Origin: a virus
Lineage: Duplodnaviria; Caudoviricetes
Reading direction: 5' to 3' (one strand)
IMG/VR virus record: IMGVR_UViG_3300049561_000021
Coordinates: 1 to 62,400 of that record
Length of the DNA stretch: 62,400 nucleotides
In this document: in pieces, positions 1 to 62,400 of the stretch
How positions within the stretch are numbered: the first letter of the stretch is position 1
Layout of the letters: each line of letters opens with the position of its first letter
The notes under the pieces: generated by a model
Told to the model about the DNA's origin: nothing
The model's database searches: none
Seen by the model: only the letters and a program-made list of their open reading frames with translations
Translations under genes and position numbers: made by a program

Positions 1-146
1 ACGATCAAACTACTGTCTACTGGACTAATAATGAAGACGTTCAAGTAGTCACAGGATGCTTTCGAGGTAACCTCACACAGTTTAAGAAGGCTGTGAAAGA
101 AAGGCATGGAGAAAATGAGTATGCACAGCAATACTTAAAATTTATT
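1..146 (+). repeat. Dispersed direct repeat shared by three paralogs (copies start at 1, 3423 and 5300)
   Basis: 1-146 equals 3423-3568 exactly. The copy at 5300 has a few substitutions near its 3' end. Confidence 0.95.
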
Positions 147-179
147 CGAAAAGTAAACCAATATAGAAGCATTGAATGA
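1..179 (+). CDS. 3' end of a (Cys-x-x)n repeat family paralog (partial, begins before the window)
   Basis: Frame from nt 3 reads DQTTVYWTNNEDVQVVTGCFRGNLTQFKKAVKERHGENEYAQQYLKFIRKVNQYRSIE*. nt 1-146 are identical to 3423-3568. Stop overlaps the next ATG (ATGA). Confidence 0.9.
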   Translation, partial: DQTTVYWTNNEDVQVVTGCFRGNLTQFKKAVKERHGENEYAQQYLKFIRKVNQYRSIE

Positions 180-499
180 GATATTTTATAATAGCAAAAC
201 CAAATGAAAACTACATTTGGAAAAGTACATTTAAACATTGTACTATAAACGCAGTACTTGAGGATGAACATATTTCTTTCCTCGAATACTTTAACGGGCG
301 AGTAAATCCTTTATCCGAGGAATTAGTATTATCACTATTTCCTATTGATGTAACGTTAAGAGATCGTCCATTTCTCATAAAAGAAAATGAAATATTCTAT
401 ACTATTCTAAGACGTAAAAATCCTAGATATAAAGAAAAATATTCATTATTTTTAGAAAAATTAAAAACAAGAAAAATAGTAAGGAGGAAAATAAAATGA
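176..499 (+). CDS. hypothetical protein
   Basis: 107-aa ORF with ATGA overlaps at both ends. Confidence 0.65.
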   Translation: MRYFIIAKPNENYIWKSTFKHCTINAVLEDEHISFLEYFNGRVNPLSEELVLSLFPIDVTLRDRPFLIKENEIFYTILRRKNPRYKEKYSLFLEKLKTRKIVRRKIK

Positions 500-726
500 C
501 AAAACAAGAAAAAGTACTTTGGATAAATATAATTGGCTTTATTCTAGATGAAGATGTTCAAGATAATTTAACAAGATCAAAACAAATTTCTTATTTAGCA
601 AGAAAATATAAAATAGAAAGAAAATATAAAATAGAAGAAAATACTCAAAAAATGACTGAACAAAAAAAAGCCATGGACTGGTGGTCTTCATTATCTATTG
701 AAAAAAGAAAACGGTTATTACATTGA
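496..726 (+). CDS. hypothetical protein with an 18-bp tandem duplication (RKYKIE x2)
   Basis: AGGAGG upstream; agaaaatataaaatagaa repeated at 601-636. Confidence 0.55.
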   Translation: MTKQEKVLWINIIGFILDEDVQDNLTRSKQISYLARKYKIERKYKIEENTQKMTEQKKAMDWWSSLSIEKRKRLLH

Positions 727-787
727 TGACCAAAACAATAGCTGGTCAGAAGAAGTTTATAAAGAATTTAAAAGGAGAAAAATATGA
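698..787 (+). pseudogene. Relic or mini-ORF of the Cys-repeat family N-terminus
   Basis: TTG-KKENGYYIDDQNNSWSEEVYKEFKRRKI*, compared with MKKENGYFIDDQNNRWSEE at 2918; stop overlaps the ATG at 784. Confidence 0.7.
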
Positions 788-1011
788 AAACATATTTTGT
801 AATAAAAGACAAAACCGCAGGTAGTCATAATGGTATAACTAAAGAATATATTGATGAAAAAGGTAATGGTACATCATTACTTGAAAATGCAAAATTTTAT
901 GAAACTTTTGCAGAAGCTCAAAAAGTTATAGAAGATAATTCAATTGAAAATGAAGACCCTTTTAAAATCTTATGGAATGAATGGGCTTATGTATCAGAAG
1001 AAGAAATTTAA
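784..1011 (+). CDS. hypothetical protein
   Basis: 75-aa ORF, AGGAG upstream. Confidence 0.7.
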   Translation: MKTYFVIKDKTAGSHNGITKEYIDEKGNGTSLLENAKFYETFAEAQKVIEDNSIENEDPFKILWNEWAYVSEEEI

Positions 1012-1016
1012 ACTAT

Positions 1017-2609
1017 ATGAAAACCGCCACACTTGCAAAAGATTCTAATGGGAGGAGATTAATTAAATTGAAGTTTCCTCCTAATAAAAAGGATATTGCC
1101 AATATGAAAACACTTACTATTAGAAATTATCATAGTAGTATTGATTGCTGGTCTATTCCTCTTACTAAAGAAAATTTGAAAAAAGTAATGGAATGGGATT
1201 TTATCATTGACAAGAGATTAGAAGCATTTCTTTTAAACGATATAGATGAGAAATATATAGTTCCCGGTTTAAAAGGTACACTTCGATCATTTCAAAATAT
1301 TGGTGTCCAATTTATCGAACAACACAATGGTTGTTGTTTAATTGCAGATGAACAAGGCCTTGGCAAGACAATAGAGGCAATAGGATATTTACAACTTCAT
1401 CCAGAAATGCGTCCTGCACTTATTGTAATGCCTGCATCGGTAAAAATAAATTGGGCAAGGGAAATTAAAAATTGGATGAATCCCGTTCCACATATTCAAA
1501 TCTTAAATGGACAAACACCTTATGAAATACTAGGAAATATTGTTATAGTTAATTATGACATATTGACATATTGGACAAAGGAATTAGTCAAACAAGAATT
1601 TAAAATAATGATTCTTGATGAAGCACATTTCATAAAAAACAGTTCAACAAAACGAATATCTGCAATAAGGAAAATTAAAAAAAATATACCTCATAGAATT
1701 GCATTAACAGGTACACCTATTGAGAATTGCCCGTATGAATTATTTAATGCTATAAATTTTGTTGATCCAACTATATTCCCAGATCAATGGGCGTATATAT
1801 GGGACTACTGTGATCCTAAAAAAGATGAATGGGGATGGAAATTTAATGGTGCAGCAAATACCGCAGAATTGCATCAAAAATTAATTTCTACGATAATGCT
1901 TCGTAGACTTAAGAAAGATGTATTACCTGAACTTCCTGAAAAAATAAGAACAATTGTTCCAATTGAATTAGAAAATAAAAAAGAATATTCCAAAGCGGAA
2001 GCAGATTACAAATCGTTTGTAAAAGCAAATTTAGTTAATGGTCATATTGATTCAAAAGCCTTTTTAAATGCAAAAGCAAGAACAGAAGGATTAAAACAAT
2101 TTGCTGTTCAAGGTAAACTCAATGGGGTTGTTAAATGGATTGAGGATTATCTTGAAACTGAAGGAAAACTCGTTATTGTCACTACACATACATTTGTGAT
2201 AAACCTATTGATCAAATCATTTCCAAAAATAGCAGTAAAACTTGATGGTTCAGTAATCGGAGCAAAGAGACAGGAAGCAATTGATTCCTTTCAAAATGAT
2301 TTGAATACTAAATTATTTATTGTAAATTTGAAAGCTGGAGGAATTGGAATTACCTTGACAGCAGCAAGTAATATGCTTGTAGTAGAATTAGGTTGGAATC
2401 CAAAACAAATGGACCAAATGGAAGATAGGATTCATAGGATTGGTCAGACGAAAGGGGTAAACATTTATTATGCTATTGCAATAAATACTATCGAAGAAAA
2501 AATAGCAGAACTACTTGATGCAAAAAGAAAGATAGTTGATGCAATTACAGATGGAATAGAAACTGAAAATGAATCTTTACTAATAGAATTAATGAAAGAA
2601 TATCTATAA
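1017..2609 (+). CDS. SNF2-family helicase (SMARCAL1/HARP-like)
   Basis: IADEQGLGKT (motif I), ILDEAH (II), LTGTP (III), GITLT and QMEDRIHRIGQ (VI); start taken at ATG 1017. Confidence 0.93.
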   Translation: MKTATLAKDSNGRRLIKLKFPPNKKDIANMKTLTIRNYHSSIDCWSIPLTKENLKKVMEWDFIIDKRLEAFLLNDIDEKYIVPGLKGTLRSFQNIGVQFIEQHNGCCLIADEQGLGKTIEAIGYLQLHPEMRPALIVMPASVKINWAREIKNWMNPVPHIQILNGQTPYEILGNIVIVNYDILTYWTKELVKQEFKIMILDEAHFIKNSSTKRISAIRKIKKNIPHRIALTGTPIENCPYELFNAINFVDPTIFPDQWAYIWDYCDPKKDEWGWKFNGAANTAELHQKLISTIMLRRLKKDVLPELPEKIRTIVPIELENKKEYSKAEADYKSFVKANLVNGHIDSKAFLNAKARTEGLKQFAVQGKLNGVVKWIEDYLETEGKLVIVTTHTFVINLLIKSFPKIAVKLDGSVIGAKRQEAIDSFQNDLNTKLFIVNLKAGGIGITLTAASNMLVVELGWNPKQMDQMEDRIHRIGQTKGVNIYYAIAINTIEEKIAELLDAKRKIVDAITDGIETENESLLIELMKEYL

Positions 2610-2634
2610 ATTATATTAACTAATACTTTTAACT

Positions 2635-2897
2635 ATGTCAGTACAAATTTTAGGACTTATGTCAATGATTGCTAATACCATTCCACAAGAATTTTTAGTA
2701 GCACAATTAAAACACGCCCCAACCCCCATGAAAAATCGATTATGGAAGGAGGGAATGAGAAGGAAGAAATTGAAAAATTAGGACCGTTCTATATGATGGT
2801 TTTAATGAAAATAGAAGGGTCAGATCCATTTAAAATAATGGAAGATATTGAAGGTATAGAAAGAGTGAGGAATTTATTAAATCCAAATGCATCTTAA
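2635..2897 (+). pseudogene. Small gene interrupted by a frameshift at a C-tract
   Basis: MSVQILG...HAPTP in one frame and HEKSIMEGGNEKEEIEKL...NPNAS* in the -1 frame. One extra C at 2723-2727 gives an 87-aa ORF filling the gap. Confidence 0.6.
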
Positions 2898-2917
2898 AAC
2901 AAAATAAACTTAAACCA

Positions 2918-3604
2918 ATGAAAAAAGAAAACGGTTATTTTATTGATGACCAAAATAATAGATGGTCAGAAGAATTCGAATCAGAAGAATCAGCACGGCT
3001 GAAAAGTCTGACATTGATTGAGTGCAAATATTGCACAGAGTGCAGAGATTGCACAGAGTGCAGAGATTGCACAGAGTGCAGAGATTGCAGATATTGCACA
3101 GAGTGCAGAGAGTGCACAGAGTGCAGATATTGCAGATATTGCAAATATTGCACAGATTGCATAGGTTGCACAGAGTGCAGAGAGTGCACAGATTGCAGAT
3201 ATTGCACAGATTGCAGATATTGCACAGATTGCGGATATTGCACAGAGTGCAGAGGTTGCACAGAGTGCACAGATTGCAGAGGTTGCACAGAGTGCAGATA
3301 TTGCACAAATTGCACAGATTGCAGAGAGTGCACAGAGTGCAGATATTGCACAGATTGCAGAGGTTGCAAAAACTACAAAGAAAACCCTCAACGTTTAATC
3401 TCTCCTAAAATTGGTTCAAGAAACGATCAAACTACTGTCTACTGGACTAATAATGAAGACGTTCAAGTAGTCACAGGATGCTTTCGAGGTAACCTCACAC
3501 AGTTTAAGAAGGCTGTGAAAGAAAGGCATGGAGAAAATGAGTATGCACAGCAATACTTAAAATTTATTGAACAAGCAAAATTTAATATTAATTTATGGAT
3601 ATAA
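2918..3604 (+). CDS. (Cys-x-x)39 repeat protein with conserved C-terminal GSR...GCF.G domain
   Basis: 39 consecutive CxxC-phased units, then IGSRNDQTTVYW...GCFRGNLTQF...HGENEYAQQY. Confidence 0.85.
   Translation: MKKENGYFIDDQNNRWSEEFESEESARLKSLTLIECKYCTECRDCTECRDCTECRDCRYCTECRECTECRYCRYCKYCTDCIGCTECRECTDCRYCTDCRYCTDCGYCTECRGCTECTDCRGCTECRYCTNCTDCRECTECRYCTDCRGCKNYKENPQRLISPKIGSRNDQTTVYWTNNEDVQVVTGCFRGNLTQFKKAVKERHGENEYAQQYLKFIEQAKFNINLWI
3023..3373 (+). repeat. 9-bp minisatellite (TGC-ANA-GAN type units), 39 units
   Basis: Units tgcacagag, tgcagagat, tgcagatat, tgcacagat, tgcagaggt in tandem. Confidence 0.95.
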
Positions 3605-4533
3605 TTCGATTATATGAAGATTATTCTATTCCAATAGCTGAACAAGGTAATAAACATTGTACTCCTGGTTGGATAAATACACACTGTCCATTTTGTGAAG
3701 GTACTCAAAATTATCATTTAGGATATAATATGCATTATAATTATTTTACATGTTACAGATGTGGATTTCATTGGATACCTATAACTATTTCTAAACTTCT
3801 TGAAATAAGTGAAACCGAAGCAAAGAAAATATTAAAACAGTATGGGAATACAATATCTCACAAAGAATCTATTGTAAAAATAGGAACTAAACCTTTTAAA
3901 CTACCAAGTAATTCTCTTTCTTTGCAAATAAATCATAAAAAATATTTAGAAAATAGAGGATTTGATCCTGAAAAACTAGAACGAGAATTTGGATTACTTG
4001 GTACAGGTCCAATTAGTAGGATTAAAGATAAAAATTATAATATAGATTACCGATTTCGTATTATAATCCCATTTTATTGGGAAGATAAAATTGTGTCGTT
4101 TGATTCAAGAGACATTACAAATCAGCACATAGCAAAATATATGGCTTGTCCAAAAGATCGCGAAATTATTCCTCACAAATCAATTCTATATATGAGCCGT
4201 TTCTTGCCGCAAGAGCAATTCAAGACTGCAATTTGTGTTGAAGGTCCCTCCGATGTATGGCGTATGGGACGATCTTCATTTGCTACGTCAGGAATTGGGT
4301 TTACTACCGATCAAGTACATATAATATCAAAAATGTCGTTTAAACGAGTCGCAGTAATTTTTGATGGACCTAGCGAAACTTCAAAAGAATTAGAAGCACA
4401 TAATAAAGCAAGTATTCTAATAGGTGAATTAAAATTTAGAGGAATAGATGCTTTTAGAATTAAAATTAAAGGAGATCCAGGATCAATGAAACAGGAAGAT
4501 GCAGATTATTTAGTAAAACAAATATTAACTTAA
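3595..4533 (+). CDS. DNA primase (Zn finger plus TOPRIM)
   Basis: HCPFC...CYRCG zinc domain, RIIIPF, ICVEGPSD, VIFDG, GDPG. Confidence 0.88.
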   Translation: MDIIRLYEDYSIPIAEQGNKHCTPGWINTHCPFCEGTQNYHLGYNMHYNYFTCYRCGFHWIPITISKLLEISETEAKKILKQYGNTISHKESIVKIGTKPFKLPSNSLSLQINHKKYLENRGFDPEKLEREFGLLGTGPISRIKDKNYNIDYRFRIIIPFYWEDKIVSFDSRDITNQHIAKYMACPKDREIIPHKSILYMSRFLPQEQFKTAICVEGPSDVWRMGRSSFATSGIGFTTDQVHIISKMSFKRVAVIFDGPSETSKELEAHNKASILIGELKFRGIDAFRIKIKGDPGSMKQEDADYLVKQILT

Positions 4534-4543
4534 AATAAAAAAT

Positions 4544-4882
4544 ATGATGACAAAAAGTAAACAATGGATTTGTAATTCTCCAAATTTTCAGAATACTCCT
4601 AAACCTACTGAAACAGAAAAAGAAGATTGGTCTTTGGTAAAATCTTACATTACTTTCTCAGATCCCCCACATCTAAGATATTTAAATGTAGAATCAACTG
4701 AAGTACTCCGAAAAGGAAACATTAATTTTTTAAGTACTTTAACATGGAAAACTAAAGAAGAAGTAGAAAAATTATATGACAATTGCTATAATAGATTATG
4801 TTTTCATTATAAAGATTCTCTTTTTAATTCTCATGACTTACACGAAAGAACATTACTTGAAGTAAAACGATTATTAAAATAA
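4544..4882 (+). CDS. hypothetical protein
   Basis: 112-aa ORF within the operon. Confidence 0.6.
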   Translation: MMTKSKQWICNSPNFQNTPKPTETEKEDWSLVKSYITFSDPPHLRYLNVESTEVLRKGNINFLSTLTWKTKEEVEKLYDNCYNRLCFHYKDSLFNSHDLHERTLLEVKRLLK

Positions 4883-4893
4883 ACTTAACACCA

Positions 4894-5481
4894 ATGAAAA
4901 AAGAAAACAACTATTACGTAGACGAAAGAAACAACAAGTGGGACATGCACTATGAATCAGAAGCATCAGCACGGGTGAAAAGTCTGACGTTGATTAATTG
5001 CACAGAGTGCACAGGTTGCAGAAATTGCAGAGAGTGCACAGGTTGCACAGATTGCACAGATTGCAGATATTGCAGATATTGCAGATATTGCAAATATTGC
5101 AGAAATTGTGCAGGTTGCACAGGTTGCACAGGTTGCACAGAGTGCACAGATTGCAGAGGTTGCACAGAGTGCAGATATTGCACAAATTGCACAGATTGCA
5201 GAGAGTGCACAGAGTGCACAGAGTGCACAGGTTGCACAGGTTGCAAAAACTACAAAGAAAACCCTCAACGTTTAATCTCTCCTAAAATTGGTTCAAGAAA
5301 CGATCAAACTACTGTCTACTGGACTAATAATGAAGACGTTCAAGTAGTCACAGGATGCTTTCGAGGTAACCTCACACAGTTCGAGGAGGCTGTGAAAGAA
5401 AGGCATGGAGAAAATGAGTATGCACAACAATACTTGAAGCTAATTAATATTATAAACTATATAATTAATCAAACTTTATGA
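4894..5481 (+). CDS. (Cys-x-x)28 repeat protein, paralog of 2918..3604
   Basis: Similar N-terminus (MKKENNYYVDE...KSLTLI), 28 Cys units, near-identical C-terminal domain. Confidence 0.85.
   Translation: MKKENNYYVDERNNKWDMHYESEASARVKSLTLINCTECTGCRNCRECTGCTDCTDCRYCRYCRYCKYCRNCAGCTGCTGCTECTDCRGCTECRYCTNCTDCRECTECTECTGCTGCKNYKENPQRLISPKIGSRNDQTTVYWTNNEDVQVVTGCFRGNLTQFEEAVKERHGENEYAQQYLKLINIINYIINQTL
4999..5250 (+). repeat. 9-bp minisatellite, 28 units
   Basis: Largely the same unit set as 3023-3373, in a different order. Confidence 0.95.
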
Positions 5482-5915
5482 AACATACTTTAAAAGGAAT
5501 AACTTCCACAAAAACAGTTTATCTAAATGGAAAGCTGATCAGTCCTGAAGAAATAAAATCTACTCATAAATATGATGTAGCTTCTTTTGACTGGGGAATT
5601 GATAACATCCATTGCACAAAACTTGCAATAGCAATTATGTTAACGTTAACTGACTCAACAACTGGATATAAATCTCTTAAAAACTGCTTACTTTTAAATT
5701 TAAATCAAAAAGAAGATTTTGATATTGAATTTGAACACATAAGTACAGCTCGAAGAAATGCAATGCGAATGGCTCACTCACATAACAAATTTTTAACTAC
5801 AGAATTTCTTATGAAAAAATCAGACAAAGAGCTATGCTGTTTTGTACACCCATTTTATAGAGAAGATTGTGAAATGGAATTAGGACTACGTACTGAAAGA
5901 TTAAAAAGATTATAA
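5478..5915 (+). CDS. hypothetical protein (DUF6166-like FxWG motif)
   Basis: VYLNGK...SFDWG...LAIAIML. Confidence 0.55.
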   Translation: MKHTLKGITSTKTVYLNGKLISPEEIKSTHKYDVASFDWGIDNIHCTKLAIAIMLTLTDSTTGYKSLKNCLLLNLNQKEDFDIEFEHISTARRNAMRMAHSHNKFLTTEFLMKKSDKELCCFVHPFYREDCEMELGLRTERLKRL

Positions 5916-5919
5916 TTTA

Positions 5920-5951
5920 TTTGGAAGTGTAAATTCTATTTTTGATATTTG
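5920..5951 (+). promoter_or_regulatory. Bacteroidota-type sigma70 promoter (-33 TTTG, -7 GATATTTG)
   Basis: TTTG 5920-5923, 20-nt spacer, GATATTTG 5944-5951 (consensus TAnnTTTG, one mismatch). Confidence 0.6.
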
Positions 5952-5960
5952 TAAAATGTT

Positions 5961-6055
5961 TTTGCAATGCGGAGCAAATCAACTCGAACTCATATATTCT
6001 AAATATAGTAACCTGTAAGGGGAGGCGCCGCATCGCTGAACCTTACAGGTTTTTT
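5961..6055 (+). promoter_or_regulatory. Structured leader: two hairpins with complementary loops, the second ending as an intrinsic terminator
   Basis: Stem 1 TTTGC/GCAAA with loop AATGCGGA. Stem 2 AACCTGTAAGG/CCTTACAGGTT with inner GGCG/CGCT and loop CCGCAT. T-tract at 6050-6055. Confidence 0.75.
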
Positions 6056-6071
6056 ATTTAAATTATTCCAT

Positions 6072-6353
6072 ATGAAAAGAACTCATTTTAAATTTCCTGA
6101 TGCCATTAATTGCAGTCCTAAAAAAGATTATATTACAATAAATAAAAAAATATGTGATTTAATATATAATGGAAATTTTAAAAACCCTAGTGACTTAATG
6201 GCTTTACACGTCCTTATTTCTTTTACAGAAAAAATATCAGTTACACAAATAATGTCATATTATAACTGGTCAGAAACAAAAGTAATTAAAACACATAAAC
6301 TCTTAAAAGAAAAAATATGGAAAGAAATAGAGATTTTGCAAAATCTTGTATAG
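6072..6353 (+). CDS. hypothetical protein, possibly winged-HTH
   Basis: 93 aa; pattern ISVTQIMSYYNWSETKVIKTHKLL; upstream of the initiator. Confidence 0.55.
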   Translation: MKRTHFKFPDAINCSPKKDYITINKKICDLIYNGNFKNPSDLMALHVLISFTEKISVTQIMSYYNWSETKVIKTHKLLKEKIWKEIEILQNLV

Positions 6354-7204
6354 TTAATACTCTTCGATCAACAGCATTTCTACCTGTAAATAAAAAGTTA
6401 ATCAAAGAATTAGGAATTATTACTACTGTAATTGTTTGTAATTACATTGATAAAGATACTTTTTTTACTCTTGAAAATCCTAAAAGTGATGGGTGGTTTT
6501 ATTTAACTCACAACCAACAAATGGAAGAATTAAATGTTGGAGATTTTACGATTAGAAAAGTAAAACTTTTCTTAATTGAAAATGGATTTATTCAAACAAA
6601 AAAGAAAGGAATGCCAGCAAAAGAATGGATAAAAATAAATTATAGTAAAATACTTAATTTATTTCAACAAACAATTCCGTTGAAATCAACAAACAATTCC
6701 GTTGAAATCGACGACCATGGTCGTCGAAATCAACGACCATATATAAATAACAAATATATCAATAACAAAAATAACAATAAAATTAAATTACATTCTCCCT
6801 CACAGGAGGAAGCCCCAATTAAAAAACCTCTATCCAAAGAAAGAAACAAAATATACTTACCATTAGCAAATCAATTAGCAGAAATAATCACTTCCAATAA
6901 AAATATGCACCATACTCCATCTCAAATAGAAGCATGGGCAAATGAAATTAGACATATTGTAGAAACATCCAAAATATCTATTGAGCGTGTAGAAAAGGTT
7001 CTTTCATGGTATGAAAATAATTATGGAGGAAAATACATTCCAGTAGTTGAATCAGGTGCTTCATTGCGTGAAAAATTTCTTAGATTAGAAGCAGCTATGC
7101 AAAAAAATGGCTATAAAGATACTGGTTTAAATAAAAAAGCATATCAAAGTGCATTAACTAGTGATTTTCGAAATACAGATGAATGTATAACTAATATTAA
7201 ATAG
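6317..7204 (+). CDS. Phage replication initiator (lambda O-like organisation)
   Basis: N-terminal wHTH-like region (DGWFYLT...EEL...LIENGFI...GMPAK), internal iterons, C-terminal SGASLREKF domain; followed by a DnaC-like loader. Confidence 0.75.
   Translation: MERNRDFAKSCIVNTLRSTAFLPVNKKLIKELGIITTVIVCNYIDKDTFFTLENPKSDGWFYLTHNQQMEELNVGDFTIRKVKLFLIENGFIQTKKKGMPAKEWIKINYSKILNLFQQTIPLKSTNNSVEIDDHGRRNQRPYINNKYINNKNNNKIKLHSPSQEEAPIKKPLSKERNKIYLPLANQLAEIITSNKNMHHTPSQIEAWANEIRHIVETSKISIERVEKVLSWYENNYGGKYIPVVESGASLREKFLRLEAAMQKNGYKDTGLNKKAYQSALTSDFRNTDECITNIK
6664..6790. repeat. Putative replication origin: 22-bp iterons, 20-bp palindrome and AT-rich tract
   Basis: tcaacaaacaattccgttgaaa at 6664-6685 and 6686-6707; perfect palindrome tcgacgaccatggtcgtcga 6708-6727; partial fourth unit at 6730; then an A/T-rich run. 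Confidence 0.75.
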
Positions 7205-7205
7205 T

Positions 7206-7790
7206 ATGAAAGAAGTAAATAATTTTATGAAAAGATGGCCAGAGGAAGAGCCTTTCTTTTACACCAAAGTGCTTTCTTTATTTCCATATATTGTTGGAAA
7301 AGCTTTACAAAAATTACCATTTCCAAAAGAATTAGAGAAAGGTATAGGTGAAGGGCAATACATTTGGGGACCTAATGGAACAGGGAAAACAGTGTATGCA
7401 GCATTTATGTTAGTTTCAGAGATAAAAAGTGAATTTGATTTAAAAAATAATATTTTTATCTCTTCTGTTGAATTACTTTCAAAGTTTAGAAGCAGCTATG
7501 TCAAAAATTCTTCTGAAAGTGAAATTGAAATTTTAGATAGATATAGTAAAGCAAATATATTAGTATTAGACGATTTTGGAGTTGAAAAATCAACCGAGTG
7601 GGCTTATCAAATGCTTTATTTGTTAATCAATAGGCGGTATGAAAACATGCTAACTACGATTTTCACTTCTAATTTAACATTAGGTGAGTTAGGTGAAAAA
7701 TTAGGAGATAATCGAATTCCATCAAGAATACAAGGTATGAGCAAAATAATAAATATGGCAGGAAACGACTTTAGAGCAGAAAGATTATGA
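7206..7790 (+). CDS. DnaC/IstB-like AAA+ helicase loader
   Basis: WGPNGTGKT, LVLDDFG, LINRRYE, TIFTSN, RIPSRI. Confidence 0.9.
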   Translation: MKEVNNFMKRWPEEEPFFYTKVLSLFPYIVGKALQKLPFPKELEKGIGEGQYIWGPNGTGKTVYAAFMLVSEIKSEFDLKNNIFISSVELLSKFRSSYVKNSSESEIEILDRYSKANILVLDDFGVEKSTEWAYQMLYLLINRRYENMLTTIFTSNLTLGELGEKLGDNRIPSRIQGMSKIINMAGNDFRAERL

Positions 7791-8155
7791 AAGAACGATT
7801 AGTAACATTAGAAACAGCTAAATTAGCTAAAGAAAAAGGATTTAACTGGCCTTGTAATGACTATCATAATAAAAGAGATGGAAATTATATATCAAGTGAA
7901 ACCATTATGATAAGTTATCATGATTATAATTCTCAAATTAACAACACCTCTCTTCCGACACAATCTTCACTCCAAAAATGGCTAAGAGAAGTGCATACTA
8001 TTTATATTAATATTAGATATTACTGTCATCCAGAAGAGGGATTTGAGGTTGGTCTTTTTCCTGAAAATATGGATGTTGTACATTTATATGATTTTAAAAC
8101 TTATGAAGAAGCATTAGAAATCGGATTACAAGAAGCATTAAAGTTAATTAAATGA
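7787..8155 (+). CDS. hypothetical protein of a type I associate with Bacteroidota phages
   Basis: ETAKLAKEKGF...PTQSSLQKWLREVH...YEEALEIGL. Confidence 0.7.
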   Translation: MKERLVTLETAKLAKEKGFNWPCNDYHNKRDGNYISSETIMISYHDYNSQINNTSLPTQSSLQKWLREVHTIYINIRYYCHPEEGFEVGLFPENMDVVHLYDFKTYEEALEIGLQEALKLIK

Positions 8156-9687
8156 TTGAACGCCGCTTAATTACAGGATTGATAGTTTCCACAGATTTTA
8201 TTCAACAATTGCAAGGTAAATGGGATTTATCATTGTTTGAATCACCTACGGCAAAACGCATTGCTTCGTGGTGTTTGGACTTTTTTAATAAATACAACAA
8301 AGCACCTGGGAAAGAAATAACTCCAATATTCTATCAAAAAGTAAAAAATGGTTTACCTAAAAATTTAGTAAGTGATATTGAAGATATTTTAGACGGTCTA
8401 TCACAAGAGTTTGAAAAAGATAGCATAAATGTTAATTACTTAGTTGATGAAGCAATAACTTATTTCAATGAGCAACATTTACGAAAGCATACAGAAAAAA
8501 TAAACGGTCTAATTGAAACTGGGCAATTATTTGAAGCACAAAAAGAAGCATTATCATTTAAACCTATTTCAAAAGAATCAGGAAATTGGATTGATTTGAG
8601 TAATGAATCTGTGCTTGAAAAAATAGAAAAAGCATTTACAACTTCCAACGAGGTTCTTATTAAATTTCCTGGAGCACTTGGTCGTTTTTGGAATGATCAA
8701 ATGGTTAGGGATGGGTTTGTTGCTATAATGGCTTCTGAAAAAAGAGGGAAGAGTTGGGTATTACTTGAATTAGCAATTAGGTCTGCAAAACAAAAACGAA
8801 AAGTAGCTTTTTTCCAAGCAGGTGATATGACTGAAGGGCAGCAATTAAAAAGAATAGCTGTTCATCTTGCAAAAAAGTCAAATCTTGAAAAATTTTCTGG
8901 AAAGATGTTTGAGCCTGTTAAAGACTGTATATTTAATCAAACTGGAAAATGTACAAGAGAAGAATGCAGAGGAGATTATGGGGTATTTGAGAAATTAAGT
9001 CCAGATTTTATTAGAAATGAAATAACAATCAGTGAACTTAAAAAAGCTTTTAAAGAAAACTCAGATTATATTCCTTGTGGAATTTGTGAAGATTTTGAAA
9101 GAAATAGTTGGGGGACACCTTGGCTAAAAGAAATTAATATAAAATATCCTTTAGAAAGCAATGAAGCAAAGGAAGTGATTTCAAAGTTCTTTATCAAATA
9201 CAAACGACAATTTAAATTATCAACACATCCTAATGGAACGTTAACAATACGAAAAGCAAAAACAATACTCGATATATGGGAAAAAGAAGATGGATTTATG
9301 CCTGATATTATTTTTTTTGATTATCCAGATATTATGGATGATGAAACAGTCAAAGAGTTTCGCCATAAGCAAAATAAAATATGGATGGATGGTCGTGGGT
9401 TGTCACAAGAAAGACATGCATTAGTTATTTGGGTTACACAGACAGATGCAGATGCTTATACAAAGAATTTAGTTAAAATGGAAAACTTTTCAGAAGATAA
9501 ACGAAAGTATGCTCACCCTACTGCTTTTTATGCATTAAATCAAGATAAAGATGGGCGTGAAAAAGCATTAGGCATTATGAGAATCAATGAGATTGTAATC
9601 AGAGAAGGTGAGTTTGATAATAATCATCAAGTGCATATTTTACAGAATTTAAAGAGAGGGTTGCCTTTTCTTACTTCATATTGGTGA
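8152..9687 (+). CDS. DnaB-like replicative helicase with Cys-rich insertion
   Basis: Walker A ASEKRGKS, IFFDYPDIM, WVTQ, FSEDKRK; follows the loader. Confidence 0.8.
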   Translation: MIERRLITGLIVSTDFIQQLQGKWDLSLFESPTAKRIASWCLDFFNKYNKAPGKEITPIFYQKVKNGLPKNLVSDIEDILDGLSQEFEKDSINVNYLVDEAITYFNEQHLRKHTEKINGLIETGQLFEAQKEALSFKPISKESGNWIDLSNESVLEKIEKAFTTSNEVLIKFPGALGRFWNDQMVRDGFVAIMASEKRGKSWVLLELAIRSAKQKRKVAFFQAGDMTEGQQLKRIAVHLAKKSNLEKFSGKMFEPVKDCIFNQTGKCTREECRGDYGVFEKLSPDFIRNEITISELKKAFKENSDYIPCGICEDFERNSWGTPWLKEINIKYPLESNEAKEVISKFFIKYKRQFKLSTHPNGTLTIRKAKTILDIWEKEDGFMPDIIFFDYPDIMDDETVKEFRHKQNKIWMDGRGLSQERHALVIWVTQTDADAYTKNLVKMENFSEDKRKYAHPTAFYALNQDKDGREKALGIMRINEIVIREGEFDNNHQVHILQNLKRGLPFLTSYW

Positions 9688-9721
9688 TAATCAACTCGTT
9701 AAAATAAAAATACGAATACTG

Positions 9722-9752
9722 TTTGTAAAATTAAAAATTATTTCAATATTTG
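9722..9752 (+). promoter_or_regulatory. Bacteroidota-type promoter upstream of queD
   Basis: TTTG 9722-9725, 19-nt spacer, AATATTTG 9745-9752. Confidence 0.5.
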
Positions 9753-9774
9753 TTTAATTAAATAGCTCTAAAAA

Positions 9775-10146
9775 ATGTACACTATCTCAAAAGAATTTCG
9801 ATTTGAAGCAGCTCACTTACTAAGAGGTTTACCTGAAAATCATCCATGTAGTAATTTACATGGACACAGTTATATTGTAATTTTTGAACTATCTTCAGTA
9901 ATATTGAATGAAGTTGGTTTTGTGGTTGATTACAGAAAGCTTGATACGATAAAGAAGTATATTGATGAGATAGTAGATCATCAATATTTAAATCAAGTTT
10001 TTTTATTTAATCCAACTGCTGAAAATCTTGCAAAGCACTTTTTTAAACTCTTTAAAAGAGATTTTCCACAATTGAGTGCAGTAATAGTAAAAGAAACAGA
10101 AAAAACAATGGCAAAATATACACCTTTTTGTGATGAAGAAGCTTAA
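9775..10146 (+). CDS. queD: 6-carboxytetrahydropterin synthase
   Basis: FEAAH, CSNLHGHSY, VDHQYLN, PTAENLA, VKET. Confidence 0.95.
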   Translation: MYTISKEFRFEAAHLLRGLPENHPCSNLHGHSYIVIFELSSVILNEVGFVVDYRKLDTIKKYIDEIVDHQYLNQVFLFNPTAENLAKHFFKLFKRDFPQLSAVIVKETEKTMAKYTPFCDEEA

Positions 10147-10732
10147 AGTAAATGAAATATTCCACAGCATTCAAGCAGAAGGCTATCATGTAGGTACACC
10201 TGCTATATTTATTCGACTTTCTGGATGTAACTGTGCTTGTGATTTCTGTGATACTGAATGGGTATCTTTCAAAGAAATGTCAATCGGAGAAATTTTAAAA
10301 GAAATTAGTCAGTATAAATGTGATACTATTATTTGGACAGGTGGAGAGCCTTTCTTACAACTTACTCAGGAAATTTGTGAAGTATTTGAAAGCAAAGAAT
10401 ATTTTCAAATGGCAGAAACAAATGGAACGATTAATACTCATTATGTGTTTGATCATATTAGTTGTTCTCCAAAAGATATGTCTAAATTAAGTTCTGATTT
10501 TAAAAATGATTTTTGTGGTGAATTTAGATTTCCTTTTGATAGTAAAAATCCTAATATTCCAAAAATAGAAGATTTAGCTGTTTGTAGTGATTACTTTATT
10601 TCTCCAATAATTGTTATGAATCCATATACAAAAGAAAGTATAGATAATATTCAAGGAGCAGTTGAGTTTGTAAAGAATAATCCAGATTGGAAATTATCAA
10701 TCCAAATACATAAGTTTGCAAATTTTAAATAA
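10133..10732 (+). CDS. queE: 7-carboxy-7-deazaguanine synthase (radical SAM)
   Basis: EIFHSIQAEG, FIRLSGCNCACDFCDT, TGGEP, ETNG, SPK, LSIQIHK. Confidence 0.95.
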   Translation: MKKLKVNEIFHSIQAEGYHVGTPAIFIRLSGCNCACDFCDTEWVSFKEMSIGEILKEISQYKCDTIIWTGGEPFLQLTQEICEVFESKEYFQMAETNGTINTHYVFDHISCSPKDMSKLSSDFKNDFCGEFRFPFDSKNPNIPKIEDLAVCSDYFISPIIVMNPYTKESIDNIQGAVEFVKNNPDWKLSIQIHKFANFK

Positions 10733-10777
10733 AATATTCTTTTTTGAAAATAAATTTTAATGCTAAAAAATAATTGT

Positions 10778-10785
10778 TATATTTG
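10778..10785 (+). promoter_or_regulatory. Bacteroidota -7 element TATATTTG
   Basis: Perfect TAnnTTTG in the intergenic region; -33 element weak. Confidence 0.6.
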
Positions 10786-10787
10786 TT

Positions 10788-10874
10788 TTTCATGGTAATT
10801 GGTTTTGTTTTAGTTGATTGATTTGTTTTTCATTTTTGAAAAAGCCAGGCTCTGCTTAAATGCAACCTGGCTTT
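10788..10874 (+). ncRNA. Candidate small RNA: U-rich body complementary to start-codon regions plus a 3' hairpin
   Basis: Starts just after the -7 box; tttcatggtaattggttttgttttagttg...; hairpin AAAGCCAGG 10841-10849 / CCTGGCTTT 10866-10874. Confidence 0.5.
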
Positions 10875-10928
10875 GACAGTGAACTTAATACCAAAATTTA
10901 ATATTATTAATTTAAAACTAAGAAAAGT

Positions 10929-11732
10929 ATGGTAAATTTAAAGCAGTTGAAAAAAGCAGCAGAAGAAATTAACGAATTGCCAGGATTTGATACTGGAATT
11001 GATTTAGACGGTAGTGAAGACGTTTTAATTCAAGGTATAAAAGAAGCAAATGATTTTATCACAGACGATGATGACTTATCAGATTCCACTCGTGCAATTA
11101 TTGAAGAAGTAATGTCTCCTACTGCAAAAAAAGAAAAGGAAACTGTAAAACCTGCACGTGGAAAAGTACCTAAAAAAGTAGTAGTTGAAGAGGAAACAGA
11201 AGATGAAGAACCAGAGGAAGAGGTTGAAGTTAATGTTCTTAAATTTGTCCAGGAAGCTACAACAATTAAAGAGTTAAAAGAAATTGCAAAGAATTACCCG
11301 GAATTCGAAGAAGTAAATCTAAAAATAAAAAACATTGATGAACTTCGCGATGAAATGATGGATTGTTTGCCACCTGAAGGAGAAGTTGAAGAGGAAACAG
11401 AAGATGAAGAACCGGAAGAGGAAGTTGAAGAAAAACCAGCAAAGAAATCTGTAAAGAAAGAAGCTGAAAAAGCAAAACCTGAAGGAAAAGTAAAATCACC
11501 TGTAGGAAATAAAGGAACACTTACAAAAGAAAGAGTCGCTTACATTTCTCCGTTTATTGAAAAAGGAAAATATACAAAAGCTCAATTGATGGAAATGCTT
11601 GCAAAGAAATACCCGGATGCTTCCAGTACCAGTTTTCAGACACTGCTTACTGATTGTAAAAATCCAAAATACAATGCATTCCCAAAATTGGTAGTGCAAA
11701 GTTCTGATGGCATTTACAAATTCAGTAAATAA
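10929..11732 (+). CDS. Highly acidic hypothetical protein with an internal 15-aa repeat
   Basis: VEEETEDEEPEEEVE occurs twice; basic C-terminal domain. Confidence 0.8.
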   Translation: MVNLKQLKKAAEEINELPGFDTGIDLDGSEDVLIQGIKEANDFITDDDDLSDSTRAIIEEVMSPTAKKEKETVKPARGKVPKKVVVEEETEDEEPEEEVEVNVLKFVQEATTIKELKEIAKNYPEFEEVNLKIKNIDELRDEMMDCLPPEGEVEEETEDEEPEEEVEEKPAKKSVKKEAEKAKPEGKVKSPVGNKGTLTKERVAYISPFIEKGKYTKAQLMEMLAKKYPDASSTSFQTLLTDCKNPKYNAFPKLVVQSSDGIYKFSK

Positions 11733-11737
11733 AATAT

Positions 11738-11780
11738 AACCCGACTATTGTAGTTCACTTTAGCCGGGTTTTTACTTTTT
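11738..11780 (+). terminator. Intrinsic terminator
   Basis: AACCCGACTA / TAGCCGGGTT stem (one mismatch) followed by T-runs. Confidence 0.6.
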
Positions 11781-11806
11781 AATCGTTAAAATTTAACTAA
11801 TTAATT

Positions 11807-12490
11807 ATGAAAAAGATAGTTATTGGACTCTCAGGTGGAATGGATTCTGCTACATTGTTAGGATCATTATTAGAACAAAGATATGAAGTGCATTGTTGTA
11901 CTTTTTACTATGGTTCAAAGCATGGAAAGTGGGAAAGTAAAGCATCTGAAGATTTAATTGATTTCTACAAATTAGATAAAAAGAAACCTGTATTTAAACA
12001 TTCAATAGATCTTAGTGTTGCATTTAAAGAATTTAATTCGGCTTTATTACTAACAGGTGAAGAAATCCCAGAAGGTCACTACAATGATGAAACTATGAAA
12101 AAGACAGTAGTACCCGGTCGTAATTTAATATTTTCATCCATTATGGCAGGATTAGCAGAATCAATAGATGCAGATGAAATAGGATTAGGTGTACATGCAG
12201 GAGACCATGCTATTTACCCAGATTGCCGTCCTGATTTTATTTCTTCTTTATGGACAACAATTTTGCGCTCAACAGAAAATAAAATACGTACAAATGTACC
12301 TTTTCTAAATAAAACAAAAGCAGATATTCTTAAAATAGGATGTAGTTTAATAATTCCTGTACCTTATCAATTGACAAGAACATGCTATAGAGATCAAGAA
12401 TTAGCATGTGGGCGTTGTGGAGCATGTGATGAGCGATTGTCTTCTTTTAAAGAATTAAATTTAATTGATCCAATTGAATATGAAAAGTAA
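11807..12490 (+). CDS. queC: 7-cyano-7-deazaguanine synthase
   Basis: LSGGMDS, VPGRNLIF, YPDCR, TCY...CGRCGAC. Confidence 0.96.
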   Translation: MKKIVIGLSGGMDSATLLGSLLEQRYEVHCCTFYYGSKHGKWESKASEDLIDFYKLDKKKPVFKHSIDLSVAFKEFNSALLLTGEEIPEGHYNDETMKKTVVPGRNLIFSSIMAGLAESIDADEIGLGVHAGDHAIYPDCRPDFISSLWTTILRSTENKIRTNVPFLNKTKADILKIGCSLIIPVPYQLTRTCYRDQELACGRCGACDERLSSFKELNLIDPIEYEK

Positions 12491-13361
12491 ATATTATGTA
12501 ACCTGGGAAGAGATCTTTATTAGACTTAAGTATATAGATAGACCTGAAAATATTGTATATGGAATACCAAAAGGAGGAATGATTGCAGCTGGATTTTTAA
12601 AACATGCAAAAAGAACACATGATCCAAAAGAAGCAAATTATTTACTAGATGATATAATAGATACTGGAAAAACTATTCGTTCTTATACTACTAAAATTAA
12701 TAATAAATGTTCAGTTTATGGGCTATATGATTTATTACTTAGTTCTGAAGATGCAAAATTTTATAAAGATAAGTGGTTAGTTTTCCCATGGGAACAAGAG
12801 CATCCAGCAGGTGTAGATACAATTGAGCAAAATATTACTAGGCAATTACAATACATAGGTGAAGATACAACAAGAGAAGGATTAATTGATACTCCAAAAC
12901 GTGTAATTAAATCGTATGGTGAAATATTTGCTGGATACAATCAAAATCCTAAAGACATATTTACTTGTTTTGAATCAGATGGCTATGATCAAATTATACT
13001 TCTTAAATCATTTGAATTTTATAGTCTCTGTGAGCATCACATACTCCCATTCTTTGGGAAAGCTCATGTTGCGTATATTCCAAATGAAAAAATAGTAGGT
13101 ATATCTAAACTTGCACGATTAGTAGATCTTTATTCTAAACGTTTACAAATACAAGAACGGATAGGTTTACAAGTTACAAATGATCTAATGACATATTTAA
13201 AACCTAAAGGTGCTGCGTGTATTTTAGAAGCTACTCATTTATGTATGCGTATGCGTGGAGTTGAAAAGCAGAATTCGATTATGACAACTTCCAGTCTTAC
13301 AGGAGTATTTTTAGATGATCCAGCAGCAAAAAACGAGTTAATTCAACTAATAAAACTTTAA
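12480..13361 (+). CDS. folE: Phosphoribosyltransferase-like domain fused to GTP cyclohydrolase I
   Basis: N-terminal YVTWEE, GIPKGG, LLDDIIDTGKT, WLVFPWE; C-terminal REGLIDTPKRV, CEHHILPF, GISKLAR, QIQER, HLCMRMRG. Confidence 0.93.
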   Translation: MKSKYYVTWEEIFIRLKYIDRPENIVYGIPKGGMIAAGFLKHAKRTHDPKEANYLLDDIIDTGKTIRSYTTKINNKCSVYGLYDLLLSSEDAKFYKDKWLVFPWEQEHPAGVDTIEQNITRQLQYIGEDTTREGLIDTPKRVIKSYGEIFAGYNQNPKDIFTCFESDGYDQIILLKSFEFYSLCEHHILPFFGKAHVAYIPNEKIVGISKLARLVDLYSKRLQIQERIGLQVTNDLMTYLKPKGAACILEATHLCMRMRGVEKQNSIMTTSSLTGVFLDDPAAKNELIQLIKL

Positions 13362-13363
13362 CT

Positions 13364-14020
13364 ATGGCAATGCTTGACAGTATGGATAAAATTATAACAA
13401 GATATTTCTCTACAGTAACGAATGAGGAATTTGTTTATAAAAAGCAAACATACACTCCTAAATTATTAATCGTATCTCCCCTTTTATTTAGAGGATTTAT
13501 ATGTCCTGAAAAGTGTGGAGCTTGTTGCCCTAGATTTTCTCTTGATTACTTGCCTTTTGAAGATAAACCAAAACAAGCACAAGAAAGAATTGTAAATTTT
13601 AATAGAAAGAATTACACTGTATTTTCTGATTTACAAGTTGATCACAATAATTATCATTGTAGAAATCTTAACATGAATACTGGAAGGTGTAAAATACATA
13701 CTCATAATCCATTTTCTTGTGACTTTGAATTAATTAGACCTTTACTTTCAGATGTTAACAATGCTTTAATGACAAGAATGTTTGGTAAGGGTTGGAATAT
13801 GAAGAAAATAGATAATTGTAGAGGTGCTTTATGTAAATTAACTCCTGCAACTAAAGAGTCAATCAATAATGTTATACGTAAACTAAAACGTTTAGAAAAA
13901 TGGTGTAATTATTTTGGAATAGATAATAAGTGTGAAAGTATTATTAAATGGGGAAAAGAAATTTCTCCTTATATGCTGTACAATACTAGACAGCCAGTAC
14001 GTTCAATTACAATTTACTAA
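13364..14020 (+). CDS. YkgJ-like cysteine-cluster (Zn/Fe-S) protein
   Basis: CPEKCGACC ... HCRNL...GRCKIH..NPFSC ... further Cys residues. Confidence 0.7.
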   Translation: MAMLDSMDKIITRYFSTVTNEEFVYKKQTYTPKLLIVSPLLFRGFICPEKCGACCPRFSLDYLPFEDKPKQAQERIVNFNRKNYTVFSDLQVDHNNYHCRNLNMNTGRCKIHTHNPFSCDFELIRPLLSDVNNALMTRMFGKGWNMKKIDNCRGALCKLTPATKESINNVIRKLKRLEKWCNYFGIDNKCESIIKWGKEISPYMLYNTRQPVRSITIY

Positions 14021-14032
14021 TAAATTATTTAT

Positions 14033-14446
14033 ATGAAAGATGATATTTCAAAATTAACAAAATTAGGGGATCATGGTAAAAAGTATTCATACGAAAATCC
14101 TTCTAAAGAATTACTTGAAACATTCCAAAATAAATTTCCACAAAGGGATTATATTACTCAATTCATTTTCAATGAGTTCACAAGTCTTTGTCCCAAAACT
14201 TTACAACCTGACTTTGCGACTATAACAGTAGAATATGTTCCAGACCAATTGTGTATTGAAACTAAAAGTTTGAAAATTTATTTTCTTGCATATCGAAATA
14301 CAGGTGCTTTTATGGAAACAATTACGAACACAATTTTAGATGATTGTGTTGCTGTCTGTAAGCCGCGATATATGAAAATAACAAGTAATTTTAATCCACG
14401 TGGTGGAACTTTTATTAATGTAATAGCTGAATATACTACAAAATGA
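14033..14446 (+). CDS. queF: preQ0 reductase (type I QueF)
   Basis: EFTSLCPKTLQPDFA, QueF motif ETKSLKIY, FME, FNPRGG. Confidence 0.93.
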   Translation: MKDDISKLTKLGDHGKKYSYENPSKELLETFQNKFPQRDYITQFIFNEFTSLCPKTLQPDFATITVEYVPDQLCIETKSLKIYFLAYRNTGAFMETITNTILDDCVAVCKPRYMKITSNFNPRGGTFINVIAEYTTK

Positions 14447-15444
14447 GAATCTTTCTTGACTCTGGAGCATTTTCTGTTTGGAATCGTGGTGAACGAATAA
14501 ACCTTGATAACTACATTGAATTTTGCAAATGCTATGCAAAAGACCTTGATGCTATTGCAACACTTGATGTAATACCAGGTAAACCTAACGAAAAGGTAGA
14601 CTCTATTCAAGCAGATACAGCTGCTTGGGAAGGATGGGGAAATTATCAAAAAATGTTAAAAGCTAAACTTCCAGAAAGTAAGTTACTTCATACTTTTCAC
14701 CAAGGTGATCCTGAAGGATTTCTTGAAAAGTTAGTTAAAGAAGGTGGAGAATATATTGGGATAAGTCCTGCAAATGATAAGACAAGTTCACAGAGAAAAG
14801 AATGGATGGATAAAATCTGTATTCCTCATATTTTAGATTCTAAAGGTAAAGCAAAAGTAAAATTTCATGGGTTTGCAGTAACATCTTTAAAATTAACTTT
14901 AGCCTATGATTGGTTCAGTGTTGATTCATCATCCTGGAGATTGAGAGGTGGAGGGTATGGGTTAATAGACTTACCAATTGTACCAAGTGATTTATCAAAG
15001 AAAGAAAATTGTTACATTAACAGTATCCCAATTGGAACAGGGGTCAAAAAACATATTGGAAATGATACTATTGGATTTTTTAATATTAATAAAATTTCTC
15101 AAAGTGATTCTTCATTTTTAAGACACCCAGGGTATAAGAAAGAGATTGAAAAATTACTCGATGAACACTATTTCACTTTAACTGAACTTGAGACAAGTGC
15201 TAAATTACGTGCTGCTTGGAATGCAATTTATTTAATGAAATCTATTGCAAAATTTTCAAAAATTATATTATATTTAGCATCAAATGAAATTAAATCAATA
15301 CGAACACTACAGAGAAAGATGCAAGAGAATAAGTTAGGAACAGAAAATTTAAACATCTTAGTCTCGTATGCAATGATTCCAAAAAATAGTAGAGGTGATA
15401 ATATTTTGGACAAATTAATTAAAATGAAAAGACTATCAGAATGA
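14443..15444 (+). CDS. TGT-fold transglycosylase, DpdA-like (7-deazaguanine insertion into DNA)
   Basis: FLDSGAFS, LDVIP, FHQG, FHGFAV, SVDSSSW; ends the Que cluster and is coupled to the clamp gene. Confidence 0.78.
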   Translation: MRIFLDSGAFSVWNRGERINLDNYIEFCKCYAKDLDAIATLDVIPGKPNEKVDSIQADTAAWEGWGNYQKMLKAKLPESKLLHTFHQGDPEGFLEKLVKEGGEYIGISPANDKTSSQRKEWMDKICIPHILDSKGKAKVKFHGFAVTSLKLTLAYDWFSVDSSSWRLRGGGYGLIDLPIVPSDLSKKENCYINSIPIGTGVKKHIGNDTIGFFNINKISQSDSSFLRHPGYKKEIEKLLDEHYFTLTELETSAKLRAAWNAIYLMKSIAKFSKIILYLASNEIKSIRTLQRKMQENKLGTENLNILVSYAMIPKNSRGDNILDKLIKMKRLSE

Positions 15445-16445
15445 TTATAAAACGACAAGAATTACTAAAAGCATTAGAAATAGTAAAACCTGGACTTTCA
15501 AGTAAAGAAACTATTCCACAAGCAACATTCTTTGCTTTTAAGGATGGCAAAGTGATCACATACAATGATGAATTATCAATATCTCATCCAATTGAATGCA
15601 TAGAAATTGAAGGAGCAGTTAAAGCAGTTGAATTGCATGCTTTACTTTCTAAAATAAAGAAAGATGAAATTGAAATAATTATTGATGGTGAAGAACTCAG
15701 AATTGAAAGTAAAAAAGCAAAAGCGGGATTATCTCTACAAGCTGAAATAAAGTTGCCTATAATTGACAAAATAAGTAAGTGGAAAAGATTACCTGGGGCA
15801 TTTTTAAAATATCTATCTTTTGCTATTCCAACTTGTGCAAGTGATACAAGTCGGCCTATTCTTACTTGTGTACACATAGGTAAAGAAGGGTTTATTGAAG
15901 CTTCAGACAGTTTTAAAATGGTACGATGTGAACTTGGTGAAGAAATGCCTACAAGTAGTTTCTTAATCCCTGCCTCATCTGCAATTGAAGTAAAGCGATT
16001 AAACCCAATTTCAATTGCAGAATCGAAAGGATGGATTCATTTTAAAACGTTAGATGGAACAGAAATATCATGTAGAACCTTTGAAGATAGTTACCCTGAT
16101 ACTTCAAAAGTACTTAAAGGAGATGGTGAAAAAATCACATTTCCAAAAACTATTTTTGACATAGTTGAGCGTGCTTCTGTATTTTCTAAACGTGAACATA
16201 TCTTAGATGAATCAGTGGATATTTCAATCAAGAATAATAAAATAACGATTGGTTCGAAAGCTGATTGTGGATGGTTTGAAGAGGAAGCAAATATTCAATA
16301 CAATAATAAACCTATTTTCTTTTGCATTACTCCGTATTTGCTTAAAGATATTTTGTCTGAAACGTTGGAATGCATCATTTGTGAAAATAAATTAAAATTT
16401 GAAGGAGATAATTGGGTTTATGTAACTTTATTAAGAGGAAAATAA
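15441..16445 (+). CDS. dnaN: DNA sliding clamp (beta-clamp-like)
   Basis: 334 aa; ASDTSRPILTCV, EASDSFKM, YPD; three-domain length. Confidence 0.8.
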   Translation: MIIKRQELLKALEIVKPGLSSKETIPQATFFAFKDGKVITYNDELSISHPIECIEIEGAVKAVELHALLSKIKKDEIEIIIDGEELRIESKKAKAGLSLQAEIKLPIIDKISKWKRLPGAFLKYLSFAIPTCASDTSRPILTCVHIGKEGFIEASDSFKMVRCELGEEMPTSSFLIPASSAIEVKRLNPISIAESKGWIHFKTLDGTEISCRTFEDSYPDTSKVLKGDGEKITFPKTIFDIVERASVFSKREHILDESVDISIKNNKITIGSKADCGWFEEEANIQYNNKPIFFCITPYLLKDILSETLECIICENKLKFEGDNWVYVTLLRGK

Positions 16446-16448
16446 ACT

Positions 16449-16640
16449 ATGTGGATATTAATTATATTAATTGTAATTGTCTACTTAATAATAGGTAGAG
16501 TAGCTGCGAACATTGAAGATAATGTAAAAGCATTTTATGAACCTACTGAATATTATAAAGCATTTTTTATGATATTTTGGCCAATATGTTTATTATGGAA
16601 TTTTATTATTTGGATCGGAGATAAAATATATAATTTATAA
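16449..16640 (+). CDS. small membrane protein
   Basis: Hydrophobic N-terminus and FWP motif. Confidence 0.6.
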   Translation: MWILIILIVIVYLIIGRVAANIEDNVKAFYEPTEYYKAFFMIFWPICLLWNFIIWIGDKIYNL

Positions 16641-17884
16641 TGGAAGGCTTTTTCACTAAAAAACAAACGGAATCAAAATCACAAACTAAAGGCAAACGTC
16701 TTTCTTGTGAATCCTGTGGTTTATATAAAGACGTACTCACTCCAAGAATGGAGCCTTTCGGTAATTTCAAGAAAAGTATAATGGTTATTGGTGAAGCAGC
16801 CGGAAAAACAGAAGATTTAAGAGGAAAACCTTGGCAAGGGAAAACAGGAAATCTCTTGCAAAGAACTTTTAGAGAATTAGGATTTGACTTATTTGAAGAT
16901 TGTATCAATATAAATGCCTGTAATTGCCGACCAGTAAAACCAGATGATACAAACGCAATACCTACAAATTTTCAAATTGATTGCTGTCGCCAACGTGTAT
17001 TAAAAGCAATCGAACAATACAAGCCTAAACTTATAATTCTTTTAGGTGGATCAGCACTTTATAGCATAATCGGGAATAGATGGAAAAGGGATTTAGATAA
17101 TATTTCAAAATGGAGAGGTTTTACTATTCCTGATCAAGACTTTGATTGTTGGATTTGTCCCACATTCCATCCAAGTTATATTGAAAGATTAGATGATGGA
17201 GTTGAAAATATCATTTGGAAACAAGATTTAAAACAAGCATTTGAAAAATTAAAAAAACCATTTCCTAAATATAAAGAACCTGAAATTGAAATAATTAAAG
17301 ATCTATCTGAATTAGAATATACAAAAATTGGAAGCGTAAAAACTAGATCACAACCTTTTATGATTGCTTTTGATTACGAAACTACAGGATTAAAACCACA
17401 CGCTGAAGGACACAGAATAGTTTGTTGCTCAGTTGCAGATAGTGAAGATCATGTGTATGTTTTTGAAATGCCTAAATCAAGAAGAGAATTAAAACCATTT
17501 ATAAACTTGATAACTAATCCAGAGATAAAAAAAGTTGCTTCAAACATGAAATTTGAACATGTTTGGACTAAAGTGAGATTAGGTGTAGAAGTGAAAGGAT
17601 GGTATTGGGATACAATGGTAGTGGCACATGTTATTGATAATAGACCAAGAATTACAAGTTTAAAATTTCAAACTTATATTACATTTGGTATTGTTGATTA
17701 TGAAAGTGATATATCACTATATTTGAAAGCAAAAGATGAAAAGAACGGAAATTCTATTAATAATATTATGGAATTACTTAATATTCCTGAAAAGAAAGAA
17801 AAACTATTAAAATATAATGGTCTTGATTCAATTTATGAATATAGATTAGCTTTATATCAAGAACAATTAATGTTACCATTTTGA
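16640..17884 (+). CDS. Family-4 uracil-DNA glycosylase fused to a PolA-type 3'-5' exonuclease (N-terminal half of a split polymerase)
   Basis: CESCGL, IGEAAG, CRP, TFHPS; Exo I FDYETTG, Exo II NMKFE, WDTM, Exo III YNGLDS; ends QLMLPF. Confidence 0.88.
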   Translation: MEGFFTKKQTESKSQTKGKRLSCESCGLYKDVLTPRMEPFGNFKKSIMVIGEAAGKTEDLRGKPWQGKTGNLLQRTFRELGFDLFEDCININACNCRPVKPDDTNAIPTNFQIDCCRQRVLKAIEQYKPKLIILLGGSALYSIIGNRWKRDLDNISKWRGFTIPDQDFDCWICPTFHPSYIERLDDGVENIIWKQDLKQAFEKLKKPFPKYKEPEIEIIKDLSELEYTKIGSVKTRSQPFMIAFDYETTGLKPHAEGHRIVCCSVADSEDHVYVFEMPKSRRELKPFINLITNPEIKKVASNMKFEHVWTKVRLGVEVKGWYWDTMVVAHVIDNRPRITSLKFQTYITFGIVDYESDISLYLKAKDEKNGNSINNIMELLNIPEKKEKLLKYNGLDSIYEYRLALYQEQLMLPF

Positions 17885-17894
17885 AAATAAAGAT

Positions 17895-18260
17895 ATGAAA
17901 AAAATTACTTATAAAATGCTAGTAAAAGATGCATATCATAAATTCTCTGAAGAAATTGTAGCTATTGTAGAAGATGCAATTACTGAAGTTGAGCATGTAA
18001 AAGGACTATTAGAATATTTTAATAAAACATTAAAACCAGGTGAAACAAAACGTCACTTAGTTTTGCTAAGAAAAATAAATAATAATAAAGAAGCAAGATT
18101 AGATCATGAATGGAAAAAAGAAAGTTTAGTGACAGAAAAAGGAGGTTATGATAGATATAAATGTTCTAGATGTAAAATTACTGGAAAGCGTTATGGATTA
18201 AGTAATTATATTAAAATAGATAAAAAGTTTGAAAAGAAAGTTTATTGCAAAATACTATGA
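17895..18260 (+). CDS. hypothetical protein (Zn-binding motif)
   Basis: HEWKK...YDRYKCSRCKITGKR. Confidence 0.65.
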   Translation: MKKITYKMLVKDAYHKFSEEIVAIVEDAITEVEHVKGLLEYFNKTLKPGETKRHLVLLRKINNNKEARLDHEWKKESLVTEKGGYDRYKCSRCKITGKRYGLSNYIKIDKKFEKKVYCKIL

Positions 18261-18514
18261 AAAAAGAAATAGAACTTTGGAAATATAAACATAGTAAAGA
18301 AAAATGTGAATATTGCATTTTTCATAGTGCAAGATGTTATTTAAGTATAGAAGCACACTGGTGTCATCTTTCTTTAGCTACTGAATTTAGAGGAACTACT
18401 TTTTTACCAATTTCAAAAATATTAACTGAAAAAGATATAAAAACTAAATGTGAAAATTTTTCTCCAATAATGATAGATACAAGAAAAAAGAAAATTTATT
18501 ATATGTCTAACTAA
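18257..18514 (+). CDS. hypothetical Cys-rich protein
   Basis: CEYC..C..C..CENF; ATGA overlap. Confidence 0.55.
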   Translation: MKKEIELWKYKHSKEKCEYCIFHSARCYLSIEAHWCHLSLATEFRGTTFLPISKILTEKDIKTKCENFSPIMIDTRKKKIYYMSN

Positions 18515-18525
18515 AAACTAAAATT

Positions 18526-19122
18526 ATGAAAAAATTAATCGTACTACTGGGTTTATTTATACTGCCTTTACGATTATTTGCTCCATCGGATTGGATTGTT
18601 CCACTTATGATGCTTCAAAAACAACAGATGGAAAAATATTCGACAGATCAATTAAATGCTTATCTTGACTCTCTTGCAATCCCTGAAAGTGGGAAACCTT
18701 CAAAATATCCTTTAAAGATAAAAGGTATTGTATATAAATCACCTTATCGTATTATTAATTATTCTACAAATGCTGCAGGTAAATGGCAATTAACACCTAT
18801 TGCTAGAAAAGAGATTCGGTATAAAGGTACACTCCAGCAATTTTTAAATTCACCTAAATTACAAAAAAAATGTACGATAGATTTAATGAAACGGATTAAA
18901 ATCTATATTAAATATTATATCCCAAATTATCAAGATTATATTGGAAAAATAGTTAATGGAGTATTAATTACATATTCTGGAATGTTTGGAGCAGCACATA
19001 TTGGAGGTGTTGGAGCATTAAAAGCATTTTTAACTCACGGATATAATGCATCTGACGGGAATCACTCTGTTAAATCGTATATGCAGTTATTTGGAGGTTT
19101 TAATTTTGGATTACTAGTATAA
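18526..19122 (+). CDS. Secreted lysozyme-like / lytic transglycosylase protein
   Basis: N-terminal signal-like hydrophobic segment; ESG, AAGKWQL, AAHIGGVG. Confidence 0.7.
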   Translation: MKKLIVLLGLFILPLRLFAPSDWIVPLMMLQKQQMEKYSTDQLNAYLDSLAIPESGKPSKYPLKIKGIVYKSPYRIINYSTNAAGKWQLTPIARKEIRYKGTLQQFLNSPKLQKKCTIDLMKRIKIYIKYYIPNYQDYIGKIVNGVLITYSGMFGAAHIGGVGALKAFLTHGYNASDGNHSVKSYMQLFGGFNFGLLV

Positions 19123-19141
19123 ACTTTAACATAAATAAGCT

Positions 19142-19336
19142 ATGAGAAAAAATTTAGCTGCTATCTATTTAAGCACTCCATTAATAGTGGGGTTAGTATT
19201 TATTGTTCTTAAATTATTTCATATAATTAGTTGGACGTGGTGGATAGTAACAATTCCATTTTGGGGCACATTTCTATTAGTTTTAATTGTTTTTGCAATT
19301 ATTGGATTTGCATTATTATTTGGTCCAGAATGGTGA
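19142..19336 (+). CDS. two-TM membrane protein
   Basis: FIVLKLFHIISWTWWIVTIPFW. Confidence 0.7.
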   Translation: MRKNLAAIYLSTPLIVGLVFIVLKLFHIISWTWWIVTIPFWGTFLLVLIVFAIIGFALLFGPEW

Positions 19337-21855
19337 CATATAATCTTAATTGTAACGAAGCTTACGAGCTAATGCACAAAGGTATTCTTGCTTTTGCAGA
19401 TGCTGAAATGCAAGGTATTCATATTGATGTAGATTATATTCAAAAAAAGAAAGTTGCATTAGATCGTAAAAAGATTCGTCTTGAAAATAAATTTAAAGAG
19501 ACATCTTTTTACAGAGAATGGGAAAAGTCACAGTCGGGTAAAGTTAATATTTATTCTGGTGAGCAACTTGGAAATTTTCTGTATAATGTTAAAAAGATAA
19601 AACCATTAAAATTAACTTCAGGTGGAAAAAAAGGTGAGAATAAAAAAGGTTCAACAGATGAAGAAGCACTAAAGAAACTAGATATTCCTGAATTATCATT
19701 TTATGAAGAGTATAAAAAGGTAAAAAAGTCACTTGATGTGCTAAGTGGTTTTGAACGTGAACAAGTAGATGAGTATATGCATACTTTTTTTAATCTTCAT
19801 TTAGCACGTACATATCGTTCCTGTATTTCAAAAGGAACTCCTATTCTTGCTGTAAGAGATTTCTTAAAATATCCAAATGGAATACCTATTGAAGAAATAA
19901 AAGAGGGAGATTATGTTTATTGTTTTGATAATAATCTTAATCCGGCTATTCAAAAAGTATTATGGGCAGGAAAAACAGGACATAGAGAAGTTATTAGAAT
20001 TCATTATTCTGTAACAGGTAGTCATAAAAGTTTTATAGATGTTACACCTGAGCATAAAATAAGACTTATTGATGGTTCTTATGTTCAAGCACAAAATTTA
20101 GTTGGTGATTTTCGATCAGAAACAGATGACTATCATTTACCTAAAATAAGAACATTATCTTGCAAAAGAAGAGGAGATGCTTTAAACTTTACTGGACATT
20201 TAACAAATGGAACAGGTATTTTAGAACATAGGTTTATCTATTCACAATTGATTGGAAAATTATTAGAAGAAGAACTCGTACATCATAAAAATGAAATTCA
20301 TTTGGATCACATACCTTCTAATCTTGAAAAAATGTCTTCTTCTAAACATGCTTTATATCATGTAAAAAATACATTATTAACAAAAAAGTCAAGAGAAAAT
20401 AATAAACAAGCTATACAAAAAGCAAAAGAAGCAGGAGTCTATAAAAATTGTCACCCGAAAGGTAAAGATAGTCCAAATTATTTAGGTTTATCTAAATTTA
20501 CTTGTCTTCGACTTCTTTGTGAAAAGAAAGGAGAATATTCAAAAGTAAATTACGATTTTGATACATTTAAAAAATATTTACGACTTCATGAGATTGATCC
20601 TAAAATAATTAAATTAAGATTTGATCTTAATGGAAAATATATTTGGAAATCATATTTACAAAAGATTTCAATTTTAGGAAGAGCAAAAGTAGAAAAGCTT
20701 TTAGGAGGGTATAATTATTATCATTTACTCAAATTGTATGAATTATATGGAATTAATCCTAAAAGAAAATGGGCAAATCATATTATAACAAAAATTGAAT
20801 GGATTAAAAAAACTGTTGATGTATATGATATAGAAGTAGAAAAATATCATAATTTCTTTGCAAATGAAATTTGTGTTCATAACTCATCAAATTCACCTAA
20901 CTTTCAAAATATTCCCATTAGAGATGAAGAAATGCAAGAAATTTGTAGGAGTGCTATTATACCACGTCCTGGACATCAGTTATTAGAGGGGGACTACGGA
21001 CAGTTAGAGGTCAGAATAAGTGCATGCTACAATAATGATAAAAAATTAATCCATGATATTTTACATGGTGATATGCATTCCGATATGGCTAAGGAAATAT
21101 TTAAACTTGATTCAATTGATAAAAAAATACCAGGTCAAGCTATTTTACGACAAGCAGCTAAGAATGGGTTTATATTTCCAGAATTTTATGGGGACTATTA
21201 TAAAAATTGCTCAGAGAACATTGCAGATTGGGCAAAATTACCTCAAGGTAAATGGAAGTCAGGACAAGGCATTATAATTGATGAATTAGGTAAACCTTTC
21301 AAACCATACTATATTTCTGACCATTTAATAAGTAAAGGTATAAAAGAATTTGGAGAAATAAAGAAAGTAGATGGTAGAACTATTGTTACTGGATTTATTA
21401 AGCATATTCAAGATATTGAAAATAAATTCTGGAATAAACGCTATTATGAATATAAACAATGGAAAGATAATTTTTATGAAGAATATCTGAAGAAAGGCTA
21501 TATTGATTCAAAAACAGGATTTAGATTTTCTGGAGTAATGTCTTTTAACGACGTTGTAAATTACCCTATTCAAGGTGCAGCATTTCATTGCTTATTATGG
21601 TCATTTATTGAAATGAGTAAATTTATTAAAGAAAATAATCTTGATTCCAAATTAATTGGACAGATTCATGATAGTATTTTAATAGATACACATCCAGATG
21701 AACTTGAAATAATTGCAAAAAAATTAATTGAAATTACAACAGTAAAATTGCTTGAAGAATGGAAATGGATAATTTTACCATTGGAAATTGATATTGCAGT
21801 TTGTGGTGTAGATGAACCTTGGTTGAAAAAAGAAAAATATAAATTAAACAATTAA
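19330..21855 (+). CDS. polA: Family A DNA polymerase, polymerase domain only, containing an intein
   Basis: STDEEAL, SSNSPNFQNIP, motif A DYGQLEVR, motif B RQAAKNGFIFPEFYG, NYPIQG, motif C QIHDS; start taken at ATG 19330. Confidence 0.93.
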   Translation: MVTYNLNCNEAYELMHKGILAFADAEMQGIHIDVDYIQKKKVALDRKKIRLENKFKETSFYREWEKSQSGKVNIYSGEQLGNFLYNVKKIKPLKLTSGGKKGENKKGSTDEEALKKLDIPELSFYEEYKKVKKSLDVLSGFEREQVDEYMHTFFNLHLARTYRSCISKGTPILAVRDFLKYPNGIPIEEIKEGDYVYCFDNNLNPAIQKVLWAGKTGHREVIRIHYSVTGSHKSFIDVTPEHKIRLIDGSYVQAQNLVGDFRSETDDYHLPKIRTLSCKRRGDALNFTGHLTNGTGILEHRFIYSQLIGKLLEEELVHHKNEIHLDHIPSNLEKMSSSKHALYHVKNTLLTKKSRENNKQAIQKAKEAGVYKNCHPKGKDSPNYLGLSKFTCLRLLCEKKGEYSKVNYDFDTFKKYLRLHEIDPKIIKLRFDLNGKYIWKSYLQKISILGRAKVEKLLGGYNYYHLLKLYELYGINPKRKWANHIITKIEWIKKTVDVYDIEVEKYHNFFANEICVHNSSNSPNFQNIPIRDEEMQEICRSAIIPRPGHQLLEGDYGQLEVRISACYNNDKKLIHDILHGDMHSDMAKEIFKLDSIDKKIPGQAILRQAAKNGFIFPEFYGDYYKNCSENIADWAKLPQGKWKSGQGIIIDELGKPFKPYYISDHLISKGIKEFGEIKKVDGRTIVTGFIKHIQDIENKFWNKRYYEYKQWKDNFYEEYLKKGYIDSKTGFRFSGVMSFNDVVNYPIQGAAFHCLLWSFIEMSKFIKENNLDSKLIGQIHDSILIDTHPDELEIIAKKLIEITTVKLLEEWKWIILPLEIDIAVCGVDEPWLKKEKYKLNN
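19822..20883 (+). mobile_element. Intein (354 aa) with HNH homing endonuclease
   Basis: RTYRS|CISKGT...VTPEH...EHRFI..VHHKNE..SNLE..H...VYDIEV..HNFFAN..VHN|SSNSPN. Confidence 0.93.
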
Positions 21856-21869
21856 AATAATCCATTATT

Positions 21870-22781
21870 ATGAGTCTATATCTTAAATATCGTCCAACTA
21901 CACTTGAGCAAGTAAAAGGTAATGAAGATGTGATTACTTCATTAACTTGTATGCTTAGTAATAAACAAACTTGCCCACATGTATTTCTATTTCATGGATT
22001 ATCTGGATGTGGTAAAACTACACTTGGACGGATTGTTGCAAATATGCTTGGATGTAGTGAAGATGATTATATTGAAAAAAATTCATCTGACTTTAGAGGA
22101 ATTGACACAATAAGAGAATTAATAAGGAATGTTTCTTACAAACCTATAAATGGATCTTGTAGAGTAATTTTATTGGATGAAATTCATATGCTAACACGAG
22201 AAGCAATGAATGCTTCATTAAAGTTATTTGAAGATACACCTAGTCATATTTATTTTATATTATGCACTACACAACCCGATAAACTGATCAAAGAAATTCA
22301 CGGACGATGCCAGAAATTTCAGGTAAAACCTTTAAATGATAATCAACTAACAGCATTGTTAAGAAAAGTAGTTAGAGAAGAAAATCAAACATTAGAAAAA
22401 GATATCTATGCTCAAATTGTTCAAGATAGTTTTGGTCAACCTAGAAATGCGCTTCAAATATTAGAACAAGTACTCAATATCCCAGAAAATCGAAGATTAG
22501 AAGCAGCAAAACAAGTTGCGGAACAACAATCACAAACCATTGAGCTTTGTCGTTCATTGATTAAAGGTGGTAGGTGGAAAGAAATTTCAATAATTTTAAA
22601 AGGATTGAAAGATCAAGATCCAGAAAGTATACGTAGACAAGTATTAGGTTATTTCCAGGCAGTATTATTAAATGATGATAACCCAAAAGCAGGATTAATT
22701 ATGGAAAGATTTGCTGATCCTTTTTATAATAATGGATTTGCGGACTTAGTACTAAATTGTTATATAATCATTAAATCTTAA
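21870..22781 (+). CDS. dnaX: Clamp loader ATPase (DnaX/RFC-like)
   Basis: KYRP, GLSGCGKTT, LLDEIH, CTT, GRC, PRNAL. Confidence 0.92.
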   Translation: MSLYLKYRPTTLEQVKGNEDVITSLTCMLSNKQTCPHVFLFHGLSGCGKTTLGRIVANMLGCSEDDYIEKNSSDFRGIDTIRELIRNVSYKPINGSCRVILLDEIHMLTREAMNASLKLFEDTPSHIYFILCTTQPDKLIKEIHGRCQKFQVKPLNDNQLTALLRKVVREENQTLEKDIYAQIVQDSFGQPRNALQILEQVLNIPENRRLEAAKQVAEQQSQTIELCRSLIKGGRWKEISIILKGLKDQDPESIRRQVLGYFQAVLLNDDNPKAGLIMERFADPFYNNGFADLVLNCYIIIKS

Positions 22782-22963
22782 AAATTATGTTTAAAAAATT
22801 ATTCTGTAATCATCAATGGAAAACGCATGCTTCTAGAGAAGTTAAACAAGAAAAAGAACTAACAAATGGAGCTAAACAAAGCAGAGAAATTACACGAGAA
22901 ATATTAATTTGCACAGTATGCGGTAAAATAAAAATAATTGAATATTAAATCTTAAAAATTATG
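22770..22963 (+). repeat. 20-bp perfect direct repeats flanking the 53-aa gene
   Basis: attaaatcttaaaaattatg at 22770-22789 and 22944-22963. Confidence 0.85.
22787..22948 (+). CDS. 53-aa Zn-ribbon protein (absent from the ORF track)
   Basis: MFKKLFCNHQW...ICTVCGKIK*. Confidence 0.7.
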   Translation: MFKKLFCNHQWKTHASREVKQEKELTNGAKQSREITREILICTVCGKIKIIEY

Positions 22964-23093
22964 AAAAAAATTAAAAAGGGTGCATTCCTTAGAATAAAGG
23001 TATTAAGATGCCTTTACAAGTTGGTTTAAAAATAGCTGAAGCTAATAAAAAAAGAAGATTAAATAAAAGTATAAACTTTAAAAACAAAAACGT

Positions 23094-23585
23094 ATGAATT
23101 ATGAAAATGACATTAGAATAGATGATCAAGCATTAGATGTTGAGTGGTTAGGACAAGCAGAATTGACTTTCAAATACTGTAAGCATGTTGCAGATATGGA
23201 AAGGGCAATGGATAAGGCTAAAGAATATCTTGATTTAACAAGAGCAGAAGTAGACAAAGATGTTCGTGAAAATCCTTCAAAGTATAAAATTGGTGATATT
23301 AAAATTACGGAAGCTGTTGTAACAAGTGCAATTCTTCAATCAGATGTGTATAAAAATGCTTATAGTGAATATTTAGATGCAAAATTTGAATTTGGAGTTG
23401 CAAAAGGTGCAGAAAAAGCATTCCAAGATAGAAAAAAAGCTCTTGAAAATCTTGTTACATTATTTGGACAGAATTATTTTGCAGGACCTTCCATGCCACG
23501 TAATTTGAGTAATGAACGTACTAAGAAAAAAGTAGAAGATAAAGAATTAAATAGTAAAATTCAACGTCGAATTAATAAAAAGTAA
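23094..23585 (+). CDS. UvsY-like recombination mediator (coiled coil)
   Basis: ID..LD.E..Q, KITEA, AFQDRK..LE.L..L; sits next to SSB and RecA genes. Confidence 0.6.
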   Translation: MNYENDIRIDDQALDVEWLGQAELTFKYCKHVADMERAMDKAKEYLDLTRAEVDKDVRENPSKYKIGDIKITEAVVTSAILQSDVYKNAYSEYLDAKFEFGVAKGAEKAFQDRKKALENLVTLFGQNYFAGPSMPRNLSNERTKKKVEDKELNSKIQRRINKK

Positions 23586-23588
23586 ATT

Positions 23589-24821
23589 ATGAAGCCAAAA
23601 AAAGAAAGTTTTTTTAAAGGAAAAATTAGAGAAAACTCTAAGAAAAAAGTTTATGGTTCTAGTGGAGGAACATCATATTTAACACTACCAAATGGTATTT
23701 CTCTTCTTATATTTGAGGAAGAGGTAAAAAAAGTTCAAATGGACTTTTTACCTTACATTGTAACAGATTCAAATCATCCTGATAAAGATGAAACGTATGA
23801 AGTTGCAATGAAAGGTGGACAATGGTATCGTAGGCCATTTTTACTTCACAGAAGTATAGGTGCAGGAAATAAAAGTTATATTTGTCCACAATCTATCGGG
23901 AAAAAATGCCCAATTTGCGAAGCACAAGCAGGAATGTGGGATACAGATAGAGACGGGGCAGTTGCACTTTATCCAAAACCAAGATATTTGTATATTCCCA
24001 TTCCTCTTGATTCAAAAAAGCATGAGCCAGAACCTGTATATATTTGGGATATGGCAGAATCACTTTTTCACGATACTTTAAAAGAAGCTCTAGAAGAAGA
24101 CGATGACAATGAATCCTTCCCAGATTTAGAATATGGAAAAACTCTTGAACTAACATTTAAGTGGAAACAAATTGGTGAAGGTAGACCTTTCCCAGAAACT
24201 CGCCATATTAAATTTATTGATAGAGATCCTTATGATGAAGATCTGTTAGAGGAAGTTCCTAATCTTGATGAAATTATTAAGGATAGTGTTCTTTCTTATG
24301 AAGAGTTAAAAGCTGCTTTTTTTGAAACGGATGTCGAAAATGAAGGAGGTGAATTAGAAGAAGAGGAAGAGGAAAAAGAAACTAAAAGATCTTCCACAAG
24401 AAGAACAAGACCAAGTAGAAAAGATGAAGAGGAAAAAGATGAAGATGAACCAGAAGAAAAACCAAAGAAAGTTCAATCTAGGACAGAAATGACCCCTGCT
24501 AAAAAAGTAGTTTCAAGACCTACTCGAAATGCAAAACCAAAAGAAGAAGAACCTGAGGAAGAAGAAATTGATATTCCAATAAAAGAACGCTGCATTGCTT
24601 GTAAAGGAACTGGAAAAGATTCTAGAGGTCATGAATGTCCAATTTGTAATGGAACGGGAAGAAAGCCTATTAAAAAAGTCTCAGAAAAGCCAAAAGGTGA
24701 TGATGATTGTCCATCTGGGTATGAATTTGGAAAAGATCATGCTACGCAAGACGAATGTGATGACTGCGATCTTTGGAATGAATGCTTAGAGGCAAAAAGC
24801 AAATTAAAACATAAAAAATAA
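23589..24821 (+). CDS. Putative ssDNA-binding protein (gp32-like) with acidic linker and C-terminal Zn fingers
   Basis: LHRSIG...ICP...KCPICE; long D/E tract; CIACKGTG...CPICNGTG; terminal Cys cluster. Confidence 0.6.
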   Translation: MKPKKESFFKGKIRENSKKKVYGSSGGTSYLTLPNGISLLIFEEEVKKVQMDFLPYIVTDSNHPDKDETYEVAMKGGQWYRRPFLLHRSIGAGNKSYICPQSIGKKCPICEAQAGMWDTDRDGAVALYPKPRYLYIPIPLDSKKHEPEPVYIWDMAESLFHDTLKEALEEDDDNESFPDLEYGKTLELTFKWKQIGEGRPFPETRHIKFIDRDPYDEDLLEEVPNLDEIIKDSVLSYEELKAAFFETDVENEGGELEEEEEEKETKRSSTRRTRPSRKDEEEKDEDEPEEKPKKVQSRTEMTPAKKVVSRPTRNAKPKEEEPEEEEIDIPIKERCIACKGTGKDSRGHECPICNGTGRKPIKKVSEKPKGDDDCPSGYEFGKDHATQDECDDCDLWNECLEAKSKLKHKK

Positions 24822-24827
24822 TAGGTT

Positions 24828-25169
24828 GTGCCTATACTAAAAAATAGTAAAACTTTATCGAGAGACCTTTGGGTTAAATTTTCTTGTGACACATACACGT
24901 ATCTTGCATTATATTCTGTCGCAAAAGGTATACCCAAAGGCACTCTTATTCGTTCTGAGATAGAAAAATGGCAAAAATCTCAGAAAGATTCTGAATGGAT
25001 TTTGTTAAGAGAAATTACAAATAAGGTAGATAGAGAATGGCATAAACTTCTTGACAGAAATCCTAGGGCGGTATTAAAAGAGTTTAAAAAAGCTATAACA
25101 GTTGAGCTTAAGAGAAAAAGTTTAACACATACACAAATTATTTTAATTCTAAAAGAAATTACCTTATGA
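24828..25169 (+). CDS. hypothetical protein (RHH-like N-terminus)
   Basis: GTG start, 113 aa, overlaps recA start. Confidence 0.55.
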   Translation: MPILKNSKTLSRDLWVKFSCDTYTYLALYSVAKGIPKGTLIRSEIEKWQKSQKDSEWILLREITNKVDREWHKLLDRNPRAVLKEFKKAITVELKRKSLTHTQIILILKEITL

Positions 25170-26215
25170 AACGAGTAGTAGCATCATTAAGTAGGCAAGT
25201 AAAACGGCATGTTAATAAAATTGTAGAGGAAGAAGACGAATTTAAAGGTAATTTTGAAACAGTAATTTCTACAGGTTCAACTCTACTTGATCTTGCAATT
25301 TCAGGTGGGCGTGTTAGAGGTGGTGGTGTACCTGGTGGGATATTTATGGAAATCTTCGGCCCAAATAGTTCAGGAAAATCTGTATTGTTAAGTGAAATGG
25401 CAGGAGATGTTTTACGTAAAGAAGGGGATGTTCGTTTTGATGATCCAGAAGCTTGTTTAAATGCACAATTTGCTAAAATATTTGACTTAGATATTACCAA
25501 AATAAAATATGATACTCCTGATACGGTAACGCAAGTTTTTGAAAATATCAGAAATTGGGAACCAAAAGGTACGGGAAAAATTCACGGAACATTTACAGAT
25601 TCACTTGCTGCACTTTCTACAGATTTAGAAATGGAAACGGATGATGGTGATAAAAGAGGGAGTAGGCGAGCAAAAGAATTCAGTGAAGGATTTCGAAAAA
25701 ATGCACGAATATTAAAACAAAAAAATTATTTAATGGTTGGGAGCAATCAAGTGCGAGAAAATCAAGATGCTGTAAATAAGTATAGCCCAAAATATATTTC
25801 TACAGGAGGATTTGCTATTGGTTTTTATGCTTCAATTAGATTACGCGCAAACAATCCTGAAAAAATAGTTAAAGAAATAACATACAAAGGACAAAAGATA
25901 AAACAAGCAATAGGTGTAGAAACAGAATTTGAAGTATTTAAAAATAAAGTTTGGACTCCTTATCGAAAAGCACCTTTATATATTCTTTGGGATTATGGAA
26001 TAGATGATATTAGATCAAATTTAACGTATCTTAAAAAATGGACACAAACTACAGGATATTTTCTTAATGGAGTTAAATTAGAAAGATCACTTGATGAATC
26101 TATAAAAATAGTTGAAAGTGATTCTAAAATGATTAAAGATTTAAGAAATGAAGTAATTAATCTTTGGGAGGAAATTGATTATAAATTTGCTAGTAACCGT
26201 AAAAAAGTAAGATGA
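25166..26215 (+). CDS. recA: RecA/UvsX recombinase
   Basis: ISTGSTLLD, EIFGPNSSGKS, DSLAAL, NQVR, GGFAIGFYASIR, KNKV. Confidence 0.95.
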   Translation: MKRVVASLSRQVKRHVNKIVEEEDEFKGNFETVISTGSTLLDLAISGGRVRGGGVPGGIFMEIFGPNSSGKSVLLSEMAGDVLRKEGDVRFDDPEACLNAQFAKIFDLDITKIKYDTPDTVTQVFENIRNWEPKGTGKIHGTFTDSLAALSTDLEMETDDGDKRGSRRAKEFSEGFRKNARILKQKNYLMVGSNQVRENQDAVNKYSPKYISTGGFAIGFYASIRLRANNPEKIVKEITYKGQKIKQAIGVETEFEVFKNKVWTPYRKAPLYILWDYGIDDIRSNLTYLKKWTQTTGYFLNGVKLERSLDESIKIVESDSKMIKDLRNEVINLWEEIDYKFASNRKKVR

Positions 26216-26463
26216 ACGGATTTTCAACTATTGAATTAATTTGGTTAAATGCATGTATTGAAAAAATTAAAACATATCGGATGGCACTAAATCCAATTGA
26301 TTTACTTAGAAAAGAATTGATTTCTTTTGAAAGTGCTTTAAATCATTCACAGGAATCATATAATAAAGGTGATATTGATGCTGCTACGCATTTAATGCAT
26401 AAAGAAAATCTTACAAAATTAATACATCAGTATAAACAAGCAATACTAATACTTGAACCATGA
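26212..26463 (+). CDS. hypothetical protein
   Basis: ATGA-coupled ORF. Confidence 0.6.
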   Translation: MNGFSTIELIWLNACIEKIKTYRMALNPIDLLRKELISFESALNHSQESYNKGDIDAATHLMHKENLTKLIHQYKQAILILEP

Positions 26464-27092
26464 TTAGAAGAAATTACATTTTTGATGCAATTGATAAAAT
26501 TGAAAAAAAAGGTTTACGACAAAAAACAATTCTTACTAATGATCCATCTATGACAGCTTGGGGGTGGGCAGTTGTTACATTCGATGGAGTGATTCTTAAA
26601 ACAGGATGTATTAAAACGGAAACTGCTGGTAAGAAAAGACGTATTAGAAAGTCAGATGAAACTTCACAAAGAATTTCTGAGATTAATAATATTCTTATTG
26701 GTTTAATTAAAGAATATAATGTTAATTTAATTTTGTCTGAATCACCTCATGGTAGTCAAAATGCTAGTGCTGCTGTCATGATAGGTGCAGTTGCTGCTAT
26801 TGTACAAACTATTTCTGATTGTTTAGATATTGCCGTCGAATTCTATAGTGAACAAGATTCTAAAAAATGTTTACTTGGTAAGAAGTCTGCAACTAAAATA
26901 GAAACTATGCTAGCAATTGATAAACTATATAAAGTTCCAATTACAAAAGGCATTGGAAAAAATAGAAAAGGTGAAGTTATAGCTTTGTGGTCAGGCGTAG
27001 CTTATATTGATGAGGCAGTTGCAGATGCTTTATCAATCCATTATGTAGCAAGTAAACAAAGCTCAACATTAAAATTATTACGAAATAAATGA
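26460..27092 (+). CDS. ruvC: RuvC-like Holliday junction resolvase
   Basis: DPSMTAWGWA, E, KK..LGKKSATK, DEAVADA. Confidence 0.85.
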   Translation: MIRRNYIFDAIDKIEKKGLRQKTILTNDPSMTAWGWAVVTFDGVILKTGCIKTETAGKKRRIRKSDETSQRISEINNILIGLIKEYNVNLILSESPHGSQNASAAVMIGAVAAIVQTISDCLDIAVEFYSEQDSKKCLLGKKSATKIETMLAIDKLYKVPITKGIGKNRKGEVIALWSGVAYIDEAVADALSIHYVASKQSSTLKLLRNK

Positions 27093-28114
27093 TTAAATCC
27101 CTTCATATTCGAAATTATCTATCACATAAAGATACTTTTATAGAATTTCATCCAGGTTCAAATGTTATTATTGGTTTATCTGATGCAGGAAAATCGGCTA
27201 TGATGAATGCTTTATATTGGGTACTATTTAATCAACCACTAGGTGATGACTTCAGGTCTTGGTGGGGAGGTGATACTTCTGTAAAGTTAGAACTTGATAA
27301 TGGCACAGTAGAAAGAGTCCGTAAGACTGGATTTAATGGGTACATTCTTAATGGAAAAAGTAAATTCGAAGCTATCAAATCAGGTATTCCAGATGAAATT
27401 TCAAAAGTTCTAAATATAAATGATATTAATTTTCAAGAACAACTTGACACACATTTTTTACTAAGTAAAACATCGGGTGAAGTAGCAAAATATTTTAACA
27501 AAATAGCAAGACTTGACAAAATTGATTTAAGTACAACTAATGTAAATAGTTGGATTATGTCAATTACTCAAACTATTAAAACTAAACAAGAAGATTTTAA
27601 AAAGAAAACAGAAGAATTAAAAGAGTATGCTTATTTAGAAAAGTATGAAAGGGAAGTTATAAAATTAGAAAAATTACAAAATACTCGAGATACACAAGAT
27701 ACACAAGCAGGAAAGCTTGAAAAATTACTGGTAGATTTTGAAAATACACAACAAGAAATCAATAAATACCAAAAAATACTTTCTATCGAAAATCAACTTG
27801 ATAGAATACTTAATAAGATTGAAACGAAAAACAAATTAGAGGAGGATTACAACAAGTTATGTAATATAATTGAATCTATCGAAAGTAAACAACAAAAGAT
27901 ACAATCATATGAATCTATATTAATACAAGAAAACAACATTACAAAAATTTTGCAATTATATATTGATAAAAATAACTTAAAAATGTTATTTATAAATATT
28001 GCAAATGTAACTTTAAAATTAAAAGATGCTGAATTTGAATTTAAAAGACTACATGAAAAATTTGATAAAGAAATGGGTGATACGTGTTTATTATGTGGAA
28101 CTAAAATAAAATAA
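27089..28114 (+). CDS. sbcC: SbcC/Rad50-like ATPase, N-terminal half (Walker A, coiled coil, zinc hook)
   Basis: IRNYLSH, GLSDAGKS, Q-loop QEQ, coiled coil, ends CLLCG. Confidence 0.85.
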   Translation: MIKSLHIRNYLSHKDTFIEFHPGSNVIIGLSDAGKSAMMNALYWVLFNQPLGDDFRSWWGGDTSVKLELDNGTVERVRKTGFNGYILNGKSKFEAIKSGIPDEISKVLNINDINFQEQLDTHFLLSKTSGEVAKYFNKIARLDKIDLSTTNVNSWIMSITQTIKTKQEDFKKKTEELKEYAYLEKYEREVIKLEKLQNTRDTQDTQAGKLEKLLVDFENTQQEINKYQKILSIENQLDRILNKIETKNKLEEDYNKLCNIIESIESKQQKIQSYESILIQENNITKILQLYIDKNNLKMLFINIANVTLKLKDAEFEFKRLHEKFDKEMGDTCLLCGTKIK

Positions 28115-28190
28115 CTATGAATTTTGAAAATCAGTCACATTTTTGTATACAATTAAAACAACTATCTAATGAACTTTAAAATATATAACT

Positions 28191-28637
28191 ATGGAAAAAT
28201 ACACTGTTGGAATTGTATTTAATAAAGAATTATCAAAAGTAATTCTTGTACTAAAAAACAGACCTAAATGGCAAGAAGGATTATATAACTTTCCTGGGGG
28301 CCATATTGAAAAAGGTGAAAGTGGATTAGAATGTATTATAAGAGAAGTAAAAGAGGAATGTGAAATACGTATTATATCTCCTGCATATATTGGTAAAATT
28401 GTAAACAATATGGCAAATTATTATGTAAAAATATATACAACTATAACCGAGGAAGTACATTTACATACAAATGAAGATCAAATTCCAATTTGGGCTGAAG
28501 TGGAAAATCTTCCAAAAAATATAGTATCAAATTTATTATGGTTAATACCTTTTGCTAAAAATTATATTCAAATTGGAAATAATCCGGATTATATTTCATT
28601 TGGTAAATTTAAATATAATGCTATATTATTCACATAA
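28191..28637 (+). CDS. Nudix hydrolase
   Basis: PGGHIEKGESGLECIIREVKEEC Nudix box. Confidence 0.9.
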   Translation: MEKYTVGIVFNKELSKVILVLKNRPKWQEGLYNFPGGHIEKGESGLECIIREVKEECEIRIISPAYIGKIVNNMANYYVKIYTTITEEVHLHTNEDQIPIWAEVENLPKNIVSNLLWLIPFAKNYIQIGNNPDYISFGKFKYNAILFT

Positions 28638-28680
28638 TGCAACTAACTAAACAAATATATAGAATTAAAATAAAATAGAT

Positions 28681-28887
28681 ATGAAATGTCCTAAATGTAA
28701 GTTAAGCCCAAATATTCCTTTTTATAGAATTAATCCAAAAGAAGAAATTGGAATATTTTGGTGTAAAAGTTGTTTAAAAAAATATGAACCTGAACTTTTT
28801 AAAAATGAAAGAGAAGATACAGGGGAAATTATTGATATTATTCAATCTGTATTTTCGGATACAAATGGGACAATTATAAAATTATGA
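28681..28887 (+). CDS. small Zn-finger protein
   Basis: CPKC...WCKSC. Confidence 0.65.
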   Translation: MKCPKCKLSPNIPFYRINPKEEIGIFWCKSCLKKYEPELFKNEREDTGEIIDIIQSVFSDTNGTIIKL

Positions 28888-29765
28888 AACAACCTAATCT
28901 AATTTTAACTAGTGATTGGCATTTGAGAGAAAGCCAACCAGTATGCAGAGTTGATGACTACTGGTCTGCACAATGGAAAAAAGTTGATTATATTTCTAAT
29001 TTACAAAAGAAATATAATTGTCTCGTATTGCATGGAGGTGACTTGTATGATTATTGGAAACCAAGCCCATTTTTACTAAGTGAAACTATTTATCATTTAC
29101 CTAAGCAATTCTTTACTTGTTATGGACAACATGATTTACCACAACATAACTTAGAATTAGATTATAAAAGCGGTATTTATTTGTTATTGACAGCAAATAA
29201 ATTAAGCACAAATAATAGACGAGAATTACAAATTTGTCATTGGGGACAAGATCCAAATAAAGATTCTCTAAAAGATGCAAATAAGAAAATTCTTGTTTGG
29301 CATAAAATGAATTATAAAGGCAAAGAACCTTGGCCAGGTTGTACGGATCCAACTGCTTCACAATTATTGAAGAAATATCCTGAGTACGACTTGATCTTGA
29401 CTGGAGACAATCACAAAAGTTTTGTACAAGAATATGAAGGTAGATTGCTAGTGAATCCAGGTTCATTGATGCGAATGGATGCCGACCAAATTGATCACAA
29501 ACCTCGTGTTTATCTTTACTACGCTGAAACGAATTTTGTTGAAGTTGTTTTTTTACCAATTGAAAAAAATGTAATTTCACGAGAACATTTGGATGTAGTA
29601 GAAGAACGAAATGAGCGATTATCTGCTTATGTAAGTCGATTAGATAGCAAGTGGGAAGTAACTATGTCTTATGAAAAGAATCTTGAAATATTTGAAAAAG
29701 AAAATAATGTAGAGCAATCAATAGTAAATATAATTAATAAATCTTTAGAAGTATGCGAGCAATAA
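28884..29765 (+). CDS. sbcD: SbcD/Mre11-like metallophosphoesterase nuclease
   Basis: SDWH, GGDLYD, GQHD, GDNH, NPGS. Confidence 0.9.
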   Translation: MKQPNLILTSDWHLRESQPVCRVDDYWSAQWKKVDYISNLQKKYNCLVLHGGDLYDYWKPSPFLLSETIYHLPKQFFTCYGQHDLPQHNLELDYKSGIYLLLTANKLSTNNRRELQICHWGQDPNKDSLKDANKKILVWHKMNYKGKEPWPGCTDPTASQLLKKYPEYDLILTGDNHKSFVQEYEGRLLVNPGSLMRMDADQIDHKPRVYLYYAETNFVEVVFLPIEKNVISREHLDVVEERNERLSAYVSRLDSKWEVTMSYEKNLEIFEKENNVEQSIVNIINKSLEVCEQ

Positions 29766-29947
29766 ATAAAAAATCAGGGGAAAAGTATATTATCTTGCAA
29801 GAAGACATATTAAATGTAACAAATGAGGATGCGGATGATATGATGTTAATGGTTTTATATGTAAAAGAATTAGAGGCATCACTAGATGATTCTCAATTAT
29901 ATTGTAGAGAAAAAGATGAATTTAATGAAAAATTTGAAAGAATTTAA
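29753..29947 (+). CDS. DUF1653-like small protein
   Basis: KSGEKY...MVLY...YCREKDEFNEKF. Confidence 0.6.
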   Translation: MRAINKKSGEKYIILQEDILNVTNEDADDMMLMVLYVKELEASLDDSQLYCREKDEFNEKFERI

Positions 29948-29969
29948 GTAATTTTAAACCATTCCTACA

Positions 29970-30203
29970 ATGACAGAGCAACAACTTTTGCAATTAAAAC
30001 GACAAGTGGATGAAGCAAAATCTACAGTTAACCAATTAAAAGGGCATAAACAGGCTCTTATGAAACAACTAAACGATGATTGGGCATGTAATACAATTGA
30101 GGAAGCTGAAAAGAAATTATCTAAAATGGATAAAGAAATAGACGATTTAGATAGTCAAATTAATGAAGGTATTAAAAAACTTGAGGAGGAGGATAATGAA
30201 TAA
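29970..30203 (+). CDS. 77-aa coiled-coil protein, possibly a middle piece of split SbcC
   Basis: Heptad pattern; lies between sbcD and the SbcC C-terminal half. Confidence 0.7.
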   Translation: MTEQQLLQLKRQVDEAKSTVNQLKGHKQALMKQLNDDWACNTIEEAEKKLSKMDKEIDDLDSQINEGIKKLEEEDNE

Positions 30204-30327
30204 TCCATATTTTAAAAATCAATATAAAAAAGAGCTTGTTTGGAAAAATATATTACGATTTTTAGCAATATCCTTTCTTTATCTTTTTTTTAAATTGCTC
30301 AAACTATTAACTCTAAAAATTAAGTAA
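30196..30327 (+). CDS. 43-aa membrane peptide (absent from the ORF track)
   Basis: MNNPYF...ILRFLAISFLYLFF..*; GGAGG upstream; fills the gap. Confidence 0.45.
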   Translation: MNNPYFKNQYKKELVWKNILRFLAISFLYLFFKLLKLLTLKIK

Positions 30328-30329
30328 AT

Positions 30330-30956
30330 ATGAATCTTCAGCAACTACGAAATAATCTTGAACGTAAAAAAGGACAGAAAATTAAAGTTGAGCAAAATAT
30401 TTCAACTTTACGTCGTGAAATTGCTATGAAAAAGCAAGATTTGCAAAAGCATGAAAAAGCACGGGAGATTATTCGAATTGTTGGGAGATCAACACAGGAA
30501 CAACTTTCTTTTCACATCTCCGATATAACCTCACTTGCTCTTGAAGCAATTTTTGATGATCCGTATAAATTACAAATTGAATTTGTCCCGCGTCGTAATA
30601 AGACTGAATGTGATTTATTCTTTATCCGTAATGGCAATAAAGTAGATCCTTTAAAAGCATCAGGTGTAGGTGCAGTTGACGTCGCTGCTTTTGCTCTACG
30701 AATTGCAGCTTGGTCAATGCAAATCCCACATAGTAGAAATGTAATGTTACTTGATGAACCTTTTAAATATTTAAAAGGTGTAAAGGCAAATCTTCGATTA
30801 CTTGATATGATAAATGAAATATCAAAAAGATTAAAACTTCAAACTATAATGGTTAGTGATGAACGAATAGATAAAGAAGATATTTACGAAAAAGCAGATC
30901 GAGTATTTGAAGTAAGCATTAAAAAAGGTATTTCACAAGTAAAAACAAGCGAATGA
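30330..30956 (+). CDS. sbcC: SbcC/Rad50-like ATPase, C-terminal half (signature and Walker B)
   Basis: Coiled coil, ASGVG, FALRIA, LLDEPF, IMVS. Confidence 0.85.
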   Translation: MNLQQLRNNLERKKGQKIKVEQNISTLRREIAMKKQDLQKHEKAREIIRIVGRSTQEQLSFHISDITSLALEAIFDDPYKLQIEFVPRRNKTECDLFFIRNGNKVDPLKASGVGAVDVAAFALRIAAWSMQIPHSRNVMLLDEPFKYLKGVKANLRLLDMINEISKRLKLQTIMVSDERIDKEDIYEKADRVFEVSIKKGISQVKTSE

Positions 30957-31300
30957 CTCAAGAAGAAATCATTAATAGAATACTTTTAGAAATACAACAT
31001 AAAAGTATTCTATCTACAAAAGATTATACACCTACAACAGATCATTATATCCCTGTTCGATTTTTTAAGTATTATATGCAATTAGCTTATGCTGCTGGAT
31101 ATGATCAAGGTAGGAAATTGTGTTGTAATCAAAAACAAGTAGAACAAATAAAAGATGGAAAAGTAATTAAAATATGGAGTAGTCAGTCTGAAGCTTCAAG
31201 AGCCGTAGGAGCTGATAATAAAACAATAAATCGCGCAGTTAAAGGTAAAATAAAAACTTGTAAAGGATTCCAATGGAGAGAACATAAGTCAATAGTTTAA
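30953..31300 (+). CDS. NUMOD1-type HTH DNA-binding protein
   Basis: DGKVIKIWSSQSEASR...I.RAVKGKIKTCKGFQW. Confidence 0.75.
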   Translation: MTQEEIINRILLEIQHKSILSTKDYTPTTDHYIPVRFFKYYMQLAYAAGYDQGRKLCCNQKQVEQIKDGKVIKIWSSQSEASRAVGADNKTINRAVKGKIKTCKGFQWREHKSIV

Positions 31301-31305
31301 ATAAT

Positions 31306-31346
31306 AAAAGCCCGGAACTCAATTAACCAGATTGACCGGGCTTTTT
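31306..31346. terminator. Bidirectional intrinsic terminator between the convergent arms
   Basis: AAAAGCCCGG 31306-31315 / CCGGGCTTTT 31336-31345, inner TCAAT/ATTGA. Confidence 0.85.
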
Positions 31347-31350
31347 GCTT

Positions 31351-31974
31351 TTATTTTCTTAATTTTATAATAATACCTACTTTTATTGAATGAAAATTTA
31401 TATTTCCATATCTCTGGTAAATGTAACCAATCTCTGTATTTTTCTTTGTAATAAAATCTACACCTCCACCAAAAAGAAATGAATTTGCATTGCCACCAAC
31501 ATTTGCAGAAATGAATAATTTGTTTCGAGAAGTTTCAACAGGATTATTAATTATTTTAGGAACATAAACGGTCGTGTTTTTAACAATTTCTGATATAATA
31601 GGCATATATTCCCACTTTCTATCTAAAAGTTGTCCTTTTATCGTTAAATTGATATGTACGTTAATATCTTTCCGTATCAAACTATCCTGGTAATTATTTA
31701 TTGTAGAATCTTTTTTATCTGAAATTGGTTTTGGTAAAGGATTATTGTTTACATAAATCGTTTTACCTTTTATCAAAAAAGTATCTATTTTAATTACCGG
31801 AGGTTTATTGGCAAGAGTTTGAACAGAATCCCAAACAACTTTACTAACTAATATTTGTCCTTTTGGTGGGCAGGTGGTTTGTTTGCATTCACGAAGGAAT
31901 ATAATATACAATACTGCAATAATTAATAATACGATAGCTCCATTTGACAATATTTTCCTTATTGTTTCTTTCAT
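31351..31974 (-). CDS. Membrane-anchored lysis-module protein (spanin candidate)
   Basis: N-terminal TM ending LREC, beta-rich C-terminus; follows holin and endolysin. Confidence 0.5.
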   Translation of the reverse strand: MKETIRKILSNGAIVLLIIAVLYIIFLRECKQTTCPPKGQILVSKVVWDSVQTLANKPPVIKIDTFLIKGKTIYVNNNPLPKPISDKKDSTINNYQDSLIRKDINVHINLTIKGQLLDRKWEYMPIISEIVKNTTVYVPKIINNPVETSRNKLFISANVGGNANSFLFGGGVDFITKKNTEIGYIYQRYGNINFHSIKVGIIIKLRK

Positions 31975-32183
31975 ACTTCCTCCTCAGATGTAAATTTACT
32001 AAATCCTTTAAGTGTAATGATAAGAATAGTCATTCCAAAATTTAGCCATAATTTTAATCCTTCGGAGATAGGAATAGACATAATGGTAGTCAAGTAGAGT
32101 GGTAAAGTATAAAGTAAAGCATTAGATACTTGTTTCCAATTTTTATTGGAAGGTTTTGAAAGATTATCAATTCGTATGCTCAT
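31971..32183 (-). CDS. putative holin
   Basis: 70 aa, two hydrophobic helices, adjacent to the endolysin. Confidence 0.6.
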   Translation of the reverse strand: MSIRIDNLSKPSNKNWKQVSNALLYTLPLYLTTIMSIPISEGLKLWLNFGMTILIITLKGFSKFTSEEEV

Positions 32184-32200
32184 AATTAGAAATATTAAGT

Positions 32201-32677
32201 TTATAAGTGAGTATTATTAACACGATTTAACCAACCTTTTAGAAAAATTTTATTATTACCTCGTTTGGCAATTTGGTTATAGAAATCAACACGAGCTTGT
32301 TTAAATTGTTGTAGAAAATCAGAATCAAGCATTGTATTAATTAATCCTGCAGTAATTTTCCCTAATTTTCCATCTGTAGTTGTTTTAACTACTTTTTGAG
32401 CCATTTGAACTGCTACAATACGTCCTGCATTTACAGCGTGGTCAAATATTTGCAACGCATTATTTGAATCTATAATTAAATCCAAATTACAAGGATTCCA
32501 ATAATCTCGTAAATAAAGTTCTTTTGCTCGTTCAATAGTAAGATTTTTAATATCCTCGTTAGGATATGCTCGTTTGGAAATTCCATATTTGGTTTCACCA
32601 CCTGAGTCATTCATGTTATTTACATAACCTCCTTCATTACGAAGAATAACTGGAATACAAAGATCAAAGTTGCACAT
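32201..32677 (-). CDS. Endolysin, GH108 with PG-binding domain
   Basis: EGGYVN..DSGGETKYGIS, FD.AVNAG, DGKLG..T, FLKGWLNR. Confidence 0.93.
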   Translation of the reverse strand: MCNFDLCIPVILRNEGGYVNNMNDSGGETKYGISKRAYPNEDIKNLTIERAKELYLRDYWNPCNLDLIIDSNNALQIFDHAVNAGRIVAVQMAQKVVKTTTDGKLGKITAGLINTMLDSDFLQQFKQARVDFYNQIAKRGNNKIFLKGWLNRVNNTHL

Positions 32678-32681
32678 ACTT

Positions 32682-32852
32682 TTAAGATTTATTTATTTTT
32701 GCAAAGATCATACCCATCAATTCGTTAACTTCCTTCCAAGGTTGATTTGATAAATATACAAATAACTTTTCAACTTCTTGCTGAGTAAATAATAAATCTT
32801 TTGCTTGAGTAGCATTCATTTTTACTTCTTTTTTTACTTCTTGATTCTCCAT
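32682..32852 (-). CDS. 56-aa protein downstream of the tail fibre (absent from the ORF track)
   Basis: MENQEVKK...LFVYLSNQPWKEVNELM...*. Confidence 0.6.
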   Translation of the reverse strand: MENQEVKKEVKMNATQAKDLLFTQQEVEKLFVYLSNQPWKEVNELMGMIFAKINKS

Positions 32853-32885
32853 AATTTTAAGTTTTATTTGGTTAATAAAATATAA

Positions 32886-34463
32886 TTAAGTAACTCGTAA
32901 TACGTTTAAATATACTCCATATAATCCTGTATTCTCAGATCCTGCAGCATGATCTCTATCAATTACTAAATAAACAACATCACTTGCTGTTAAAGCTTTA
33001 GGGTATTGCATTGATATAGCCCCTCCATATGCTCCAGTTGACATACTATATACTTCTGCACCTCCTTCAACAGTTGTATTAACTTTAAATGTCATCGTAT
33101 AATATGAATTAAAAGCAGAAGCACTTTCAAGCATTCCACAACCAAACGAAACTAAATAATTTCCAGTAGCTGGAACTGTAACAGAAAAAATATTTGAATA
33201 CCCTCCACCAACTAATATACCTGCATAATTATCATTATTACAAGTCACACTACCTACACTGGCAGTTTGCCAAGTACCTACTCCATCAGCATCAGAAGTA
33301 AGAACTTTTGATGCACCAGGTGACCCTCCTGTTATTTTAATTTGACCCATCGTAACCATTCCAGCAGAAGTAATAGTAAATGGGACGCTCCATCCTGTTC
33401 CATTATAATGAGCAATATCAAAAGCGTAAGTTGTAATTTTATGTACAAATTGCCATTTTCGCGGAGTTGCTTCTACGCTCCAAAGTTCAAAACCAGCATA
33501 ATTATCACCATCACTTGCTCCTCTAATCCTTGCATAGGAAGCACTTGCATCATTATAAATGTCTAATTTACTGCCAGGAGTATCAGTTCCAATCCCTATT
33601 AACCCATTGTTAAGAATAGTCATCCTTTTTAACCATGTAATAGCTGTATCTATTGTGCCAGAAGCTACGGTATAAAAATTATGAACACCACTCACTATCT
33701 CGTAATATGCCCCTACATTTGCAGTTTTGTATTTCCAACTATCAGAATAATATGCATTATTTACTAATCCAATAACATTACTTACATACCCAAATAAAAT
33801 AGAAGACTGAGTTGCCTCAATTACTCTATAATCTGTATGCCATGCTTCGACATCAGTCGTACCAAATCCAATATTGCCAGAAGGTATTTTCATTACTAAA
33901 TGATATACTGGAGAACCAGCCCATAAATTCTTGCTGCTAATCATAAAATCCTTCCAAATACCTGTACTTTCACCTCTAATGTATCTGAATCCCCAATAAC
34001 TTTCTAATCCTCCATATTTCATATTAGAAAAATCAACAATTTCTCCATTATCTAAAGATAAAGCTAATGTAGATTCAATAGCATTTGTAGCGGGGGCATC
34101 CAATGAAAGAATAGTATACCCATCTGTAACAGCTTCACCAACAGTATTCATCCAACGAATTATTCCTTTTTGATGCGTGTCATAATCTCGTGCAATGCAT
34201 GTCACATCTGTTCCAGATGACATCCAATTCATTATAAGGTGACTTGTTCCCCATGCCCCCGCTCCTCCATCTCCTTTAACAGTTAAAATTGCATCTGTAG
34301 AAGCTATTGTATATATATCATTTGTAACAGCAAACTTTCCAACAAAATTATAGTCACCAATCCCACGATCACCTCGTTTTGAAAGATAATCACCTCCTGA
34401 AGAAACATAATTAAAATCACCGGGAAGTCCTACTCTATATGAATCATATGTTATTATCATCAT
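32886..34463 (-). CDS. Tail fibre / receptor-binding protein
   Basis: GNIGFGTT, GLIGIGTDTPGSKL, KVLTSDADGVGTWQ; C1q-like beta-rich C-terminus. Confidence 0.75.
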   Translation of the reverse strand: MMIITYDSYRVGLPGDFNYVSSGGDYLSKRGDRGIGDYNFVGKFAVTNDIYTIASTDAILTVKGDGGAGAWGTSHLIMNWMSSGTDVTCIARDYDTHQKGIIRWMNTVGEAVTDGYTILSLDAPATNAIESTLALSLDNGEIVDFSNMKYGGLESYWGFRYIRGESTGIWKDFMISSKNLWAGSPVYHLVMKIPSGNIGFGTTDVEAWHTDYRVIEATQSSILFGYVSNVIGLVNNAYYSDSWKYKTANVGAYYEIVSGVHNFYTVASGTIDTAITWLKRMTILNNGLIGIGTDTPGSKLDIYNDASASYARIRGASDGDNYAGFELWSVEATPRKWQFVHKITTYAFDIAHYNGTGWSVPFTITSAGMVTMGQIKITGGSPGASKVLTSDADGVGTWQTASVGSVTCNNDNYAGILVGGGYSNIFSVTVPATGNYLVSFGCGMLESASAFNSYYTMTFKVNTTVEGGAEVYSMSTGAYGGAISMQYPKALTASDVVYLVIDRDHAAGSENTGLYGVYLNVLRVT

Positions 34464-34471
34464 TATATTTA

Positions 34472-36775
34472 TTAAGTAATTGTGCGATATAATAAATCTC
34501 CAATTGAATGCTCTTTTAAACTCATACTTTCATATATAGATGTTTCAAGATTGAACCTATATCCATCTATATAAAATAATCTTGGTTTACCTCCTGTATA
34601 TGCTAATCCTGCTGCAGATGGATACGTTGCAAAGTCATTTAATACATGTAATTCTGTATCACTTTCAATAGAGGCAATAGCATTCCACCCATATCCATCA
34701 ACCGTAATAATATCATATTCCTCTGGATTTTGATACATAGTACGAAATGTACTTAAAAATTGTGTATTTGTACCTATTACCGTTTTAATTGCAGTTATTT
34801 GTACTGTTCCTGGATTTGGAAAACCTGGATTTACTAATGTGAATGGTTTTATAAATGTCTCTGAATAAATATCAGATGTAATTTCTCGACGTACTTTACT
34901 GTAAATTTGAAACCGATCTTCAATGATATGTTGAGTTAAAGGTAGATGTATAGGAGAAAAAAGAGATCGTGAATATGCATCTGTCCAGTCTACAGTATGA
35001 ATTTTATCCAAATTTAAAAATAAACTATTAGATACTCCATAAGAAACCGTGTCGTATAAATCAATATCCCATTTTCCAACATCAATAAAACTACTACTAA
35101 TATCACCCGTAATTACATTATCTTCAATTATTTCACTTGTAGTCACAATAATTTCACCAAAAACACTTTCTCGCAATGAATAATTTGGTTTATTTAATCT
35201 TGCAGGATAAAAATTAGTATATAATGGATTATTATACCCTAATTCACAAATCCCAATTACATATAGATTACTTGTAATATTTATATCATATGGTAAACTT
35301 ACAGAAGTTGTAAATGTATGTGAATAAGTCTCTTTATCGGTAAAAGAATCAAAAGGAATTTCTGCAGAAATTATCCCCCAATCATTCACACCTCCATATT
35401 TTGTTATGTCATTTTGCTGTCTAAATTCATATTTGTTAGTTGTAGAGTTCATATGTAACCAACTATGTGTTATCCCATTTCCTATAAAAAAACGAGCATA
35501 AAATTTATGATTATTTGGGTGAACTTTAGAGTCACTTACAAAATATGTAAAATTATATAAAAAATTATCAGGTAATGTAAATTTAAATGAAATATTAATT
35601 GATGTATCTGTAGCAGTATTTAATTGTAAACAAAATCTACTATATAATCCTGTTAATGATGCTCTCAAGTGTGTATCTAATACTGTTCCACTTGTTTCAT
35701 CAATAAAATTAGTAGAATCCGCCCCACCTATTAACAAATTATCATCAAATACAACATATTTTTTCATCCCATGATAAGTTTCTGTACCTACAAAAAAGTA
35801 TTCTAAACCTAAAACAGATTCCCACTCACCAAAAGCTGGACCTACAAATTCAAGTAGATTAAGCGGGGTTACAAACGTAACATTATTATAATATGGTGTA
35901 AAAAGATTACTTTTTCGTTTTTCTTTTAATGTTAGTTCAATTCGTTTCAACCCAGGTGTATATACAATCTTCTGAGACATATTACAAGGACGAAGTTCTG
36001 TTCCCATTGTTAAAATAGTATTTGTTATAGGAACATCCACAACACTTGAACCTACCCATCTTTTATAATTTTTTGTAGTAAGACCTAAATCTTTTTTTCT
36101 TTCAATATACCACTCATCATTGTAATAATAAATAATACTATCAAATGATTTAAGTATTTTTTCTAATACTGTTTTACAATCATCAATTTCAATTTCATTT
36201 TGATAGAAAAGATCAGCATCCACCCATATTGTATCAAATCCTAATCCACCACCTGTTCCTTCTTGTAAAGTACAATTAATATTAATTGGTAAACTAAGAT
36301 GTGTAAAAGACAAGCAATTTTCTATAATTTCAATAAATGAATAAATCCCTTTTGTAGTAAAAATTGTTGGTGTATATTCATCTAATCTATTTAAATTGCA
36401 AGTTGCATTGATATTAATCACACCATTTTTTAACCAAACTTGCTCAATAACATTACACGGAATAAATCCTGAAAAAAATGTAATGCTTGTTCCAATTCCA
36501 TAAATCCTAACATAAAATTCTAAATCCGAAATAGTAAATAAGTCGTCATATTCATAAAAGTTAGTTTTATTATTAATAATATCTATAGAAACACTTACAG
36601 ATCGAATGGGCTCAAAATAATCTGCTTTTTCTATATTAGTGCTAACACCATTTGCAGCTATAGTTAAAGGATAAATAGGCCCAGAAATACTATAATCTTT
36701 TTTAAGAATTTCAACAGCAATCTGTCCTAATCCACGATTATACAAGTACCCTCTATATTTTGCGTAATATGCCAT
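34472..36775 (-). CDS. Tail tip / baseplate structural protein
   Basis: 767 aa, beta-rich, directly after the tape measure gene. Confidence 0.65.
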   Translation of the reverse strand: MAYYAKYRGYLYNRGLGQIAVEILKKDYSISGPIYPLTIAANGVSTNIEKADYFEPIRSVSVSIDIINNKTNFYEYDDLFTISDLEFYVRIYGIGTSITFFSGFIPCNVIEQVWLKNGVININATCNLNRLDEYTPTIFTTKGIYSFIEIIENCLSFTHLSLPININCTLQEGTGGGLGFDTIWVDADLFYQNEIEIDDCKTVLEKILKSFDSIIYYYNDEWYIERKKDLGLTTKNYKRWVGSSVVDVPITNTILTMGTELRPCNMSQKIVYTPGLKRIELTLKEKRKSNLFTPYYNNVTFVTPLNLLEFVGPAFGEWESVLGLEYFFVGTETYHGMKKYVVFDDNLLIGGADSTNFIDETSGTVLDTHLRASLTGLYSRFCLQLNTATDTSINISFKFTLPDNFLYNFTYFVSDSKVHPNNHKFYARFFIGNGITHSWLHMNSTTNKYEFRQQNDITKYGGVNDWGIISAEIPFDSFTDKETYSHTFTTSVSLPYDINITSNLYVIGICELGYNNPLYTNFYPARLNKPNYSLRESVFGEIIVTTSEIIEDNVITGDISSSFIDVGKWDIDLYDTVSYGVSNSLFLNLDKIHTVDWTDAYSRSLFSPIHLPLTQHIIEDRFQIYSKVRREITSDIYSETFIKPFTLVNPGFPNPGTVQITAIKTVIGTNTQFLSTFRTMYQNPEEYDIITVDGYGWNAIASIESDTELHVLNDFATYPSAAGLAYTGGKPRLFYIDGYRFNLETSIYESMSLKEHSIGDLLYRTIT

Positions 36776-36777
36776 TA

Positions 36778-39561
36778 TTACAAGATATTAGTTTTTTTAT
36801 TTTGTTTATTTAAAATACCAACTAATTCATATCCATCTATTCTAAATATGACTTCGCCAGCCCAATCATTATTTTTATTAGATACATCTACATTAGCAGG
36901 GATAACTTTCTCGCCAGATGATAACATAGCAGGATAAGTGTCATTTGGATATCCTTGTGGGATCACTCCTCCTTTTGCAAATTTAGGGACTATTGATTCA
37001 AATAAAGCAATAGTTGCTGCACCTGCCGCTGCACCTAAAACAAGACCTAACCAAGGATTTTTTGAAGATTTCATAGCACTTGTTACTTGTACTGCAACAG
37101 CTTCCGCGATATACATTGCAATCATTTTAATAACTGCACTTCTTAATGCATTTGCAAAATCATTAACAGAAGTAATATTTCCACTAAGAGAATCATTATA
37201 TAAATCAGAAGCAAGTTTTCCCATATTTATTGCCAATGTTGTTCTTCTCTGGGCTATTTCTAATTCTCTTAGCTTTTTAGTATATTGATCTATAGTTAAT
37301 CCCATGTATTCCATTGCCGTATTTCCTGGACGTATCCCCTGATCTAACATCACTTGCAAACGTTGTTTGACAAGATTAATTTGATCACCTACTGTCTGCA
37401 CTTTTACCCCAAGAGGATCAAAAGAATCACCTAATATTGCATTCTGTAAAGCAATATCTGCTAATTTCTTTTGCAAAGTACCCATCGGAGTAGCTAAATC
37501 CGTTTCCATAAACATAAAATGTTTTCTATAATTATCTATAGGTGTAGTATCAAGTTCTAATTTAGGTATTTTAATTGTTAATGCCGTTTGTGTCTTTCCT
37601 CCTTTAGAAATTTTTGAAATAAACAAATCATAATCTTGTCCTACATGCTTAATAACATCATCTTGTATTTTTAATTGTGCAAGAACAAATTTACTAACTC
37701 TTGTCATTTCTTCTGGGTCAATTACATTTGTTCTTACTTTTTTGGTAGACTTTAATTTTGAATCTACAGTTGTTAAAAATCCATTTAGCAATTGAATACT
37801 TTGTTGATTTCCATTATATTGTGCTTCTAAATCTTTTGCAATTGCTTCTTTTTTACGTTGAATTTGATTGACAATAAATGCTTTTACCCCATTATTTGTT
37901 GATTCTTGATATTGCTTTTGTAGATCAAGTAAGTCTTTATCATGTTTCAATCTATCTCGTAATTCAGCCTCTAAAGTAATAGAGAAATCTTCTTGCGCTT
38001 TTCGTTGTGCTAAAATATCTTCTTTTAATGTCTGCTTTTGTAAATCACTCATACTATTTAAAGCAGCCATACGCTTTTCAATTGATTGAGTTTCTCCTTG
38101 CAATTCTTTACTACGTTCAAGTTCTTTATTAAATTCTTGTTGTTTCTCTGCCGCTGTTCCTGTTAATGAGTTAAATATAAGTAAAGATGCAATATATGAT
38201 CCTAAAACAGTAAGAATAGCTCCAATTGGGTTACGAAGTATTGCCATATTAAATGCTTGTACCATTGGAATAATTGCTTTAATAACAACTGTTAATCCTG
38301 CAAAGAGACGAAATAGTAAACCAATACCAATTGCTAAAGGCCCTATTGCTGCTATAGTAACCCCTATTCGTAATACCCATTGTTGCTGTGCTGTACTTAA
38401 ACTTAAAAACCAATTTGTAACCTTTTTTAAAGTATTTGCAAATCCTTCTAAGAAATTAATAAGAGGTCCCTTTAAAGCTAATCCAAACTGAATTGCTGAA
38501 CTTTGTACTTGAGCTAAAGCTTGTCCAAATTTAACTTTAATTGTATCTGCTGCTGTTAAGTACGCTTTATTCATATCACCTGTTGAATCTGCTACTTTTT
38601 GAAATAGCACTTTATTTGCAGTTAAGCGATCTCCCATTAACGAAAGTACTCCCATAAACCCGCGAATATTTGGAAATACTTTCGTCATCATATCCTCACC
38701 ATACTTATTTGTCAATGTGCGCAAATTTTCTAGTGTAGGAAGCAATCCTCTACTTGTAATTGAATTACGAAGTTCTTGGATTGATGTTCCCATATCTTTT
38801 AAAGCTTGTCTTGTTTGTGGAGTTCCTTTTTCAATTGCAAACAACATATTTTTTAAATACGTTGCAGATTCAGCAGTAGATATCCCTGTTAAAGTCATAG
38901 CTGCCATTCCTGCAGCAACTTGATCAAATGATACTCCCATCTGTGATGCAATTGGAATAACATCTCCAATTTGTCTTGCAAAGTCTGCACCTTCTGCTTT
39001 TCCTTCTCTTACAGCGGCTGTTAAAATATCTAATGTATGTCCAGACGTAAGATTTGATGTAGAATAAGCATTCATTGCAGATGTAACAGCATTTGCAACA
39101 TCTTTTGTTTCTCCAAGTCCAGCAATAGATGCTTTTGCAGAATTACGTAATACATCCATTGCTTCTGCACCTTTAATACCTGAAGAAGTTATATAATACA
39201 AAGCATCAGCTAACTCTTTCGGGGACTTTCCTAGTTCAGGTCCCATAGCGAGTAATGCTGTTTTCCAAGAATCAACTTGAGATTGTGCAATTCCTACAAG
39301 ACCTACAACTTTCTGCATTGAAGATTCAAAATCAGAAGCCATTTTAAATGAAGCAGCACCTGCAAGAGCTAATGGGAGTGTTAAAAATCGCATAGAAGCC
39401 GTTCCAAAATAGTACATATTTCTACCTACTTTGTCAAATGTTTGTGAAACGGTATTCATACTAGTTTCAGCTTTTTTCTGAAACTGCTGCATAGCGACTT
39501 GTGCTTGTGCTAATCCTGCTGTATCAACTCCTAATGTAGCTTCTAATGTGCCTATATTCAT
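36778..39561 (-). CDS. Tail tape measure protein (TP901 family)
   Basis: Ala/Gly-rich; FESSM..V, A.ALYYITSSG, central TM segments, FAKGG..PAMLSSGEKV. Confidence 0.93.
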   Translation of the reverse strand: MNIGTLEATLGVDTAGLAQAQVAMQQFQKKAETSMNTVSQTFDKVGRNMYYFGTASMRFLTLPLALAGAASFKMASDFESSMQKVVGLVGIAQSQVDSWKTALLAMGPELGKSPKELADALYYITSSGIKGAEAMDVLRNSAKASIAGLGETKDVANAVTSAMNAYSTSNLTSGHTLDILTAAVREGKAEGADFARQIGDVIPIASQMGVSFDQVAAGMAAMTLTGISTAESATYLKNMLFAIEKGTPQTRQALKDMGTSIQELRNSITSRGLLPTLENLRTLTNKYGEDMMTKVFPNIRGFMGVLSLMGDRLTANKVLFQKVADSTGDMNKAYLTAADTIKVKFGQALAQVQSSAIQFGLALKGPLINFLEGFANTLKKVTNWFLSLSTAQQQWVLRIGVTIAAIGPLAIGIGLLFRLFAGLTVVIKAIIPMVQAFNMAILRNPIGAILTVLGSYIASLLIFNSLTGTAAEKQQEFNKELERSKELQGETQSIEKRMAALNSMSDLQKQTLKEDILAQRKAQEDFSITLEAELRDRLKHDKDLLDLQKQYQESTNNGVKAFIVNQIQRKKEAIAKDLEAQYNGNQQSIQLLNGFLTTVDSKLKSTKKVRTNVIDPEEMTRVSKFVLAQLKIQDDVIKHVGQDYDLFISKISKGGKTQTALTIKIPKLELDTTPIDNYRKHFMFMETDLATPMGTLQKKLADIALQNAILGDSFDPLGVKVQTVGDQINLVKQRLQVMLDQGIRPGNTAMEYMGLTIDQYTKKLRELEIAQRRTTLAINMGKLASDLYNDSLSGNITSVNDFANALRSAVIKMIAMYIAEAVAVQVTSAMKSSKNPWLGLVLGAAAGAATIALFESIVPKFAKGGVIPQGYPNDTYPAMLSSGEKVIPANVDVSNKNNDWAGEVIFRIDGYELVGILNKQNKKTNIL

Positions 39562-39977
39562 TTGTCCTTCTTTTTAGGTGGAATCGTTCTTCGAATTTTA
39601 TCCTTTGCTAAATTTTTATTATGTGTACGAGCAATCTGCATTAAAGCTTGTTTCATTTGTTCAATCGTTTGCTTTGGATCTTCATTCTTCTTTTTTATAT
39701 CACCAGCCCAGTTTGGCATTTCATCTTCTGGTGTAATAAATTTTGCCTTTTCCCCTGGGGCACGAAAATGTATATTATATGCCAAATTTTCTATTAGTGC
39801 CGCTAATTTTGCCATTCTAAAATCATCCCTCCAAGTACCTATTGGATCAATTGCATCATATGCTTTCCATTCATTAAGCTGATCTAACGTAAGTTGATCC
39901 AACAGGTAATCTGGATGAATAATTCCTATTTCACGACAGAGTCTAAATTGGAATTGCCGCCAGGGACGGCTTTTGAG
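39558..39977 (-). CDS. Tail assembly chaperone, frameshifted extension (gpT-like)
   Basis: -1 frame open from 39977: LKSRPWRQFQFRLCREIGIIHPDYLLDQLT..EWKAY..PIG.WRDD. Confidence 0.8.
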   Translation of the reverse strand, partial: LKSRPWRQFQFRLCREIGIIHPDYLLDQLTLDQLNEWKAYDAIDPIGTWRDDFRMAKLAALIENLAYNIHFRAPGEKAKFITPEDEMPNWAGDIKKKNEDPKQTIEQMKQALMQIARTHNKNLAKDKIRRTIPPKKKDK

Positions 39978-40348
39978 TTTTTTACTAAATCATTCTGGTC
40001 TTGCTCTGTTATTTTATTCAGTTTTAAAGACGCTGCAACAATTTTTTCTAATGTAACAATACTCATATTTCTACTTAGTTCTGTATAATCAGTTGGTTCA
40101 AAGATAAGTTTTCCACTTTCATCACAAGCCGTAATAACAACTAACTTAGCACGAAAGTCAGCATTATCTCTGTCATACCTTTCCAAATTACCTTTTTCAT
40201 CAACTTTCTCTTTTAAAAGAGATTGCTCAAACAAGTCACGTTCGTGTCCTGTCATTGCTTTTACGTAAATAAAATCCCCATTTCCAAGATCAACTTTTTC
40301 AATTGGAAGTGCTTCTTTTTGCAATAATTTTTTTCTATCTAAAATCAT
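39926..40348 (-). CDS. Tail assembly chaperone (gpG-like)
   Basis: YVKAMTGHERDLFE...CDESGKLIF; between tail tube and tape measure; start taken at ATG 40348. Confidence 0.85.
   Translation of the reverse strand: MILDRKKLLQKEALPIEKVDLGNGDFIYVKAMTGHERDLFEQSLLKEKVDEKGNLERYDRDNADFRAKLVVITACDESGKLIFEPTDYTELSRNMSIVTLEKIVAASLKLNKITEQDQNDLVKNSKAVPGGNSNLDSVVK
39977..39983 (-). other. -1 programmed ribosomal frameshift slippery site A AAA AAC
   Basis: GTA AAA AAC in frame near the chaperone 3' end; the -1 frame joins the 39558..39902 ORF. Confidence 0.8.
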
Positions 40349-40376
40349 GATTAGTTTTTTAAAATTTAAAAAAATA

Positions 40377-40393
40377 AATTCTTGATTAGAATT
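40377..40393 (-). promoter_or_regulatory. Stem-loop AATTCT-AATCA-AGAATT after the tail tube gene
   Basis: Same CTAATCAAG core as 51551-51567 with a different stem. Confidence 0.55.
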
Positions 40394-40402
40394 CAATTTA
40401 CA

Positions 40403-40834
40403 TTACGAACCAGAACCACTATCAAATACTACCGGTCCACTGATTTGAATAGTTACATCAACTGTAACTTTATCATCAGCCGGAATACTTAAAGGCAATT
40501 CCGTCACTAGTCCTTCAAACTCAAATGAAGTGACTTCAGTATCAGGCAAAATAATATTATAATTCTGAAGAATATTGCTTTCAAAATCAGCAATCATAAC
40601 ATTATAGGTTACTCGTGTAAAATTCATTTTAAGTGTGACTGTTCCAGCGTCACGAAATCCTGCAATAAACTCACGATAACCTCCTGCCGAATCTAATGAA
40701 GTTACATCAATTGTTGTTCTTTTCATCCCTGGTCCGGTTATTGAATTAACCTCAGCAATATGTTCCCACTTTGTCGTGGTTTTATTCCATCGGTTAAATT
40801 CGGTACCTACACCAGCAAACGCATTTGATGCCAT
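40403..40834 (-). CDS. Major tail tube protein
   Basis: IAEVNSITGPG..R.TIDVTSLDS.GGYREFIAG.RDAG; AGGAGG RBS. Confidence 0.9.
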   Translation of the reverse strand: MASNAFAGVGTEFNRWNKTTTKWEHIAEVNSITGPGMKRTTIDVTSLDSAGGYREFIAGFRDAGTVTLKMNFTRVTYNVMIADFESNILQNYNIILPDTEVTSFEFEGLVTELPLSIPADDKVTVDVTIQISGPVVFDSGSGS

Positions 40835-40839
40835 TGTTT

Positions 40840-41232
40840 TTACCTCCTTTGTACATTAAAGTTTATAATCAATCTTACATTTCCATTATCATCCCAATCT
40901 AGCAACGCAGGGCCACTAGCACAGTAGATAACAGAATATAAAGTCCCGTTCCATGTCTCTTGCGCCCGGCCATGTAATAGGTTCTTTATGCTTTCAATAA
41001 TATCCCATCCAACTAAATAATGATCATTTCTAACTCGTATTTGGACAGAAGGATATTCATATCCTTGATCAGTTAAATTAAGTTGCGGAGGAAACCCAGA
41101 AGTGTCAAATATAGTTACACTATTATTTGGCTTTGCAGGTTCTTTCCCTATAAATAAATTAGTAGCATATATTAGTCCTAATGAACTATCCGCTTCTATC
41201 ATACTAACAATATCCACACTTGTTGCATTCAT
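40840..41232 (-). CDS. Tail terminator / tail completion protein
   Basis: TIFDTSG, YPSVQIRVR, D..G...INF. Confidence 0.75.
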   Translation of the reverse strand: MNATSVDIVSMIEADSSLGLIYATNLFIGKEPAKPNNSVTIFDTSGFPPQLNLTDQGYEYPSVQIRVRNDHYLVGWDIIESIKNLLHGRAQETWNGTLYSVIYCASGPALLDWDDNGNVRLIINFNVQRR

Positions 41233-41234
41233 TG

Positions 41235-41642
41235 CTATTTTATTTTTACATTATCTCGTATTATCTTCAAAATGACATCTCGATTTCTCTTTACTGCATA
41301 TTCAAAGAATTTAGGCCCAGAATTATTTCGTGTCCAATTTATATCTGGGTTGAGCATCTCATGTACATATAAAGAATAATTTGCAGTAAATCCACATCTA
41401 ACTAAAGGTCCTCCTCCTATTACACCAGTACTAACAATAGGATAAGCAAACCATGATGATCTCATCGCACCTGTTTTTACGGGAATTAAAGGTGGGGTAT
41501 GATCCATATCATATCGTATCTTTGCTGCTGCTTTTAAAAGTCCTTGTACAGATCTACCTTTAATTGCACGAATTTCTTTATTTAAATTTGAAAGAACAAT
41601 ATCAAATCCTTTTATTCCTGTATTTGGATTTACTGATCTCAT
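41235..41642 (-). CDS. Neck protein (HK97 gp10-like)
   Basis: IPVKTGAMRSS, ANYSLYVHE, KFFE. Confidence 0.75.
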   Translation of the reverse strand: MRSVNPNTGIKGFDIVLSNLNKEIRAIKGRSVQGLLKAAAKIRYDMDHTPPLIPVKTGAMRSSWFAYPIVSTGVIGGGPLVRCGFTANYSLYVHEMLNPDINWTRNNSGPKFFEYAVKRNRDVILKIIRDNVKIK

Positions 41643-41643
41643 T

Positions 41644-42042
41644 TTACCACATATTTTTACTTGTTAAAAATGACTTTCGCATAAATTCCGTAGTTGATCC
41701 TAAAACTGGAGTTTTATCAAATCTTAATATAGCAAAAGCACTTTCAATCATTTTTGGATCATCAATCGCTCCAAGACTATCTCCATACAAATCATATAAA
41801 TCATCTATAGTTCCTAAATATACAAAACCATTTTCATCTAAATCTTGTATAGAATATATTACAGCCTTTGAATTTAACTCTTTTCCTGTAGGTGATAGGA
41901 ATATATCATTTCGATCTTCCCATCTACATATAATTTCAATAGGATCATCAAAAGTAAATCCTCCAGACCCATCATTTGTAGGATTACCCCAATAGACAGC
42001 TGTTTGCTTACATGTTCGTTTAATAAAATTTTCAATTCCCAT
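41644..42042 (-). CDS. Head closure / head-tail adaptor
   Basis: QTAVYW...DGSGG..F..P.EI.CRWE. Confidence 0.7.
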   Translation of the reverse strand: MGIENFIKRTCKQTAVYWGNPTNDGSGGFTFDDPIEIICRWEDRNDIFLSPTGKELNSKAVIYSIQDLDENGFVYLGTIDDLYDLYGDSLGAIDDPKMIESAFAILRFDKTPVLGSTTEFMRKSFLTSKNMW

Positions 42043-42053
42043 TTTACAATATT

Positions 42054-42434
42054 TTAATCAAAACTTTTTACTGCACGGAGAGTTGCACTTGATTTACTAT
42101 ATCTCTGCAATTTACCTGTAATATCAAGTTGAAGTGCTGTCTGTCCATATGGAGTTGAAAGTAAGTTCGTATCCCACTTTCCTGTATATGTAACTTCAGC
42201 ATCTCCTACTTTTTCTTTACTCGCAGTACGATAATTTGGAGTACAAGCTACAAAATGAGCAGATAACCAACGTTCAAGTTCCTTTAATAAAGCAGCACTT
42301 ATTTCTGTATCACTTGCAAATACAATATCTATTTGTGCTGCTGCTGCTGTGATACATGCATTAACAAGTGAATCAGGAATATCCACATTATCCATTATCT
42401 CTCGCACTTCATAAGCTGTTACTAATGCTGCCAT
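42054..42434 (-). CDS. Head-tail connector (DUF4054-like)
   Basis: ERWLSAHF, EKVGDAEVTY, STPYGQ.A..LD.TG; AGGAGG before ATG 42434. Confidence 0.75.
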   Translation of the reverse strand: MAALVTAYEVREIMDNVDIPDSLVNACITAAAAQIDIVFASDTEISAALLKELERWLSAHFVACTPNYRTASKEKVGDAEVTYTGKWDTNLLSTPYGQTALQLDITGKLQRYSKSSATLRAVKSFD

Positions 42435-43131
42435 TTTTTTCCTCCTTTTCTTTTTGTTTACTATACCACAATAATGGATCAATCAAATTAATAACTTCTT
42501 TATTCCACTTCAAACCTAACCAATCAAGCATTTCATACATTTGCGTATAATCTCCATAAATCATACGCTCTGGCCAAACAATTTTGCAGTTTAATCCTGC
42601 TTCAATCATTTCTACAAAACGTTTCTCATACTCATGTTCCCACCAAAGCCAACCCTCTTTTTCATCACTTACTCCAACAGCTTTCTGATTCTCTTTACTT
42701 TCAAAAGCAAACATATATGCTGTCTTTAAACAAGATTGGATAATATCACCTGTTCTCCTTCGAACAATTATCCATTTTGCATTTGGAAAGGCATAATTCC
42801 ACACAGGCCAGATTAAACTTGATAATGGATCTTTATACATCCATTTGCCTTTTTGATAACCTTGCTTTAATAGAACTTTCTCAACTTTTTCTCCCCAATT
42901 CATTGGAAAAATTAGATCATTTGTAATAGGTAAAGGATATTGTCCAAAAGTATCATATTTTAAATCTCTAATATAAGATTTAACAATTTCCTCTCGAATA
43001 ACATCATTGCTCCACATTCCACGCTTTGATATTTCCCCACTAAATGCTCCACAAAGACTAATTGCAGAAGCAATAATACTTGCTCCACTTCGTGGACATC
43101 CCGTTATTAATATTGGGAATTCTTCAATCAT
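42409..43131 (-). CDS. Sulfotransferase-family protein
   Basis: ILITGCPRSGAS (5'-PSB-like loop), YKDP, FPNAKWIIVRR...S. Confidence 0.75.
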   Translation of the reverse strand: MIEEFPILITGCPRSGASIIASAISLCGAFSGEISKRGMWSNDVIREEIVKSYIRDLKYDTFGQYPLPITNDLIFPMNWGEKVEKVLLKQGYQKGKWMYKDPLSSLIWPVWNYAFPNAKWIIVRRRTGDIIQSCLKTAYMFAFESKENQKAVGVSDEKEGWLWWEHEYEKRFVEMIEAGLNCKIVWPERMIYGDYTQMYEMLDWLGLKWNKEVINLIDPLLWYSKQKEKEEKNGSISNSL

Positions 43132-43741
43132 TGTATGTATTTATTAATTCCTGTCTATATTGTTTTCTTTCTTGAATATTACACGTTCTTATAATTTGCT
43201 TTGGATGTCTACGATAAAAAGCTAATTCAGAATTACAATAGCCTATTTTAAATCCTGCTTTCAAAACACGTAAATTAAACTCATATTCTTCAAAAGAATA
43301 ACATTTATTATCTTCATTAAACCCACCTATTTTTTCAAAAACTTCTCTACGATACATTGTAGTTGCACTATGAATTGAATTATATTTTAAAAGCATTTCT
43401 AATGTAGGTAATTTAATTGTAGGTCTGTAAATCCTTTGCTTAATTCCTTTTTCAAAAGTATCATTAGATGTTTGAAATAATTCAATAGCATTACCGTGAA
43501 TAAAATCAAATCCTTCCAAACTCCTGATAGAATCCTCAATACAATTAGGTGTTAACATATCATCCTCATGAAGGTATTTAATATAATCTCCTGTAACTTC
43601 TTTTAATACTTTATTGAAATTCTGAGGCCAATTTCCGTCTCCTTTGGAAAGTATTAATTGAACGCCTTTAGGAACACTATCAATAGCATCTTTAAGCCAT
43701 CCACGGTCTTCTTTGTACGGAATGATAATTGTTACTTTCAT
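43124..43741 (-). CDS. Glycosyltransferase, GT2 family
   Basis: IIIPY, GDYIKYLHEDD, IGGFNE, EYEFNLR, YRRH. Confidence 0.85.
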   Translation of the reverse strand: MKVTIIIPYKEDRGWLKDAIDSVPKGVQLILSKGDGNWPQNFNKVLKEVTGDYIKYLHEDDMLTPNCIEDSIRSLEGFDFIHGNAIELFQTSNDTFEKGIKQRIYRPTIKLPTLEMLLKYNSIHSATTMYRREVFEKIGGFNEDNKCYSFEEYEFNLRVLKAGFKIGYCNSELAFYRRHPKQIIRTCNIQERKQYRQELINTYND

Positions 43742-44403
43742 TTTACATATTTATTTACCCAGTTAATACGTTTAGCAGCATCAAAGATTCGAGGTGTACC
43801 ATGAAAACATACAAGAATGCATCCTTCAGGTAAATCTTTCAATAGAGATAATCTTCTTGGCTTAAAATCATGTATAGCATTTGTTATGTCTTGCCAAAAT
43901 AAATCTTGTACAATTACCTTTCGTAAAAAATAATCCATTCTTGAATTTGTTGGCATAGATTGTTGCCATGCTTCCCATATTTTACTTACCTTTTTAGATT
44001 TAGCAGGAATCCATGCAAGTCCTGTTGCTAATTGCCCAGGCTGTCCAAAATCTTCAAGTGTAATATATTTATCTTGATATTTCTCTACTAAATCAAATAT
44101 CTTTTCTAATGAACCTATGACTGCTGTATCTAAATCAATATAAAGAAATGGTCGATACTGTTCCATTTCGGGACTATATAATTGCATTCTTGCCCACCAT
44201 TTTGGCCAGTTATTAGTAAGTGGAAATAGCTCAACCCCTCCCAAATTGTATGACTGACTTGCCTTATCCCACAAACAAATAATTCGAGGTTTAACTGTTA
44301 ATTTCCATTGTCCATTAATATGCTTTACAATTAGCTCTACATCTCTAAATGTAAAATCACCTCCACTACGTAATACCAATAATATAGTCTTTTGTACAAT
44401 CAT
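43738..44403 (-). CDS. GT-A fold glycosyltransferase (GT8-like)
   Basis: VLRSGGDF, WWARMQLY, LYIDLDT, VCFHGTPR. Confidence 0.75.
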   Translation of the reverse strand: MIVQKTILLVLRSGGDFTFRDVELIVKHINGQWKLTVKPRIICLWDKASQSYNLGGVELFPLTNNWPKWWARMQLYSPEMEQYRPFLYIDLDTAVIGSLEKIFDLVEKYQDKYITLEDFGQPGQLATGLAWIPAKSKKVSKIWEAWQQSMPTNSRMDYFLRKVIVQDLFWQDITNAIHDFKPRRLSLLKDLPEGCILVCFHGTPRIFDAAKRINWVNKYVK

Positions 44404-45167
44404 ATAGATGTTACTTTTCTAAATTCAGTTTTATAATCATCTCTTAAAAACCATTTTGTTCTTGATTCACCTCCATAATTGCTAATCATTTGTTCTTTAA
44501 ACCTAATTCCAATTTGAGAATAAGACCAATCTTTCCATGATTGTTCAATATCCATTCTTTCTTTACCTAATTTCCCATCATACTTTGTATAATTAGGTTC
44601 AGGGACAACACGTCGAATCTCATCCTTAGAAATTTTCCATTTTGCTTTAAAAGCAGGTTCAGCTCGTCTAAGTTCATTTCCTCCTGAGGAACGGAGAGGA
44701 CTTTTCCAAGTTTTATCGTATGTTGATTCTTCAGATTCATAATATGCTAAATTTGCTAATCTTAACTTTAGTACAAAATCATCATCATCATACCCACCTC
44801 CGTAATACCGTTCATCCCACCACCCAATTTTTCTAATTAATTGTTTAGAATATCCAATGAATCCAACACTGTATTTAGTTGCAGCAGTAAATCCATTTTC
44901 TAATAATTGAAGAATATGTTTTGCTTCATTAAAAGTAGGATGCACTCTATCATTAAGCATTAACATATATTCTGTTGGAGAGGTAATAATTGAATCATTC
45001 ACTAACTCAGAATAAGAATCATACGAAGTAGGATGTCTATCGATTCGCAAATTCCAATATACTTTATAACAATCCACTAAACCTTCTAATGCATAAATTT
45101 GCTCATTTATTACAGATTGATTACATCCACAATGTAAACAAATTGTTATTTCTTTAATCCCAGTCAT
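44400..45167 (-). CDS. Glycosyltransferase (GT2/GT7-like)
   Basis: MLND, IGWWDERYYGGGYDDDDF..LR. Confidence 0.7.
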   Translation of the reverse strand: MTGIKEITICLHCGCNQSVINEQIYALEGLVDCYKVYWNLRIDRHPTSYDSYSELVNDSIITSPTEYMLMLNDRVHPTFNEAKHILQLLENGFTAATKYSVGFIGYSKQLIRKIGWWDERYYGGGYDDDDFVLKLRLANLAYYESEESTYDKTWKSPLRSSGGNELRRAEPAFKAKWKISKDEIRRVVPEPNYTKYDGKLGKERMDIEQSWKDWSYSQIGIRFKEQMISNYGGESRTKWFLRDDYKTEFRKVTSI

Positions 45168-45717
45168 GATATGCAATATTATATTCTTTAAAAAAATCAA
45201 TATATTTTTTCCTACTTACATTCTGTTTTAAAAGTCGTTCATGCCATTCTATATAAATAGAGTCAATTAAAAATATTGTTAAATCTTGCATCATTTTATC
45301 TAAAACACAAAACTCTGCACCTTCAATATCCATTTTTAAAATAATCTGATGCCAATGTGGAAAATTTAACAAGAATTCACTAAAATCAATACATTCTACA
45401 CTTTCACTTACAATCAAATGCTCATCATGTATATAGTGTGGTTTCACATATTCGCCAGAATCAATAATATTACTTGATCCACCAACCCAATCTTCTGCAA
45501 CTTGACAATATTCTAAATTTAATTTTCTAGTTTTATTATCAATCCAAACCGCTTTATTTAAAATATGTGCATTTTGGTATTTATCTTTTAAGATATCAAC
45601 ACATTTTTTATTTGGTTCAAACATATATACTTCCCAAGTTGAGTCAATACTCAATTCTTTAGACAATTTGTCATACCCTTGCCCTATATTACTACCACAA
45701 TCAATAAATATATTCAT
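45154..45717 (-). CDS. FkbM-family methyltransferase
   Basis: FIDCGSNIG, FEPN, LKMDIEGAE, IEWH. Confidence 0.88.
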   Translation of the reverse strand: MNIFIDCGSNIGQGYDKLSKELSIDSTWEVYMFEPNKKCVDILKDKYQNAHILNKAVWIDNKTRKLNLEYCQVAEDWVGGSSNIIDSGEYVKPHYIHDEHLIVSESVECIDFSEFLLNFPHWHQIILKMDIEGAEFCVLDKMMQDLTIFLIDSIYIEWHERLLKQNVSRKKYIDFFKEYNIAYHDWD

Positions 45718-45720
45718 CGT

Positions 45721-46488
45721 TTACTTTTTAAACATTGGAATTCTTGACCATGTACTATTCCATTTTGTCCCACCTGCAAAATGTCTAAAGATTACATCTT
45801 GTCTATTTAATGTTTTAGTTGGAAATCTAAAATATGGACTTTCCCTTGCCCAATCTGTAACATCCCATTCTACAGGTAATATTTGAACATTCTCTTTTAA
45901 TTCCTCTAATGAGTAAATAGGTTCACACTCTTTTGTAGAATTCCAACCTAGATTTTTTACAGTATTCCATCCAGGTTGTAAAGGATCAGCAAATGTTCCT
46001 TTGATTCCTGCCAACGAATACCAACATGCTTGCTCTTGGAACATTTTCCAAAATGAAAGTTCTTTATATTTACTCCACCTAGTTTCATCAAGTAAATTTC
46101 TAAGCATTTGTTTAGTCCAGTCAGTAATTCTAAATGTAAAAGCCCCCATACAATGCGTATTGCACGAATCAATTGCATAAGCAAAGCTTTTTCCTTTAAC
46201 TGGTTCGAAAGATTTCATTCCATTTACAATGCATATATCTGCATCAATTTGTGAAATAATATCACCATCTTTTAAAAATCCAACATCTATCCAATGCTTT
46301 ATTAAGAAAAATCTCCACCAAACAATAGAACGCTGTTTACAATTTTCAGGAATTAACTTTAAATCTTTTATTTCAATATATTCAAATCCATGATAGTCAC
46401 AATACATTCTATTACGTGGAGAATGATGCATTTCAAAATGCTGTTGCCTATCATCATTGTATGCTGCTATGACTAATAGATACTTCAT
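45721..46488 (-). CDS. Glycosyltransferase, GT34 (GMA12/MNN10)-like
   Basis: YCDYHGFEY, IDADI, EQA, HFAG. Confidence 0.7.
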   Translation of the reverse strand: MKYLLVIAAYNDDRQQHFEMHHSPRNRMYCDYHGFEYIEIKDLKLIPENCKQRSIVWWRFFLIKHWIDVGFLKDGDIISQIDADICIVNGMKSFEPVKGKSFAYAIDSCNTHCMGAFTFRITDWTKQMLRNLLDETRWSKYKELSFWKMFQEQACWYSLAGIKGTFADPLQPGWNTVKNLGWNSTKECEPIYSLEELKENVQILPVEWDVTDWARESPYFRFPTKTLNRQDVIFRHFAGGTKWNSTWSRIPMFKK

Positions 46489-47348
46489 ACAGTAGTCAAT
46501 ATTTTATTTTTCCAATATTCAAATGTCAACTTTTGCATATTCCACTTAGTATTTTTAATTCGAATTAATTCCTTTTGAAGAAATCCCTCAGTAACTTCCT
46601 CCCAATCGTCAACAAAACAAATAGGTAAATCTGTATAAAATTGATTATTTATATTTCTTTTTTCAATTGGAATCGTTCTCGTGTATAAACATTCCCAAGT
46701 ACGATGAGTATCTATCCCATTTCCTTGAGGGCAGATTACAAATTGATGATGATATATATTATCTAAATACTCATCAAATTTACTCCCGTTAGAACCTTGC
46801 TCTATCGTTATCCAAAATTTACCTTTAAACAACCCATAAAGTTCTTTTCGCTCTGGATGTGTATTTTGATTATGGCACATATACGCAAGATTTTTAACCA
46901 TAGGAGGTTCGTCTAATTTCTCAATCATTTTTTCTTTTTTATGCAATTGAGGAAACCACCTATCATTTTCAAGTCCTATTGGAATTGATTTGATTCGTGA
47001 ATTAATAGTATTTACATTTTTAGAATACCATGCTATTATATTATTTGGCAATTTGTACAAATCAGAATATTGATCAATCCCACATCCATTAGGTCGAATA
47101 ATTTTATCATTTTCAATTCTACAGTCACAACTATGTGTAATAAGTATAAATTTTTTACCTAAATGTTGTATAATACTTATTAGATAAGCAGCATACATCA
47201 TATGAGTATATACAATATTTACTTCCTTTAATTTTGAAGGGTCAAATGTATTAGAAAGATTATCATAGTCATCTGATAATTTCTTTTTTGGTGAATACGT
47301 AAAATCTGCTATTCCTTTAAATTTATCTCCTTGTATCCAGTCAATCAT
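46485..47348 (-). CDS. Exostosin/GT47-like glycosyltransferase
   Basis: IPIGLEN, FVICPQGNGIDTHRTWECLY..IPI, LPI..VDDW. Confidence 0.75.
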   Translation of the reverse strand: MIDWIQGDKFKGIADFTYSPKKKLSDDYDNLSNTFDPSKLKEVNIVYTHMMYAAYLISIIQHLGKKFILITHSCDCRIENDKIIRPNGCGIDQYSDLYKLPNNIIAWYSKNVNTINSRIKSIPIGLENDRWFPQLHKKEKMIEKLDEPPMVKNLAYMCHNQNTHPERKELYGLFKGKFWITIEQGSNGSKFDEYLDNIYHHQFVICPQGNGIDTHRTWECLYTRTIPIEKRNINNQFYTDLPICFVDDWEEVTEGFLQKELIRIKNTKWNMQKLTFEYWKNKILTTV

Positions 47349-48067
47349 AATAGTTTAATTTTTTTATGTATTTCATCTGTTGCTAATGCACAAGAATCCT
47401 GATTATTTTTATACCAACTACCTTTGTGAATTCTATGAATATAGTTTAAATTAGGGACTACTTTTATTCTATTCCCACTTGCTAACCATAAATAAGAAAA
47501 ATATGCAGCATCATTTACACCTAATTTTTCATTTATACAGCTTTGCTCGTATACTTCGACATATTTCTCTCTATTAACAAGAAAATTACCTGTATTTAAC
47601 ATTGTTTCAAATGATCCATTAGAAATATAATCTTTTGCATTCTGTTTAGTAACAAAAAAATTATTATATTCTGAATAATTCCACTCAATTTCTTTATTCA
47701 AACTAAACAAAGTTTCTGGACTATATAAAACATCTTCTTCTTCATTAAGTTTAGAAATAACTGAAATATAATCATTATCTATAATATTATCTGAATCTAA
47801 TAAAATCACCCAATCATTGTTGCATTTTTTAACTACTTCATATTTATTTACTAATGGTTTTAGATTAGATGAATTTCGATATACAATAATTTTATTGTTA
47901 ATACTATTTAAATTAAAAGTGGCATTCCACAATTTATTAAATTCATCTACACTTGAATAATCATCTAATATGATTATTTCACTGATCAAATTATTGTTTA
48001 ACACATTCTTAAATGATTCAATAGTTAAATCACTCCTGTTGTATGTAGGTATAGCTAATGAAATCAT
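47345..48067 (-). CDS. Glycosyltransferase, GT2 family
   Basis: ISLAIPTYNR, IILDDYS, LLDSDN, HRIH. Confidence 0.85.
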   Translation of the reverse strand: MISLAIPTYNRSDLTIESFKNVLNNNLISEIIILDDYSSVDEFNKLWNATFNLNSINNKIIVYRNSSNLKPLVNKYEVVKKCNNDWVILLDSDNIIDNDYISVISKLNEEEDVLYSPETLFSLNKEIEWNYSEYNNFFVTKQNAKDYISNGSFETMLNTGNFLVNREKYVEVYEQSCINEKLGVNDAAYFSYLWLASGNRIKVVPNLNYIHRIHKGSWYKNNQDSCALATDEIHKKIKLL

Positions 48068-48068
48068 A

Positions 48069-48692
48069 CTATTTTTGTTTTAAATATAAAGCATCTCCCC
48101 ATGTATGAGGACTAGAATCTGTTAAAGTTCTTTTGAATCCAAAATTTTTTAAAAAAGAATCGAGTTCTTCGACATGAACACAACCTTTGTAGACTTCTTC
48201 AAAATTTACTTCTGAATAAATAATATCAATAAAAGGTAATGTATTAACTGCTCCTTTAAATACTTCCAATTCATAGCCTTGTACATCAATATTGATCATA
48301 TTAAATTGCCTTTTGTTAAAAATAACATCATCCAATTTAACCATCCTTACTGACTCACGACTATCAAAAATAATATGTGGATATTGTTTTAAATGTGTAC
48401 AGGGTTCTAATAAAGAGCAACTCATACCTTTATTTGCAGTTTCCACATACATTTCCTTTACTCCTACCTCATTACCAAGTGCTAAATTATACGTTTTAGT
48501 TGTTTTATCATTTTTTGGTAAAGTATTTACTAATTCTAAATAATTAGAAAGTACAGGTTCAAAAAACATCATATTCTTAATCCCATGTCTTACATAATCT
48601 TTATACTCACCTCCATAATGTGCTCCAATATGAATAACTCCACGAATCTTCATATTATACTTTTTAACCATTTTATCAAGTGATATTATCAT
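48069..48692 (-). CDS. FkbM-family methyltransferase
   Basis: IHIGAHYG, FEP, NIDVQGYELEV, WGDALY. Confidence 0.9.
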   Translation of the reverse strand: MIISLDKMVKKYNMKIRGVIHIGAHYGGEYKDYVRHGIKNMMFFEPVLSNYLELVNTLPKNDKTTKTYNLALGNEVGVKEMYVETANKGMSCSLLEPCTHLKQYPHIIFDSRESVRMVKLDDVIFNKRQFNMINIDVQGYELEVFKGAVNTLPFIDIIYSEVNFEEVYKGCVHVEELDSFLKNFGFKRTLTDSSPHTWGDALYLKQK

Positions 48693-48695
48693 AAC

Positions 48696-49463
48696 TTAAA
48701 TTTGTATCCAATGTTTAGGTACAGGAATTCCGATCTCAAATGGGGTAGCACTTCCTCTTATATACCTCCAATTTCTTGGCATTATAATTGTTGAATCTTC
48801 ACTTAAATATGCTGTCCATAAACTAAATGTACTATTTGCAAGTATTTTAGTTTTGCACAATTTTATTAACTCAAAATCCAAGTAATCTTCTAAATGAATA
48901 AAAGTAAGATTCCGATCAAAATATTCTACCTTGAACTGATCCTTACACCAATCTATCTCATCAGAAAATATAAATAAATCTCCTTTAGTCCTTGTTATCG
49001 CTTCATAGTAATAATTAAATGGAAGGGCATAACAATTTTCTTTCGTTATATAATCTCCTCTCCGAACATGAATAGAAACAGAATCACAGTTTGTAATTTT
49101 TTCTTTTAACTCTAAAAACTCAGGAGTAAAATATTCTTCTTTAATTTTAAATTCATCTTTTAAAAATGGAATCGTATTTTTATAATATTTAGGGTATTGC
49201 CAATATCCTTGAAAGTAACAGTTATCAACCAATTTCATTTCGTGGAAACGTTTTTCAAAAATAACCTTCTGATAAGGAAATGCTTTTTTAAGTTTAATAT
49301 TAACACAAAACTTATCTAATCGATATGGCCGAGGTGGAAAAGATTCATTGTTATACCATGTATTATCAAAAACAACCTCAATTCCATATAAAGCTAATGA
49401 CTTTCCAAAAGCATATTGAAACAATTGATTTCCTAATCCCCCAACAAGTTTTACTACATTCAT
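48696..49463 (-). CDS. Alpha-1,2-fucosyltransferase (GT11)
   Basis: GGLGNQLFQYA, GYWQ, SIHVRRGDY, FSD, ANSTFS.W. Confidence 0.92.
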   Translation of the reverse strand: MNVVKLVGGLGNQLFQYAFGKSLALYGIEVVFDNTWYNNESFPPRPYRLDKFCVNIKLKKAFPYQKVIFEKRFHEMKLVDNCYFQGYWQYPKYYKNTIPFLKDEFKIKEEYFTPEFLELKEKITNCDSVSIHVRRGDYITKENCYALPFNYYYEAITRTKGDLFIFSDEIDWCKDQFKVEYFDRNLTFIHLEDYLDFELIKLCKTKILANSTFSLWTAYLSEDSTIIMPRNWRYIRGSATPFEIGIPVPKHWIQI

Positions 49464-50323
49464 ATCAATTCTTTTATTTCAGGAATTGTAAATCTCTCTA
49501 CTTCATTACTATACTTCCCATGTTCCGTAACTCTTTCATGCAAATTTTCTCCTTCCTGTAGTCCAATTTCTTTAACTAGAATTCTTACACCTTCAGGAGC
49601 ATACTTTAAAATCATGCTATCTAATAAATCTCCAATAGACATTGATTTCATTTCAGGAACAAATGGGTTGGCATCTTTCCCATTTTCTAAACAATTAAAT
49701 ATTAAATCAACCGCTTGATCTACTGTCCAAAAAAATCGTGTTGCCTCGCGATCAGTTACAATTATTTCTTTTCCCTTCCGTATTAACTCTTTCCATTTAC
49801 ATAATACCGATCCAGTAGAATACAAAACATTTCCATATCTAACTATTCTATATTCAATATTTGGATAAACATGTTCATATTGTTGAAATAATTTCTCCAT
49901 TAAATATTTAGAAGCCCCATACACTCCTGTCATTTGTGCCGCTTTATCTGAACTTATCCCAATAATAAACTTCAAATTTTTTTCCGATCCAATTCGTAAA
50001 ACATTTAAACTACCTACAACATTAGAATTTATGCACTCAATTGAAAATGATTCTGCTAATGTAACATGTTTAAAAGCCGCCATATGGAAAACTCCTTCAA
50101 ATTTACCTTCCATAAATTGCCTAACTGTAAATTCATCTGAAATATCCCCAAAATAAATTTCAAGTTTATCTTTAAACTGCTCTTTTAACATTATTAACTT
50201 ACCTTCATTCCTTGCAATTGTTCTAACATATCCTCCTTTACTAATAATCCTCCCAATTAGTTTAACTCCCAAAAATCCAGAACCTCCTGTAACTAAATAA
50301 TATTTTCCTTTTACAATATTCAT
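49460..50323 (-). CDS. NDP-sugar 4,6-dehydratase (PseB/CapD, Polysacc_synt_2 family)
   Basis: VTGGSGFLG, FHMAAFKHV, SSDKA, YGASK, VRYGNV..STGSV, TRFF, GENLHE. Confidence 0.9.
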   Translation of the reverse strand: MNIVKGKYYLVTGGSGFLGVKLIGRIISKGGYVRTIARNEGKLIMLKEQFKDKLEIYFGDISDEFTVRQFMEGKFEGVFHMAAFKHVTLAESFSIECINSNVVGSLNVLRIGSEKNLKFIIGISSDKAAQMTGVYGASKYLMEKLFQQYEHVYPNIEYRIVRYGNVLYSTGSVLCKWKELIRKGKEIIVTDREATRFFWTVDQAVDLIFNCLENGKDANPFVPEMKSMSIGDLLDSMILKYAPEGVRILVKEIGLQEGENLHERVTEHGKYSNEVERFTIPEIKELI

Positions 50324-51048
50324 ACTAATTCCTCCTCCATTGCAACTTTAATTTTTGGCATTAGATCAGTTATATTTATCTTTCTAAAGCATTCAATTGC
50401 ACTATCAGGAGAAGCATTGAGTATTTCAATTCCCATCCTTTTTGCATCTCTAGCAATCTCAGGAAAACCTTGCAAATGTCGATCAAATGGCATTTTCTTT
50501 ATACTTTTATCATTTCTATTAGCATAGCGCCCATATAAATCATGCCAATGTTGATGCTCTTTCTCATCTAATTTCATATCAAAACCAAGTAAAATAATTC
50601 TTTTTGCTCCTGCATGAGCAGCTATACTTATTGCTGCCGAACCACTATTACTATTCCAACTTACTGATCTTGAATTTGAACTTATTCCACGCGGCTTACT
50701 GTCACGAGATAAATATTTAATCCAATTATATGATTCTGTTACAGGATGACAAGATATCTTTAAACCTGGAAAGAAAGCTAATTTCTTTACGTGCCTTGTA
50801 AAGAAACTGCTATCCCCAAAAAATATCATATCAATCCAATCTCCTAATAAATATGCTACATTAATTCCTATAACATGTTTATCATGGAGAAATGACATAT
50901 AAGGAGAATACACACTTGGAGGGGAAATACCTTTTATAACATCTTGAACTATTTTATTAGGGATATTGAATTGTGTAGGAATTGAAGGCCCTCCTCCAAT
51001 TATATAAACATCCCCTCCTTCCCATATATGTGGAACTTTCCAGATCAT
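50320..51048 (-). CDS. Maf/sialyltransferase-like (MAF_flag10-type) protein
   Basis: IIGGGPS, IGIN, NSG.AAI.IA...GAKRIILLGFDM, ILNASPDSAI..F. Confidence 0.65.
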   Translation of the reverse strand: MIWKVPHIWEGGDVYIIGGGPSIPTQFNIPNKIVQDVIKGISPPSVYSPYMSFLHDKHVIGINVAYLLGDWIDMIFFGDSSFFTRHVKKLAFFPGLKISCHPVTESYNWIKYLSRDSKPRGISSNSRSVSWNSNSGSAAISIAAHAGAKRIILLGFDMKLDEKEHQHWHDLYGRYANRNDKSIKKMPFDRHLQGFPEIARDAKRMGIEILNASPDSAIECFRKINITDLMPKIKVAMEEELV

Positions 51049-51524
51049 TTCTGCAAATCATTTATAAGAGACTCAGCAATTTCTTTTGGTAATGGTTTTT
51101 CATTTATTTTCTTACCATTCTGATCAACTATGTCAAACAAAGAATTCTCTTCCTCTATATTTAAAGCTCTAAGAGCATAAACAGATTTAATTCCAGGGGT
51201 AGGAGCAATTTGTTCAGGCGCTGGGATAGTTTCTAAGGAAACAATCACATCTCTAAACATTAAAGAAATTTCAGACGGTCTTGCTGTAAATTCTTGGTTA
51301 GGTTTTACCATTTTATTCTTCCCATTAATCATAAGATGAGAAGACCCTCCTCCTATTTTTTTCCAGCGTATTGGAGCATCTGGGTCAGCTATAACTTTAG
51401 TTTCTTCAACATTTACTACAACATTTTTAATAATTTCTTTACTTGTTTCAATGTTTATTTTTTCTTTTTCAACACTTACTTCAATCTTTTCAGCATTTGC
51501 TTTTTTTGCACGAGATATACTCAT
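51045..51524 (-). CDS. hypothetical protein following the capsid gene
   Basis: 159 aa; FDIVD..GK.INEKPL. Confidence 0.7.
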   Translation of the reverse strand: MSISRAKKANAEKIEVSVEKEKINIETSKEIIKNVVVNVEETKVIADPDAPIRWKKIGGGSSHLMINGKNKMVKPNQEFTARPSEISLMFRDVIVSLETIPAPEQIAPTPGIKSVYALRALNIEEENSLFDIVDQNGKKINEKPLPKEIAESLINDLQK

Positions 51525-51550
51525 AATTTATAATTTAAAGTTTAAAAATA

Positions 51551-51567
51551 ATCACTTGATTAGTGAC
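51551..51567 (-). promoter_or_regulatory. Stem-loop GTCACT-AATCA-AGTGAT after the major capsid gene
   Basis: Same CTAATCAAG core as 40377-40393. Confidence 0.55.
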
Positions 51568-51575
51568 TGTTAAAA

Positions 51576-52697
51576 TTATGCCAGGTGAACGATACCTGAT
51601 TTTCCATTCTGATCAGAACGAATTTGTGGAACTTGAATGGTCATCACTTTATATTTAGTGATAAATTTACCTTCTTCACTCCACTCAACATTTTGAATAC
51701 CCATACCATTAACAATACGAACAGTATCAGATGTCATTTGAACTAAAAGAACATTATCAGCAGTCAATCTGTCGATAACTTTAATTCCTTTAATTCCAGA
51801 AATCTTCATAATACGTTCACGAATAGTAATCCCACTCTCTTTATTGTAATCTTTATCAATAGTTGTCTCATATGCTGTAGGAACATAAAGCATCCAAGGA
51901 CCATAATGATAAGCATCAATACTTTTCTGCTTCATTTTAGCAACATCCTCAAGAATTTTATCTGGACCTGCTGCATCATTAGAGTCAAAATCTCCATCAT
52001 TCCAATGTACACCCATTGATACAGTATTACGATCGGGAAAATTGATGTATGAATAAATTTTATTCCGACTACGATCATCTGTAGTTCCAAAAGCATATGT
52101 TGTATTAGTAAACAACATATCTTCTAATTTCTCATTAATTCTACGAGCGGCACGTTCAGCTAAAGTAGTATCTAATGGATTTCCAAGACTCCGACTAGAT
52201 GCTAACATACGAGAATTAATTTCATAGTCAACATGAATTATCGGAATGGGTAAATAATTAGTTTGAAAATTTAAACCATCATTATTTCCACGAGTTACTC
52301 CATCCATTGTTACTATAGCATCAAGAGCCTCACTTACATCATGCCATTCAAGCACAGTTGTGCCCATTGCATTTCCAAGATTGTAAGTAAGTCCGTTAGC
52401 TCGCAAATCATCAAAACCTCCAAGACGTTGTCTAGAAACTTCTATGATTGCTTCATCTAATGTCTTCCATTCATCACGGCGAAGAGTGGCATTCGTTTGA
52501 ATTTGTAACATTTGATAACTGGTTGGTAATTTGGGATTACCTCCTTTATAAACATTAATATAAGCTCTGCCATCTCTTCCAATCCATGGTCGCATACGAC
52601 CTACGTCCATACGTCCATTTGCTTGAAGCTGGTTAGCTACTTGTCCTTGACTTTGACCATTTCCAATTAAGTCAACATTTACATTTAAATCCGGCAT
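51576..52697 (-). CDS. Major capsid protein (HK97 fold, Linocin_M18-like)
   Basis: NATLRRDEW..LD, LPIPIIHVD, YGPWMLY, VPQIRSD..GKSGIVH; AGGAGG RBS; position after protease and decoration genes. Confidence 0.88.
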   Translation of the reverse strand: MPDLNVNVDLIGNGQSQGQVANQLQANGRMDVGRMRPWIGRDGRAYINVYKGGNPKLPTSYQMLQIQTNATLRRDEWKTLDEAIIEVSRQRLGGFDDLRANGLTYNLGNAMGTTVLEWHDVSEALDAIVTMDGVTRGNNDGLNFQTNYLPIPIIHVDYEINSRMLASSRSLGNPLDTTLAERAARRINEKLEDMLFTNTTYAFGTTDDRSRNKIYSYINFPDRNTVSMGVHWNDGDFDSNDAAGPDKILEDVAKMKQKSIDAYHYGPWMLYVPTAYETTIDKDYNKESGITIRERIMKISGIKGIKVIDRLTADNVLLVQMTSDTVRIVNGMGIQNVEWSEEGKFITKYKVMTIQVPQIRSDQNGKSGIVHLA

Positions 52698-52724
52698 ATT
52701 CTTTTCCTCCTTTCTGTTTTTAAA

Positions 52725-53237
52725 TTAAACAATACGAATTTTCAAACGTGGATAATATTGCCCTGCTGCACTTGAATCAGATCCAGAACCTGACAAGTCA
52801 CGTGCTTCAAGAGCAATACCAACAACTCTTTGACTATAGATAGATTCAGCATGCTGCGAATCAGCAGATTCCCAACTTTCGTAGGTTTTTACATCTTTCT
52901 GTAATAAACCATCACCGTTCGAAACCAACCAATCCCCTATAACAACATTCTGTGCATCTGCCAAAATAGCATAAACTTCATCTCCACGAGTTGGAATCCA
53001 GCATTGTACTTGATCTCCTGCTGCATAAGCATCAGCGATCCCTTTACCTTGCATTCCATCTTCAATAGCAAACATTATATAAGCATCTTTTCCAGCACTT
53101 GCATGTTTACGAACTTTATCTGTTGACATAAGCTCAATTAACATGCCTGGAGTGATTGCTGCATTTGCTTCTTTCTCAATAAAGACATTTACATAATTTT
53201 TCAGCTTTATTGTATTATATTCTTTTCCAGTAGCCAT
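52725..53237 (-). CDS. Head decoration (cement) protein
   Basis: AAITPGML, YAAGD, GD.LVSNGDG.L, GIALEA. Confidence 0.8.
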   Translation of the reverse strand: MATGKEYNTIKLKNYVNVFIEKEANAAITPGMLIELMSTDKVRKHASAGKDAYIMFAIEDGMQGKGIADAYAAGDQVQCWIPTRGDEVYAILADAQNVVIGDWLVSNGDGLLQKDVKTYESWESADSQHAESIYSQRVVGIALEARDLSGSGSDSSAAGQYYPRLKIRIV

Positions 53238-53252
53238 TTTTTACCTCCTTTC

Positions 53253-54977
53253 TTACTTTTTAATTTCCATTTCAATACCTGCTGGGTAAAGTGGTTCTTC
53301 ACCAATAGCATTAGTATCAACAACTCGATTACCATTTAAAGAATAGTCTACTTTGACTTCTTCTTTCTTTACTGAATTATATATCTTTTGCAAGATAGTT
53401 TCATTCATTACATTTAATTCCGCATCAGACCAAGTGTCTTTTTCAACATTTGCCTGAATCCCTTTAATTAAATTCTCACGGTTTGCTTTCCTCTGAGCTT
53501 TTGCCCAAGCAAGATCAGCCTTATCCTCATCAGAAAGAGCCTGAACTTCTGGCTTAGCATTAGCATTTACTTCAGGTTGTTTTGCTACTTTTTTGGATAA
53601 CAAGATATCCAAAGTAGCTTCATCCTGAGTCAATAGCCAAACACGGTTTTCTTCTGTCATGCCAGCAGCATTGCTCTGTATGATAGCAACTACTTTTTCC
53701 ATGCAGTGTCCGCAAGGCACATTTTCATTACTCATTGTTTCTACCTCCATTGGTTTAAAATTATTTCTAACTATTTTTCTTCTTCCAACATCAATGTATT
53801 GTCTTTTAACTTCAACAGGAGATCCAGTTAATTCAATTTCTCCTTTTTCATTGGTTTGATACCCTTGCTTATACATTTTAGCAAAATCACCTATCATCTT
53901 TTCATAAACAACCATATTGTCATCTATGAATTCAATAACAGACAAATCTTCATAAGATTGTGCGTCTAACTTATTTTCAGATAAGTTAGTTACATCAATT
54001 CCAAAATGTTTTGCTTTTGCAAGTATTTTTCGTTTTGCTGAAGCTTTTTCCTCCGCACTTGCTCCTTGCACTTGGTTAAATCTTTCCAGAGCATTTCGAA
54101 CATATACAGCATCAAATATTGGCAATTTACTTTCACTAGGTGGGTCACGTGGAATGGCATAAAATTCAGCAACTGATATTCCTAGTTTCTGTCGCTTCGT
54201 CTCCATTCCAGTTACCTCAGCATTTTCATTCATTAATTTACCTCCTTTCTTTTTATTTAATCGAATCCCACAACCATCCTCAATAGAACAAGCACCTGTA
54301 CCGCCGGGCAAGAGAGCCAAGTGATCTGGTCTATGATTTTTGGCTATTTTATTATACTGTTCTCCATTCCATTCACCTGAAACACTTTCATTATCAGTAA
54401 ATACCCCAACACTTACTTCAAGCATTTTACCTTCTTGTAAATTATTAAAAACTTCAGGGGAAACTTGAATTAATTTATTTTTATCTAACCATGCTTCTGC
54501 TTTTAGTCTTGATCCATCCACATTTGTTTCAAATACTTGACCGACGCCTACTGAATCGATTACTCTTGGCGAATTAGCAGAAACATTCATCCCTTCAACT
54601 TGAGGATGATCAATAACTATAGGAATCCCATCCCATGAGCTTGGAAATTTACCTAATTCAGAAATAGTATGCAATAACGCCCCATGACTACCATTATGAA
54701 CACCTTCCACCATCATTGTCACAGGAACTACAATATATTCTTTACTTTGATATGTCTCTTCACGAATCTGATAAGTATCATTTCTAAAATTAATATTGAC
54801 TTGTGAATTATCTACAACACCATTTGCTTGTCGTATTGCAGAAAGAGCACAAGTAGCATCCGTTCCCCCATCTTTTTTACATTTAGATAGTACAGAATTT
54901 GCAATAGCAACCCATTGTGCTTTTTGCTTATCCGTTAATCCTTTATTGTGCTTTTCCACATTACTGATATCCCACAT
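53253..54977 (-). CDS. Prohead protease (DUF2213-like) with scaffold region
   Basis: EGVHNG, HP, EVSVG, PDHLALLP...GACS..DGCG; C-terminal helical scaffold; internal RBS+ATG at 54233 and 53735. Confidence 0.85.
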   Translation of the reverse strand: MWDISNVEKHNKGLTDKQKAQWVAIANSVLSKCKKDGGTDATCALSAIRQANGVVDNSQVNINFRNDTYQIREETYQSKEYIVVPVTMMVEGVHNGSHGALLHTISELGKFPSSWDGIPIVIDHPQVEGMNVSANSPRVIDSVGVGQVFETNVDGSRLKAEAWLDKNKLIQVSPEVFNNLQEGKMLEVSVGVFTDNESVSGEWNGEQYNKIAKNHRPDHLALLPGGTGACSIEDGCGIRLNKKKGGKLMNENAEVTGMETKRQKLGISVAEFYAIPRDPPSESKLPIFDAVYVRNALERFNQVQGASAEEKASAKRKILAKAKHFGIDVTNLSENKLDAQSYEDLSVIEFIDDNMVVYEKMIGDFAKMYKQGYQTNEKGEIELTGSPVEVKRQYIDVGRRKIVRNNFKPMEVETMSNENVPCGHCMEKVVAIIQSNAAGMTEENRVWLLTQDEATLDILLSKKVAKQPEVNANAKPEVQALSDEDKADLAWAKAQRKANRENLIKGIQANVEKDTWSDAELNVMNETILQKIYNSVKKEEVKVDYSLNGNRVVDTNAIGEEPLYPAGIEMEIKK

Positions 54978-54989
54978 TTTTATGCCTCC

Positions 54990-55355
54990 TTACTTTTGAT
55001 GATTTCCAATTAATAAAGCATATATATTATCTACTGTAGCATGTTCTTCTTCTTGATTCTTAACCATAAAGTCTAATGTTTGATGCATTATATCAATTTG
55101 ACATTGTACTTTCTCAATATCTTTGCTATCAGCTTTTTTACTAAACTTTTCATCAATACTTAACATTTCTTGTCTTTTAATTTGAGAAGTAAATTTTGTA
55201 TAAAAAACTACAACTGATAATAATGCACCGTATCCTAATACTAAAATTCGTTCCTTGTCTGCCCATCCTAATTTAAATATAATCGAAGTTAAAATTACAC
55301 CTATTGCACATCCAGCAAACCAAGTAAGAATACTCTGAAAAAAAGACCTTGCCAT
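54990..55355 (-). CDS. membrane protein (2 TM plus coiled coil)
   Basis: Hydrophobic N-terminal half, heptad C-terminal half. Confidence 0.65.
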   Translation of the reverse strand: MARSFFQSILTWFAGCAIGVILTSIIFKLGWADKERILVLGYGALLSVVVFYTKFTSQIKRQEMLSIDEKFSKKADSKDIEKVQCQIDIMHQTLDFMVKNQEEEHATVDNIYALLIGNHQK

Positions 55356-55372
55356 ATTTCAAATTTATAAAA

Positions 55373-55741
55373 CTATTTACACCATTTAACTATAAAAGAA
55401 ATAATCAACATAACTACAAGTGATAAAGAAAAAACAATACCAAACATCGTAGACGAACAATACTTAGAAAATTCAATATCATTTTTATTTACCCACAAAA
55501 TATTATAAACAATTAATTCAAAGAAAAAGATAATTATAGTCCAATTAACACATACTTTGAATAGATTATTTAATGGAAAAAGTGTTAAGAATAAAACCAT
55601 CGGCATACTATATAGGAGAACATAAAAATATGTTCTCCAAAAGTTTTTAAATACAATTGGTCGATCTGACCAAATCATATACATGGCAAATAGTATTATA
55701 AAAATAATACCTTCTAACAAAAATTTATCAGTTAATTTCAT
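55373..55741 (-). CDS. multi-pass membrane protein (about 4 TM)
   Basis: Hydrophobic segments; start taken at ATG 55741. Confidence 0.65.
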   Translation of the reverse strand: MKLTDKFLLEGIIFIILFAMYMIWSDRPIVFKNFWRTYFYVLLYSMPMVLFLTLFPLNNLFKVCVNWTIIIFFFELIVYNILWVNKNDIEFSKYCSSTMFGIVFSLSLVVMLIISFIVKWCK

Positions 55742-55823
55742 AATATGGGAATTTAGGTGGTTTATCATCTTGTACAGGAAAACTCATAAGTAATTTAGGT
55801 GTATCTACTGGTGTCGGTTTCAT
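55728..55823 (-). CDS. 31-aa Pro-rich peptide (absent from the ORF track)
   Basis: MKPTPVDTPKLLMSFPVQDDKPPKFPYYEIN*; fills the gap between two genes. Confidence 0.4.
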   Translation of the reverse strand: MKPTPVDTPKLLMSFPVQDDKPPKFPYYEIN

Positions 55824-55824
55824 T

Positions 55825-56436
55825 TTATAAAGGTATTTTAGTTCCAATTGTTACAATAGGTGTAAATTTATTAGGAGTATCATTTAGTCCTATTCCTTGA
55901 GATATTCCATAACCTGCACTTAGATACCCTCCAAAAATTGATATTACTCCAACGGCTTGAATATTAAAGTAATTAGGATCGTTAGAATTATTAGTCGTTC
56001 CGTCTTTTTTTAATGCTGAATTATCTCTTGTTAATCCTGTTTTTAAGAAAACATCAATTCCTATAACATAAGGTTTTTTAGTATCAGGTGCCCATTTAAA
56101 ACCATAACCAATCCCTGCTATTAATCCTAATGTATAATTTCCTGTTTTGGTTTCAATTTGAAATACATCCATCCCGCTTGAAGGACCTAAATATAACGTA
56201 CTATCTTTTGATACGTACTCATTAATTATAGAAATTATCTCATGTTTTGACAAATCTTTTACAGAGTCAATTTTAACAAATGGATATATCCTTAATAGAT
56301 GTTTATCTTGTGCTTGTGCTTGAATTTTAAAATTACATAGTAACAATAATATTAAAAGAATTTTTATACTAAACCTTATAATAAAAGGTGGCCAATGAGG
56401 ATCTATTGGTGTTGGTTCAGAATGTTTGATTTTCAT
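55825..56436 (-). CDS. Secreted beta-rich protein (outer-membrane-like)
   Basis: Signal-like ILLILLLLC..AQA; alternating beta strands (AGIGYGF, SAGYG). Confidence 0.6.
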   Translation of the reverse strand: MKIKHSEPTPIDPHWPPFIIRFSIKILLILLLLCNFKIQAQAQDKHLLRIYPFVKIDSVKDLSKHEIISIINEYVSKDSTLYLGPSSGMDVFQIETKTGNYTLGLIAGIGYGFKWAPDTKKPYVIGIDVFLKTGLTRDNSALKKDGTTNNSNDPNYFNIQAVGVISIFGGYLSAGYGISQGIGLNDTPNKFTPIVTIGTKIPL

Positions 56437-56461
56437 AATTTTTAAGTTTTAAAAGTTAATA

Positions 56462-56857
56462 CTAAATAATATTTACCATATGTATTATATCAATAATTCC
56501 ACAACAAAGAATAAACAATCTAAAAGGCCACATATTAATCATTGGGAATTTACTAACCAACTTATCAGTAATTGAAGTAGTGCCTAAATAATCAAATTTT
56601 TGTCTAAAAGGAATTTCAGTAGTATATCCTGTACTTACTTCTACATTAAATGCAATAATCGCATCCAATTGAGCTGTAGTTATAGTTAATTGTTTTATCA
56701 TATCATCTGTTATTATTTGATCACTTCCAATAATTCTAAATCCATCAATATCGATTAATTGATATACATTTTCCAAAAGAATTATACTTAATGAATCTGC
56801 CAAAGATGTAATTGTAAATCTTTTTCTATTAATTTGAGTAATATTAAAATTGCTCAT
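56462..56857 (-). CDS. hypothetical protein
   Basis: 131 aa, ATGA-coupled. Confidence 0.55.
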   Translation of the reverse strand: MSNFNITQINRKRFTITSLADSLSIILLENVYQLIDIDGFRIIGSDQIITDDMIKQLTITTAQLDAIIAFNVEVSTGYTTEIPFRQKFDYLGTTSITDKLVSKFPMINMWPFRLFILCCGIIDIIHMVNII

Positions 56858-57210
56858 ATTGTCTTTTCATCTTTAACCGTTAAAATTCCACTCATAACCG
56901 TCATAATAGAAGTTCCATTTGCAATTTGCATATCATAAATGTACTTTCCTTCATTCTCAAATCCTATTACAGAAAATAATGTAATTGTATTACTATAAAG
57001 AATTATTGATGGAATAGTTCCTATTGATGTAAATGATTTTATTAAAGTTTTATTAATACTAAAATCTCTTACACTCATTGTAACAACCATTGATGTTAAA
57101 TCATAATCAATACCATTTTTCTTTATTAAAAATGCCATATCAATAGAATCATTTTTAATAAATTCTAAATTCATGTTAACATATTCAACATTATATGCAA
57201 TAGTTATCAT
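56854..57210 (-). CDS. Ig/BppU-like structural domain protein
   Basis: YDLT..VTMSVR...GKYIYDMQI...SG.LTV. Confidence 0.65.
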   Translation of the reverse strand: MITIAYNVEYVNMNLEFIKNDSIDMAFLIKKNGIDYDLTSMVVTMSVRDFSINKTLIKSFTSIGTIPSIILYSNTITLFSVIGFENEGKYIYDMQIANGTSIMTVMSGILTVKDEKTI

Positions 57211-57214
57211 ATTA

Positions 57215-57418
57215 TTAAGATTTTAATTTTACATCCACTGCACACATTCCTTTTTTACCAGGTTCTAAATCATATATTACAATATCATCCTTCTTAACAC
57301 GATCAATTGCTTTCGAAGTATGAAAGAAGTATTCTTCCCCACTATTATCCGTAATAAATCCGTAACCTTTTGACTCGTTAAAAAACTTTACTTTTCCTGT
57401 ATTTACTAAATTTGCCAT
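57215..57418 (-). CDS. Cold-shock domain protein
   Basis: GKVKFFNESKGYGFI (RNP1), YFFH (RNP2), GKKG..AVDV; start taken at ATG 57418. Confidence 0.92.
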   Translation of the reverse strand: MANLVNTGKVKFFNESKGYGFITDNSGEEYFFHTSKAIDRVKKDDIVIYDLEPGKKGMCAVDVKLKS

Positions 57419-57429
57419 TTTATTGTATT

Positions 57430-58335
57430 TTAATTTACTACCACTGGAATTACACAACATCTGCAAAAAGGGTGAACTGGAATCATTTTTTCTGCTTCAT
57501 CTAGTGTATATGGTCCACCTTGTTCTAATTCTAAACATTTACCACATACTCTTTCATCTCCCGCTGTTACTAATTCTGCTTTTACTATTACTCCAAGTAC
57601 AGCCCAATTTCGATACTCTTGAATAGTTGCGAGATGGTGTGCTCGAATTATCTCTGTCCTTGCTATCATTTCTGCTCTCAACCTTGCTGGAATAAATCTG
57701 CCTAATGAATCAGTTAATCCTAAATCACCAACACCTTCTCCATTTATAACAGCAACAAGTTTTCGTGCAATCAATGAAGGACTATCTCCATTTATAAAAC
57801 CCTCAGCAAGTACTCGACTCATAAAAGAGGCCATTTGATCAGTTACACCTTTCAAGTCAGAAAGCACACGAGCAAATTCTAATCCCATTCTATCAAGATG
57901 TAAAGGATTTGCTATTACAATATCAATTCCACCTGTCTCTTCAATTGTAGGAACTTTATAACCCGCTTTAATTAATTCTTGTCTTGCTCTTATTACCCCA
58001 CGTTGATAAGCATCTAATAAATATTTATTAAACCATACTGTAGCAAATAAAGCTTTATTCAATAAACTAATATCAACTTGCTTTTGTAACCATTCTATAA
58101 ATTTTGCAATTTTATTTTGACTATTATCATACCCAAACTCCTGCCATTGAGTTGAAACAACGTCCTGATATGTTATAACGTCAGTAAATCCAAAGCAGTT
58201 ATTTTCTATTACACTCTTTTTAATAACCTTAATAATCTCATCAAAACGATGCAGCATTTCTCTACTAAACAGATTTCTCAATGCTGTCGTATGTGTTGGA
58301 TCAATACTTCTTTTATATATTGTTACTTCAATCAT
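57430..58335 (-). CDS. Minor head protein (SPP1 gp7 / Mu gpF family)
   Basis: RAEMIARTE, TAGDERVC..C, PVHPFCRC. Confidence 0.9.
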   Translation of the reverse strand: MIEVTIYKRSIDPTHTTALRNLFSREMLHRFDEIIKVIKKSVIENNCFGFTDVITYQDVVSTQWQEFGYDNSQNKIAKFIEWLQKQVDISLLNKALFATVWFNKYLLDAYQRGVIRARQELIKAGYKVPTIEETGGIDIVIANPLHLDRMGLEFARVLSDLKGVTDQMASFMSRVLAEGFINGDSPSLIARKLVAVINGEGVGDLGLTDSLGRFIPARLRAEMIARTEIIRAHHLATIQEYRNWAVLGVIVKAELVTAGDERVCGKCLELEQGGPYTLDEAEKMIPVHPFCRCCVIPVVVN

Positions 58336-59771
58336 TTCACTGTTCTTGTAATAGGTTGTTTAGGTTGAGCTGCAGGTTGTGTAAATGACTTTACTGCTTG
58401 TTGTGTTCTTTGCTCTTCAAGTATTTCTGTATTCATCCCATCCTCTACACTTGCAATGTCATCTGGTTGTAATCCTAATCCATGCTTTAAGAAATCTTTT
58501 GGAGACATTACTACCTCTGCTGTTGGAGAACTTGTATAATTTTTAAGTGCTGCTGAACGGTCAAGCCCAATCTTTACACGGTCAGCTTCTGAAACAGCAA
58601 ATAAATCTGACCATTTTACCGTATACTTTCCTTTATTTGGAACGGGGAGTATTTTTAATTCTATCAAACGATTTACAAATGGTCGGACAATTCTTAATTC
58701 TGCAAAATCTTCTCTACGAGATTTTACATAAATTTTATATTCTAATGTATCTTGTGCTGAACTTAATTCCCCACGTTCCGTTCCAACCAAGACTCTTTTT
58801 GGGATACCTGTCGCTGCGGAAATCATTTGAATTTGTACGTCTACATGCGTTGCGGGATCAGCAATCTGTTGAGCAAGTGCCTTTAAATCAATTCCTTCAG
58901 AAATTAATATCCTACGTAAATTATGCTCAAACTCATCTACTTGATCTTTCAAGTCAGTCATAGTAGCATCAGTAACTTGATAGTCTTTACCTGCAACACC
59001 ACTATAACCTGGACGAGCTCCACGCCAAAACATTTCAGCATCACCTCCAACTAATTTCTCAAGATCCATGAGTCTGTTAAAAACAGCTTCCAAACGAGGT
59101 GAACCTTCTATTTCACTTTCTATAATATCATCAACAATATGAACAATACGACTGTAATGTACTGTAATATTCATACTGTTTCCTTGTTCTGCTTGTTGAA
59201 CAGTAATATTGTAATTTAATGGTAGCCCATATCTTGGGTCAGTTGGTTCAGTAACATATGCATTTATTAAGGCACTACCTTCCCCAAAAGGACGTAAATA
59301 AACTAATTTGCTTCCTACTCTTGCCGGGTTTTTAAAATTTTCAATATTACTTGTATCATCTAATCCAAGTAAAAGTGCCCCATATTTCCCTAACCCTGCA
59401 CACTTATCTGCACGTAAAAAAATAGATTTTAAAGAGAATTGATTATCTAATTCTTTCCATTTCTTTTCAAGCGCTGTTTCTTCACCTTTATTAGAATCCG
59501 TAATGATTAAATCACCTTGCCACGTTGCCTTTGCTGGACGATCAATGACTGCTTTAGCTATATCTTGCCTGTCGTACCTAAGAACAAAATCATTATATAC
59601 TAATGTTGTTTTATAGCCTAATGCTTCATAAATGTCTCTTGCACCACCATATGATTGTACACCAAGAGACGATGCAAGAGACATTCGTGCTACAAGTGCA
59701 CTTGCAAATGTTGCTAATTGTTCATTAGTAACTAAATCCTTATTTACTTGTTTAGATACTCGATTTACCAT
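58332..59771 (-). CDS. Portal protein (DUF1073 family)
   Basis: DIAKAVID.PA..TW, YGLP, VHYSRIVH, TGIPKRVLVG.ERGEL. Confidence 0.88.
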   Translation of the reverse strand: MVNRVSKQVNKDLVTNEQLATFASALVARMSLASSLGVQSYGGARDIYEALGYKTTLVYNDFVLRYDRQDIAKAVIDRPAKATWQGDLIITDSNKGEETALEKKWKELDNQFSLKSIFLRADKCAGLGKYGALLLGLDDTSNIENFKNPARVGSKLVYLRPFGEGSALINAYVTEPTDPRYGLPLNYNITVQQAEQGNSMNITVHYSRIVHIVDDIIESEIEGSPRLEAVFNRLMDLEKLVGGDAEMFWRGARPGYSGVAGKDYQVTDATMTDLKDQVDEFEHNLRRILISEGIDLKALAQQIADPATHVDVQIQMISAATGIPKRVLVGTERGELSSAQDTLEYKIYVKSRREDFAELRIVRPFVNRLIELKILPVPNKGKYTVKWSDLFAVSEADRVKIGLDRSAALKNYTSSPTAEVVMSPKDFLKHGLGLQPDDIASVEDGMNTEILEEQRTQQAVKSFTQPAAQPKQPITRTVK

Positions 59772-61306
59772 TACGTAATTCTCCTTGCTGTTCTTCGTTG
59801 CATTATTAAATTAAATCCTGCTGCCGTAGCATCTACTTGATCCTTGAAATTTCCAAATGGGAAAAAGCGAAATTCTTCTATAAATTCATGATTCCATTCT
59901 CCACGTAGAAGCATAATATTACCTTCATTCACTTGGACTGCAAAAGGTTCTGCACGATAAACTTTATCACCATGTGGTAAATCTTTCTTTACCACAAATC
60001 CTGCTAAATTTCTTACCGTTGCTTCTGCTGATTCTTTTCCACCTGACCCAGGCTCTTGCTCAATTCCAATTTCAAATTCCCTTCCGTCTGCTAATGCTGT
60101 TTGTTTTATAATTTGTTCCCTACGTTCTGCTGCCCATTGTCCTTTCCTAACATCTATAATAATTACATGATTGTTCATAAGTCGAATCATCTTCACGCCT
60201 GCTGTTCTCTTTCCAGCACCTTCCGTTCCAGCCTTATCCCAATATCGTATTCTTGCTACCCAACTAATTGCATTTGGAAGTGAATCTATAATTTGAAAAT
60301 TAGCAACTTTAAACATACCTCCTCCAGGTGGTGTTGGGTGTTGTCCTACCTGTCCTGCATATCCATACACTCCTAAGTCTGCTTCCATTTCCTTTAACGA
60401 TTTCCAACTTAAACGAGTTGGGTCGAGTAATTCATCTTTATAAAACTTTTCTAACTCAGGTGGGTTTAATTGTTCACGATAATTTCGAATTTCACCTGGA
60501 AGACAAATATGTCGAATTATTTTATCTTTCTTATCCAATAAATGTCCTGTAGGATCTTTTTGGTGAAGACGCTGCATTACCATAATTGTTACTGAAACTT
60601 CCTTATCAGCCTTACGTGTACTTGCCGATTGGTCTACCCAATTATTTGCTGTATTCAGCATAGATTCCGAAACTGCTTGTTTTGGATTAATTGGATCATC
60701 CCAAATGTTAATGTGTCCATGAAATCCTGTGATTGTTCCACCTACGGATGTTGAAAACCTACCTCCCCCAAATATTGTACGCTGCTTACGCCCAACTTCA
60801 TCAACCTCCCGTATTGCTATACGGTAATTAGATTTAGTATTTTTATTCTCTTTAATGAAAATATTTGGGTAAAGTAGGGCAAATTTATCAGAACGCATAA
60901 TGTCACGACTTTTCTCTGCACTTTCAAGAGAGAGGTCAGAGGAGTATGATCCTGTAATAAAACGCATCCATGGCCATTTCGTCCAACACCATACAGGAAA
61001 CATAATTGAGCAAACTATGGTTTTCGTAGTACCTGGTGGGATATTAATAATTAAATCATATAATTTCTTCTCACGGTTTCCAACTCTCCCTGCAATTTCC
61101 TCTAACTCCTTACACAAATATTCTATATGCCAATTTGTCTTAAACTCGTCCTCCACTATTTCATTCCAAAATACCTGGATAAATTCATACAATGATAATC
61201 CTCCCATTGAAAGTAATACTGCGAAAGGATTATCTAATACTTTTTGAAGTACTTCCTCTTTTGCTTTACGCTTTGAATGTCTCTTTTCAATTACCGGATA
61301 CTCCAT
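59771..61306 (-). CDS. terL: Terminase large subunit
   Basis: INIPPGTTKT, ITGFHG...DDP, MQRLH, YWDKA, EQEPGSGG, DQVDA. Confidence 0.95.
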   Translation of the reverse strand: MEYPVIEKRHSKRKAKEEVLQKVLDNPFAVLLSMGGLSLYEFIQVFWNEIVEDEFKTNWHIEYLCKELEEIAGRVGNREKKLYDLIINIPPGTTKTIVCSIMFPVWCWTKWPWMRFITGSYSSDLSLESAEKSRDIMRSDKFALLYPNIFIKENKNTKSNYRIAIREVDEVGRKQRTIFGGGRFSTSVGGTITGFHGHINIWDDPINPKQAVSESMLNTANNWVDQSASTRKADKEVSVTIMVMQRLHQKDPTGHLLDKKDKIIRHICLPGEIRNYREQLNPPELEKFYKDELLDPTRLSWKSLKEMEADLGVYGYAGQVGQHPTPPGGGMFKVANFQIIDSLPNAISWVARIRYWDKAGTEGAGKRTAGVKMIRLMNNHVIIIDVRKGQWAAERREQIIKQTALADGREFEIGIEQEPGSGGKESAEATVRNLAGFVVKKDLPHGDKVYRAEPFAVQVNEGNIMLLRGEWNHEFIEEFRFFPFGNFKDQVDATAAGFNLIMQRRTARRIT

Positions 61307-61964
61307 GGATTGTGCTAATGTTTTTTATTGCTATACTCTTTACCATTTTTCTTTCTTCCTCTGACAAAACAGTTAAATCTAATTTTTTGGATAATTCTAC
61401 TTGATACCTTGCGTCTACTTCTGTTTTGTTTACGTCTGCCCACAAGTCTCTGTGTCTATTCTTCAAAAAGAAAATAATTGCTGTTACGTCGGGGGCCATG
61501 TGTTTCTGTGTTACTTTTTTTAAGTCTCTAATGTCTCCAAACCTATCTACGTGTTGACTATATTCTACTTCTTCATAGTCATAGCCTAATGCTCTATTCC
61601 CTAATGTTTCACTAACCCTAAACCCAAACATCCATTTACCTTCTTTTAAGGCCTCTATAAAATCAAGGTTTTTAACTTTCCAACTATCAAGTGTTGAGAT
61701 TGTGATTCCAAAAAATTGTGCAATGTCAACATCTCTTGCCCCTAACTTTGCTAAATAGTAAACCTGGCGCATAAAATCATTCCTAAATTTTAGTTCAAAA
61801 TTACCACGCTTTACAAGATTATCAGGCTTACTATAGTCACCATTAGTAATCTTTTCTAGAATTTTTGTATTTTCCTGGTTTACCATTCTAGGGTCTACTA
61901 ATGGGTAATTAGCGATTACATTTCTATGAATAGGCTCACCATTTTTCTTTCGTCTCGTTGCCAT
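61287..61964 (-). CDS. terS: Terminase small subunit
   Basis: LGARDVDIAQFFGI...W HTH, RALGY.YEE, PDVTAIIFFLKNR. Confidence 0.88.
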   Translation of the reverse strand: MATRRKKNGEPIHRNVIANYPLVDPRMVNQENTKILEKITNGDYSKPDNLVKRGNFELKFRNDFMRQVYYLAKLGARDVDIAQFFGITISTLDSWKVKNLDFIEALKEGKWMFGFRVSETLGNRALGYDYEEVEYSQHVDRFGDIRDLKKVTQKHMAPDVTAIIFFLKNRHRDLWADVNKTEVDARYQVELSKKLDLTVLSEEERKMVKSIAIKNISTIHGVSGN

Positions 61965-62010
61965 AATTTCCCGCACTATTATCTATATAAAATTACTATA
62001 ATATACCATT

Positions 62011-62394
62011 TCACTACTCACACCATATTTTACCTAACTTTAAATAACCTGTAACTATTCACACTAATAAAAGATTACTGATACATCTATCTGTACAGAA
62101 AAATAGTCACTACTGTCAACTAAAAATTCTCTAAAATTTTTTTATAAAATTTTTTATCACTAACATAATAGTGAAATGGTGAAATCATACTCATTATAAA
62201 CTATTTTACCATAACCTCTCTATTTAATAAGAAAATAATAGTGACTATTTTTATCACTATTATTCACTAAATATATTCTATAAACCTACTTTACTAATAA
62301 GCATTAAAAAATAATTAAAACAGCGAACCAACTATAATAAAACAATCAATCATATATATATACAATACATACATATGTTATTTTTTAGTCACTA
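62011..62394. repeat. Cluster of TCACTA/TAGTGA hexamers in the non-coding region upstream of terS
   Basis: TCACTA at 62011, 62107, 62157, 62254, 62264, 62389; TAGTGA at 62169, 62239. Confidence 0.6.
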
Positions 62395-62400
62395 TCATTA

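What the first reader, a model, noticed from the sequence alone, without database searches (positions are those of the whole stretch)
5961..6055. Kissing-loop RNA leader with terminator upstream of the replication initiator operon
Seen: just after a Bacteroidota-type promoter, hairpin 1 (TTTGC-AATGCGGA-GCAAA) exposes ATGCGG (5967-5972). Hairpin 2 (11-bp outer stem, inner GGCG/CGCT) exposes exactly the hexaloop CCGCAT (6028-6033), its perfect complement, and ends in a T-tract. GC-rich complementary loops in such AT-rich DNA are unlikely by chance. Known analogy: RNA-based attenuation control in P4 (CI) and P1 (c4). Inference: a pseudoknotted attenuator or small RNA that gates the initiator, loader and helicase genes.
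Basis: partly seen in the sequence, partly recalled or inferred. Interest (0 to 1): 0.7.

Follow-up and report, generated by a model that had tools for sequence, protein, structure and literature searches.

The report
Kissing-loop terminator leader before phage initiator
A short structured RNA, in which the loop of a small hairpin pairs with the top loop of a terminator hairpin, sits just before the replication-initiator gene of this uncultured phage and about 35 relatives, and matches no catalogued RNA family.

Summary
H1 is 5961-5978, with ATGCGG in its loop. H2 is 6010-6051, with an 11-bp outer stem, a 4-bp inner stem and the hexaloop CCGCAT, followed by a T-tract. In this one sequence the 6-nt match is only suggestive. 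A crude detector found many such matches on both strands.

Comparison settles the structure. I found about 35 distinct homologous leaders in uncultured phage contigs, all on the strand of the replication genes and one per genome. H1, both tiers of H2 and the loop-loop helix all covary. More than 30 different loop sequences stay complementary. In an out-of-sample set, found with a model that does not encode the loop pairing, 12 of 12 had a 6-8 nt complement of their own L2 upstream. Deranged pairings averaged 0.54.

A Bacteroidota-type promoter precedes H1. A U-tract follows H2 in 34 of 36 rows. The initiator ATG lies 13-28 nt after H2 in 28 of 34. Rfam has no match.

There is no antiterminator helix and no conserved leader peptide. 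I read it as a promoter-proximal attenuator that also yields a roughly 100-nt RNA. The function is inferred, not shown.

The parts
5920..5923 (+). -33-like TTTG of the promoter, inside the block ATAATTTATTTGGAAGT (5912-5928) that is identical in the closest relative
   Evidence: the 17-mer is shared with L003/L139
5937..5951 (+). -7 box region. GATATTTG (5944-5951) is homologous to TATATTTG of L139 and lies 20 nt after TTTG. A perfect TAnnTTTG match, TATTTTTG (5937-5944), overlaps it. The predicted start is about 5949-5957.
   Evidence: consensus and its position (-12 to -5) from PMC9723704 passages
5961..5978 (+). Hairpin H1: 5-bp stem TTTGC/GCAAA and octaloop AATGCGGA. The kissing bases ATGCGG are at 5967-5972.
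   Evidence: H1 helix covaries
5979..6009 (+). Linker of 31 nt. In the family it is 24-62 nt and often U-rich.
6010..6051 (+). Two-tier hairpin H2. Outer stem 6010-6020/6041-6051. 5' internal loop GGA 6021-6023. Inner stem 6024-6027/6034-6037. Hexaloop CCGCAT 6028-6033 (partner of 5967-5972). 3' internal loop GAA 6038-6040.
   Evidence: both tiers covary
6050..6059 (+). U-tract TTTTTTATTT directly after H2 (intrinsic-terminator signature)
   Evidence: conserved in 34 of 36 aligned rows against 5.2% background
6072..6353 (+). First ORF after the leader (93 aa, MKRTHFKFP...). It has no family hit. Its N-terminus resembles the M-x-R-T-K start of the initiators in relatives.
6317..7204 (+). Replication initiator / DnaD-like helicase-loader ORF (295 aa)
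   Evidence: phrog_2514, phrog_9773, phrog_4880, phrog_428
6664..6780 (.). 22-bp iteron-like tandem repeats (6664-6739) followed by an AT-rich stretch (6739-6780) inside the initiator ORF. This is a probable origin, reached by transcription that passes the leader.
7206..7790 (+). DnaC-like helicase loader
8152..9687 (+). DnaB-like replicative helicase

Best explanation
Window 5912-6060 encodes a promoter-proximal leader RNA of about 95-110 nt on the + strand. A Bacteroidota-type sigma-A promoter starts transcription a few bases before H1. The H1 loop (ATGCGG) pairs with the apical hexaloop (CCGCAT) of the two-tier hairpin H2. This gives one compact, probably coaxially stacked, kissing-loop fold, with the linker running back along H2. 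H2 carries a purine-rich internal loop, which is sarcin-ricin-like AGUA/GAA in most relatives and GGA/GAA here. H2 is followed at once by a U-tract, so it has the anatomy of an intrinsic terminator.

The initiator ATG follows within about 20 nt, with no room for another promoter. Every transcript of the initiator, and of the origin-like iterons inside it, must therefore read through this terminator. I conclude that the element works in cis as a leaky or factor-modulated attenuator. It would set how much transcription enters the replication module, and it releases a stable, kissing-locked short RNA as its terminated product.

Shown: the sequence features, their conservation, and covariation of all four helices including the loop-loop helix. 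Inferred: transcription start, termination, read-through and any regulation. The role of the kiss is not known. It may organise a binding surface, tune termination efficiency or stabilise the RNA.
For: Structure:
- The kissing helix has changes on both sides at 6 of 6 pairs, and 87.6% of cells are paired in 23 distinct rows.
- In the second alignment it is 6 of 6 pairs and 86.3% in 19 distinct rows.
- The whole structure is 88.5% and 91.4% paired, against 63.5% and 62.1% in shuffles (0 of 500). Slid controls give 34-45%.
- The covariance model contained no loop-loop pairs, so that helix is not fitted.

Cognate against non-cognate loops:
- 15 of 20 members have a complement of 6 nt or more to their own L2 within 130 nt upstream. 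Derangements average 0.53, maximum 5.
- In the out-of-sample set it is 12 of 12, against a mean of 0.54 and maximum of 5.

Strand:
- All model hits at E <= 1 are on the gene strand: 26 of 26, 27 of 27 and 23 of 23.
- G.U pairs occur in the stems, and a few cells of the kissing helix are G.U.

Terminator anatomy: 34 of 36 rows have 6 or more T in an 8-nt window after H2, against 5.2% background. The T-run is 5 or longer in 30 of 36.

Promoter: a TAnnTTT[GA] box lies 24-33 nt before H1 in most of the 15 of 20 members where the script found a box (16-46 nt in all).

Position: the ATG lies 13-28 nt after H2 in 28 of 34. There is one copy per phage record in 5 of 5, and one in the window.

Context: the genes downstream are initiator, loader and helicase, with iterons inside the initiator gene.
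Against: - No RNA evidence exists. The only listed run is a DNA run.
- No cognate-specific pairing of upstream leader sequence with either arm of the H2 outer stem was found: 0 of 22 and 1 of 22 fell below the 5th percentile of non-cognate pairs. Only 22 of 36 rows could be scored. The usual terminator/antiterminator switch is therefore absent, and nothing shows how read-through would be regulated.
- The kiss leaves the 9-13 bp outer stem and the U-tract untouched, so it need not affect termination at all.
- In L004 and L166 the initiator starts 127-138 nt after H2 and has its own promoter-like box in between. There the RNA looks like a stand-alone gene.
- L144, a relative, has the promoter and initiator but no leader.
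- A few members (L139, L141, L143) have interrupted U-tracts.
Confidence: 0.5

Rival explanations
1. It is a stand-alone small RNA gene (promoter, kissing-locked body, terminator). Its product acts in trans, for instance as a protein-binding or decoy RNA tied to replication, or through its loops on other copies of itself. Its position before the initiator would reflect module synteny rather than cis control.
For: Promoter plus terminator delimit a unit of about 100 nt in every member. In L004 a second hairpin with a T-tract and a TATATTTG box lie between H2 and the initiator. In L166 a TTTG-N21-TATTTTTG box lies there. In L169 the ATG is 91 nt away. Extra hairpins can be inserted in the linker without loss of H1, H2 or the kiss (L160, L191). 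Most members carry a sarcin-ricin-like internal loop, a common protein or RNA docking module (20 of 36).
Against: In 28 of 34 members the ATG follows H2 by 13-28 nt, a tight spacing not expected for an independent gene. No extended complementarity to other sites was seen in the window; the hexamers elsewhere (22918, 29829, 53420) have no flanking match. The loops are already paired to each other.
Confidence: 0.25
2. It is a protein-recognised operator in the 5' UTR. One possibility is translational or transcriptional autoregulation by the initiator or another phage protein. Another is a cis-acting element that modifies RNA polymerase (put-like processive antitermination). In either case the kissing complex and the internal loop form the binding surface.
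For: The shape is conserved while the sequence is free to vary, as for structure-specific binders. H2 sits 13-28 nt before the ATG in 28 of 34. That is next to the A/U-rich start region, which tunes initiation in Bacteroidota that lack Shine-Dalgarno sites (PMC6847099, abstract in the listing). No antiterminator helix exists, so any regulation would need a factor. The downstream proteins are mostly one transitively related group (32 of 34 in one blastp cluster), so a shared binder is possible.
Against: No protein partner is identified and none was tested. The analogies (put, Rop, T4 gp32) are recalled, not tested. The window and L158 have a different short first ORF.
Confidence: 0.15
3. It is a DNA-level element. 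The two complementary hexamers would be inverted protein-binding sites, or the hairpins would form in single-stranded DNA at an origin.
For: It lies in the replication module. L006 has a third, direct copy of its repeat. G.T pairs are also tolerated in single-stranded DNA.
Against: The sites are always presented in loops of covarying hairpins. Stems hold G.U pairs valid only on the + strand. A promoter lies upstream and a U-tract downstream in nearly all members. Separate iterons exist inside the initiator gene.
Confidence: 0.04
4. It is an ordinary intrinsic terminator of the upstream operon, and the loop complementarity is chance.
For: In the window alone a 6-nt match is weak evidence.
Against: Covariation and the cognate against non-cognate tests.
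Confidence: 0.02

Closest known systems
Leader attenuators of replication-initiator genes in plasmids (pT181 repC, pIP501 repR; recalled from memory)
   Same: An intrinsic terminator sits in the leader just before the initiator gene. Loop-loop (kissing) contacts start the regulatory pairing.
   Different: There the kiss is between the leader and a counter-transcript from the opposite strand, and it switches between pre-emptor and terminator helices. Here both loops are in the same + strand RNA. Nothing points to a structured antisense product: stems carry G.U pairs valid only on the + strand, and all model hits at E <= 1 are on the + strand. No antiterminator helix was found.
P1/P7 c4 and P4 CI immunity RNAs
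   Same: Small structured phage RNAs made from the leader of the operon they control. Their complementary loop and target pairs covary between related phages.
   Different: Their targets lie downstream at a ribosome-binding site or flanking sites, and they cause repression or termination there. Here the partner is an upstream hairpin loop. No Rfam hit was found.
Zipper-type attenuator of the pLS20 conjugation operon (PMC13401043, abstract read)
   Same: A leader with an upstream weak stem-loop that is complementary to a downstream terminator region, placed before the first genes of a long mobile-element operon.
   Different: In pLS20 the complementarity covers the terminator arms and forms an antiterminator. 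Here only the loops pair and the terminator stem stays free.
Kissing-loop aptamers such as purine riboswitches, and intermolecular loop pairs of phi29 pRNA (recalled)
   Same: Two hairpin loops hold a compact fold, or an oligomer, through 4-7 Watson-Crick pairs that covary.
   Different: There is no three-way junction and no highly conserved pocket here. One kissing partner is the terminator hairpin itself. The genomic position differs from pRNA.
Sarcin-ricin (loop E, bulged-G) internal loop, AGUA/GAA (PMC1865062, passages)
   Same: 20 of 36 aligned rows have AGUA on the 5' side and GAA on the 3' side between the two tiers of H2.
   Different: The window has GGA/GAA (aligned as GGGA/GAA), a variant. 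GGAG-GAA and GGAA-GAA are listed only among the relaxed derivations in that paper. The 3D form is untested.

Membership tests
Intrinsic (Rho-independent) terminator | Stable G+C-containing hairpin on the transcribed strand | tested here: met
   H2 is -22.2 kcal/mol with an 11-bp outer stem. It covaries in the family.
Intrinsic (Rho-independent) terminator | U-tract directly after the stem | tested here: met
   TTTTTTATTT at 6050-6059. 34 of 36 rows are U-rich against 5.2% background.
Intrinsic (Rho-independent) terminator | RNA 3' ends actually form there | not testable with these tools
   No RNA run is listed.
Any Rfam 15 family (including C4 antisense RNA, riboswitches, ribozymes) | Match to the covariance model | tested here: not met
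   Nothing overlaps the leader at E <= 10 with a meaningful score (window) or at E <= 1 in 10 other loci. The only overlaps were an rli38 hit in the window (5896-6058, 21.8 bits against a gathering score of 49, E 2.8) and a mir-5928 hit on both strands of the L012-type leader (29 bits against 59). I take both as noise.
Two-state terminator/antiterminator attenuator (riboswitch-type expression platform) | Upstream segment able to pair with a terminator arm, conserved by covariation | tested here: not met
   Cognate duplex energies are no better than non-cognate: 0 of 22 and 1 of 22 beyond the 5th percentile. 14 of 36 rows were not scorable.
Leader-peptide (ribosome-mediated) attenuation | Conserved short ORF in the leader | tested here: not met
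   ATG-started frames differ in length, frame and stop position. L139 and L149 have none.
Counter-transcript (antisense RNA) control of rep genes | Structured RNA from the opposite strand | tested here: inconclusive
   G.U pairs would be A.C on the other strand. All model hits at E <= 1 are on the + strand. Antisense promoters were not searched systematically.
P1 c4 / P4 CI type immunity RNA | Loops complementary to sites at or flanking the downstream gene's start region | tested here: not met
   The only complement near the leader is in H1, upstream.
Sarcin-ricin internal loop | AGUA (or GGUA) opposite GAA (or AAA) | tested here: inconclusive
   Met in 20 of 36 rows. The window itself has GGA/GAA. 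The fold was not tested.
Bacteroidota sigma-A promoter | TAnnTTTG at -12 to -5, with TTTG near -33 | tested here: met
   Window: TTTG at 5920-5923, GATATTTG at 5944-5951 (7 of 8 positions), and TATTTTTG at 5937-5944. A TAnnTTT[GA] box was found in 15 of 20 members. The consensus comes from PMC9723704 passages. The start site is not mapped.

The most novel reading that the evidence does not exclude
The loops may not, or not only, pair within one molecule. Terminated leader RNAs would then pair through L1 and L2 with nascent leaders, or with each other as dimers or rings as in phi29 pRNA. The amount of leader RNA would feed back on read-through into the initiator gene and origin. That would be a sense-RNA, kissing-based dosage control of phage replication, and the free variation of the loop pairs would make it phage-specific. 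A second, differently wired leader stands before initiators of other phages (L007, L010, L012). It has two long-range pairings into the terminator interior, which would make this a general design principle.
Probability: 0.1. Interest if true: 0.85.

Novelty: new variant of a known kind. Interest (0 to 1): 0.62.

Why it matters
Phage replication modules of uncultured Bacteroidota-type phages have no described RNA control. Here a roughly 100-nt RNA is defined by strong covariation in about 35 phages. It has an architecture I could not find described: a terminator hairpin whose apical loop kisses an upstream hairpin, with a sarcin-ricin-like internal loop and no antiterminator. It gives a concrete object for testing how tertiary structure on top of a terminator affects termination, RNA stability or factor binding. 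It also gives a handle on how these phages dose their initiator and the transcription that crosses the origin. The set of more than 30 orthogonal loop pairs on one scaffold could also serve RNA design. If it proves to be only a structured leaky terminator, the finding is a new RNA motif family of modest reach.

Tried and rejected
- **Rfam.** No family matched.
- **Close DNA relatives in GenBank phages.** Only short unrelated matches were found. The primase has at most 28% identity to cultured phages, so no cultured system exists.
- **Exact pattern of the H2 outer stem in IMG/VR.** 0 hits.
- **17-mer promoter block in IMG/VR.** 51 stretches were found, and only the L003 contig is related.
- **Upstream-gene relatives.** L019-L023 from metagenome and viral scans have no such leader.
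- **Crude hairpin and complement detector.** It was too noisy (122 hits). I replaced it with a shape scan and covariance models.
- **Whole-interior complement test.** The background was high because GAAA internal loops match U-rich linkers. The result was 18 of 20 against a mean of 3.66 and a maximum of 11. I replaced it with the apical-loop test.
- **Leader peptide.** Rejected.
- **Antiterminator helix.** Not found.
- **'The downstream proteins are unrelated, so autoregulation is unlikely.'** Rejected, because 32 of 34 fall in one single-linkage cluster.
- **Trans targets of the loops in the window.** None has flanking complementarity.
- **Sequencing runs.** No RNA holder is listed. One DNA run from a freshwater sediment metagenome may be the source.
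- **Literature.** Searches and the passages of PMC10690425 showed no description of this motif. That paper's lists of 8,495 IMG/VR candidate RNAs are in supplements that I could not open, so the motif or its terminator half may be listed there.
- **Relatives without a hit.**
  - Among the 52 primase loci, 23 had a model hit at E <= 1. L160 scored E 0.79; its twin L161, whose leader is identical, had no hit at E <= 1 and was not.
  - Among the 80 initiator loci, 23 had a hit.
  - L144 lacks the leader.
  - For L140, L168, L172 and L187 the upstream stretch I guessed showed none, but my start estimates there are rough.

Full report
**What is in the window**

The window is a 62.4-kb IMG/VR virus record, about 30% G+C and estimated 85% complete. 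The finding lies in the 156-nt gap between a 145-aa ORF (5478-5915) and a 93-aa ORF (6072-6353). Upstream are a primase (3595-4533) and three ORFs of unknown function. Downstream are a DnaD/O-like initiator (6317-7204), a DnaC-like loader (7206-7790), a small ORF and a DnaB-like helicase (8152-9687).

- H1 is TTTGC / AATGCGGA / GCAAA at 5961-5978.
- H2 has a perfect 11-bp outer stem at 6010-6020 and 6041-6051.
- The inner stem GGCG/CGCT closes the hexaloop CCGCAT at 6028-6033.
- T6 starts at 6050.

The minimum-energy fold of 5945-6062 contains H2 but replaces H1 with another weak hairpin. Folded from 5957 it contains both. H1 alone is worth -2.8 kcal/mol, H2 -22.2 and the loop-loop duplex -9.7.

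**Is it more than chance?**

From the window alone, not clearly. The two hexamers occur at the expected genome-wide frequency: 3 and 2 copies against 3.8 and 4.5 expected. A permissive search for 'large hairpin plus T-tract plus upstream complementary loop' returned 122 hits on both strands of the loci then in hand, mostly A/T-rich. The case rests on homologues.

**Homologues**

The DnaC-like protein led to one close relative, L003 (the same contig as L139), with 83% protein identity. Its intergenic region keeps the promoter block and the shape, but its sequences differ. H1 is TAGATA-GTGCCA-TATCTA and the H2 loop is CGGCAC, so GTGCC pairs with GGCAC.

An alignment of DnaC-like proteins (A4) and one of primases (A5) brought in 80 and 52 loci. 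A shape scan that ignores the upstream region then found the same two-tier hairpin in many primase-linked loci. It required an outer stem, a purine internal loop, an inner stem, a loop, '..GAA' and a T-tail. In each case a perfect complement of the apical loop lay 24-62 nt upstream inside a small hairpin.

I built a covariance model of H2 (R1) and one of H1 plus H2 without any loop-loop pairs (R2). They found 26 and 27 matches at E <= 1 in 577 kb and 906 kb searched on both strands, all on the gene strand. L160/L161 and a GTDB contig (L191) are members with an extra hairpin and U-tract inserted in the linker. That makes 23 distinct leaders.

**Tests of the kissing helix**

Using apical loops defined by RNAfold of the H2 interior alone, 15 of 20 members carry a Watson-Crick complement of 6 nt or more to their own loop within their own 130 nt upstream. 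In 20,000 derangements the mean was 0.53 and the maximum 5.

On the model-made alignment A9 (27 rows, 23 distinct) I added the six loop-loop pairs as a pseudoknot:
- All six have changes on both sides and 87.6% of cells pair.
- The whole structure pairs in 88.5% of cells against 63.5% in shuffles (0 of 500).
- With the partner slid by 1-3 columns the figure is 34-45%.
- Some rows (L139, L141, L149, L151, L158, L162) are out of register in H1 or L2 and count as broken, so the figures are conservative.

As an out-of-sample test I used the last viral scan on an alignment of the downstream initiators (A10). R2 hit 23 of the 80 new loci, all on the + strand and ending just before the initiator match. 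Twelve of them are leaders from contigs not seen before. All 12 have a 6-8-nt perfect complement of their L2 upstream, against a derangement mean of 0.54 and maximum of 5. On that alignment (A11) the pseudoknot again has 6 of 6 covarying pairs and 86.3% of cells paired.

Over the roughly 35 leaders, more than 30 different loop pairs occur. Examples are ATGCGG/CCGCAT, TGGTGG/CCACCA, AGACCG/CGGTCT, AAGCTAC/GTAGCTT, AGATGGG/CCCATCT and AATACGGC/GCCGTATT. L151 pairs CCACCG with TGGTGG through a G.U (my reading). G.U pairs are frequent in the stems. This places the structure on the + strand RNA rather than in duplex DNA or an antisense transcript.

**Other conserved features**

- A TAnnTTT[GA] box was found before H1 in 15 of 20 members, and it lies 24-33 nt before H1 in most of them (16-46 nt in all). 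This box sits at -12 to -5 of sigma-A promoters in Flavobacterium (PMC9723704, passages). In the window TTTG (5920-5923) is followed after 20 nt by GATATTTG (5944-5951), which aligns with TATATTTG of L139. A perfect TATTTTTG overlaps at 5937-5944.
- H1 stems are often CATG/CATG, and L1 is commonly NNNGCGGA.
- Linkers are 24-62 nt and often U-rich. The minimum of 24 nt fits an intramolecular kiss in which the linker must run the length of H2. This is my inference.
- Between the two tiers of H2, 20 of 36 distinct aligned rows have AGUA opposite GAA. That is the classical sarcin-ricin internal-loop sequence (PMC1865062, passages). The window has GGA/GAA.
- 34 of 36 rows have 6 or more T in an 8-nt window after H2, against 5.2% of random 15-mers from the same loci. 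The T-run is 5 or longer in 30 of 36.
- The next ORF is an initiator-like protein of about 240-300 aa, often starting M-x-R-T-K. In the window and L158 it is a short ORF followed by the initiator. Its ATG lies 13-28 nt after H2 in 28 of 34 (H2 ends of the 12 newest members are approximated from the model hit).
- There is one copy per phage record in 5 of 5 whole records, one of them a complete 69.7-kb genome, and one in the window.

**What it is not**

- No Rfam 15 family matches.
- There is no conserved leader ORF.
- No leader segment pairs specifically with either arm of the outer stem (22 of 36 rows scorable). It is therefore not a classical two-state attenuator, and not the zipper type recently described for pLS20 (PMC13401043, abstract).
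- It does not fit P1 c4 or P4 CI, whose targets lie downstream (recalled).

**How it probably works**

In most members there is no room for a promoter between H2 and the ATG. All transcription of the initiator, whether from the conserved promoter in front of H1 or from further upstream, must therefore pass a hairpin-plus-U-tract. The initiator must be made, so termination there has to be partial or relieved by something. That is attenuation in the broad sense.

In the window the initiator ORF also holds 22-bp iteron-like repeats (6664-6739) and an A/T-rich stretch (6739-6780), a probable origin. The same read-through would therefore cross the origin.

The kiss does not touch the outer stem, so I cannot say whether it raises, lowers or leaves unchanged the termination efficiency. 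It may build a rigid stacked body that a factor recognises by shape. It may hinder entry of the hairpin into the polymerase exit channel. It may make the terminated RNA long-lived.

The main rival is a stand-alone small RNA. L004 and L166 support it, because there the initiator lies more than 120 nt away behind its own promoter-like box. L144 shows that the leader is dispensable in a relative. No RNA data are available and no cultured relative exists.

**Novelty and limits**

Within Rfam 15 and the literature I could search, I found no described RNA in which a terminator's apical loop kisses an upstream hairpin before a phage initiator gene.

The host is unknown. The promoter type points to Bacteroidota. 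The one GTDB contig that carries a member is labelled Nitrospiraceae, which I cannot evaluate.

The E-values of my models are rough. The alignments were fitted to H1 and H2 but not to the kiss. All functional statements are inference.

Noticed in passing
L007 about 2150-2250; L010 about 1866-1965 (L011 identical); L012 about 2445-2545: A second, differently wired leader stands before the initiator operon of other DnaC-linked phages. A small hairpin loop pairs with an unpaired 3' segment inside a long terminator hairpin: GGTCGCGC/GCGCGACC in L007 and L010, GTCACG/CGTGAC in L012. The linker also pairs with the loop of an inner hairpin: TCGGTT/AACCGA, and CCAGAA/TTCTGG in L012. Both pairings covary between L010 and L012. 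Rfam gave only a sub-threshold miRNA hit.
   Followed up: partly
window 6664-6780: About 3.5 copies of a 22-bp unit (TCAACAAACAATTCCGTTGAAA and variants) are followed by an A/T-rich stretch, inside the initiator ORF 6317-7204. This looks like an iteron-type origin placed within the initiator gene, as in lambda O.
   Followed up: partly
window 6072-6353 and 6317-7204: In the window and in L078/L158 the gene after the leader is a short ORF (93 and 113 aa) that overlaps the start of the initiator ORF. Most relatives have a single 240-300-aa initiator starting right after the leader. I did not resolve whether this is a split gene, a programmed shift or a separate gene.
   Followed up: no
L006 1370-1480: This leader-like region has the loop/terminator complement CGTAATA/TATTACG plus a third, direct copy (ACGTAATATTAT) in a further hairpin just before the initiator. 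It could be protein-binding repeats rather than, or as well as, an RNA fold.
   Followed up: no
L173 8146-8240: The initiator frame after the leader stops early (MERTNY...) and resumes from an internal TTG. The gene seems broken in this contig, or there is a sequencing error.
   Followed up: no
L157 3023-3295 and L163 4010-4222: Sub-threshold Rfam matches to isrG (38 and 32 bits against a gathering score of 100) fall in the region between the primase and the leader. They are probably noise, but they recur in two relatives.
   Followed up: no
L160 6020-6050 and L191 6200-6255: An extra hairpin followed by its own U-tract is inserted in the linker between H1 and H2, giving two terminator-like signals in tandem within one leader.
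   Followed up: partly
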